A model generated the notes under the pieces. The model did not search any database. It worked only from the letters and a program-made list of their open reading frames with translations, and was not told the DNA's origin. This document shows, one piece after another, positions 1-64,000 of a DNA stretch of 64,000 nt. The DNA lies in NCBI GenBank assembly GCA_037379345.1, contig CM074516.1:46165626-46229625 (forward strand), in the 5' to 3' direction. Made by a program: the position numbers and the translations under genes. Source of the DNA: Perna viridis. Its lineage: Eukaryota. Every line of letters starts with the position of its first letter. Positions within the stretch are counted from its first letter, which is position 1.

Positions 1-3000
1 ATGGAGGAGTCTATAGCTGATTGGAACAAAGAAGAGGAAGCTAAGTACCAGGCCAAACTTCTCTCACAGGAACTAGATAAAATGAGGTCTGATGAGGAAG
101 AGGCAGCTAAAGCTGAAGCCAAGGCTGCTAAACGAGGCAAATCTCCTGGCAAATCACCCAGTAAGTAGGCAATTAATTCATATTAATAAGGTAAACCTTG
201 GAAAACTTTCTTTTAAGTTGGCAACAATTTAAGAGTCAATCAATGCTGCATTACTGTAAAAAAAAAATTGAACATGTGAAAGTAAGAACAGATACTTAAC
301 ATGTATAAACTGATCGTCAGTGATGACTTTTAACTAGATAATAAGTAGGATAATTAATTGGAAAGAGTGAATAACCAAAATATTATCACAAGTGCCGAAG
401 AACGCCTAGATTTAACAAGGGCTTGGAACTTGCTCCATGCATGAGTTAAATCCTCAAGTATTCTTGGCAGGAGTGATCATATTTTGGTTATTCACGATAA
501 CCAATTGATTATCCTATTTATTACATAGATTTTCTTCATAATTTATCAATATTTTCAACATGAATTTTAAATTCTGTGATTGGTTTATGATATCAAAGTT
601 GTGACGTTTTGGCGGGAGAAAGTGTGTGAGTGAAATTACAAAATTTATTTAACAGTATAAAATATTAAAATTTATTGCACTGGGAACATTCAATAAAACA
701 CTGCTATCTATATAATAAATCTTAAGTATTAGTCATTTTTCTGTTATATTATCCTAGTAAATGTTACCAATAGTAACCTCCTTTGATCTGTTTCACAGGC
801 AGATCTAAGAGTCCAAAAGCTGGATCCCGAGCCAGTAGTCAGGAAAGGTCATCATCTGCTGCTAGTAACATTCTGGTCAGAGCTAATTCGTTGAAGGCTT
901 GGAAGGATGAGCAGGATAGAATTAAGGCAGAGGAAGATGAGAAGGAGAGAGCCAAGAGTGCTAAAAGGTCAAAGTCACCTGGGAAAAAGGTAAGAAAAAT
1001 AATTTATAGGTTGTTGTCAGAACTTTTTTGAGCTACAAGGTCATTCAGATTTTGATGATGTTAAAAAAAAATAATAGTATTAATGAAAATTCAATAATGA
1101 GAGCTTTGAATTCTTGCATTGTAATCAAATTATATTTTTCACAATGATAAGAAAATGACAATAGTTTTTGATGATACTATATCTATAGATTCTCCCTTTG
1201 TAATAATGAGTTGTTTATTTTATTTCTCTACTTATGATAGTCAAATCTTAATTTTACCAGTGGAGTAATCCAACAATGGACTGACAGAGAATCACTTTTC
1301 TATTGAAATCTGTAAAAAACTTGATAAATGTTAATTGGAGGGAGCTCTGTTTGTTGTAACTCAATTAAAATGTTCAGCATGATGAGAAATATCCATAGCC
1401 AAATTTCAGGAAATTCTGGAGTTATTGCTTATTGACCTTTTTGCTGAATTTGATTTTTTTTATTTTCTAAAATCTTTTCCTCTGAAACTACATGACAGAA
1501 TTCAATGAAACTTGGTAGGATTATTTCCTAGGGTTTCTGCATTAAGAATTTGCTTTTATTTTAAATCCCTCAAAAACATGGCCACTGCTAAAAAATGTAG
1601 GGCTCAAACAACTAGAGTGATTTTCTAATACCTCTAGTTAATCAATGGCTGAGAATGGGAGAATTTGTTTTTACTGTCAACTAAAAAACAAGATAATGCA
1701 TACATATTGTGATATGATGGTAGATGCCTGTATAAGTAATAGCAGATTAAAATTATGTCCATATGGCTACTTAAAACTATCAACTTTTTGATTCAGGATG
1801 ATAAGGATAAGAAGAGACCAGGTTCTAGAGGTAGTGCAAAGTCTAAATCATCCCAGGAGAAGGCTGCTGAACCAGAACCAGTCCAAGTCTCTACTCCTGT
1901 TCCTGATGAGTTCTGGCCTGTAAGTATAGTCTTATGCTTAGGCATATTTATTTCACTGGGGTTCAATTTTTTCATATGAATAGTACATGGTACTTGCATT
2001 GGCAAAGAACATGGTTAGAACAAGAAAATAAACCAGTTATATTATATTTCCAAGGACTACTGATCAGGATGAAGTGAAAATACTGATGAAAAGTAAAACA
2101 TATTACAATGACAACACACAAAGACGAAACCTATGATTTAATGAGTGTGTTTGGACTCCATGAAAAACTGTGAGCCAGAAATTGATACATAGTTTCATGA
2201 CATAATCTATCTAGGTGTAATAACTTCTTCTGTTGTCATGGATACTTTTGAACAAATGTTTTCAAGCAGAAGATTTCTTTCCCTTAGAAAAAATTAAAAG
2301 TTTTATCTTGAACATTTGATATATGTATATTTCAGTTTACTGGATATGATGTTGGTAATAAATTGATCCATGTTTCTGGTATAACTACTACACTGTTCCC
2401 ATCAGATGGCGGTCAGATCAGATCAGAGAGAACAGATTTTGTCCAAGGTAATTTTGTTAATTTAGATATTCATTCTGCATAACCATTAATTTGAGTAATT
2501 ATTATTATGATGGATTGGTTTGTGTTGAAGCTTTTTTCCTATGATAGTAAAGGATAAAATGATCATGAAATATTCCTTTGAAAATATAATTCATTTTCAT
2601 TTTTTAACAAATCAATATTTTTTTTTTATCCTGATAGGAACATCCAGTGTTAAAGCTACTTTGTTGAAGGATGGACATTGTTTCTCTGTACATATCTTGG
2701 ATCCTAAAGAGCCTTCAGAGGAGAGCGATGTAGATGATGATGATGATGATGAATCAAAGAAAGATGAAAAGGAAAAATCTGAATATGAGAAATCTGAGAA
2801 AGATGGTAAGAAAAAAGGCTACATGTTGGGTAGTTAAATGAACCCTTTTAGTAAACAATGAAACATTCATTCTGTGACACAACAATTTTAGCCAATTGAA
2901 AAAATAAAACTTTCAGTAAAGGACTAATAGTATTATAATGTTGTCATTTTTGTTTTTATTTTTTTGGAAAAGGTTGTGGGGGGGGGGCAATTGTTGTTTA

Positions 3001-6000
3001 CATAAATAGAACTTTTTCAGACTTAAAACTGACTTTACTTCATCTCATAGGTTTTAATTGCAATTAGAATATTTGATGTCACAATACTTGAAATGAAAAT
3101 GCATTGTCCATAAAATAAAGGCAAAGAAAACTTTATGATCTAACACAACATTATACCTTATCTATGTTTTATACACCCCTCCTTGTGTTCATACCAGTTA
3201 CATATTTACAGATAAATCTATGAAAGATACAGAAAGTGTTGGAATCAGAACTAATATGTCGACTAAGTCTGAGGATAAGAAAACAGCAGTTAGTGCCTTT
3301 GGGTCTATAACAGCTCAGTTGATGGATGGAATGACCCTGGCTCTCAGTCAGTATGGAGAAAGTGGGGCATGTCAAGATGGTAAGAAATTCAGATTTAATT
3401 GAGCATTTTCAATTTATCATTTAATTCCACTGGCCCTTTGGCAGTCATTTTTTTTATTATAATGGCCACTGTATAGGTAACTATTGTATATCTGCTGCAT
3501 TCAGTTTCCATTATACTTTTGTGTGATCAGAGAGAAAAATCTGGCTCATTTTGTTGATGAATAAAATGATTAATAATGACTATAAATGTGGCACTTAATT
3601 GAGACAACTTGTTTTATGGCAAGAGTACCATGAATCTCTATTCTTTTAACCTATATTATAGGTAAAAAATATGAGCCTAAAGAGTATGTACCACCACCAG
3701 CCACTCCAGTTCCTGTTCCACCACCTTCACCTAGTAAGAGTAAAAAGGGAGATAAAAAAGGATCAACACCTGAACCTCCACCTCAGGTGCCTGTAAGTAT
3801 AAGATTAACTTAATCATGGAGCTACATGTTTGACTTGTTATGGAAAAGAAGAGGAACTGTTCTCAGGCAGTTTTCTGTGTGTACTTTTTAGTTCTTTTGC
3901 TTTTTAGCCATTTGATGTACATTTTTTGTACCTTTGGTGTTCTCAGGAATGTTTTATCTATGGATTTCTCCTTGTTTATATCCCTCTGTATTGTTACTTC
4001 ATCATGGCGTGTTTCTCTAACAATCTTGCAACAGAAAATAAAATTGAAGCTTTCACCAAAGAATTGATAAAATTTGTTGGCACGTTTAGTGTTGTTTTAT
4101 ATTGTACATTTATGTTTGTTGCTTGTTTTAGCCACCCGATGAGGATGAAAAAATAGAAGAAGAAAAGAAAGATGAAGAGAAACCTATCACACAGCCATTC
4201 CAGCAGTTATATGTCACCTGTCCAGATGGCCTTAATGTCAAATATCTTCTGGAGAGTTCTATTGGTCAGTTTTCTATATGCAGTGTGGCATAATTCCTCA
4301 ATATCCATAGCAATCAGGCTGTACTACATATTATTTATATTGTCTTTATTAATATGAATATTATATAACATAAATAGACAAATTTACAATTTTGGAAAAT
4401 TGAATTACACATTTGATAGGGTATCAGGGCATATTTTTTTTTCAAATAAAAAATGTGGAATTGCAATATACTTCATAATAATTACCTTTTGATATATATA
4501 GTTTCTAAAAAGTTAATCACTAGGTATGATTTATAATTTGTAATAACGTTTAATAAGGAATTTTGAATGACTATGGTATAATTATGATTTAGGTATGAAA
4601 CCAATGTCAGATGATGACAGAAGATTACTTGTAAAACAGAGTTATCCATTTAAAACCTGCTGTGACCAGGAATGTGAAGCCTCAAGAAAGAAATACATCC
4701 AGTCTGAAGTATCAAGGGTTATCACTTCAGAAGGAACTGTCATTAAAAACATGGTGGATGGCAGTGTTGAGGTATTATGAACTGGATAAATACCACTATG
4801 TTATGTCAGTAATAAACTTAGTTTGTACAACATTCTATTTAGTTGAATTAAAGGATATCCTTTATCCCAGAATCATGCAACTTAACCCATTCATTGATAT
4901 TTTTAAAATATTTCATGACTTAATCAAAAGGAGTAATTTTGTAGGTGTTGTATGCAGATGGTACAATAAGTATCCATACTGGTCATTGGCCACTTCCTCT
5001 TAAAACTCCCAGTTCTACACCAAGACGTGCTGACAGTGCTCGCAGCCAACAAGAAAGAGTAGAAACACCCACCAAGAAGAGTTAGTATAATTATTTAAAA
5101 ATAGCATGTTTTTTTTAAATGAGTGGAATGCCACTTGTGTTGAGTTTGATTCTAAATCAAGTTTGCTATGATTTGAAATGCACTTTAATTGCAATTGTGG
5201 CAGTTTTTGAATGGCTAATTGAGTGAATTATAAAGATACATTTTTGGTGCTATTTTTTAATTTGATCATTAATTTGCTGTGGTGTGGGATGAAGATTAAA
5301 TCAATAAAACAATTTTTCTCATTTTTATACACTTAAATAACTGATCTGCATGCTAGTTTGAGTAAAACCCTGATATTGGTCATTACTTTATTGTAAAATA
5401 CTTTCTGACGCTGATCGTAGGTGATTCTGAAAGTAATCCTGGAAGTGGTATGTATGGAGTTACCTCCCTTCAGTTTTTTCCTTTTAAACTTAATTGTGTG
5501 CATCATCTGATTGTTGCTTGAAATTTAAATATATCTGAAATTTCTAAGAGAGAGGTAGCTTTATGTGTTTTCATTCTTTAGTTTGATTTATTTGAAAATT
5601 CTCACATGTTGTGATACATGTATATACAGGGAATGATTCCATTTGACCTTCCCTTTATTTAACTGTTTACCCTAAACCTATTTTTAACCAATTACTACAT
5701 GGGGTAATACTGGTAATTAAATAACTGTTAGGCTTATAAATTATGGTTTGAATTATGAAGTCTTATAATAATATTGGATGATTAACTGTCTCTAAATTCC
5801 CTTTTAGGATTTATAAGTAAATTATAAAAGTTCAGTTTTTTTTTGTTATGGGCCTTGTTGCATGAGAAGACCATTCCATATTATCTAAAGATTTTTCCCA
5901 TAAACTGTTTTGTTCAGACTAACTGTTATTTTATTTGTTGAATTTACACTGATTTTGCTTTCAGAGTTTTCGTTGAGTTATTTTGATTATTTTAAATTCA

Positions 6001-9000
6001 TTTTGTAGCACATTTTTATTTAACCTGGCTATGAACTTTGTGTTTAGTATTTACCAATATATAAAAATATTTTAACACAGATTTTTTTAGGCTGTTTATA
6101 TAATATACACTTAATAGAATAATAAATAGTTAGCTGTATAACAAATCCATGATTTTTGTTTATTTTTAAAGTACATGAAAAACTTCTCTATGATGCATAA
6201 ATTCAAATGTTATCCTTACTATAACAATTTTTAAAATATATGCATACCATAATGTACAAATATAACAAGAACTTAACCCTTGTAGTCACATACTTCTGAA
6301 CAACTGATAGTGCTCAGCATATATTTTCTTATTGTGTTGGTGATTATGATTAATTTCTATTACAGCAGCAGGGAAAGCATCGAAGGGAAGTAAACCAGTG
6401 CCAGAAAAAACTGAAGAAGAAAAGGAAGAAGAGAAGGTTGGAATATGGACAACTACATACCCCAGTGGAGAGAAAATCCAGTCAAAAGAAGGTGTCGACA
6501 CAGAGGAACTTAAATCTGTCATGATCTGTGTAGCTACTGACCCTGAGACCAACCAGGTAATATATCATATGAAGAAAGTTTTAAATCATTGAATCATTTA
6601 AATCCACTTACAGAATCCCAGAGCATTTTTAAGACACTTCTTATGTATCTTACATATCACTTTATCAGCATTTATAATCATAACTGTTATATTCTGTCTG
6701 TAAGATTATAACTAAAGTAAAATATCTTTATCTACAGACAATGGCCTCCAGAGATGATCATGTTATCACTATTAGTTACCCAGATGGCACCACTATTGTA
6801 GAACATGCTGATGGAACTCGTATAACAACATACTACCGTGAGAACCAGATCACTAGAAGTGGGGAAGAATCTTATGAAGGTAATGTTGAACAGTGCTGAA
6901 GTAATAAAACTGTATATGTTGAAGGACCAATCAGATCTTGCTGTTTAGTCTTGAGTTGAACTCCATGTTGAAGGTTTAATACTGTCCACTTGTTATATTA
7001 GCTATTGAACAGTTTGTCATATCACCTCGTAGGTCCTTGTATCATAGGCATTCCCTCTGTGTCTTTGCTTCTCTATTGTAATTCCCCTGATAAAAAAAAT
7101 TTAAAGCTTTAAGAAGCTGGGATATGTTTTTTTGCTTTTTCACATATGAAGTAGAATATGAAATGTCTTACATTCTTTTGTAATTTATTTATAGATGTAA
7201 TGTTCATTTTTTTTAATTATTTCTAATTAGTGTGTTCTATATGCATTGGTGAAATTATAACATTTAAGTTGATTTAATTGCAGGTGAAGAAAAAGAAATA
7301 GAGTTACAGACAATAAAGTTTGTGAAAGTTGAATGTCCAGCCTATGCTACAGTAGAATTCAACAGTGTTACAAGTGAAAATCTGACAATATTTGGTAATG
7401 GAACAACTATTAACGTGTTCCCTGATGGATATTATATGTTACATCATTACGATGGTGGACGTGTTGAGGTAGATACTGAGGGGATGGTGACATATTACCC
7501 TCGTCCTAATAAGATCACAGAACAGATGATACCAGAGAGAGATCTCCAGTATGTCATGAGGCATAATGCTGACATAATTGTAGAAAGTGTTGATCCTGAG
7601 GGAAATGTCTTCAATGTTAAGTCCAATGGAGATTTTGCTGTAATGCCCATCAATGAAGATGATCTATCAGAAACAAGTCAGGGCAGTGATAGGAAACTGA
7701 TGACATTCAAGGAACATGCTCCAAGGTTCTTTATTGTTCATGCTGATGGCAGTGGTACTGAATTGATGAGGTATCAGGACGTTGCTGAATACCTTAATAA
7801 TGCCGAGCAGAGTCCAGCTACAGCTGTACTTCGTGATGATCTGCCTGACTACCCAGGTGTCACCGGCATTACTGTACTCAAACCATACATTGGTGGTCTG
7901 TCAGATATCTGGTTCAAGAAATACGACCAGGAGTCTATCATTCCACAAGGCATTAGAAGTCGTGATTTGTCTTCACTGCCACCTAAAGAGTTCAAAACAC
8001 CAGGACCTAAATATGGAACCACCTTGGGCCAAGGGCTGAATGTTGGCACTGTGTCTAAACAGCAGGCCAGAATTCCTATACTGAAATGTCCAAACAAATT
8101 AGAACTCAGACAGCTGATACAATATAAACCAGTTTCTAACCAGCTCAGGGATCAGTAAGTATTGACCATTTTATAAAAAGCAATTTTTACAGTTTATAAA
8201 ACATAATAATATCTCCTTATTAAAGTTAAAGAAAACTATAATTCATAAGTTTTGTTCTGAATGAATAATAACTACACATAGTACCAATTTAAAGAAAAAT
8301 CTTGTGTATTTATGAATTAAAAAAGACTTTGTATGCATATAATATAATACCAATATATTACATGCTTACAGACTGCAGGCTGGACTTAAGGAGTATGCTG
8401 AGTTTGTTATCAATAGAAATAAAACAACTGAGTTTATCCAGCCAATAGACCCCAGGACTGATGAAGAGAAAATACATGCTGCAGACCTTCAGGAGATGGG
8501 TCTCAATGCTACTTCCTCCCCTATATTTGAACCAGGTATGAAAATGCAGATTACAAAATACCTGTATGAGCATGAGTGAAATTTTCAGGAATTGTTGATT
8601 TTTTTAAATGTTTTAAATACAGAACAATGACATTTTTTAATTCAAAACCGAAAATAACACAATGAGTTTTATATGGCAAGATGTGATGTTCTGTGGGGAA
8701 GTTCAAAGCTGGCAGTATTTTGTTTGTCAATGATGTCACTGTTGATTTTATGTAACATACTCATACACAATTGTAGATATTTTATGGTATCACACCATTA
8801 GCATGAAATTGAAAATATCAGGCAGTAAGAACACTAGAAAAACGATAAAGTTGAAGTTAAACATTTATAATAATCTAGCTTGTTTTCTGTAATCAGTACA
8901 AACTTTCTCTAGTTCTACCTCCAGTTCATGGAGTTGCTTGTCTGAGACTAACCACTGGGTACAAACCAAAAATGGAACACAAATCTGTGGAACAAACTGT

Positions 9001-12000
9001 GTAATGGAAAACTTCTCCTGTCTTTGAATTTTTTGAAATCATCATTTCACTATTTTATATTTCTATAACCACAATTGTCACTTTATAGATAATGTGAAGG
9101 ACATCTATGAGAAGGCAATGACTCCTCCTGCTCCCAGTCCCCCTCCAACACCCCAGCCAAAGAGGACCAAAGCTGACTGGGAAAGGGACCAGAGAGAACT
9201 AGCCGAGGAGCAGGAAGGGAGAAACTCACTCAAAAATAAGAAAATACCAGCTTACTTTGACAGTGAATTTGGAAAAGCATTTTTACTATCACAGGTATAT
9301 TAATTTCACATACAATTCAAGTTGAAATTGAAAGTTGTTAGCAGGAACAAAAATCTGATGTAAACTCTTCACTACTTGTGGTAATTAAGTACAATTTATC
9401 TACATATTTGATATTGAAATGTTGGTCTTACATTCCTTTTATAGTGTAGTAGGCTTAATACCAATAAATCTTTGAAAACAATACCTGGTTTCAAGAATGA
9501 TTTAAAATCAAAGTTTCTTGTTTAACACTACTTAACAAAATAATTGACCTCAATTTCCTTATTTGTTCAAGGCCAAAGATGTAGATGACATACTGCAACA
9601 GTTATCTGAAGATCCACGTAAAGATGGTACAGAGGCTGTCCGTGGTAATTCCTCTAATCAGAGTAACAAGGACCAGATCAGCCCTGTCACTAGTGCACAT
9701 CCTGCTAGGTGTAAGTTAAATCTTGTCAATATACAAACACTGGTGCACATCCTGCTAGGTGTAAGTTAAATTTGGACAATAAACATCAGTCCAGTCACTA
9801 GTGCACATTTTGTTAGGTGTAAGATAAATTTTGGCAATAAATAAACACATGTTGCACATACTGCTAGGTGTAAGTTCTGAACACTAAATAAACCCTTTTG
9901 CACACCCTGTTAGATGTAAATTTAATTTGGACAATAAACACTAGTTCTGTCACTATTGCAAATCTGGCAAATAAACAAACTTGGGACGATCCTTTTTTTA
10001 TGCTTAGTATCGAGAATCTTCCTTTTACTTACCCCATGTCTAAATATTGAGAGTTTCTTCATATCAATGTGAATTATATGTAATTTTTTAAGCTCCTATT
10101 TAGCGTTGCCAGACTTTTGTGTATGTTGATGGGCCTTACATGAGGAATATCAGGATCTGCATGTAGGGTTCAGCATTGTTATCACATTCGAAGTTTAGTT
10201 CCAATCTACACATTTTGTTAATCCTTATTCTAATATGGCATGCTTTAGACCACAGCCATGGTAATTAAATGATAAACATATGTCAACATCATAGACGTAT
10301 GATGCTCTAATTTTAACCAATTTTACAGACTCACAATGGAATTTTACTCCAAAGCAGTTGCCAATTCATGCAACATGGTTGTTTATATCCCAAAATATGG
10401 AGATACTAGTCCTATTAGAATCGAAATAAATCATGGAAACTCCATACTATCATTGATATACCACAGGCTGGCAATTTATGTTGTTATATAACCCCACGCT
10501 ATCACTCAGGGTAAAACAATACGATCTAAAATTGGGCAGCCCATAGTAAAACAATGATAAAATAGGAGTGTCCATGATTTATTTCTTAAAATATACATCC
10601 CTTATTTTAGTCCTTATCAGCTATGTTAAACCTGCTATTTCATATTTGCTTTGTACACATTATATACTGGTGGATGGAATATTATTTGCACATTATATTT
10701 TGATTTTTAGCACTAGCTGCAGTCACATCTGGACAGAGTGATCGGTCCAGTGCTTCCCCTGGCGAGCCCCTTACACAAAAACCTGCTCCAGGGACCCCAA
10801 TGTCTTACTCAGGTAATCATTTCACATTTTTTCATTTCTTTAAGTCTTGCATAACAATGAAAAATAAGATTTTATAACAGTGTTTCAAGTATTACATCAA
10901 ATTTTGCATGCAAGGACACAATGGTTATACATTAGTCAGCTTTTCTTTACTTGTTTTGTATTTGTTTTATATTATCCATTCCTATTTTTTAGTAATGTAA
11001 ACATAAAAACTAGTGTCCCCCTTTTGGTAGAGAAGATTTAAAATGATACTGCCTTGATTTACAGTATACCCTGAAACTGTGCCTTCTAGAGGAGGTATAC
11101 GCCCAGGTAACCCCACCCCAGCACATGCAGCAGGTCAGGGGTCACCAGCACCTATCAGGCCAGACAATCCTACCCCAGTACATGCAGGAAAAACTGTTGG
11201 TGGTAGGCCTAGTATGTATTATTGGAAAAAGCATTGTTATCAGAAGCAAAACTTATTATTTACTTTTTATATTGTTATTAGGTAATTTGAACTGGATGCT
11301 TAATGTAAATGATGGTAGATTCATATTTACAATATATTTCATTGTAAAATAGCTTTTTGCATAACTGCACTGCTTTTTAAATATACAATACACTGAGCAA
11401 ACATATAGATGCTGCTTCTTTACTCATATTGGTACGGGATTTAAAATTGCACTATGTCATTTATTTTCTCCATTTTAGCCAATCCTACACCTAAGCATGC
11501 TGGAGGTATGGAATCTCCCTCGGATCTGCCATCTCAAGTTGACTACCCTGCAGTAATAATGGAACATCCCACGCTGGAGGAAGGGTGTAAGTCTGAGCAT
11601 AGTTTCTTTCTCAAATCACTTATGAAATTATGTAGATGCAAAAGGCAATACATGATGATATAAACTTTCAAAGTTAATTTTGTAATTTATAACTCTTTTC
11701 TTAGGAAAAAAGGAGGACGTTGTTACCATTGGACTAATTGTGACATAGGTTTTTTTAATCTTTTAGAATAGTTTACAAAAGGATGAAATTTTCTTTATGA
11801 GGGTCATGAAAATAGAGTCTAAAATAAATTGTATTAAATGAAGTTAGAAATAAAGTGAGTACCATATTTTGGTGTGTATAATGCACATTTATGTATTGTG
11901 TGCAGTGCAATTTTGAAGGTCAAAACATGTGAAAAAAAGTTTTTTTAGACATAGATTGCAGTAAAATTTTGTAAGACAGAAGATCGATATTTTGCACTTG

Positions 12001-15000
12001 ATCGGTCAATTTATGTACTTTGATCAAGTATTTCCTACGTAAATGTGAAGGAAAGAAACTTATTTTCACACTTTAACATCATGTTAAGATCAGTAGCTAC
12101 ATAAATTGGAAAATTTTAATTTTGAAGCATGATAAAATTGACACAGGATGCATGAAATGGCTTATAAAACAAAATCAAAGGTCGGGAAAATTGGACATTT
12201 CCAGTTTTGGTTGTTACTCAAATTTTGTAATTTTTCTTTTCAAAACATACTTAAAAGAAAGAAAATTGATAGAAACAATCAACATAAGTTTCAAATTAGC
12301 CATTTTTAGCTGCAAAAGCTTTCAATAAGGAGGGTTTGACAAAAAAAGGACTTTGTTACTTATTGGTTTTCAGTCGTTTCATTTTAATCTCTAAGCATGT
12401 TTTAAGAAAGAAATATTGTACCACCTATATCTGAAACATGTTATTAATACATTCAAACTTGATTTGAAGACAATATCTTTTAAAATTCAATTCTTAAAGA
12501 TGTTTTTGATAATTATATAAACTTTCTTTCAGTAACTTATCACTTCCAGTTTGTTTGTTTACATTACGCAATCTCTTTTCTCTTATAAAAATCTTTTATT
12601 TCTTGGCCAAATCTTACATATTGAGGCATAATACAAACTCTCATTGACTGGAAATTAAATATGCACATAATACACACCAAAATACAATTCTTCAGATCAT
12701 GACAATATTGTAGAAATGGTTGTATATATAGTATGTTTTGTCTGTCTACAGATACCCAGGATGAGATTGTTACTGGAGGGGACCAGGATGATAACATGAT
12801 CCGAAGTCTGAAGATGGATGTTACAGGACAGCCTCGTAGGAACCCAGTACCTGTACCTCCTAAAGGTGGAAAACCTGGGGCTATACCTAACACTAGGGTA
12901 GGTCATATATAACCTGGTGCTGTATTTAAAACTAGGTTATGTCACATAAAACCTGAGGCTATACTTAACACTAGGGTATGTCACATAAAACCTGGGGCTA
13001 TACTTAACACTAGGGTATGTCTCATAAAACCTGGGGCTATACTTAACACTAGGGTATGTCACATAAAACCTGGTGCTGTATTTAACACTAAGGTATGTCA
13101 CATAAAACCTGGGACTATACTTAACACTAGGGTATATCACATAAAACCTGGGGCTATGCTTAACACTAGATTATGTCACATAAAACCTTGGGCTATACTT
13201 AACACTAGGGTATGTCATATAAAACCTGAGGCTATACTTAACACTAGGGTATGTCACATAATAACCTGGTGCTGTATTTAACACTAGGGTATGTCACATA
13301 AAACCTGGGGCTATACTTAACATTAGGGTATGTCACATAAAACCTGGGGCTATACTTAAGACTATGGTATGTTACATAAAACCTGGTGCTGTATTTAACA
13401 CTAGGGTATGTCACATAAAACCTGGGACTATACTTGACACTAGGGTATGTCACATAAAACCTGGGACTATACTTAACACTAGAGTATGTCACATAAAAAC
13501 CTGGGGCTATACATAACTTACCTTAAGGGGCATACTTAATCACGTATGATTTGCATTGAGAAAACATACCACATTCTGTCTTTAACATGGCCAGACAACT
13601 AATTTAGATTAATTCTGAAAAACAGAACCAACAACAACAACAACAACAGGCATTTAGTATAAAATAAAGGACCTTGAGTTATCAATGATATCCTGTTTAT
13701 CAAGTTCCCAGATACATGGCTAGAGAGAATCATTTAAATATTTGTTCTTAGTATTAATTGTGTGGTTTGAATGTAATACAAAACTTTAGATTTGGTTTCT
13801 GTTTTATTTTTAGTTTCAAATGGTTGAAGATCCAGTTAAAAGAAAAACAAAGAACTCTCTGACTGTAGGCTCATCAGTCAAAGGTCAAATGGAGTTGAAT
13901 CAGATGAAAGGACTTATACTGCTGCCCCTGGAGGCAGACTTTGGAGTGTTGAAGGAGGGCAATACATACAGCTATACTGTCAACTTGAAAAATACTGGTG
14001 TAGAGTCATGTCGGTTCAAACTAAAACAACCACCCCCTTCAACTGGTCTCCGAGTGGTATATAAACCAGGACCAGTAAGTGTTAATATATAATGACTTAA
14101 GGTAGATCAAACCTATCACAGCATTCTTTTCTGTTTTCTTGTAAAATCATTCAGAAGTATGTAATGAGCAAATAGTGTTTGAAAAGATGCAAAAAACTTG
14201 TCTTCAAATTATTCAAATAGAATTTTTTGGCATAAACTTTTATATGGTAAAATTACAAACATTAATTTTATTAATCTTCTTTCAAGGCGAGATAATTGAC
14301 ATAAATATTTTCTGTATAAATATAATGAGAATTTTAGTTTTTTTAATATTACAAAAACAACTACAGTGACCCTCAATTTTCTTTTTGAAAAATGAAATAA
14401 TGACAGATGACTGTTCTGTATACAAACTTATAAGGAATATTATCGACCAGTTTTTAGTATCAAGAGAAACTGTGAAAATATATAGAATGTTGTAAAAATT
14501 GCATTAATTTAGGCTCAATTATCTCTAACATTGAGTTTAGTGTCCTATGTTTTTATCTTAAAATTTAACAGTATGCTTGTTCAAGGTCAACTTTGAGCAA
14601 AAATAGAAAAATCTATCTGTTAAAATTATTATGTATAATCTACAGAAAGTTTCTGATGAATTGAATAAATATGAAACATTGCTGGATATATATTTGTCAA
14701 CATTTATTTAGATTGCAGCAGGAATGAAGAGAGAGTTGAATCTAGAGATATATGCTATAGCTGTAGGAGTTGAAGGTGAATCAGGGGTTGGTTCAGTAAG
14801 TCATGACCTTGAGATTGTCACAGAAACAGATGTCCTATTCCTACCAATATCAGCAACAGTTCTAACAGCCTATGAGTATGAGAACAGAGAACCCAATAGT
14901 CCACATGGAGTTCAGTCTCCTGGTACCAAACTGGTTTCTCTCAGACCCCCAGCTACAACGGGTATCATCAGACCTAGGAAGGAATCAGTTCTATCAGGTA

Positions 15001-15218
15001 GGGAACCAGTACGACGACAGGAAGTCATGGCTGTTCAGAACACCCTCAGACCTGTAAGGCCACCACCTTATAAAAGTATTGTACGTCCAACAGAGGAAGA
15101 TTTGATGTCTGGTCAGAATTCTTTTAGGCACTCTCGACCTCCAGCTTACTCTGGTATCCTGCCTCACACACAGGACCAGTTAATGTCGGGTCGATCCTCA
15201 CTTAAACCATACTATTAG
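1..15218 (+). CDS. SPAG17: Sperm-associated antigen 17 / PF6-like central-pair protein, 3' portion (5' end lies upstream of the window)
   Basis: Phase-consistent GT-AG exon chain: 1-160, 799-989, 1797-1919, 2336-2447, 2638-2805, 3212-3379, 3662-3792, 4132-4264, 4593-4771, 4945-5080, 6366-6556, 6738-6879, 7284-8154, 8372-8535, 9089-9294, 9572-9710, 10711-10812, 11065-11211, 11479-11586, 12752-12897, 13814-14074, 14712-15218. Recognisable SPAG17 motifs: FTGYDVGNKLIHVSG..LFPSDGGQI, LYVTCPDGL, SRVITSEGTVIKNMVDGSVEVLYADG, TTIVEHADGTRITT, HAPRFFIVHADGSGTELMRY, and a C-terminal PapD/ASH-like domain (DFGVLKEGNTY..LKNTGVESCRF..YKPGPIAAGM). Confidence 0.9.
338..720 (+). mobile_element. Non-autonomous dispersed element with a ~180-bp foldback, copy 1
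   Basis: Inverted arms aataagtaggataattaattgg / ccaattgattatcctatttatt and gtgaataaccaaaatattatcac / gtgatcatattttggttattcac; reverse-complement homolog at 33395-33752. Confidence 0.7.
1385..1612 (+). repeat. Fragment resembling bivalve Helentron/HINE-associated satellite-like repeats
   Basis: Motifs ggagttattg, tcttttcctctgaaactac, ttcaatgaaacttggtagg and aaacatggcc resemble, from memory, these mollusc repeats; not confirmed by a search. Confidence 0.4.
7284..8154 (+). CDS. SPAG17: Largest SPAG17-like internal exon (871 bp)
   Basis: ttgcag|GT acceptor and CA|gtaagt donor; overlaps ORF 7322-8158; contains HAPRFFIVHADGSGTELMRYQD. Confidence 0.9.
9677..9965 (+). repeat. Tandem ~50-58-bp repeat of exon end + 5' splice site
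   Basis: About 5 copies of actagtgcacatcctgctaggt|gtaagt..; GT positions 9711, 9761, 9819, 9870, 9916. Confidence 0.9.
10423..10585. mobile_element. Palindromic MITE-like element
   Basis: gaaataaatcatggaaactccatactatcattg is a near-perfect inverted repeat of caatgataaaataggagtgtccatgatttatttc. Confidence 0.65.
12870..13512 (+). repeat. 39-bp tandem repeat of exon end + 5' splice site (~16.5 copies)
   Basis: Unit AAAACCTGGGGCTATACTTAACACTAGG|GTATGTCACAT; the first copy is the real end of exon 12752-12897. Confidence 0.95.
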
Positions 15219-15844
15219 GTTTTGGTGGTAAGTGGGTGTAGATTTTTTGCTGGTGCTACAGTGATGTCTGTAAATATGTTGTTGGTGTTGGAAATAATAA
15301 GTTGCTAGTATTTTTTGTTATAAGCTACAGTTAATACATATGCAATGGTGCATTAGTTCCATGCATGAATTCTGTACAAGAGCTTAAACTGTTAATATTT
15401 GCCAGATTTGTTTTTTGTTTTTTTTTGTTTTTTTTGTTTGTTTTGGTTTCCTAACCATATACACTAGTTGATATATAATGTGGTGACTTGAATTCCATTG
15501 CCATTCTTATGTCTGTTGTTCAGTATATCAGTAACTTATTAAGGGAATGCCATGCTTCTTGTTTGGTGCTATAGATTTGAAAATAGATTTGCTATAGAAC
15601 ACATGCATTTTTTTGTTCAAGATCTTTATTTATAACTATTTTCATCTTTATTTGTTAAGTGTAGAAATTTTAGATGTCTTTATTAAATAACATAATATTA
15701 AAAAAAATAAGAAAAAAAAGCAAATTGCAGATTGATTGTAATTTTTACAGTACTTCATCCTTACAACATTACTATGTAAGATGAGAGACTTTTCTGATAC
15801 ATTGTATTTGTTATGGTATATAGTTTTTGTTCTTCCATTTTCAG

Positions 15845-15855
15845 GCACAGTGTAG
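15845..15855 (+). CDS. SPAG17: Candidate alternative terminal coding exon of the SPAG17-like gene (..SG-T-V-stop)
   Basis: Internal phase-1 donor TCAG|gtaggg at 14997/14998. A strong pyrimidine-rich acceptor (tttttgttcttccattttcag|GC ACA GTG TAG) at 15844/15845 gives an in-frame stop. Confidence 0.55.
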
Positions 15856-17334
15856 TAAAAGAAATAGAGTGTCTGTTACATGTGATACTAGAAGATAATT
15901 TCAGTCCAAGTTGCCTTGGGACTGTGATATTGAGCTGTCCAGAGTGATTTATTAATTGTGATGCGGTCCATCTATTTTATATGATTGTGATTAGTAATTC
16001 TGTGATATGAAACTATTTACACATTTAATATATTGTAAAAGTACTGAATTTTTATGTGATTGTTTGATGTAAATTTTCATCGAGATTTTTTTCGGCATTT
16101 GTTACCTACTTTTTAGATTTATTGAAAAAAGGGTGGAAATTTACATCACAACTTTTGCTGGATTTATTAAATTATCATGTCTAAAAGTATTGTTTGTTTT
16201 TTTCTATGCACCCTGTAGCAAATTATAATATGGCTATTTTTAGGCAAAAAGATTCTAATTTAAGCAGATGTTATAAATATATAGATAGATTTATTCAGAC
16301 ATCAAGTATGTACTTTACAACATAATATGAATACAATAAAATATTAACAGTAACATCATAAAACTTAAAACCAGTTACAAAATCCTTATCATATAAAGAC
16401 ATGACTTGATAGATAAAGTTAAAATAGCTTATTTCCAATGGGGTCCCTTGTTTAAAAATACAAAAAGGAAAATATAATAATTGATAAATGAATATCAGGT
16501 TATATATACATATAATAATTGTAGTTGTAGTTGCAACAATATTTTGCAAAGAGTCACATAAATCTAATACATTACAGAATCACTATTTTCTCTGTTTTTG
16601 GTTTCTTCATGTAAAAAATGTCTTTACTGCTGATTTAAATGGAGATTTGTTGGTAATATTCTCTATTGTTAGGCCAAATATAAAATTCCTGTTACATGTC
16701 TGAAAAAGAAATGGGTCAGTAGGTCAGGATTTTTTATTGTATTTTATTTACTTATTTTTTCCCAAATTTCACTCACAGAAATCATCTTATTAACCACCTG
16801 GATTGTGGAAATCGAAAATTGATTACCATCTGTAAAATGTGGGGACTTTTGGTGGTACTTTTTATTGTTTGTTAACCTGAAAATAAGTCTGTCAAGGCAC
16901 GAGTTCTTCAGGTAAAGGGTAACTTAGGTACAATTTTATTTGGCCTTAATGGTAAGCCATTCCAGTCATGTATAGCATTATAAGAAAAACTTGTTTGGAG
17001 TTTTTAGAACGGAATAATTAAAATTTGAAGCATTTCTTGTATTATTGTTATTCAAACTTGCACAGAGATATTCAGAAGCTTTTCCATGAAAAATATTAAA
17101 TACATGATTATTTTTAAGTTGGATGACTCTGTTACATACAATATGTTTATTTTTTCTAAAATCTAGATTTCTTGCACCAATATATAATATTTGATACAAT
17201 TTGTACACAGTTTAAGTATTTATCTATATATACCAGTACACCAAGAGATTTAACAAAATTAGTTGAATCAATAACATGATTATAACAATTAATAACCCAA
17301 AATTGGCACCCTGCAAAAAGTGTTTACATAGCAA

Positions 17335-17678
17335 ATCAAGCTATCAGTAGGCTTTTGTTATACATTGGTCTATCAATCAGTAGAAAATATATAATGCATT
17401 GGTCAAGTAATCAGTAGGCAATATGTAATACATTGATCAAGTAATCAGTAGGCAATATGTAATACATTGGTCAAGTGATCAGTAGGCAATATATAATATA
17501 TTGGTCAAGCAGTCAATAGGCAATATGTAATACATTGGTTAAGTAATCGGTAGGCAATATATAATACATTGGTCAATCAACCAGTAGGAAATATGTAATA
17601 CATTGGTCAAGTGATCAGTAGGCAATATGTAATACATTGGTCAAGCAATCAGTAGGCAATATATAATACATTGGTCAA
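17335..17678. repeat. 34-bp minisatellite array, segment 1 (TAATCAGTAGGCAATATGTAATACATTGGTCAAG)
   Basis: About 10 tandem copies visible directly. Confidence 0.95.
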
Positions 17679-19345
17679 GAGTAATCAGAGAACCAAGGTT
17701 ATAGCGGTAATCAAAAGAATGCAATCCAGGGACAAAGACCAGACATGGAAAACAGACATACACAACAAAGATCATAAAGTAACTAAAATCATACACACAA
17801 AGTAACAAAAGCAAATGAGCAGCTAGGACTCCACTAAAAACTGGGAGCATGGACCAGGTGCAGCGGTAGGGTAAGCATCCCCTGCTTTTCTAGAAACACT
17901 TGCCGAGTTGCTCATAAAAAGTCAAGTCCAGGGTAGACAAACGAGGAAAGGAAAACTATGACCCATTGAATAAATCAGTTTTCATGGTGCTGATGGATAC
18001 ACCATGATCCACGAGTTCATGATGACGACGATAAAACTTCTGTAGTGATGACTTTAATCTTGTAGCAACATAACCCTGTTCTAGAAGACTATTTGTTAAG
18101 AGTTCTAACACGATACAAAAAGTCTGTATAGTTTCGGCAAGCTCTGGCATAACGTATGAGTTGTGATATGAACACTCCATACGCAGGTGCTGAAGGGATG
18201 TTGCCACAGATGAAAGGAAAGTTGACAATTTTGAATGAAAAGTCGTCACGTTTGTCGTAAAGTTTGGTCAATAGTTTTCCTTTACCATCGATTTCTAAGT
18301 GTAGGTCAAGATATGAGGCTTCACAGTGTCTGTAGTATCCTTTATCTCAAGTTCTTTTGGGTAGATGCGATGTATCAAATCCACGAAATTTGGATTGTTT
18401 AAAGATAGTACATCATCTATATAGCGGAAACTGAGATTGAAGGATCTAGCCAAACGATATATTTTCTTTCGGATCAGATCAGCTATGAAGTCAGCCTCAT
18501 AAGAGTCAAGGAGTAGGTCAGCAAGTAAATGAGCACAATTTGTTCCCATTGGAATGCCGACCGTTTGTTGAAAAACACGTCCACCACATTGGACAAATAT
18601 GTTGTCCATTAAAAATTCCAGCATTTTGTAAACATCTTCCTCTGTATATTTGGAAGATGATTTGAAATTATTTCTTACAAAGTATGAGGAATCTCTGCCA
18701 AGAACTATATATTTGTATCTAGGTGTACCATCTTTTTTGGAAAAACAACGATGTATAATGTTTTTAAGTCGGGATTTTAACTGAGTATGGGGAATAGAAG
18801 TATATAGTGTTGAAAAATCATAGGTTTAAAAGCCATTATATTAAGATAATAGTCTTGAACTGATTGTCTCCAAAAGATCTTTCGAATTTTTCGGGATCCA
18901 CATTGAATTAATACCACTACAGGAGTAACAAGTGTTGTGGTAGGACTGCATGCCCTCTTTGACAGTTGTGAGTATAGAAGTTAAATGTTTTGAAAGAGGT
19001 TTGGTGGTACATTTTGCAGATCCAGCTATGAAATGTTGTTTGTATGGATTCTTGTGAAGTTTAGGAATCCAGTACATAGACGGTAAATCACAGTCATCGT
19101 CCCTGGTAGAGAGACCAAAAGAGGATAGTACAGATTTATGGTTTTCCACAATCTCTTCTTTGGAGAGAGTGGTAGCAGTATAGGTCTTGTCACTGCTATT
19201 ATTTTCTACGTCTACCTCTGATAATAAACATTGGATATAAAACGTTTCGCAGACAAAAACGATGTTGTTTCTGGCTTTGTCTGCTGGTACGACAACATAT
19301 TTGTCATGTATAGTAGACAATGTTTTTGCTACATCGGGGTCAAAT
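17679..19345 (-). mobile_element. 5'-truncated, frameshifted Penelope-like retroelement (RT + thumb + 3' tail; no C-terminal GIY-YIG visible)
   Basis: Consecutive minus-strand fragments: VVVPADKA..SMYWIPKLHKNPYKQHFIAGS; YDFSTLYTSIPH; QTVGIPMGTNCA..FRYIDDVLSLNN; KLYDKRDDFSFKIVNFP..YGVFISQLIRYARAC; KFYRRHHELVD. A ~280-bp non-coding tail follows at 17679-17955. Confidence 0.85.
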
Positions 19346-19660
19346 ATGTTATACATTGGTCAAATGATCAGTCAGCAATATATAATACATTGGTCAAATG
19401 CTCAGTCAGCAATATATAATACATTGGTCAAATGATCGGTCAGCAATATATAATACATTGCTCAAGCAATCAGTAGGCAGTATGTTATACATTGGTCAAG
19501 AGGTCAGTAGGCAATACATAATACATTGGTCAAGAGGTCAGTAGGCAATATATAATACATTGGTCAAGAGATCAGTAGGTAATATGTCGTACATTGGTGA
19601 AGAGGTCAGTAGGTAATATGTAATACATTGGTCAAGAGACCAGTAGATAATATGTAATAC
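19345..19660. repeat. 34-bp minisatellite array, segment 2
   Basis: Same unit resumes immediately after the Penelope-like element, about 9 copies. Confidence 0.95.
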
Positions 19661-19669
19661 TTTTTTTTC

Positions 19670-20505
19670 AGTAATATGGCAGGTTTTTCATGGCAGAGAG
19701 TAAATAAAGTCTCTTTTTAAAAAACATCCACACTCACTGTAGTGTCCCGCGTAGCATTTGGCAAAGCGTTCCATTGAAAGGCAGCAAGTCTATCAAATCG
19801 TCTTTCACCGTATGACTTTGTTCGGGTAGTTGATGTTTCTAACAAAGATTGAGATCCCGATCTCAAAGATCTATAGATTTTAATCAGTTCTTGGATGTAA
19901 AACGGAGCTTTGCTTGTAAGAGCTTTGAAAACGTACAGCAACAACTTGAATTGACAACGGTAAGAGACGGGGAGCCAATGGAGAGATTTCAGCACTGGGG
20001 TAATATGACCTAATTTCCTTTTCCTTAATATATCTAGCGGCGGGATTTTGAATTCGCTGTAGCCTTTGAATTTCACCACTTCGGAGTCCATATAAAAGTA
20101 CATTCCCGTAATCAAGTCTTGATATTATCATCAAGCAAACAGGACTTTTACATGCGTCTTCTGTGATGTAACGACGAATAAGGCCAATATTGCGAATCTG
20201 ATGAAAGCAAGATTTTGATATTGCACTGATCTGTTTTGTCATCGAGAGTGTTTTGTCAAAGTAGACTCCTAAGTTCTTAACATAATCAGTATTACTTACG
20301 ATGTAAGTAAAACGAAGACTACAGTTCGAGAGGTCTTTGGCTTTATGTTTTGGTGCGAAAATAATCAGTTCGGTCTTATCTTCATTCAGCTTTAGCATAT
20401 TACTACACACCCAGAAGCTTATATCGGAAAGGCAAGATTCAAGTCGCTCAGATATCTTGTTCCAGTTATCTAGCGGTTGTACAACTAGATATACTTGCGT
20501 ATATA
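19670..20505 (-). mobile_element. L2/CR1-clade LINE reverse transcriptase C-terminal fragment (degenerate)
   Basis: NMLKLNEDKTELI, VKNLGVYFD, SRLDYGN.LLYGL, LQRIQN.AAR, HITPVLKSLHWLPV, WNALP; frameshifted across ORFs 19880-20410 and 19717-20115. Confidence 0.85.
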
Positions 20506-21410
20506 AGTTCTTCTTGGCATGTGGTGTTAAATGTGGATTTTAGTCTTTCGAATTGTCTTCTGCGCCTCTTCCTTATGTTATACTTTCGCCTTCTAATCTG
20601 ATCTTGTCTGGTTGGCACGGATATCTTGATCTTCAATTTAGCCAAGTTGATGATCGGATGCTATATCAGCATCTCGATAAGCTCAAACTGCTGTCATGTT
20701 TTTTCACCATCTCCTGGTGACTGTAATGTGGTCTATCAGATTTCTAGTTTTCATCTCTGGAGACATCGGGCTGTTTTATGTATATGCTTGTGAGGGAGTT
20801 GGAATGTCGTGCCTCCTAGGACCAGATCGTTCTGGGAGCAAAAATCTGCCTTCTGAGTTCTCCATTATCGTTGATGTTACCAATTCATTACTTCCCCGTG
20901 ATGTGTTCTCTCCCTGTGTTATCTTTTCAAACTTTGGCATTCATTTCACCTATTACAATCGAGATGCCCCAAGTGTTGTTCTTGGGTAGCTTGGAGCTGG
21001 TTGTAAAACTCTTTTTTGTCTTCTTCCTCTGCTACGTTGGTAGGAGCGTAACATTGAATGACTGTTACTTTTTGTATCTTTGACATAAATCTTGCCACGA
21101 TAAATCTTTCACTAACAGAATTCCATTCGATGAATGGTGATTTGGCCTTCATGTTGAGTGAGATTTCTACTCCATGTTGATGGTTGCCATCCTCGTTTTG
21201 TTGTCCAGAGTACGTACAGTCGAGTTAGTATTGAAGGTAGTATGACCGCTCATGATGATGTCTATCTAACTTCGTCCAAAAATATCAAGGTTGTAGCGCT
21301 CCATTTCTATTGCAGCCTGAGCAGCTTTTCCGGTGTCGTATTGTGTCTCCATGCTCCAGCTTGCAATCATCGAGGTAGTCTTACGGGATAAAAGTTTCAT
21401 CGGCGAATGA
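20505..21410 (-). mobile_element. RTE-clade LINE APE endonuclease fragment (degenerate)
   Basis: EMERYNLDI.G.S, IEWNSVSERFIVARF, VIQCYAPTN.AEEEDKKEFYNQLQ; downstream NLIDHI and DADIASDH motifs are readable in broken frames. Confidence 0.8.
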
Positions 21411-21829
21411 GAAATTATAGTTAAGTGAAATCGAATGTATTTTGTAATACATTTACACATATCACAAGTATATTTCAGGAATGCTGCATTGGTTTCAGAT
21501 CATATAGTGAAAATATTAATTAGTTTCGTAATTAAATGTATTATGTAAAAGATGCATATATAAAGAACGGTATATACATGTGATGTATTATCTTCAACAG
21601 ATATAAAGTGCTATGGAGTAATATTTACAGTTTAATTTTTTCTTTCTTTTTTTCTACCTAAACTTTTTCTCATGAAAAATAGAATACAACATTTTTTTTC
21701 ATCATTAAGCAACTTCATTTATATTTTTTTCTTGTCACAGCAAATTTTTTTCTTTTATTTTTCTTTAAATTAATATATTTTGTTTTCAAAAACATCCAAG
21801 CCCCCCCTCAATATGAAAATGGTCGTTGC

Positions 21830-22620
21830 CTAATCAGTAGGTAATATGTAATACATTGGTCAAGCTGTCAGTAGGCAATATATAGAACATTGATCAAATA
21901 ATCAGTAGGCAATATGTAATACATTGGTCAAGTAATCAGTAGACAATATGCAATAAATTGATCAAGTATTCAAAAGGCAATATGTAATACATTGGTCAAT
22001 TGATCAGTAGGTAATATGCAATACATTGGTAAAGCAATCAGTGGGCAGTATGTATTTCTTTTGTCCAGTAATCAGCAGGCAGTATGTAATATATCATGCC
22101 TTTCATTAAGAGGTGGTACCAGGTACTCTTACCCTTCTAAGCTACCGGAAGGTTCCTCCAGAATTTCAAAATTTCATAAAATTTTAAAAAAGAGAATGAT
22201 GAAAAGGAACCCCTCACAAAATAGGTACCTTAATTGCAAAACATTAATTAAAGTCCTGAATACATTGATCAAGTAATCATTAATCAGTAGGCAAAGTATA
22301 ATACATTTGTCAAGGAGTCAGTAGGCAATTTATATTTTAAAAATTGGTCAAGTAAACCGTTTGCGATAGGTAATACATTGGTCAGCCAATCATTGGGCAA
22401 TATTTAACTCTGGACAAGCAATCAGTATCATATCCTACTGGTCAAGTAATCAGAAGGCAATATGTAATACACTGGTCAGTCAATCACTAGGCAATATGTA
22501 ATACACTGGTCAGTCAATCACTAGGCAATATGTAATACACTGGTCAGTCAATCACTAGGCAATATGTAAGTGTTGAAGCAATCAGTAGACAATATTAAAC
22601 ACTGGTCAGGCAATCACTGT
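21830..22620. repeat. 34-bp minisatellite array, segments 3-4 (interrupted at ~22100-22257)
   Basis: Same unit, more diverged; includes the variant caatcactaggcaatatgtaatacactggtcagt x3. Confidence 0.9.
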
Positions 22621-22873
22621 ACATTGTTAATATGTGCATTCATTGATATTTACATTAAGCAATATGTAACAAAGGGCAATCACAATTTGTAACGTAAATG
22701 TTTAGCCCAGAACAAGCAACAGTCGAAAACTGTAAGTGCCACACAAGGCAAGCATTGATAGTATTATATTCAGGGCAAGAAATTACAGTTGATAGTTAAG
22801 CAAATAAGACAATCAATGACAGTAACAACAGGCAATACAATATATACCATTCACAGTCATAGGTCGTATGCAC

Positions 22874-23140
22874 TTTATAACAAAAAGGGCATGCTTAAAG
22901 AACTAGCAGAATGTTACCTTTATAACAGGGCCAAGCTTTAAGAAATAATAGAATGTTACCTTTATAACAAAAGGGGCAAGCTTACAGAAATATCAGAATG
23001 TTACCTTTATAACGAAAGGGGCAAGCTTTAAGAAATAGCAGAATGTTACCTTTATAACAAAAGGGGCAAGCTTACAGAAATAGCAGAATGTTACCTTTAT
23101 AACAAAAGGGGCAAGCTTACAGAAATAGCAGAATTTTACC
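22874..23140. repeat. 45-bp tandem repeat (~6 copies)
   Basis: Unit TTTATAACAAAAGGGGCAAGCTTACAGAAATAGCAGAATGTTACC. Confidence 0.92.
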
Positions 23141-23902
23141 CATTGGGCAAGCAATGAAAGTACATGTAGTTAATATGTTCCACTCACGACAGACTGTTAC
23201 CATTCACACATAAGACTAGTTTTGTAGATATGTAAAACACATGTCAACTTATAACATCATTACACAATGTGGTACACTGAACAAAAACAGCAAAATATTT
23301 AACTGACTGCACACAGCATGATGTTGCGCTAAGACCCTTTGAAGTTTTTTTTTTTCAAGTACTTTACGGTGAAAAGTTAAAATCGTCCGCAGAACTCCTA
23401 ACGCATTATAAAAACATTTAAAAAAAATATATTAGAATATTCTTTGTTATATTAAAGTATAATTGTATTAGGATATATGGTATTCGAGCTTAAGTACATT
23501 GTACGTCACCGTTCAACTTGGGTTTTTAAAGATAATTTTAACATAAATTTGATGTATCCAAGGTAATATCTTATTATACTTTTAGGTTTTAGGTTTTTTT
23601 TTATCAACATCTATAATTCATTTTAAAGTTGAAAATGAATTTTATGTGGTAAGAAGTACTAACCACTTGAGCTGTATCCCGCTTAATCAAATCGTCGGTG
23701 TTCTCTAAAAGGTAAATAGAGTTAAGCATCAGCAACTAAAACTGACACAATGAAGTTACTAGTATTTAAAATAGGAAATTTTAACCAAGTTGAATATATA
23801 AACTAAAACTTTTTATTATATACGACAGGCGTGTCTTCCGTTTGTCAATAGATGTACATTTTATATATAACTGTAAAATGTATAATACATGTATTTGAAC
23901 GC

Positions 23903-24301
23903 CGTGAAGCCTCCATGTAACAGGGGTTTACAGATATAACTACTGTCTCAAACGTGAAGCCTCCATGTAGCAGGGGTGTACAGATATAACTACTATCTCA
24001 CTATTGTTATCAACTATATTTCACGTGATTGATATTATCTCTTCAAATCCTTAGATAAAAATATTTATACATTGTCAATAAATAGCAGGGATGTACTGAG
24101 ATAAAACTACTGCCTCCAACGTGAAGCCTCCATGTAGCAGGGGTGTACAGATATAACTACTGCCTCCAACGTGAAGCCTCCATGTAGCAGAGGTGTACAG
24201 ATATAACTACTATCTCACTATTGTTATCAACTATATTTCACGTGATTGATATTATCTCTTCAAATCCTTAGATAAAAATATTTATACATTGTCAATAAAT
24301 A
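23903..24301 (+). repeat. Nested direct duplication (50-bp units within a 217-bp period) upstream of the TMEM135-like ATG
   Basis: cgtgaagcctccatgtagcaggggtgtacagatataactact at 23903, 23953, 24120 and 24170; 23953-24083 is nearly identical to 24170-24300. Confidence 0.92.
24021..24245. promoter_or_regulatory. Two TCACGTGA E-box sites (24021-24028, 24238-24245) produced by the upstream duplication
   Basis: Palindromic bHLH-ZIP site in both copies of the 217-bp unit, 56 and 273 bp before the ATG; function inferred only. Confidence 0.3.
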
Positions 24302-26659
24302 TGGAAGAGGAAGGAGAGTCCAGACAACAAAAGAAAGTTCGGATATTGGCCAAAAAGTTCGTCAAAAGATTCTCAAAAGGATTCGGCAGTGGAGTCGTAT
24401 TGTATACTGGCGTTAAAATTGTGTCTGCGTTGTTACGAAATCCGTTTCGGGAAAGGTAAGTGCATTCACCGCATGACCCTAGAGGGAAAGTTTTTTTTTT
24501 GCTTTTTTGTCTTGTTTTTGTTTTTATTATTTTTTTGTCTTGTTTGTTGTTGTTGCTTGTTGTTATGTTTTCATTGTTTTGCTTTGCTTGTTTTTCTGTT
24601 TCTGTTTTCTCCATTGTGGTTTGCTGGAATACGATTGATGATCCTTGTTAAAAATGTCACGTTTAAAGCAACTCAGTTGTTTGTGTTTTTCTTGACTTCA
24701 TTATTTTGTGTTATTTGTGAATCTTTACTTCAGATTTCCTGCCGTTCTGAAGGAGATAATATCTACTGACTGCCTTAAGCTAGCATCCTTTTTTGGTCTT
24801 TATCCAAGCGTTTACGAATTTGTCAGAGAAGTTCTTCAGTTAAAAAGGAATAAAAAGGTAAGCTGGTGGTGTATTTTTTAATTGTTCAAAAGGTTCGAGA
24901 CCTTGGCTAATGTGAACATCCTGATGCATCATACCCACACAAACAAGAAAAACTAAAAACGCAAACATAAATACGACAACCCCAACAACCAGAGAACGGT
25001 AAAAAATGTCGCTTCGTCACTTGAACACGTTTCATAGTTCAGTTTATAAAAAACAGTATTAAATTGTATTTTTGTCAGCTAAAATTTTCAATAATGATGT
25101 GAATCATTTTACGGTCGCAGAGGATACGCAGCTTTGTTTGCATCATTACAAAGACTAGAATTGCGAGAAAGATCATTTATTCAATATTTGATTTCTAGCA
25201 AGAACATATTACACAATAATGAATAACCATATGAATAAATGACATTACAAGATGCAAAGGTGGGGCCTAAAAGTGACAAATATCCCTGCAAAGGGACCCC
25301 CCACCCACAAGTATTAAAACTGTATATTGATTTATAGTGACCCTGTAGAATAGTCGTTGTGTTGTAAGTTGTACTAGATCTTTCTATATATAGATCTCGA
25401 TAGATATAATCTATTTTTAGGATGGATGGAATAACTGTATAGCTGGTGGCATTGCAGGATTAACTATCATCATAGAAGATCCCACCAGACGACAAGTGGT
25501 GACACTGTTTGCCATCGCTCGTGCATTCGGTGCACTTATATCTACCTTAGTTACCAGAGGACAAATTCCATATATACAGTTCAGTGAGACTGCTCTGTTC
25601 TCGCTGTGCTGTGGTTTTCTAGTGTATGCCGTGGCCCTGAACCCACAGCTTTTATACACAGGATATTACTACTCCGTCCTTAAGTGGTCCAGAGACTATA
25701 CAGACAAGAAACTCAATGTCTTATTCAGAAACCCTGGGCCTAAGTTCTTAACCTGTTCTGAGGTTGGACTACACGAAGACAGCTGCACGAGACATGCTTT
25801 TAAAGATTTTTTTCAGAGTATTCCAGCATTCGCTAAGTTGTATTTTCCAATTCACGTAACACCGGTTGTTATCTTCAGAAGAAAATTACTATTGGAGAGG
25901 TGAGTGGGTTTAGTAAACCGCAATAAACTTTGGCATTGCAAACTGAAAAAGAAAAGGAACATAGCGACAGTCAAAATATTTTTTACCACACTAAATACCA
26001 TTGTACTCAATTCACGAGTTTGGTGCCGGTCCCAAAACGCACAGTTCACTTTTAAGAAAAATAAATTTGTGACTAACTTAGGTTTTCATGTGATACTAAC
26101 ATTTACTACGTGTATCCCTTTTAAGTTTTAAAGCTTCTGTTTTGGGAAACGTAATAGTTGTCCACATATAAAAATTGTGTTATTTACTTTTAGACCAAAG
26201 CGAGTTCTGAAGTCGCTGGTGAAGAACACAGTATTCTCGACTGCTTTCCTCGCCACAATGGTCATGTTGGCCAAGTACGTCATCTGTTTGCTGAGGAACT
26301 TACAGCACCAACCTCCACCATTAAAGACCCACATTCCAGTTTTAGCCGGTTTTGCCTGCGGGTTGAGTGTCCTCTTAGAACGGGCAAACAGGCGGAAAGA
26401 ATTGACACTATTTCTCATCCCACATACACTGTACGCGTTATATCAATGGGCATTACAGAAGAAAGTCATCAGACATATACGATATAGTTCTGTAGCTTTA
26501 TTTAGTCTTTCTATGATTTCTATCATGCACGCTTATGAGCGAGAACGAGACTCACTTTCTATGTTATTGAATGGACTATTAAGGTACTTCGTTGGTGAGA
26601 GTGAAAATCGGATACCAAGACCCCAAAGAACGAGGAACTTAAGTGACATGGTTGGATAG
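24301..26659 (+). CDS. TMEM135-family (peroxisomal/mitochondrial, Tim17-like) multi-pass membrane protein, 407 aa
   Basis: Exons 24301-24455, 24734-24857, 25421-25899 and 26194-26659 total 1224 nt, all GT-AG and in frame. Motifs: KKDGWNNCIAGGIAGL..RRQVVTLFAIARA; Cys/His motif TCSEVGLHEDSC followed by KLYFPIH; STAFLA..YVICLLR; GLSVLLERANRRKELTLF. Confidence 0.85.
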
Positions 26660-27074
26660 GCATTTGAAAACATAGTGATCATCACATTTCTCTTAATCAA
26701 TTTGTAAGAAACACGGCTTATTATTTTATGAAATATTTTGAAATGTTAACAATGCATGGATTTATTACGTTGTTGTTGATATTTTTGTTGTTTTCTTTTC
26801 TTCTTTTTTTTTTGTTATAGACTATTGTTGCATATATGCTTTCTCGTTTAATTGTCACATAAAATCTCACAAAATAATAAAATACTCAGTTTTAATGGTT
26901 TGGATTGAGTTATTCCTCTTAGTTCATATTTTGGATATGGCTTCCAAACCACTTGACGAGTGACTGGGGCACAAAGAATAAAATTAAAATAGTGGTAACA
27001 TAAGTAATTTAGGTTAGGGACCCAGAACGTTCAACAATCTTAGAATATAATCTAAGAACAACGACCAGGTGAAA

Positions 27075-27415
27075 AAAATAACCAAAATAACACATATATT
27101 TAAACAAAAGTCAATGAGCAACATGGACTCCACTAAAACTTGGAGCATAGGCCAAGTCACGGGTTTGGAGTAAGCACTTTTGCTTTTCTAGAAAAACCCA
27201 CCAACGGGATACACAAAGGAGTAAAAGAACACTATGGCAAAATGAACAAATTGTTTCTCCTGGTGCAAACGATTTACGAGTTCACTTTTGTAGTGATGAC
27301 TTCGATGTTGTAGGGACATACCATTGTTCTAGAAGACTAATTGTAAGATTAGCACGGTACAAAGAGTCCGCGTAGTTTCAACAAGCTGTGGCATAGCGTC
27401 TGAGTTGTGATATGT
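27075..27415 (-). mobile_element. Degenerate 3' fragment of the same Penelope-like family
   Basis: Colinear with 17800-18170, e.g. atgagcaacatggactccactaaaac, gcttttctagaaa, tgtagtgatgactt, gttctagaagacta, gagttgtgatatg. Confidence 0.75.
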
Positions 27416-28463
27416 GATGCAAGGAACAGATAGGCAGTGGTGAACACTGAAAATGTCCATGCTTGTGTACTACAGAATTCGTTCAAACTTTGAAGGTGTT
27501 TATTGAGATGTTATGCAAATTTTCTCAACGGCATGCTAATTTTTTTGCGATCTGAATAAAGTGACAGTAAGATTTGTCAGTGGTACTTTGCTTACGCAGC
27601 ATCTATTCTACTTCTGTTTGGCGTATATCTTTAATTTAATTCGCCTAGAATGTTTTTGGGTGTACAAATGTTGTTTTTGTTTTTGTTTTTTTATAAAAAT
27701 GTATATCAAAGTTATTTAAGTCCCGTCGACCTTTATTGTATTTGGCGTTTGCTCTTGCTCAATACCACTTGTATGGTGATTCTGAACTGGCAAGGACCAA
27801 CGAATTCACAGATCACCGTCACTTGAACTTAGTCAGAAATTTAGACCTCAAATCAGTTTTTTTTTCTGTCATTTACGATTACTCCTTTTCGCGTGTTATC
27901 AGCTATTGACGTCAGTTGTACATAATGTGTTTAAATTGGTGCGGTTCTTTTGCTGATGACGATAAAAACAATCTTGGACCATCTTAAGCCATTTTATATC
28001 ATTTCTGTTTCTAGATCATTAGCTTTAATTTTCTACATAAAAACATGGGGACATTTTTTTAATTAATCAAATTATGGTATGTTTGTTTCGGTAACAGAAA
28101 CTTTGAAAACCAGAGCTTTTACCCTCCCGACGAGAGCTCACTTGGATATAAACGTGTTATAAGAATATTGTTCTGATTATTGAAGTCATTCGCTGTTCTG
28201 CCTAGCCACATGCTGTAACGCTTTGGTATCTCTTTAATACATGTTTTTGTCCATCACCGTCTCCAGTGTTATTAATTGAATTGGAATAAAAACAATATAT
28301 ACATGTACTCTTGCTTCCCTTTACTATTCTTGGACAAGAAGCCTTGACATGAAAAATCCATTAGGATCTTTCTTAAAATTAAATTCTTATATGATACTGT
28401 ATCAGATATATATATTTGATGTCAATGTCTAAATGTCTGTTGAGTAACATTATGTCTCTGATA

Positions 28464-28762
28464 ATACTGAATTGCAGAATGAGATTGCTGAGTACTGAAT
28501 TGCAGAATGAGATTGCTGAGTACTGAACTGCAGAATGAGATTGCTGAGTACTGGATTGCAGAATGAGATTGCTGAGTACTGGGTTGCAGAATGAGATTGC
28601 TGAGTACTGAACTGCAGAATGAGATTGCTGAGTACTGAACTGCAGAATGAGATTGCTGAGTACTGGATTGCAGAATGAGATTGCTGAGTACTGAATTGCA
28701 AAATGAGATTGCTGAGTACTGAACTGCAGAATGAGATTGCTGAGTACTGGGTTGCAGAATGA
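28464..28762. repeat. 28-bp tandem repeat (~10.5 copies)
   Basis: Unit TACTGAACTGCAGAATGAGATTGCTGAG. Confidence 0.95.
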
Positions 28763-29951
28763 GAGTGTTCAGTTTTTGTCTAGATTTTTGTTTTATTTTT
28801 GGTTACTTCATGTTATTTATGTTGTCTTCTACTGTTTACAAGGTAAATAATGGTTACATTAGATACTAATGAGTTCCAGCAGGGACTCCCTGGTTTGGGT
28901 TATTCTGAATAGCTTTGTGAAATACCAATATGATAACAAAGATAAATGTTTTATATTATTTTATTTTGACCAAGTTATGGGTTTATCATGACTTGATACA
29001 ACAGTATCAAATGTATATATATAATAATAATAATAATGTTCAGTAAACAACCCTTTGCTGTCTACAGCAGTTCCCATGGCAACACAATAGTTACCATGAC
29101 AACATTGCAGCAGGTTAATTGCATAGATAAACATACAGAATTTTGTACATTTTCCTTCATTTAGAGGTGTCATAAAAGAGTTCACAACCTATAGGTAACC
29201 TTTATAATTGCATAGGAAGGAAATAAACCCTCCATTTATATTAAACAAGAAAATCAGCTATTTAGAAGAGGAAGTGTAAAATAAAAAAAATAAATAAGTA
29301 TAAAAACTATACGTAATAGCACTTTCAATAATTACTTCTTTACATCTGATTGACAATTAACTGCATATTCTACCAAATATAACTTGGCAAAAAATAATTT
29401 GTTAATTGTTTTAATATGTACAATTTAAAATTTTGATTGACAAGAGAAAGACTAAACAATTTCTTTTCTAAATTCTTAAAAATGTACAAAATTACAAATA
29501 AGACATAAACAATATACACAACATGTATTTTACACATGTTTAAGACAATATCTACACATTTATTTACACATTACACATTTACAATTTGAGTATTATATCA
29601 TTTATTACATAAAATTGTAGATATACAATTTTTTTCCACAGAGTATATCAACCATTTTACGAGGTATTTTTCTAGTAATATATTAAAATGATCATTTTAA
29701 AAATTCCCACCACAGAATTATCCCACATTCAACCATCTTCTTTAATTCCAAGCAAGTTCGCTAAATTTGGTTAATATTCAATAGATTTTTCATATTAAAA
29801 ACAGGATTTTTGAATCAACAAAATTTCTGTTTTAATATGAAAGGCTTTGTTAAAAGATATAAAAAACAGTATTTTTATCCCAAACTTTGACAGAAATATT
29901 CCTATAACAGACAGACAGACAATGGAAGACACAACCAACATATATCACAGT

Positions 29952-32815
29952 TTATACAAATGTAACCTCTGTATCAACGTAAGTCCAGGATTCATGATCT
30001 GACGAATGATTTGGTGAAATCTGTACGTTTCCTGAACTTCGACTAGAGGCATCAGAGTCATCACTGAAACTGTCTCGTGCTTGGGGGCCACCCAAACGTC
30101 TGTGTGAAACAGATGACGTAGTCAAAGGAATGTTTGCACTATTTTCAGTATTTGAGCTGCTACAACTACTGTTACTTGAGGAGCTCATACGAGCATTGTC
30201 GCGACGAAATGGGGGAGGAGGCTGATAAGGTGGAGGAGGTGGGCGACTTTCTGTTGCCTGAGAATTACTTGGCGACATTTGTCCTGATCTGTCATAAACA
30301 GATCGTAAGTTTTTGACACTCCATGGCAACTCAGTATCCCTTTTAGGGGTATTATCCCTTGACAAATTTTGTGAGCTTGTAACATCCCTTGATGCTGATG
30401 GAACTGAGTCTCTTTTTGATTTCCATACAATAGTATTCTTTGATTCAAATTTGTTGGTTGCACTACTGCTTTGTTGAGCACTACTTCCCCTAGCACCACC
30501 AAGATAACGAGGTTTGGGAGTTATATCTCTTCTTTCAAAATCTCTGGAGTATGAATTAGAACGATCCTGAGAAAGTGATGAATCCCGAGATTTGATAGAG
30601 TATCGTGACTCAACCGATGTATCTCTACTCTGTTCATTTGAGCTTCTCCGTGATTGAGCACTATAACTTTGAGCAATACTGTCTGAAGTTTTGGGGAAGA
30701 AGTGTCGACCAGTGACAGGACTGGAATCTGATCGATCACGACGATACGGTGGAATCTGTTGGTTTTCTGTAACAGTGTCTGATGAACTATTTGATACACT
30801 AGATGATGAATAATTTAATTGTTTATTTGGAGCTGTATTCCTATTAGCACCAGTTGAAAGTCTATCATTAGCAAGTGGTGATTTTTCTCTAGTTGGACTC
30901 CTATGAGCCCACATACCTGCTTTATCAGATGAGTCACTGTAACTGCGATGTAAACTACTTGGGGACAACAAATGACTGTCCTTAGAAGATTTACTGTCAG
31001 GCACGTTATTAGTACTTTTTTGTTCATAGGCTTTCATTGACTCCTCGTAAATCTTTTTTGGATCTTTTTTACACACTATTAATTCCTCCTCACTACTGTC
31101 AGAAGTCTCACCTTCACTCTCCTCCTTTTCATCAATTACCTCCTCCTTTCTTGGAACATCTTTATGTTCCATGTTTTGAACACTAGGGCTATTCAAATGC
31201 TCCTCCATGTATTTGCGTAGTGATTCTTCATACAATTGTTTTGCAAGTAAACTTGCCTCTTTCTGCTTTTGGCTATCTTGTTCTGATATTTCCAAAGGAA
31301 TTCCATGCTTAATCATAAATGTTCTCTGACAAGCCTCATCATAAGAAGGCGGTTTTTCTGGTCGGCTTGGAGAACTTGATAGTGTTCTATTGATATCACC
31401 ATCACTGTCACTTTTAACTAAAGGAAATGGATGTGTAGTTAACTTTGGGACATGAAGTTCTGAATGATGGTAGTCTTGGTTTCTCTGCTCACTCCCAGAG
31501 CTACCAGAATCAGTACTATTCCTGCGTACTTGAGATAAAATGGCACTGTCATGACTTGCACGCATTGGGGCTATTTCACGTTTATGCTGTTTCTGATGAT
31601 TTCTTAAAATGACGCCAGGAGGTGGCGATGTACCAAGTCCATATTTTGTAAATGCCTTCATGGGCATATTTTGTCTAATGTCATTAGTAGAAGCACTAGA
31701 ACCATTTTTCAACATAGGTGAGTAATGTTCACTGTCTTTTTGATCGTGAAATTCACAAGCAGTAAGCTGATATCTGGGTCTGATTATGTCCTCAGCTTCT
31801 TTAAAACTGTCTGATCCTGAACCCTTACTTGCATTAGAATAGTCCAGAGGAAAAGATCTTCTAACAGAAACATTCTGTTTAGATGAGTCAGAATTGAACA
31901 CTTTATGGGAGGTTTTAGGTGACACTGGTGGTGACACAAGGTAGTTGGCACTTTTCTTAGAACTGTTTGACCTCTTTGCACTACTCAAATGACTACCAAC
32001 TGATGCATCATCCTGACTCTCCTGAATTCTGTTGCTACACGCACTCCAAACCGAGAATTGTGATTCATGTGAAGGTATAAATGATGAACATGATGATGAA
32101 TGAGGAATACCACTGTCAATTGAACTACCGGTAGAAAGTCTTGACTGAGGTGACATTGGTGGGTTACTTTCTGTTACAGAAGATTGTCTTGTAAGTTTCC
32201 CACTGTTACCATGACGCTGAGTTTGGATTTCACACTCAGATACATAGTGTTTATTGCTAGATTCCTTATTCTCATCGAAATACAAATGAGCACCACTAGA
32301 AGATTTGGTTAATGTTCCAAAATCTGCATTATGCACATGTAAAAACTGAGTTTCTCTTTCTATATCTACCATATCTTCAAGAGATCGTAAAGACTCACAA
32401 GAGGCCCGTTTCAATTTCTGATAATTCTCAGCACTATAACTTTGGGTCATATGATTTCTAGCACCTTTATCAATGTCTTTTTCCATTAAATATTCACGTT
32501 TCTTATTTTTTCGTGGAGGTGGCTTTGGATTTTCAAATGCAGTATCGTAACTCCGACTCACAGTATTTTCTGTATATTTCAATTTCTCAGAATCTCTTTC
32601 CATATATTGTGAAACACTTCTGTTATAATTTTTCCTTTCTGACAAATTTTCAGTACTACCATCCTCATCGTAAAGCTGAGCATCACTCAGCGTTAATCCT
32701 GAGTCTCTACTAAGATTTGAAGGAGATAGATGACTTTTCACAAGGTTAGGACTATGATCCAGATCTCCGATGTATAAATCACTATCTATAGATAAGTTGT
32801 CTGGTCTCATACCAC
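29952..32815 (-). CDS. ARHGAP20: Terminal 2.86-kb exon of the ARHGAP20-like gene (Ser-rich disordered tail)
   Basis: 952-aa ORF behind a ttttacag|GT acceptor; SRDSGLTLSD motif near the start; ends in ..TEVTFV*. Confidence 0.88.
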
Positions 32816-35800
32816 CTGTAAAAAGTAATATATCAATGTACTATATAATTAAACACACCTAAAATTTGGAGTTGTACCATATATTTCTTCTTTTTGTTGG
32901 AAGTAACATACATTCCTATAAGCAATTAGAGTTACCTCCCTTACAAAACAAATCAGTTAAGGATGTTAGTTTTTCAATTTCATCTTTTTTTTCCAAAAAT
33001 GCAATGAATTATGAGATAAACTTACTTCCTGAGTCCTGTGCACTAAGGTAGCTATGCATGCTGTCTGAGTCTGTACTTGAATCTCTACACTTCTCTTCAC
33101 CAAACAGATGGAGTGTCTCGTCACCAAATACTGCACCACAATTATCTATGAGGTACATTATTGCCTTATGTGGTGTTTGATTTGCCATTGGATCCTTAAC
33201 TTGTTCCTTTGACCAAAGAATACTTGGAGTGATGCACACAGCTAGATTGTATGATGTCATCATGTTCTCACTGTGTTTATCTTGTATGTGGTGTAGAACA
33301 CAGATTAAATGGCGTAAGAGGTCAAAATTTGATGGTGGAATTTTGAACAACAACCTGCAAAAAGGAAAGATGTTCAGCATCATCTATATACCTTTCTATC
33401 ATTTAGATAGCAGTGTTTTATCTATGTTCCCAGTGTGATACCAGTAAATTTCAATAATTCACAATGTGAAATAAATTCGGGAATTTCACTCTCGGACTTT
33501 CTACCGCCAAAACATCACAACTTTGATATAAATCCGCCTACCGCAAAATTTAAAATTCATGTTGAAAATATAAAATATTATAAATAGGACAATCCATTGT
33601 TTATCACGAATAACAAAAATAAGATCACTCATGCCAAGAACACTTGAATATTTAACTCATTTGCGGAACAAATTCCACAAACTTGTCAAATCTAAGTGTT
33701 CTTTGGCACTCATGATAATATATTTGTTATTCCAATTAATTATCCTATTATTAATGAGCAAAGTTACACAATTATGCAAGTCGAAATTTGCAACAACAGA
33801 AGTTTTGATTTTATTTTATTTTGCCTTAACTTTCTACTATCAGAGCCGTTACCCTGATTCAAAGTATACACAGAACTCATCAATTCTCTTTAGTTTTCAA
33901 CTATTACATCTTATGTAAAGGTCCATTTTCATTCAATCTCAAAGTTAAGTGTTAGATCTAGATGCAGACATTTTATTTTATTTATGACATTGTTTGAAAT
34001 TTTTTGTCTCTTTGTAGTTACTACACCTATAGAACAATAATTATGTGATAATTACAGGTAAGCCTGAAGGATCCTAGATAATATCTGGTATTCAACAGGA
34101 AAAAGAGAAATCAGATTTCTGTGATAACAAAAAATCTCTTTTTATCATAAGCTATAACTCCAGGCATTTGTATTAAATAAGTAAAATCATTTTATCCCTT
34201 TCTATTTGTTAAAGCTGTTTAAATGTAAATTTTATTCAAACATTGTAATTTTGTGTAATGTTATTTTACACCTGAAATAACTTGCCATTTACCTTGACAA
34301 AGGGAAATAGTTACACATTATTTTTTCCTCCCTAAAAATTGTCCATAAAATTGAGTTATTAATGTACACCTGTCTTTCAAAAAGCAAACTGAAATGTCAT
34401 ATTCAGTTGAAGGGTTTCTGTTTCAAGTTTTGATAAGAGAGAGTCACATTAACATTTTCTTAACATCAATTAATACTGTATGTAATTATTTGCAGTATAA
34501 TCTCTTCATTAAGTAGAAAGAATTTCAATTCGAGTTGATGAAAGACCAATGTGTCCTAGAACTGACCTTAAAAGAATGGTTTTCTAGGTGTGGCTCTTAT
34601 TGGAAGTTTTTTTTTGTGCTTATCATTACAGTAACTAAATTCTCACACTAAAATAAACCATGCCCAAAATCTTATAACAGTAATCAGTCACAATTGTGAG
34701 AATTAATTTTTTTTGTAAAGACATAACTTAAGTGTCAACATCCTTTAAAGGTAGTTAAGTTTTATGGATGCTAAATATAAAATCAGATATGGTCTAATAG
34801 GTAGTGACATCAACAGTTTTTATTATTTTAAGAAGTTTATGGTGATGAATTAAGACTGGTGGTACTTTTATATAATGTAACTTCACTCCTTGTATTAGGT
34901 TAGATAAGTGGGAACATAAAATGCCTTAAAGCTATCGTCAAATAGATACTGATCTAAATGTCCTCATGTGTTGAACCTTTACCTTTAATTAAATCAAAAT
35001 TAAACTTGGAAATTCACTCCCCTTAATTACTGTGATTATACTAATTGAACTATTATATAGGTAAGAGTGAGGTCACATCGGTCAGGTCGTAGGTCAAGCA
35101 GGTCAGATTCACTGACACTTATGAATGTTAGAACAAATTTGACATACCTCAACAAGGACACGCTTTTTTAACACCAATTTTTTTAATGTTAAAATATTTT
35201 ACACATATAATTTCCTTTATATTTTATTATAAAGCGGAAAAGGTCATTGGATATATTTATTAACGCTTGGTAAATTTAATAATTACAATTACTATGAACA
35301 CACTTTATTACTGTTATTACCGTAGTTTGAGGTCAATGACCAAACATTTGTATGCTTTTTACTGAAGAATTTCTATACTTGCCTTATTGTTTAATGACAA
35401 TAGAAATTTTTGGTCTGAGTGCACTATACCTAAATAAGGAGTTAAATACTAGACTTATCTTATACTTAAAGAAGGGTGCTAGAATTTATCTTATTTTATC
35501 AGATACATCAGACAGACAGTAATCTGAATTGTTATAAGGAGTTTGTGAGACTCTATCACCCTTTGTATGAGTGCCACTGTAAATGATTAACTAGTTACTT
35601 TCTTGGTATTCCCCAGTCCTTACAGTATTTCTATTGATACTTACTGTTTAACTTTGTTCATCTTGTTTGGAGAATCATCCTGCTCACTGAGAGCCACCCA
35701 TTCATTATAATGATCCTCCAACAGAAGGCAGTGAGGTAAACTACGGAGATATTCCTTCAGGACAGCCCCAACAACCAACGTCTGAAGGTTGTCATCCAGA

Positions 35801-38800
35801 ACTTCCTCGCCTTCATCAAGTTTATCATGTATTTCCTTACACTTCAGCTGGTTAGCTGATTTTCTCAGAATACCTTTTGTGTAAGGGCCATCACGGTACA
35901 TAATTCGAAGCAAGTTCTGAAAAGATCAAGAAGAAACCTTCAGTTACAAAGTACTAAGTAGATATTATTTCAACGTAAAAAATACTTTTCTTTGAATAAA
36001 TTCAATTTCAATAACTAAATTCTTTAAAATGTTGTTTAAAACATGAGCCTTTGCAACTTTACACTACTTTGCAAATATTGGATGATTTAATATACATTGT
36101 GTATGATCTTTTATGAAGCTTACCATCACTGCTTTTGGAAGACCCTCTTCCGTCACCAAATCTTCCAGAGGCTTTCCAAACAATTTCCCAGTTGGTGAAG
36201 AATTATTATTCTTATCATCCTTTCCTCTACGAAAAATACTGAAAGGGGAACGCCGAGATTTTTTCATACTCTTCCCAGAATTTTCATCTGTAAAGAGAAA
36301 CACATTGAATAGAATCAGTTATTCTGAAATGTATAAATGTAGCAAGTTCAAGTTACAATGAGAGTAAGTAATGAAATACATGTACTTACAATATCGTACA
36401 AAATCCAAGTCATCAAGACTTTTGATTTTACGAATTCTAATATGCTTGGAACGCATACTTCCTCACAAAAACAAAACTTGGCTTTCAATATCCAATTTTA
36501 CATTGTAAATAGCACAAAGACGAATCAGATGAATTCCTAAGACATTCAGAATATTTCCATCTTCACAAAACATAAAAGAGACAGGAAATAGTTTCCTCTT
36601 TCCTGAACATTATTGGGTACATGACTGGGGTATATACAGTGAATCATGTACAGGTCTATGATTAATTGTAATTCTACCTGTATCTATCAATCAAACCAAG
36701 TCAATTTGTACCTGAAGGCTACCTGCTGAACACCTACGTAATAAATACAGGTAAATTAGTCCCCTATCATGTCAAAATCATAAAAAATACACAACCTCTG
36801 GACTAAAACTGACCCCTATTGGTATTACATGTATATAAAGTTTACATGTACATGTTTGCCACCATACAAATGTTCATGTACAATGTAGGTATTACAGGAA
36901 ATCTGTCACTGCAAAGAAAATATGGTCATATGACTTGTTTAGTGTTTTTTTCTTCTTTTTTTTTTCAGGAGGTACGGGGAGGTGGAAGTTCTATCTTATC
37001 ATACATATATCATATAAAAGTGTCAAGTTGTGTTTATTTGCAATAAATTTAACCCTTTAACAAGTTATGGCTATAAAATGTTTAAACAGCCTTTTTTGGA
37101 GACCACAAAAACTCATGTGGAGGTACTGTTAGAGTTGACAATTTTCACCTCCTGCCATTGGCTATGTTTACTGTTAAGAGTTGACAATTTTCACCCCCTG
37201 CCATTGGTTATATTTCAATACAATCCCATCAATAAAGAATTACATCACAGACACCCTGATTACTTCCCTTTATACCATGGCAGTATTGTATAACACAACA
37301 CAATTATCAATGAAATAGTTTAATCCCTATACCCCCCATTCATACAGAAAAATAAGTGCTAATTGTCGTCTAATAATATAACCACTTATTCAGGACTAGA
37401 GAAGAAAACCTTGAATGGCGATAGATCTGAGAAACTTTAAAGACGTTTAGATATTTCCTACGTAATTATTTGGATAATTTTAAACAATTAAATTGTATAT
37501 ATTGGATCTCACGCGTCAGATTTTCTAATTTGGTGCACAACTAGATCATGATTTGCACTTAAAAATCTTTACAAAGATTAAATCTAGATTCAACCTACAT
37601 GTTCCCTTACCTTAATTTGTTAACTTGTGGTAGAGAATTGCTAGTCAATTCATACAGAATCCCTAGTGTTATATACTGAGAACATGGAACTAAACATGTG
37701 TGTATTACCCATTACTTACTAAACATGTGTGTATTACCCATTACTTACTATAGATAGTTCTATTTTTTTTCCTTTAAATTTTACATGTCAAGTTGGGTCG
37801 ACTTATCTCCAGCTTAATATCAGTGTGTCACTATTGTGGTTTTTAACATGTCTTGTTCAATTCCTAATTACTTATTTCTGGTTAAATGAAAGTCTCCAAA
37901 CAATTACTGTTTTTTACAAACCAAACATGCAAATTTTGACATTATTGAAAAACAAGTAGTGGCCTTTACACATGTCATAACATCTATGACACAGTGTTAT
38001 CTACGTCAATCATCTCTCCTCAAGTAAACAAAAAAATGCTGTTGTTTCCACAAACTATCACTTTAATTATAAATCTATCAATATGAATATTAATAACTGA
38101 ATATGATTATTTTTTGGTTCTATTTCTGTCATGAGATGTCTTGCTATTAGGGAACATGAATACTAATTTTTATGTCAACAGATTTTCTATTTACCATTAG
38201 GTATGTATAAACAATTCTGACTAAACTACAGTGATTTTAATTTATCATTTACCAATTGTCCATAATCTAAAGTAAAAAACATCAAACATTTTTCCCTTAA
38301 TTCTTCGAGTCAAAACTGTCAAGATACATGATGGGACATGCATGTAAGTGGACTTTTCCATGGCTGACATACAATTGGATAAAATCATTCCAGGTGAGAA
38401 ACTGCTAATTAGATTTGTATGTTAATCAGCACTCAGGTGATTAAGCATGTAAAGTTTTTCCTTTTATCTTCTGTCAACACCAGATTATAGATTACCTTTT
38501 ATCTTCTTTTTGTTTAAAATTCCTTCTAATCATTAAGAGGATTAATTTGGTTTTGACTGACATGAGAATTCATGGTACATGAAACATCTTATTATGGATA
38601 GGTCAAATTTTAAGGTCAACTAATTTTCTTATTTATAAGTAGGTACTATAATCCTAGCTGTAACAACTCAAGGATGATATTACTATTAAATTAAACATAC
38701 ATGTACCAGTACAATATAGAAACTAAACATACATGTACCAGTACAATATAGAAAACCTATAAAAATGATCAGTTCAACAAGTTTTCCACTGGATTCATTT

Positions 38801-41800
38801 TTATTCAATACATTGGGGTCATGACCCTTTAAAAGTATGGGACAACAGAGATCAAAATTAATTCACAAAATTCCTCCACATTGTCACATAATAGAAATAA
38901 AAAAAATTGAAACAAAAAATGCAAGGGTCCTGTCAATAAAGTTAAACATGTTATTTAATCACCAGTAGTATTTGTTTGAAGTAAGAGATTATCTGTTAAA
39001 AAAGATTAGAAGACAAAAAAATTTTGATCATGAACAAATACTCCAGCTATATACCAAATATTTACAGAGAGATATTACTAACAGCAATCACAGAAATCTA
39101 AAATCTCTTTACTTTTGTTTAATTTTTACACTAATCTGTTAAAAACTTGACATACCATGATCTAAGTGACTTTCAAAAGCTAAACACGACAGTAGAAAGA
39201 CAAAAAAAATGAATGATCGCCAAACACTCTTACGTCACAACGGTAGCTAGCATTTCACTTTTTCTATTCTCATACTAACAGCCGAAAGTTTCTTTTTATG
39301 TTCCATGAGCCGTTAAAATGGTATCGATTAATAACAATTATATTGGGCAATGAAGACAATAGAACTGAAAGGACAAACTTAACAGTGAGGTTACGAAGGA
39401 TATGCTATATTCTGTTAAAACAATATGGTGGAATATAAATCTTAACTTAATGACTAAGTACAAATTAGGTTTGTTGATAAAACACAATGTAATTAAACTA
39501 TAAATTATCAAATAGGGACCATTTAATTTTGACAATGTAACACACTTGAATGCCCTGAGTAATAATAATCTTAGAGTCGTTGTTGCCAACTTATTTACTA
39601 TGTTACTATAATGGTTATTTCAGTGGTTTTTAGGATCTTCACTGGAAATACAGTCACATTTAAATGTTTCAAGATTTGCACCCTAAAGCAACCAATTACT
39701 ATAATCCAATGCATTCTGATATTAATCACTCCAAAAGAAATTTTTTTTTTTTTAAATCTTCTAAGATTCAGCAAGCTGGTAAAGTTAAAGAAACTTGTTA
39801 ACATCCATCAGTGAATGAATGGTATAAAACATTTGTTCTTGTTGACAAAGTTGAAGACTCCTTTACATAGAGTTGTGGAAGGCTGACCATTTCTGTGACA
39901 TTAAAACATTATGTTGTGACAGTGTGACATGATATGGGATGATATATATCCAGTATCTTTACTATAGTAATGCTACTTGGGAACTTTAGTCCAGAGGTTT
40001 TTTCCTAAAGCACGCATCAAAATAAGCTTATTTCAAAGCATCATAACATCAATGAAAACTGTATACATTACCTAGTGTGTTCTTTTTGTTGGATTTCCGA
40101 TGTTTCAGTATAAATTCAACATTCGTTGGCGAGGATGAGTTATGGTCAAGAATTTCTTCATTGCTTGGCAAGGAACCATCACTTGTCTTAGACTGATAAT
40201 TGTCTCTCAACTGACTCATTTTAATACTGTATGGTAACTCATGACCTGCAATACAAACAAGTGGTAATAAGTACTAGTCTGTCAATAACTGGTAGTCCTT
40301 ATGCTGTAGAAGCAAAAAAAAAATCAGCTACATACATCTCAATAATAAACCAATGCATTCTATTACTTTGTAGTTGGTGACAAAAACTGTATTATTGGGA
40401 TGCTGATTATAAATATATTATAAATATATTGTAAAAATGTTTTTACACCAAGTTTTAGCCCTTCACAGTTGGTGTACGTTTCCTACCTTCATTCATAAAC
40501 AGGAGCATTGTGTCATTAGAATCAATTTCCAAAGAATTTTCACAACTTAGTATCAGCATTTCACGTAATCCAAAATCATTATGATTTAGTTTATATCACT
40601 TTCAAAATGTGTATCAAATCCAAAAAGAAGCAAAATGTGTAGCAACTAAAAATACTATTTCCACTACCAAATAGTTTACTTGTTAATACAATAACTGATC
40701 CAAAGTTACCTATTATCTGAAATGTAGAAGTGGGTGGAGCTAAAGATTCAAACAGCCAATCAAAAACCATGTTAACCTGTCAATCAATGACCCCCACAGA
40801 ACTCAGGTAACAAACAAGTGATTAAGTATTACACAATATATCAACCCCATTATATTTTTGTCAAAATATTTTTCGTTTTAGGACATAACAAGAGATCACA
40901 GGTTACTCCTTTGTATTGTCATTGAAATCCCCACACAAGAATTTACTACAGTTATTTTAATTGATATTATGTTACATGACAATTGTAGGAATTTGTCATT
41001 ATTTATTTCCAAAAGATGTAATGTACTCCTCCAAGGTCACCCTATCCTTTTTTTGAAAGTCTTCTGGTAAATTCCACACCACGAATTAAAATGTACAATC
41101 AAAATATGAATTTTCAAGAACTTATGAGTTTTTGCTTAAGTTCACCTTCATAATGTCACATCATAGTTCCCCAAGTCCATATGTTTTTTTTCAATTAGTT
41201 TAATTTGCATAAAATTAATTAAGAGAGTACTTTTACTGGAGACCTTTTCTAGAGAATTCTTTTCATCTTTAATAAATGCTCAATGAAATGTCCATATTTG
41301 TTATGCACAAAACATCTGTTGAAATGAACAGAGATACATTCAACAATAAGTATGTAGCAGCACTTAAAAAATAATTTGTTACTTTCAAACAGAAAAGTTT
41401 CCTCAAAATATTTGAATCATAAAAGGAATATTTCCTGCTTCTTGGATTACATATTTTTGTATACTGCAATTTATTTTTATATTGTCCCTTTGTTTAAAAT
41501 AAGATCTAACCATATAAGGGTACCCCACCGCCCATTAAAAATATACATGTTATTATAATGAAGCAGACAAACACAACATAATCAGGACCCTATTTATTTC
41601 TATATGTTTACTATAAAATAATAAACAACAATGTTTAGTAGTAAACAAACAATAATAAACAGGTATGTGTGGCATTTTTACTCGCCGTGATATCACGAGA
41701 GTAGATAAATCATAAAACCGCCCTTCTCCTGTCGTTGTTAATATCTATAGAGTGGCGAATACCTCATTTATTATGCTGGATTCATATTACTATTGAGATC

Positions 41801-44800
41801 TTAACAGGTGAATTTTGAGCCCTGGAGAATTTTTTTTTCAAGAAAGGCACTAAATATCTTCTTGTGATTCTGTTTCATAGGTTTCTTCAGGATTCTCAAT
41901 TCAGTTTTATGAACACAGACCAAAGATTGTGTGTTGGTGGCTAAAATGAATCAAAATGTTTTCCCTCTGTGAAACAAGCTGAAAATGAAGAATTTCCACA
42001 GTTGTATTTAAGTATGAAAGGTTAATAAACTGAGATGTAGGATTTTTTACAAACATTGATTTGGCCAGAATGATTTTGCTTTCAGTTTAGTCAGAGTGCA
42101 ATAAAACACCTTTAGCAATAGAGTCCATAAACTTCTACAGTGGTCTTCTCATGTGGTTGTACCAAGCATGTTAAGGGTTTTGAACTTAAGGGTAGGTTTG
42201 GGCAACGATACATTCCATCCCAGCATTCCTCTCATCCACCCTGTCTACCACTGATACTTATTAAACCCAACAGTAACCATTATCTTGACCAAATTCTTAT
42301 ATAGATCTTCTATGTACCTAATTTTAAGATTAGTGCCAAAATCTTCTGGAATGGAATCTGTAACACTGCCAATAATTTGGTATTCTGTACAATACAGACC
42401 CCCCTAATTAACGTTACTATTGACTTAAAGGCCTTAGACAAGATACAATCACAATATAACTATATTCTTTAGGACAGAAATAAGACACAGTGCCTATCCC
42501 TAGGTCAGAATATACATATATGGGTCATTAGGTTATAAAATTATATGCATATTGTGGTTTAAATTTTGACCTGCTTATAAAGTGTCAACTTTAAGAAAAA
42601 AACATTGCAAAAAAAAAACTGCTACTTTCAACACAGTTTTAATTTGGAGACAACTTCCTAATTTTCAGTCTCCTTAACCGTGATTACATGTTAACACATG
42701 AATGATAACTTGTGACATTGGTCAAGTTTGTCTTATGGTTATTACCATAAAAATAGACCTTTATCTTCTATCGTCATTTGTTGACAAAATGATATGAAGA
42801 GTACAAATATAATCAGTAAAAATTTGTTTCCGTGAAAATATCCCCTAGAGAATGTGTCAAGTACAAAACTGATAGAAATTGTACTGCAATAAGAAGACAG
42901 TCAAACACTTCAGTGGGAGTTAAATCAACAGTAATCTATAGTATCAATTCTATTGTCAATAGTACATTTAGTCTGAATCATTTTCAATGAGAACTTGATT
43001 GTCACATTTTTAAAGATGACCAATTGAAGTGGCTGACCAGGGTGTTTGTATAAAACAACATTTTTTCAAGTGAACTAGTAATAAACTTCAAGATGTTATT
43101 GTTAGAACATAAGGTGAAGGTGGTGACAGACCAACAAACCTGTCATTAATGGGGGGAGGAGTGTAGTCAGATGGAAACTGACCTTCTGCAAACTTATTCA
43201 TACATGAATGTTAAATGTATTCCAAACAAAATCCCCTTTTATGCACTTTATAACAAGTATTACAAAACAATTTAAAATATATAATCTAACACTGACTAAT
43301 TTTTCCCTTATACTTCCAAATAATTTGAAATTACTGCAAATAGAAGGAATATATATGCCCATACAGATATGATGATATTTTACTTACCAATTAAAGGATA
43401 GGGACTGTCTTCCTTGTTACAGCGTACCCATAATTGATAATCCTTGATATCAGAATCCTGTCGAAAGAAACAACATTTCAAAGTTTCACGAGAATCCTCT
43501 ACATCGTTAACAATATATTTACCCCTTCTACAGAAACAACAAGCTGGAAACTCTGGGTTAGTCTGATCCTTAACTGAATTCACCACATATTTACCCTTTC
43601 TACGCATCACCGAGTCATGAAAGGAGAAATTTGAGGAATCTTTATAAACATATAGTGCTTTAATATAGATGGTAATCATAAAACCTGATGAAATGTGTGA
43701 CAGATCCAGCATGAATAGAATGGAAAGTTAATTGATGTACTTTTAATTCACAATAAAAGCACAGATTTCTATGTTTGTACATTTTATGTATTAAATCCTT
43801 GTACACCAGAACATGAAGAGGTAACACACTTTTAATTCCTAGAATAACAATCCTGAAGAAACTTATATGAGTTCATATCTAAAAGTTAGATATTCTTTGA
43901 ATAATACCAAAAAAAAAATTCATAAACCACCAAAAATTTCCACAAAAATGTAAATTTATCTAAAATAACATTAAACAGTGTCTCAGTATCATATCCTCTG
44001 CATATTTAAATCTGACTCACTAAGGTAATGCAGAAATAGCCTTAAAACAATTCATAGTTCACAGGAAAAAAATATCTCCATACTTGGCACACAGTACAAA
44101 ACTTGATTTCTCATTTTTAGATAACAAAATTTTTAATTAGAATGTACACTAAACTACACAACAATCTCACTGATCAAAGATAAAGGTTCATCTCTGACTA
44201 GATAATTTATATATCTCTGATGTAATTCTCGGCAATTAGTCAAATCTTGTCCTCAATATAATGTGGTAAGATCTTGTACGTGATCGGCCAAGATTAAAAA
44301 TATGCAGAAATGGCAAAAAATTACCATTTCATTTATCTTACTATTATAACTTCACTAAGGACATTTACATAAAGATTTGATCTGTGTCCTTACAATCTCC
44401 TTCTATCATACACTAAATGTAACAAACCCCAAATCTAAAGTGACATTTATAAGTCAGAATCCAACATAATAAAATATTGGAAAATATTCAGGACAAAATT
44501 TGTCTCTGTCAATTTGGATATGATGTACACATAAACATGCTTTCTATACACCACACAAACATTCTGACATGTTTTAGTACAGAGACATCACAGGAATGTT
44601 GACATTCACAAACTTACCATGTTTGTTTTCCTTAAAAAATTACTATTCCCCAAGACTATGTCTGTAATTCATTGTGACACTTGTGGGTACAAGTAGTAAA
44701 ATTGTAAACTTAATATGACCTTTTAAGGGTCATAAGTCATGGAGGATCCTACACAGACTATTGCAGTGTCAAACTTATTTAGGGATGCACCCATCCTAAC

Positions 44801-47800
44801 TTAGAGAGGCTTCGATGAGTGTTCCTGACTCATTCACTCTTTGGAAGTGAAATATGTCCATATTTTGTAATTATTCAAGCAACCTTCACATGTCAATCCA
44901 CAAAATAAACAAAAAAACATGATCATTCTCATAAATTGTGCTAATTACAGAAAAAAACTGTGACCTTTATTAACAACCTTTACTGGACATACTAATAAAA
45001 GCTAAAGTGACCATAAACACTGGTATATTATTACTGGAATCTTGCCAAATGCTAAACCTGTTGGATGAGATGATGGTATCAGAGGAGATACAAGAAAATT
45101 TACTGATAACTCAAATGTTTACATTTAAATTAGGTATAAATAGTCTGAAAAAAATTATGGCCCAAAATCGGGTCATATTTCATTTTATAAGAATTTGAAC
45201 ATACTTTTGACACAAATCCAGGGATATATCTTGTGTCAAAAAATACTAAATATAGCTTACAAATATAGTAACAAAGAAGAATGAAAAATTACTTACTAGT
45301 GTGGCTTATTATATAAAAAAATTTGGACCATTTAAAAATAAAACCCTTTATAAACATTGGTAATAAGACAGTATAACAAATCAATTGTGAATAAAAAAAG
45401 ACAACGAAAATTTTTTAATAGTTGATATATACAGAATCAAATATCATTATCAGAAATAGACTTAACCTATTTCTGATGCCACCTGAAATTAAATTAGGTC
45501 AACTTTTAAATATAAGTAGGAAATAGCCATAAGATATATAAAAAACAAGAACAAAAAAAACAAAAAAAAAAACATATCATAGAAAAACAGCTATAAAAGT
45601 AGGGCTCAAAACAGTGTTCAAACTTACAGATAGATGTGACTGGTCCATACATTTCCTCAGGACAGTTTGGGCCTCCATACTAGACTCAACATCAAGGGTG
45701 CATGGCTGTAAGATGACAATATATAATCAATATTATCTTTTAGCAAAAACAAAAAACAAAAAAAAAACAACAATTTAATTTCCTATTTTTAGAACATTTA
45801 ACATTATCGTATATTGTATATTTTATTATAGTGTCATATACCAATAATTACAGATCAATTAAGTATTTCTCCATCTAAGAAATGGGCAAAATGTGTACAA
45901 GGTGTGGCACATGAAGGGAAAAAAACCCACAGATTTTATTGCATTACCCAAGTATTTATACCAGATAACCACCAGAAATAAACATCAAAGTGTTTGTAAA
46001 ATTTGCCTTTTTAAGATATTGGTAGGTCAAATTTTGTTGAAATGCACTATGGAAAAATGACAGGAAAATTTTTCTGCACTTTTTCCTTATACAAGCAGTA
46101 AAAAGATATGTCAACAATGTAAATAGCTTTTAAATTCTTTTCTAGATGTATTGAATGTATTTGAGACAAAAAAAGACATAGTTATGAATTATGATGTGCC
46201 ACCTATTGCTTGATTCTTACACAGAATGGTACTTAAATTTGTATCTGCCCATCACTGAATTATGAGAAAGTTACAAATAAAGATATATAATGCTACATTT
46301 AAACAAAATAGAACAATAAAAACGGCAAAGTAGTGTAATAATAAGGTCATATTGGTCAACACATTTAAGATGTTGACCAATGACCACTTACAGCATCATT
46401 TCTATGAATAGTACTAAATATCCTATTTAAAAATCCAAGTCCAGAAACTGAATGCATTATTTCTTAACCATCCTAAATTATCAAATCATAAAATATATGT
46501 AAATTCAAAGTCTTTTTCATACAGACCCAACACCTTCACTAATTAATATCCATAATTAGTATTTAATTAAGTAAGCACCTGTCACTCTGTCCAGGTAAAA
46601 ATCCTTTGAAGTCTACCTGTAATTAACTCACCTCTGATATCTCTCGACTGACAACTTTTAACTTGATAACCTGTGGTTGTTCTTTAACTCTTTCATTTTC
46701 TATTTGTCTAAATTAGAAAAAAACACAAAAACAAATACATCTTTGGAATAACTTAAAAAATTATAGTGTGGAATATTAAATAGATACTATAATGACATTC
46801 TTACATCAGAGCTATTGAATTTAATAATTCATCTAAATTTTACAACTTTTTGTATCATAAAAATGCCATCATTTATTTTACCTTAAAAAAAAACAAATAA
46901 AAAACAAGAAAAACTTTTATCATTGTGTCGTTGATACATCATGTTATAAAAAGTTTAAAAAAAACCCTTAAATATGAGGTACAAAGGTGAAATAAACTAT
47001 TGTATGTCTCTATCACACCAATAAGCTCATATCTTTACAAATAAGTCACATTATGTTATAAGTATAAAAAAAAAGATAATTTATAGTCTGATATAACCCT
47101 TATAACCTATGGAAACATTTGTAATATAGAACACTCCTGTTGTAGAAATGAAAATTCCCAAACATTGCAAAGACTTACATTGAATTTTCAGAACTCAAGA
47201 GTCCAAAACTAAACCTTATATCGTCAGTGAAATTACATTTTACGTTGCCACAACCCAATCCCTTAGTCTGAGAGTAATAATAACACATGTAATGGGTTTT
47301 AAACATGGAGTGGTGTCACAAGAGGAATTACATGGTCAATATTTCTGTACTGTCTATTGTACATACCATTTCAATAATATTTTGTTTCCTGTGTTTTTAT
47401 TCCTCATTAATGCATTATTAACCTTATCTATTCCTCTATACCACAGGACATTTGTCAGGAGAATAGTTTAAAAACAAGGTAAGTATCACGTAGAATATCT
47501 CTCCCCCAACCAACACCACAAGTACAATCATACTATTTGTTAAGATATTCACCTTTCTGTTAATTTCACTGGTATTTTTTCACCTCATGTGTCTTATTAG
47601 GTTAAAAACATAACAGGTTGTTCCTGGGCAGATGTATGTTGAATTATTTCAAAGCCTTTCAACCTCTGCCAAACATAGTACTAAACCCACCTTATCATTG
47701 AAACTTAGTAACCTTGGAAGATCAATGCAGCTTCTTGATGAATAGCAAAGCTAATACAATAATCATATACGTCCTTCACCTCTATATTAAAGTATATTAC

Positions 47801-50800
47801 CATGTTCACCTCTAAGAGAGGTCAATGCCAATGGTGTTTATAAAGAATCCTTTTCATGTTTTTATTTCGCATTACAATGTTTGAACCAACTTAGTGTTTT
47901 TAAATTAAAATAATTTGGAGGCATTGATCTTGCTGACTAGAATCATATCTGAGGACACCACTATGGTTACCCCACAACTATAGTCATAATTGTTTACAGA
48001 TTTTGTTCCCTGTTGGTAACAGGTAAGTATACAACCATAGTCACAATAAAATATTAGTATTACTGGAGTGGTGCATTGTTTGGAACAGGATATGTTTTAT
48101 TTAAGTTTAATGTACAAGAGTAATCACGGGAACCAAGGTTATAAGAGTAGCCTTGAGATAGAAGCCTGATTTCCCACAAAAGATCACAACAATTTTTGTA
48201 ATAGAACATAAATGATCAACAGAATCTACAAATTAAACTAGAGATGTTTCTTTATAAGACATTCACAATGCAGTAAAGGTTTACATGACTTCCCCTGACA
48301 ATCTACTAGTTAAACTAGAGACGTTTCTATATAAGACATTCACAATGCAGTAAAGGTTTAAGTGACTTCCCCTGACTATCTACTGCGTTTTATTGTATTA
48401 TAACTTATTGTTTCATTCATCACATTCCCGTCTAAGTACCAGTATGTATGTAATTATTAGTGTAGTATTTTAGAGAGATCCTACTAAGGACCAAAAACTA
48501 ATGGTGCTTTGCTTAGCACAATTGACTTGACACTTTCTTTGAAATAGGTTTTAACATTTCTATACATCTCATATTTCTAACAATTTCCTTAAACTGGACC
48601 AAAACACTAACAAATTCAGTAGTACTAAAAATGTCATTTCCGATGATAAAGCTCTTTTCCAGTTTTGTTCCTCAATGTAGTACAAATATCTTATTTACTT
48701 CTTTTGAACATGGGCCTTCCTTATTCGAACCCAACTAAAATTATGTAGAAATATTTAAAGCCCAAGTTTTTGTTCCCCACCTGATTCCACGATGTCATTG
48801 TTCACAGAGGATTTTACACCCAGCTATAACTATTGATAAATGACAACATGCTGATTGGAAAGTATTTTTTTTGTGTTTTCAAGGTCAAAAGTGGCAATGT
48901 CAAAGTGACATATTGAGGTAAATGAAACAGTAAATCATGGTGGCTGCTTCAATCCCTTTATTTCTCATAACAACAATCTGAGATTGGAGTTAGGTATACA
49001 TCATTATAGTGTATCTAGGTAGCATTTGAAGGTTTAATAATCTACCAAAAATAGAAGATGCAAAAAAAAAAATGGTTACACATTCAATGTCAGGGTCAAG
49101 ACATTTGTAGTTAAAAGTTTTGTTAGATTTCTATTATGAAAAGTATTTATCTTCAGTGTGAAGTCACCATTAAACACACTACCTAGCACCAAGAATAAAA
49201 TCACTCATTTTTATCATGACTAAAATTGCTTTTCATCAACTTTTCCTGTATTTTTACAGGACAAGAGACCCTTGCCGAAAATGGTAGGTCCTGATGTTTA
49301 TTTCCATCCAGATTATATAAGCAGACATTATAATGACATTTAAAGCCAGGAGTTACACCATAGAGGTGCAGTGATTCACCGTAGCATGATTTGACTTCTG
49401 ACTTCCTTGTTTATTGTTTGCTCCTATTAAAGTCAGAATTTACAAGTTTTTATTTGGCATTGTAATTAGGAAATTATTACTTTCAACATTAATATTAAAG
49501 GTTAAGTGGTTCCTGATGGAGTCACAACAAAAAATGTACTATAATAAAATCAGAAAGGAAACAATATTTGAACCAATACATTTTCTAACACTATGTCAAA
49601 AATAAGGAAATGTACTCTCAAAGACAGTCGTAGATTTCTACAGAGAAAAAAACTAGAAATAAAATACAAATAGAATGCCTATAGACTTTTCTACCTATTG
49701 ACAACATTATATTTCATTATATTTTTACCTCTTTGATTTCTTAACAGTTAGTACTAAGGACCACCATAATGTTTGTCAATGTGAGAAAAAAAATGCATAC
49801 AGAAATATTGATAGTACCCATCTGTTCGAGACTTGAAAAGCTAGTCAATGATGCTAAAACCCCTTTGTTTTTTATTGACAGTATATGGGTACTTACTCCT
49901 GCAGTTTTGACAGCCACTGTTGTTTCAGATCCAATGTTTTAAATGTTGCTACATAGTTACACAGAGGCCATCCCATAACAAACGATAGCTCTGTAGATCT
50001 GGTTAGTTCTGTAACGTCAGTAATACAGTCGGAAATCCAGATCTCACAAACTCTTACTCGATGCTTCAGTTTAAATGATGTAGATGTTCTGAAAAATGGT
50101 AACATATTCATTGAATGTTACTTAAACTGGTTAAAACGAATAGTAAAAAAATGTGAAGTAAAAACGACAAATAAAAGAGAAATATTTTTAATAACTTTGT
50201 GGGGAGGGGGGATACAATGCAAGAAAACAGTCACAGCAGAAGAAATTTGGGATCAGCAGAACCTTTCAAATACTACTTAGTTTCATTAAAGAAGTTCTAT
50301 GTTGTAAAATATGCTTAAAAGATTTTTGCCACGTTTTTTTTCATATTTGAATAGTTAACATAAGAAACACTATACCAGGTCCCTGAACAGAATTTGTTTG
50401 GTCTATATACACTCAGAGAGAAACAAAAACAAACAGAAGCCATATGCTTGGCTGAAGGCCATGGTAATGTACTATAAACATTCCAAATAACAGTAGCTCT
50501 GTTCTAGTATCTATAATAATATTGACTTTAGATAGGACCATACAGACTTTCACCCATGCAGTAATGTATGGGATATCGTATCATTGACCTAATTATAATT
50601 ATTATCATTCACGATATAAATATATGGCTTGTATATCAGAACATGAACTTGAAATCAATGTCATGTTTAACATTGTAAGTTAGGATTATTAGCCTACAAG
50701 GATAAATCTTCTTCTAAATGCTGGGCTATGAAAAAGGTCAAGAACACATCTGATACCATAAAGAGCAAACAGCATGTGAAGTTAAAATATATATCTTTCT

Positions 50801-53800
50801 GGCCTAACAGATAAGTTTTGTAGAAGGATGGTTTTAACTTCTACTGTTCCTGTCTGGATATCAATAATAAATGCCTAGTTAATTGATGACAGGCTTTATG
50901 ACTGTCTTTTTTAAAGACTTTTCCATGTTTTACAACTGAAAATTTGCATAATATTACAAATTAAAATTTTTGGTTTACCCACAAAAATACAAAAAACATA
51001 TATTCAAGGTAAAGTTCAAATTAAAAAAATTTAAGAAATACTTACTTCTGTTTAGCGACAAGCAAGAGGTCATTAAAAAGGAACATATATCTGTCTTGTA
51101 TCTGTAAACCCTGCAAAAAAAGGAATCCTCCATTAAAATTCTTTCTAAATATAAACCCTGCAAAAAAAAGGAACTCGCTATTAAAATTCTTTCTAAATAT
51201 AAACCCTGCAAAAAAAAAGGAACCCGCTATTAAAATTCTTTCTAAATAACATTCTATTAATCTTATCGTCTGACTCCATTAACACATGTATGTAAAACAT
51301 GTCTCACCAAAGACCTCCATTTTTCACAACTTAAGTGGGAAGTCTGGGTCACATTTTTCACAGATATTCATGTTTAAATTCTCCATTTAAAAAAAAGCCA
51401 TAACTGTCGGTAGAGGCTACAGTACTTATTTCTCTCGCTAAGGGTTGGAATGATTGTACTTATTTCTCCAGCTAAGGGTTGGAATGATTGTATTTTTGAT
51501 GATGTACAACCTAACAGTACTATCAGTTTAAGAAATGGAGTCGTTGTACCTACCAGTATTAGAAACCACTGGGATAGTTACACCATATTATAGAAAATAG
51601 CACAGTAAGACCACTTTATCTTTAACAGTGACAAACGATAACAATATAAACTGTTAAAAATCTTCTGTCTTTTCATGTACCTACATTCCTACTGTGCAAT
51701 AAGGAGGGCATCACAAGTTTAATCTTCTTCATGATTTATATACAAATCCCAAGATCAATATTCATATGACCTTGAAATATGAATTTCACCCAAATACCCT
51801 TTAATCATCTTTTATTGTGGTTAACTTTATAAGCATCATAATGATGGAATGATTGCCTGAAAGGAATTAAGTTGATATATATTTTCCAGAACACGTCCCA
51901 TTCATGGTTTAGTTCCTGTAATCTATGACTTTGGAAAAGAATACAAAATACTGAAATCAATCATCTCTATATTAAAGGCATAATCAATGGAACATTTGTG
52001 TCCCATGTCAACTATACGAGCAGTGATACTGAAATCAACCCTCATAGGTTTGACAGGGCCTAGTATTGAATTGACCCAAGGAACAAAAGAGTGAGGTATC
52101 ACTGGACTAGGATAAATAACAGCTAATCAGGTCAAATGGTTAACATATTAAGTTAAGGCACTCATCTGTAAATAAGTCAGTGATGACTTTAGCTGATACC
52201 ACCTCACAGAGATAATTAACACATCTTAACATGATTTAAATCTTGCCACAGAGAAATTGTACACATATTTTAAGCGTAAATGCGGTTCCTTATTTTAATT
52301 TCAACCGAGATAATTTTTCATCAGAAGGTGTGTTTAATACTTGTCCAATTGTTTTACAATTGTGTCTTTGACATTTCATTATATTGTAATGAGGTCTAGG
52401 TTTTGTTTTTGGCCAGGTGTACAACCACAAAAATGATGTTTTTTTCCATTTTATAATATAACTACCTTGTCTTAATACTCTATCAATAACACGTGAATAT
52501 ATAATGTCATGTCTTCTTGGGACTTATCAATACTCCTTCGACAGAAACAAGACCAGACCCACATGCCTTGTATATACTTTTTCAAGAGTCTATAAACATT
52601 GTTATGGTATTTATAGAAATATATGACAGAATGTATATTTAATCAACCAAACTTTTAATATAAAATACTAATGTGTGTTTTATCCCATAAGAGTATAACT
52701 TACTGTGGCAAATTCCACTTGTCCTTCCATAATAAACTGTCTGTTCTCCTGACTCTGAATTCGAGAGGTGGGACTGGCCAGATCAGACTCTTTTTTACCC
52801 ATGTTTGCACCAGCCCTGAAAAGTAAAATAATTATGTTCCTTAGATACATCTTCCAGAAAGCCTATGATGAATTGCCAAAGGCTTTTGAAGTTACAACCA
52901 ATAGACCCTAGCTTTAGTGTTAATTAAGAGGTCACTGAGCATGCCTAATATATTTTCCATGAGGATGTTTTTTCTACCGTAAAGCCCTACCTCCTCAATG
53001 AGTATGTCATACAAACTCATCAAATATCCCACAATTAATATGAAAGTTGGAGGGAATCAAGACACTTTAAAAAGTAGGGGTGCCAGGCAGGGTTTATCAG
53101 AAAAAAGGGGTGCTAGGACATTATTTACCATTTTTTGTCAATTTTACTCATGAAAAAGACAAATTTTCCAATAAAAAGGAGGCAAGAGCCATTTCCCTGC
53201 ACCCCCTGGATCCACCACTGGAAATGATCTACTGCTGAAATAATGCTTCTTTGATAAAACTATCTCAGCCATACCAGAATGCATTTCTTCTTTAGTAATA
53301 GCCTTTAGAAAATTATTTAAAATATTTATTACAATATTCAGTTACTCATGAGGGAGTTACTAAGATATCAGAACTGAGAACAGACAAAGCTATATGTTTC
53401 CGGAAAAAAAAATGTCCTCATGATTTCTTGTTGAAGAACAAAAACAATCTTCAAATCAACCTTGTAAACCATCATCCGTCACAATACTAGATAGGTCTTA
53501 AAACCACAGAAAACAATTCTAACAAATAAGACCATCCATTACCTAGAAGTACTCTAAACCATACTTATGTACTTCAAAGAAAAGGTGTTCTCCATTGTGT
53601 GAAAATTTCATTCATTAAGCTAAAAGAAGAGGAAAACAAGATATTAAGTCATTGAGAGCTGAACCTTGTGACATGCACCATAAAAATTCCATCGATCTTC
53701 ATGATTCTTCTTACAGTATAGACGTGAGAAAACAACAAAGTGGCGTAAAAAGTTTTCATTCATCAGTGTGTTTTTTTTTAGTTTAATGTGACTATTTTTA

Positions 53801-56800
53801 TTGGTCTAAGAAGGTGTGACATTTCATTATTCCTAGCCCATGTTTTAAACACAACTATTTTATATCATGTGAGAAAGTTTGGTTGGTCCTATATTTTAAA
53901 CAGACAATAGTTTGATTTTAGACCATTAATCTAGATTTTGTGAAAACTTCATTGATAAAATTCCTTCAGGTTTGTGTAGGAGTTCCACTGAAAAGGAGAG
54001 GAGAGTTCATTCATATCCTAAATCATTTAACAAAATATTTCTGATTGGATAATCGTTTAAAAGCCTGTTGTACAAACACCGTAATACCTTTGTTATCGTA
54101 CAAATCCAGGACATATTTTTCTTAAAACTTTCAAAGGAATAATACACACTTGAGAGATGAATGAATTAAAGAGGAGTATGTGTAAGAAAAAAAAACATGT
54201 TTTATCATTGTGGTGCAAAGCTAAACAATCTCTGGACTGGATTCCTTATCATTCACAATAGTAGCAGGATTTAAGTAACTAAAACGATGAGTATATATAC
54301 GGTATAATTAGGTAGAGAGTCAGTCGTCAAGATTATCACAAAAATAGGATTGATGATATGAACAAATGATCCGATGAAACCTTTCTAAACCAAACCCTGA
54401 ACTGTCTATAAAAAAGACTTAACAAGAGTCATTTCTTATCAGTTTCAATGCACCTTGAATCTGTGTAAACCAAACATCCCCCAAAAAATCCTTCAGTCTA
54501 AAAGTATAGATATACTAAGAAAGGTTTGCTTGTATATGTAAAGTTAAGAATATATGAAGAATAATATTAATTAACACTGAAGTACTGCTACAGACCAGTT
54601 CTTTAATAACATTACTAAATATACCAACAACAAGTAACAAAGAATTGCAGATTGTCACCTGCCTTAATCACTTAGCTCATATTAGATACACATTGATATC
54701 GTTCTAAACCACCAACATTTCACTGTACATTCTCATATTACATACACACTTAATCACAATGAAGCTAATGAGAACCACAACATTAAAACTATAATGAAAA
54801 TATTTTCTGAAGAATAAAATGCAGATCAAAAGAACAAATCGGTAAGGTTCCAGTTTGGCGGAACCTTGATATAAACATGGGCAATTATCTTCACTTTAAC
54901 TTTATAATTAGAAAATTAATCTGTCCAAAGACGGTTAAAGTTGTTACTCTGACCTAATGAGATTATGTTTATAAAGAACAAAATCTATTCTTTAAGAGGT
55001 GTTTTGAGAAGGTATTATGTACTGGTAGGTAAGAAGGCTTTTTATATGGGTAAGCCAATAAATTAATCTATATCAGTACATCAAGTTTATTTTCTGTCAA
55101 CACTTTCTATTAGTAAAAGTAGGCCACAAAGAGGAATAACCCAATATATTATACCAATCACTGTAAACTGAAGAAATAACCCAAATTATTATACCCATCA
55201 CTGCTCATGTAAACTGAAGGATCTCACAATATTGTACACTAATAGTAGAGAAGTCTAAGAATGATAAAAATATAGTTAAGGATCTCATATACTATGGGCC
55301 TCCAAAAATTCTGCAAGATGGGAGAAAGGGATTTCCTGGACATGAAACTGAAATATATCACATTGTCAGAATGGAAGATGAGAAAGGTCAGCCCGAGCAG
55401 AATAATTTGGGATATGAACTACGTTGCTCTGAGAGCTTTTCATCTACCACACATTATGGAGAAGTAACAAGCAAAGAGAATATGGAATTTCTCAGTATCA
55501 TGTACAAGTAATGTACTCTTAACATGTTGAGTGTCAAGTATACAAAAACAGCACAATTTTAGTCCTTTCCAACAATGCTTCAAAGGTATACATAATTAAT
55601 TCTGTTCACTAGTTCTCCCCGTTGAAAAGTCAATTTATTAACCAGTCCTTTCCATTTGAGAAAGTTAGTACCTTTAAAACACATCACTTAACCTCCAAAC
55701 CCTCATTAACACAGAGCGAGTCACTAAAACTACAGCTATATATGCTGAGTAGGCAGTAATTTGCTGGTGAAAAATGGTCTATTTTCTCCAATTATTTTTA
55801 CCACAATTCAACTAAAGAGCTTGAAATTAAAACTTTGGTAATTCTTGTTTTAAATATATAAAACAGGAGAGGTCTATATTGTGATGTTTAGAACAATATC
55901 TGCTGATCAAACAGGACAGAATTCCCTCCATCAATAGATAGTGTACCTACAAACAATAACAAGCATATAAAGTTCTAAGGTCTTGATCTATACAGATCAT
56001 GTCATCCCAAATTTTGTTTCTCCAGTTACAATACAAATCCATTAAAGAAATCAAGGCCAAAATATAAACGCATGGTTGTAGTGGGATAATTTTATAAAAT
56101 TACCTTAAATATTAACTTACTATCAAATCTGATAAAATAACCTATAAACAATGTAAATGAAATATAAGTAGCCCTAAGGTCGCAATATTTAATCAAATAA
56201 TATAAAATTGAACACATGTTCTTAAATCTGAGTTCAATATTATTTCTAAACGGCTGACTTATATTTGCATGCAATATAAAATATTTCTGTAGATCAAATA
56301 AGTTGAGCTTTGTACTCAAAGTTATAAAACTAAGTAGTTGTCATAAGACTGAATTTCAGTCCATTGTAAATTCTATGAATAAAGTGAAACCATTTAATTT
56401 ATTAATTGGCATCAAGAACATAATCAACTATGAATTAACAATGTGGTCCATTTAGCAGCAATTATATAGATGTCTAATGTAGGTAAGATCCATTCAATGT
56501 TGATATGTTAATTCTACAACTAAAAATGTGAAAGGGCCAGATGTTCAAAGTCAAAGACTGATGGAAGACAAAACATCATACTTAATACAGAATTTATAGT
56601 GTAAATGTTTATAATCATTCAAGAAAAGAGATATCTAATTCAGTTCACAAACAGCAAAGTCATCCCAATTATCTATGGTTAATAAAAGTTAAAATGGTGA
56701 GACAGAGAAAATAAATACAAAAGGAATAAATACCATTACAGAGTCAGTTATCAGTAGTATTAAGATGACCAAACATGGACAAAGGTACAGGAGCAACAAC

Positions 56801-59800
56801 TTAGCACTACAGGTATGACTTTACTGGATGTTAAAATAGTAAGTGTATCATGGGATTGACAGCATAGTCACGATTCTAGGTAACCACAAAGTCTGATTGC
56901 AGTAAGCTGGAGATAGTAAAACTATACAAATCAGAGTGATTCAATTTATTAAGCCCAGTGGAACAAACCATCAACTATACATTAGGATGATGTGAAAAAT
57001 TCCACGGTCTTACAGCAACTGAACACATCCACCCACCATTGAAAAGCTGGGATTAGTCTGGAGTAGATTTTGATTAAGTTTGCAGAACTTCTAACAGATT
57101 GTCAGTTTATCCTTACATCTTTTTGATAAAGTCCAAACATTTATGGTGTGTAAGGACTGATGATTATTTTGTTGACATATTTGGTCATCACCTTTAATTC
57201 ATTGTAAATATTTATGTAAGATCATCCTTTGAACCCTTTACAACAGACAGGTTTTGGGATCATTTAGGATTTGTCTTCCTTTTAATAACTCTTTAAACTT
57301 ATGAATAAGAAGATAAAAATGATGTAATAATCCAAGATTCAGTAAGTACGAAATGTTTTAAGGTAAAAACTTGAAACTAAGGAAGAGCACATCAGGAACA
57401 ATTTGATACTGGTATATATATTGTACAAGCAAGGGTAAACTATGATGAAACTTGCTGCTGGCAAAATTATTTATTGGTTTTTGATGAGGTGAGAACAATA
57501 AGTTGAAACAAAAAATTAGGTAATCAAACGCACCCTATCCTGTTTGATACATAAAAAAGAAATGACATGCATTAACTAAATTTCAATTTACTTTTATCTG
57601 CTAATTTCATGGTTTTGTTGGCCTCAAGCTATATAAGTGTAGTTCATCTTTACCATTGAGTTAGAAAGCTAATTGGCAACTACAGTTCAACTAAACACAC
57701 CCAAAATACTAATTATAAGTACATACCATAAATTACTAGAACTTTTAGATTTTCCCAGTGTTTTAAGAAGTACAGCACCTGGTGCAGATCTACGTCGCTT
57801 TGTTGAAGATGTCCTCTTCTGAAATATAATAAGGAAAATAACAGCACAGAACAATATTGTATCTTCTCTGAACTACTGCTATGACTGTCTTGTCATGATT
57901 AAGCACTATTTACATGGGAAAGCAGGGAACAGACAGAAAGACACCACAAAAATCCACTGCTTAAAAAAAAAAAAAATGTCAAAAAAATTGCAACAAACAA
58001 ACTTAACTCATTCACTCGAATCATCAATATCTAACACATTTTAATTTTAATCCATACATGTACATCTAGTATTGAACCAACATGCTGCAACCGTTTCAAC
58101 TTTACCATCCTAGCTACACATCAATAATGACACAGTGATAACATATCCAAAACACACTACTGAATACAATTATTTTTTTATTCAAAATAAAAATGTGACC
58201 TTAATCCTTTCTTATCTCCCTTACACAACAGTTCTACAATTAAAATCGCCCATAGTCAAAATCAACACCTACCCACTAACAATTTAAACTTTTTTTTTAC
58301 AAAAATTTGTCAAAAAATCTGATTAACTTGAATCTGTTATCTTATATTTAGTAGATAATGACCATCTTACCTCCATTGTAAGAGAAAGATTCTTTATACT
58401 GAGGTAGACATTATGAACCAATGACCCGTTTACTTTTTACTTAGCCCTGAGATGTTTTGTTTAAAGAATCTCAAATAGTGATGAAATTGTGTAGGTCCCA
58501 TCTTAAGCATTCTTTTTCCATTGTGTGGGACAACAAAAAAGATTTGAACATTAGAAAGAAACCCAAATCTACTGTTTCCATTTATAGTTTTAGAAATGAA
58601 ATACAGTAACCAGTCTGGAATTTCAGTTTATGTTTTCAGTTGGAAGGAACAAAATATTCTTACATATTTGTAGGCTTATTGTTAAATATTCTATCATACA
58701 GAATGGTTTGAGAAATAAATATTGGTCAAAGTACAACATTACCGGTCATTACCGGTACATTAAATTGCTTCAGTTTAATGATGATGACTTTAAATACATT
58801 CAATGTTATTTTTATAAAACTATTCATGTGACTTCAATAGAATAAAATTTGGGATCATATTATACATCTGAATTGAACATTTGACATTGTTTTTTGCTGT
58901 CCAGGCTGAAATTGTGCTGAGATGATTATCTTTATTCTAAAATCTCATCAAGTTGAGCAGCCATATTTTCAGTATAAGATACAAGGTGTATTTCATTTTT
59001 CTAATTTTCAATATTCATCTCAATTTGCTTATACAAATGTCTTACAGGCTCATCTTTGCTCTTCAGTTTGCTAAGAACGTACAGTCATTCCCGGACTCTG
59101 TCCATCTACACCGACAGTGCTTCAATCTGACACTCATCCCCACTACAGTTACAGTGCTATGTGCTGACATTCAGTCCCTGACTCTCTGTACTGCTACACT
59201 GACAGAGCTTCATTCTGACAGTCAGTCCCTGACTCTCCATCCTTCTACACTGACAGTACTACTTGCTGACTCCATCCCTGTACACTGACAGAGCTTCATT
59301 CTCACAGTCAGTACCTGACTCTCTATCCCTCTACACTGACAGTGCTACTTGCTGACTCCCTCCCTGTACACTGACAGAGCTTCATTCTGACAGTCAGTCC
59401 CTGACTCTCCATCCCTCTACACTGACAGTGCTTCAATCTGACAATCAGTTTCTGATGGTCTGTCCCTCTGTACTGACAGTGCTTCACTCTGACAATCAAT
59501 TTCTGACTCTCCATCCCTCTACACTAACAGGGCTTCATTCTGACACTCAGTCCCTGACTGTCTGTCCCTCTGCACTGACCGTGCTACATGCTGACATTTA
59601 GTCCCTGATTCACGTCCGTCTACACTGACAGTGCTTCATTCTGACACTCAGTCACTGACTGTCTGTCTCGCTGCACTGACAGTACTACATGCTGACATTC
59701 AGTCCATGACTCTACGTCCCTCTACACTGAACTGACAGTGCCCTATAGGCTCCCAGGTTCTTACCTTAACTTGTGTATGATATAATCCTCTGTCTATAGC

Positions 59801-62800
59801 TACGTAAGTTTTATTAGTATCTGTCCACATAATAGTTAAACCCATACCAACCAACAAACACAGAGACATTAATGTAATGTTCAGAAACTATTGGAGTATT
59901 CCATCTAAATCTATCTTTGTCATCATACTGAAGAATTGCTGAACCACTATGATAAGCTGAAGCCCACACACAACAATGATATAACACATATCAAAGAATG
60001 TGACAAAAAACTGGCGTGCCTTCGTAAGAGATAAAATAGAATCAAAATTCTTCATTGATTAACTTGTAGCAAAGATATTCACACAATTAAAAGTTACAAT
60101 CATATAAATTCTAATACAGTAAGATATAAGTGAAATTCTTTATGCCTTCAAAAGAGGTATAAAAAGAATTCAAGCATCTGAGCACCAGTCAAGTAACTTG
60201 GAATGTCTTAGTAGAAAGTATATGTACAAAAATTCAAATACTTCAGGAGCTAATCAAAAACTGAAGTTACGAGTGAACGTTTTAATATTTTAATCTTGTC
60301 AGTGTAAAACCAACAAAGTAATGAAGGTTACAGATAACAGCCTATCTGAAGGAGACAATTTGTAGATTTGTCACTTGATGGTACTAGGTGTTGTTAGACA
60401 ATCTTAATGTCACTTGATGGTACTAGGTGTTGTTAGATCCTCCTAATGTCACTTGGTGGCAGTAGGTGTTGTTGGACAATCCTAATGTCACTTGATGGTA
60501 CTAGGTGTTGTTAGATCCTCCTAATGTCACTTGGTGGCAGTAGGTGTTGTTAGACAACCCTAATGTCACTTGATGGTACTAGGTGTTGTTAGATCCTCCT
60601 AATGTCACTTGATGGTACTAGGTGTTGTTAGATCCTCCTAATGTCACTTGATGGTACTAGGTGTTGTTAGACAATTCTTATGTCACTTGGTGATACTGCA
60701 TGTTCTTCGACCCTCCTAATGTCACTTGGAGGTACAAGGTGTTGTGAGACCCTCCTAATGTCACTTGGAGGTACATGTACTAGATGTTGTTAGACCCTCC
60801 TAATGTCACTCGGAGGTACGTGTACTAGGTGTTCTTAGACAATCCTAATTTTATAAACCTGTAATACAATCTTAACTTTGTAGCATCATCATGGACTGGT
60901 CTCACAACTTGAACAAAGAACAAGACCATCATAAAAAGTCCTTCTAAATTGTGGGGGACAAGTTCTGGTGCATCTAACATCTCACAACTTGAACAAGGAA
61001 CAAGACCATCATTAATAGTCCTTCTTACTTGTAGGGGACAAGGACTGGTACAACTAACATCTCACAACTTGAACAAGGAACAAAACCATCATTAACAGTC
61101 CTAGGACCGGTACATCTAACATGTCACAACTTGAACAAGAAACAATACCACCATTAATAGTCCTTCTTACTTGTGGGGGACAAGGACCGATGCATCTAAC
61201 ATCTCACAACTTGAACAAGGAACAAAGCCATCATTAATAGTCCTTCTTACTTGTGGGGGACAAGGACCGATGCATCTAACATCTCACAACTTGAACAAGG
61301 AACAAAGCCATCATTAACAGTCCTTCTTACTTGTGAGGGACAAGGACTGGTACAACTTGAACAGGAACAAAACTTTCATAAACAGCACAAGAAACAATGG
61401 CAGGTGTATCAAACCTAAAGCATAAACAACCCATCATATCAGCCATTGAAAGGTAGAGACACAAAATTATCAGTGTACTAGAGTGTTTTACTTTGCCTCT
61501 CGATGGAAAGGTGACTTCTAAAACCATCAGCAATAATATTTCTGTTATTCTTTTTGCAATAATATTTCTAGGCAGGTAATAGAGTTTAAAGTATTGTCCA
61601 TAAGAGGACAACTTATACTCACATCAAACAATAGAAAGAACTATATGACAGCAAGCTAGCTTATACAAAATTATGATTTATAGACTAAAAGTTTATTTTT
61701 ACTGAATGAACTTAAAAAAATGACAGTCAATCATAGCAACACCTTTAGAGTACATCCCAATACCACAAACATAAATATTAGCAAGTTGGCAATTATATGA
61801 GGCAGGTACAACCAATATTACTTGGACATGTACTTTTTTTATTCCATTCAGATGTGTGTTTGGGGGGGGGTAATGATTTGCTTCTTCAAGACAGTCTTAG
61901 ATCTCTAGATGTCAATTATAATCCTTTAATTCCAAATTACAGATAGCACTACTGTCTAAAGCTGTCTTAATGGTAGTACATTGGAACAAATATGCTTAGC
62001 CATACTGGTTGATGTGTAAAATAACAAAACAAAGAACTTGAGACTTCAAACATTGAATATACTGATCAGGACTAACAAGGAATCAAAGGGTGTATTCAGA
62101 GGCTATCACTGAAATACCAGGTTCTCAAATCATACTGAATGACCAAAATAAGCTAACATATATCTGACACTGTACTCTGTTAGTTTACAGAATAAGTCAT
62201 ATACAACAGAAACTTTGTGTAATAAGTTTATATACAGACAATCTAAATGTCATATTATCACATTATATTCCATTGTTATCCATCACACTCTTAGCCTTAA
62301 CAGTACCTTGTTTTGAAATCATTTCTTAATCACAAAAAATGTTCTAAAAATACATGGCTATAAATCATAATGAAGCCATGAAGAGCCATAACATCAATCA
62401 TGGAAGGTTTCACAGAAAGTGTAGACATTAGTTACAACTCACCTTTATACAATTACAGCCTTTGTTATGTCACTAAATTCATTCTTAATCCAGTAATTGA
62501 AACAATTTTCACTTCTTTCTGTTTACCAATGGTACAATTTGTCTTTGAATCTCACCAACATTACCAAATAAAACACAACAACCAATGAATATCCGATTGA
62601 CCTTTTGACAAGGTAGGCCGAGACAACAGTGTTTACAAAGGCACTATAATATTCAATATAATTTGAGCATTTAACGGTACATATTCAGTTTTGATGAATA
62701 TCTCTGTACTTCTTTAAATCCTAAGTAAGCACTCGATCATGAGGTTTTTGAAATATGATGTGACAGCTATGGCCTTCAATATTTAATTTCTCCTATCACA

Positions 62801-63984
62801 AAACATTCAAGAAAAATGTTTTATTAGATTGAATTATTTCTCCAAGATGAAGTTACAGATAATGGAGTCTGTCACCATTCAATACCAAATCCATTCTAAA
62901 TGAACTATACATCAAACTTATTGTAGATTATAAAAACTGCATTTCCTTGAGCCAAAATACACATATTAATCCATTTAATATGAAATCTTACAGATTAAAA
63001 TTGGTTGGTATTCCATGTAACCTTTAAACAAACGATTCTGAGACCATAAACAATTAGTTCAAGTGCCTCGTGGCGGCACTTTAATGGATTAAAATCAATT
63101 CTTTAATTTGAACAAATGAAAACTTAAATTGAAAGAATTATGGCAATATTATTCCGAAAAATTTCTGCTATTCAAAACGTTCGCTACTAAATGTATAGAA
63201 CAATGAAGAAAGTAGTCATTGAGAAAGAATTTACATTTTCTATAGGACTCAGGCCCCTAGTCATGTAGATATTATAATTGATATATGGTAGAAAGTGTCA
63301 ACATTTTATGACAATAGCAATATCTTGTAAATACAGGATTTCCATACAAAATATAGTTTAATTTTATGCTAACATTATGCTATAAAATGTTTTACATTAA
63401 ACATTACTTTCTTACCGACCAAAGCATATAACACAACTACACTCCAACAATAAATCATAATTCCTTTGTTTTATGAAGATTCTGAGAAATGATTGACTTT
63501 ACCTATCTTTGACCAAAACTATATCAAACACTGGGTATAAAACTAAGGACCAACCAAAGTGACCAGATATGTCCTATAGGGCTATAAATACAACACTCAA
63601 AGACTACCACATCAATCAGGATCAGTAAGATCAATACTATTAACTCAAACATCATTAAGATCTACTTTTGTTTTAACAATAGCATCAGTATTAGTTGCTT
63701 TGTTTGTAGCAACTCCTATAATCTTAGTCATTAAGAAACTATATTAATTAACAGTAATTCTAAATGACCTCTTTAAAGCATTTACTTTTTTAAATTATAA
63801 GTTTTTTCCCCAAACCCCTATTGACTGTCCCACCATTTTGGATTAACTTTCCGTTACCATGGAAACCTACCTGTTGCTTTTCGTCATTGAGCTGTAAGTC
63901 ATCGTTAGGAAACCGTAACTGAATGCTATCCATCTTTGTTTGGTTTTCAGTGGTCCCCAGTTCATCCTCATGTTCTTTTACCAT
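29952..63984 (-). CDS. ARHGAP20: Rho GTPase-activating protein 20-like (PH + RA + RhoGAP + long disordered tail), about 1530 aa
   Basis: Exons in transcript order: 63871-63984 (or an alternative first exon), 57727-57818 (KRRRSAPG), 52704-52815, 51046-51110 (QDRYMFLFNDLLLVAK, PH), 49897-50088 (SFVMGWP..LKQQWLSKLQ), 46632-46707, 45628-45705, 43388-43457 (KDYQLWV..PYPLIG, RA), 40072-40245 (HELPYSIKMSQLRD), 36124-36287 (LFGKPL), 35645-35916 (GPYTKGILRKSAN, arginine finger), 33026-33354 (NMMTSYNLAVCITPSILW), 29952-32815. All phases agree. Confidence 0.88.
33395..33752 (-). mobile_element. Same foldback element family, copy 2 (inverted)
   Basis: tagatagcagtgtttt..atgttcccagtg, ccgccaaaacatcacaactttgata, aattcatgttgaaaata and ccaattaattatccta match the reverse complement of 338-720. 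Confidence 0.7.
36390..36456 (-). CDS. Candidate alternative first exon giving a GAP-only isoform (MRSKHIRIRKIKSLDDLDFVRY)
   Basis: ATG, 22 open codons, then T|gtaagt in phase 1, matching the acceptor at 36287. Confidence 0.5.
47179..47288 (-). CDS. Candidate alternative first exon giving a PH-less isoform (MCYYYSQTKGLG..)
   Basis: ATG, 36 open codons, then AT|gtaagt in phase 2, matching the acceptor at 46707. Confidence 0.35.
48233..48385. repeat. ~78-bp direct duplication
   Basis: ttaaactagaga..cattcacaatgcagtaaaggttta..gacttcccctgac..tctact twice. Confidence 0.9.
51105..51248 (-). repeat. Triplicated 47-49-bp unit containing a 3' splice site + exon start
   Basis: On the minus strand, three copies of tatttagaaagaattttaat..ttcc(T)n gcag|GGTTTA with T7/T8/T9 tracts. 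Confidence 0.92.
59085..59742. repeat. ~51-bp diverged tandem repeat
   Basis: Unit ~TACACTGACAGTGCTTCATTCTGACAGTCAGTCCCTGACTCTCCATCCCTC, about 13 copies with truncated variants. Confidence 0.9.
59765..59830 (-). CDS. Candidate alternative first coding exon of the RhoGAP gene (MWTDTNKTYVAIDRGLYHTQVK)
   Basis: ATG followed by 22 open codons ending AAG|gtaaga in phase 0, matching the phase-0 acceptor at 57818. Confidence 0.5.
60370..60850. repeat. 38-39-bp tandem repeat (~12 copies)
   Basis: Unit TGTCACTTGATGGTACTAGGTGTTGTTAGATCCTCCTAA. Confidence 0.95.
60900..61365. repeat. ~80-bp tandem repeat (~6 copies)
   Basis: Unit TCTCACAACTTGAACAAGGAACAAGACCATCATTAATAGTCCTTCTTACTTGTGGGGGACAAGGACCGATGCATCTAACA. 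Confidence 0.92.
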
Positions 63985-64000
63985 CTAAAAACAGAATTTA

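Follow-up and report, generated by a model that had tools for sequence, protein, structure and literature searches.

A minisatellite of exon-end and donor copies in the SPAG17 gene of the mussel Perna viridis, with its first donor in use and an in-frame stop codon that is likely incidental

The stretch of DNA analysed here (the window) comprises 64,000 nucleotides of contig CM074516.1 in the Perna viridis assembly GCA_037379345.1 (positions 46,165,626 to 46,229,625); the 3′ half of SPAG17 occupies its first 16 kb, on the plus strand. About 35 exon-like matches were found across the window and the 20 kb upstream of it. A TMEM135-like gene (24250-26659, plus strand, with a weak Pfam match of E 0.0067) lies tail to tail with a RhoGAP gene (29952-33383, minus strand), which has a last exon of 962 codons and matches the RhoGAP domain with E 8.7e-13. 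Between 17336 and 22618, four arrays of one 34-bp unit are found amid ORF fragments (17956-18825, 19717-20539 and 20946-21224) that were judged by eye to be reverse-transcriptase-like and endonuclease-like. Within SPAG17, a MITE-like element at 11865-12684 with 24-nt inverted ends (88% complementary) occupies the intron directly upstream of exon 12752-12897; in DNA runs its summed contig depth reaches up to several hundred times that of the flanks.

Our analysis revealed a minisatellite in SPAG17 that begins inside this exon and continues into the following intron (Table 1). The final 28 nt of the exon form the start of the first 39-bp unit, and the copy number given by Tandem Repeats Finder (16.6 copies, 88% matches) agrees with the first-pass annotation, which had recognised about 16 copies of an exon end plus donor. 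Also as annotated, the unit is open in the SPAG17 frame (consensus KPGAILNTRVCHI, 13 codons) and the native donor joins the acceptor at 13814 in frame. The exon entered there matches Pfam PF14874 with E 9.8e-08, shows 90% identity to Mytilus edulis SPAG17 and has its own donor at 14075. Three linked differences are common to four of 16 units (at 12913, 13069, 13265 and 13382), and further variants are shared among two to three units each. Since these variants are linked and recurring they fit multi-unit duplication, which the annotation had read correctly. The native unit retains the Pro of a conserved PN motif, and the consensus of the units has Leu. At 12887 the native unit has C and the copies T. 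A search of the 723-Mb assembly with a 28-base pattern, allowing at most two mismatches, returned 11 matches, all inside the array (reversed-pattern control, 0 matches), and a separate DNA search placed four of four matches there. A dispersed element or transposon as the source of the unit was therefore ruled out. The repeat frame gave six Pfam matches, all of them weak and below curated cut-offs, and these were rejected.

Table 1. Coordinates of features at the SPAG17 locus, as positions in the window.
Feature	Position	Strand	Evidence
Second exon-end plus donor array in SPAG17, period 50, 5 copies, 72%	9688..9940	+	Tandem Repeats Finder; X12 contig
SPAG17 coding exon, 146 nt, C-terminal KPGAIPNTR	12752..12897	+	RNA-type contigs X10, X12; tblastn vs Mytilus SPAG17
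39-bp minisatellite, 16.6 copies, unit 1 across exon-intron border	12870..13517	+	Tandem Repeats Finder
Authentic 5′ splice site AGG/GTAGGT	12898..12903	+	X12 contig runs from 12897 into 13814 exon
In-frame TAA where unit 1 meets unit 2, intronic codon 5	12910..12912	+	Sequence; T in exon-anchored DNA contigs of X2, X3
Donor position of unit 2, inactivated, TT not GT	12937..12938	+	
Seven intact in-phase pseudo-donors: 12976, 13015, 13054, 13093, 13132, 13210, 13249	12976..13254	+	
1-nt insertion (extra T, one 40-nt unit), breaks frame	13262..13262	+	
Six intact out-of-phase pseudo-donors: 13289, 13328, 13367, 13406, 13445, 13484	13289..13489	+	
Next SPAG17 exon, opens FQMVEDP, start of PapD-like (ASH) domain	13814..14074	+	Pfam and homology
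Read-through extension, 73 open codons, 47% GC (28% beyond)	14998..15218	+	

The earlier statement that most copies carry AGG/GTATGT stands for nine of the 15 downstream units, which have it exactly, and GT is kept in 13 of 15, but units 2 and 8 have TT instead (12937 and 13171). GTATGT is a working donor elsewhere in SPAG17 (11212). By a simple match count against the U1 complement, the native donor has six matches and two wobbles and a typical copy six matches and one wobble, a count that lends no support to the proposal that the copies are at least as good as the native site.

Of the 24 sequencing runs listed, 20 contained part of the downstream stretch, and contigs of four were aligned over 10600-12947, namely two RNA-type runs from two studies (X10 and X12) and two DNA-type runs (X2 and X3). 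RNA-type is a predicted label, none of the runs being recorded as RNA, and is supported by GT..AG joints. X10 and X12 gave one contig each, in which three GT..AG introns are skipped and the exon is covered exactly from 12752 to 12897. In X12, the sequence at the loose end past 12897 is that with which the 13814 exon begins, and depth past 12897 is zero. Mean X12 depth over 12891-12947 is 9.84 and exon depth is 80.1; by hand arithmetic the lower value equals 80.1 from seven exonic bases spread over the 57-nt bin, and X12 thus does not extend beyond 12897. In X10, the join from 12897 to 13814 was derived from identical record offsets. This run also has repeat-unit contigs and other intronic DNA, and because of these intronic pieces it is uninformative on retention. 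The most upstream donor is therefore used, with the exon ending at 12897 in two of two RNA-type runs, and this holds for the major RNA form, since contigs drop rare forms. No pseudo-donor junctions were found in the assembled contigs of the two RNA-type runs over 10600-12947, a set from which rare forms are lost. A candidate alternative donor at 12866 was rejected; it is out of frame and the RNA contigs do not end there. Contigs of the DNA-type runs break inside the array, the X2 record 13 nt and the X3 record 39 nt beyond 12947.

The TAA at 12910-12912 is present as the first-pass annotation had described it, and any product of a later donor would include it. Its T is found in both DNA samples, one of which may be the assembly source, and this is compatible with the first-pass reading. 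An A>T polymorphism at 12910 was considered and rejected, as A in one X2 and one X10 contig comes with copy-type letters at 12906. Given these letters (and those at 12901 in the same runs) together with the repeat-unit loose ends of X10, the A-bearing contigs most likely represent later units. The T may simply derive from the ancestral intron, as its base +13, with the AA of the first copy following it. It had further been held that this one stop guards the array. This was overstated, as unit 2 also lacks GT and the frame is also broken at 13262, where the extra T would end it at 13279 even without the TAA and puts six of the 13 intact pseudo-donors out of frame, leaving seven in phase. An early in-frame stop is common in the intronic sequence of SPAG17: of 3336 intronic start points, a fraction of 0.33 meets a stop within 5 codons, and over the 26 codons that lead to the first intact pseudo-donor the fraction is 0.86, which is the chance expectation for a stop such as the TAA. 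Two of the 117 single-base changes of the 39-bp unit create a stop, so that 22 distinct variants would yield at least one with a chance of 0.32. Distinct variants among the copies are distributed 7/6/6 over codon positions 1/2/3 and therefore give no sign of protein-level constraint on the array.

The junction at the array falls in a conserved KPG..PN..F..VEDP motif. Among 85 distinct segments drawn from 132 homolog proteins, 60 have the KP-to-EDP spacing of 13 that is seen in the window, 14 have a spacing of 10, and in 11 it is other or undefined. None of the fetched homologs had two KPG[AS][IVL] motifs in one protein, and none had an array-derived isoform or insert at the conserved motif. 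An insert at the KPG..VEDP junction would likely be harmful rather than useful. The earlier idea of a latent peptide insert of variable length finds no support in these results, given the frame break at 13262, the dead nearest pseudo-donor, the even spread of variants and the fixed-length motif; moreover, an early stop is the normal intron state here, and the stop-free pseudo-sites of human F7 discussed below are unused too. As regards a coding VNTR, the repeats are absent from the RNA contigs, variants show no codon-position bias (7/6/6) and homologs are without an insert.

The second exon-end array in SPAG17 reiterates CTAGGT/GTAAGT and has donors at 9711, 9761, 9819 and 9870. The first of these is the one in use: in X12, the loose end ahead of 10711 has letters of unit 1. 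It is used even though the reading frame stays open beyond the second donor, with no stop before that donor and no mutation in it; because the 50-bp unit is not a multiple of three, use of a later donor would still cause a frameshift. In Mytilus, this array's exon end appears as a stop-free 26-aa repeat, in 12 copies, in two models from a single contig, and the other full-length proteins have one copy of the exon end in 13 of 13 among those listed. This count rests on 15 proteins listed, with 40 read of 95 members, and concerns predicted proteins from different assemblies. It suggests that the Mytilus array is unguarded and frame-preserving and still spliced out. The repeat of the exon end measures 50 bp in the window and 26 aa, or 78 nt, in the Mytilus edulis model; either the two mussels carry duplications of different unit length, or both arrays are diverged forms of one old array.

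A donor-array screen of 264 kb found 53 arrays with 10 donor-like matches, and missed the array at 9688. Among these 10 matches, the 39-bp array was the only one with a homology-confirmed exon in front, and a genome-wide enrichment of exon-end arrays is not claimed. Nearby arrays with donor-like GTAAGT, GTATGT or GTGTGT lie in L010 (4838-9764), L018 (1763-2471), L021 (2890-3685) and L024 (4474-4902), and the screen confirmed no exon in front of any of these four.

At the 3′ end of the gene, the donor of exon 14712-14997 lies at 14998. A very short candidate last exon, 15845-15855, would give the protein end SG-T-V-stop, like the SGTI-stop of Mytilus. The read-through extension contains two degenerate copies of the final 19 codons of exon 14712-14997. 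Differences between copies outside the anchor fall on codon positions 1/2/3 as 9/4/11, 8/5/11 and 6/3/9 (of 16) and thus lean towards position 3, with Fisher p of 0.03-0.08 for pairs that are non-independent and were chosen by protein likeness. A repeat of the terminal motif was found in none of the 78 homologs having that motif. Both RNA contigs end 548 nt after 12897, which is 14998 if the predicted exons are followed, and such an end would fit a branch between spliced and read-through forms. The segment 14998-15218 may go back to an old duplication of the exon end that has been retained to encode an alternative C-terminus.

Arrays across a donor have been described from other animals. In human F7 intron 7, the first unit of a 37-bp VNTR lies across the exon-intron border (Borensztajn et al. 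2006, PMC1557585); F7 minigenes used the most upstream donor only, the next was used when the first was killed, and pseudo-sites that create no stop were unused too. The same paper cites further human donor minisatellites in IFI6 (6-16), CBS intron 13, LMNB2 and PDGF, with two pseudo-sites used besides the authentic donor in the IFI6 and CBS arrays. Ebner et al. 2010 (PMC3087553) describe amphioxus 'mirages' (Adh3, BflGb6, BflGb9), in which exon-intron boundaries are duplicated in tandem, splicing stays normal and the edge units have diverged. Furthermore, a suppression of splicing, by which latent intronic 5′ splice sites preceded by a stop stay unused, has been proposed in human cells (PMC1524910).

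The mussel array has donor sequence reiterated in the intron, a first unit across the authentic border and a locally derived, single-locus unit, and it joins the F7/CBS donor minisatellites and the amphioxus mirages as a bivalve example of a known oddity. It resembles F7 in its border-spanning first unit, near-identical intronic donors, use of the first donor and similar unit length. However, 28 of 39 nt are exonic in the mussel as against 4 of 37 in F7, the mussel unit consists of whole codons, its copies number 16.6 as against 5-9, and at +4 they depart from its native donor. For F7, tests covered length polymorphism and the competence of pseudo-sites. CBS has 15-20 repeats, the second of which bears a substitution comparable to the loss of the second donor in the mussel; unlike IFI6 and CBS, where two pseudo-sites are used, none was seen in use in the mussel RNA-type contigs. 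With the mirages it shares a marine invertebrate host, several arrays per gene or family, normal splicing and diverged edges; for amphioxus, length and somatic instability have also been shown. Like the stop-guarded latent sites of human cells, the mussel intronic donors behind an in-frame stop stay unused; however, that proposal concerns a general state of most introns in human cells, and use of the first donor here needs no such rule. Our search found no literature on donor-spanning arrays in bivalves or in SPAG17, with most subscription journals outside its reach, and PMC10078293 contributed nothing on them.

Taken together, the locus is an intronic minisatellite that starts with an exon end and its donor, and assembled RNA uses the first donor. 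The copies are likely ignored because, among several equal donors, the one furthest upstream prevails, and the stop at 12910 is likely incidental rather than a guard. We consider this reading probable. A local duplication of exon end and intron start would have founded the array, which would then have grown via slippage or unequal exchange in multi-unit steps. The choice of the first donor would rest on oriented 5′-to-3′ selection or exon definition, the mechanisms examined in human F7. Leaky RNA from a later donor would carry the premature stop, and nonsense-mediated decay (NMD) would likely remove it because the stop lies upstream of further junctions (two more are predicted downstream). The NMD rule of 50-55 nt is assumed to apply to molluscs. 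Low-level use of later donors may occur, hidden by NMD and by the loss of rare forms from contigs.

Against an incidental stop, the TAA and the dead donor both lie directly behind the real donor (about 0.13 x 0.13, calculated by hand and post hoc). This adjacency gives a post hoc hint of selection, though edge units are expected to diverge (PMC3087553). A safeguard in which later donors competed once the duplication had arisen and the TAA and/or the GT>TT change of unit 2 was favoured, suppressing later donors or sending their products to decay, would suit this position, the presence of the TAA in both DNA samples and the fixed-length motif in which an insert would land. Precedents are the title of Yang et al. 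2000, which credits a substitution in the second CBS repeat with preventing alternate splicing, and the activation of latent donors by removal of in-frame stops (PMC1524910). Weak hints come from base pairing, which is predicted to be stronger at pseudo-donors than at the native donor (12 of 13 intact ones at <=0.05 versus 0.10), and from an array structure of z = -2.3 on 20 shuffles; RNA structure as a silencer of the copies was itself set aside as weak, 37 C parameters having been used. We nevertheless regard such a safeguard as unlikely, because introns of this gene normally run into a stop early (0.86), the 50-bp array uses its first donor without a stop before, or a mutation in, the second, a TAA at 13262, outside the SPAG17 frame, precedes another unit of the sub-variant that follows the TAA at 12910, and the F7 data (PMC1557585) oppose an open-frame rule.

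Regulated unproductive splicing, by which later donors would tune SPAG17 via NMD by tissue or stress with copy number as the dial, could draw on 13 intact donors with similar U1 match, on the reported activation of latent donors by heat shock in human cells (PMC3510495) and on the use of proximal pseudo-sites in IFI6 and CBS as cited above. It is very improbable given that no contig in the 10600-12947 part contains a pseudo-donor junction, no array-derived isoform occurs among homologs, and the unit is species-local with no sign of constraint. Least probable, and hardly to be expected, is that TAA-free alleles encode a SPAG17 enlarged by 2 to 9 repeats of 13 aa. The 39-nt open unit, the seven intact donors in phase and the older exon-end duplication at the SPAG17 3′ end that looks coding speak for it; against it are the TAA in both samples, homologs without an insert, the lack of codon bias and the frame break at 13262, and a unit derived from an exon is open largely by descent, a period divisible by three being expected in 1/3 of cases. 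A wider reading takes SPAG17 as a time series of exon-end duplications, in which the young 39-bp array was neutralised by two selected changes and the older 14998-15218 duplication was kept as a translated C-terminus; this we hold to be doubtful at best.

Donor arrays are a trap for gene prediction, as the Mytilus model that reads one through as 12 peptide repeats illustrates. In the literature, 'first donor wins' and 'stop-dependent suppression' disagree, and in-frame pseudo-donors behind one stop are a simple natural test of the two. Were the TAA found to be required, the 39-bp array would gain in importance, and translation of the 14998-15218 extension would mean that an exon-end duplication is shown creating new protein repeats. 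If the time series were true, SPAG17 would document the silencing as well as the exonisation of a donor minisatellite, and stop-dependent suppression of donors could be tested in a natural setting outside mammals.
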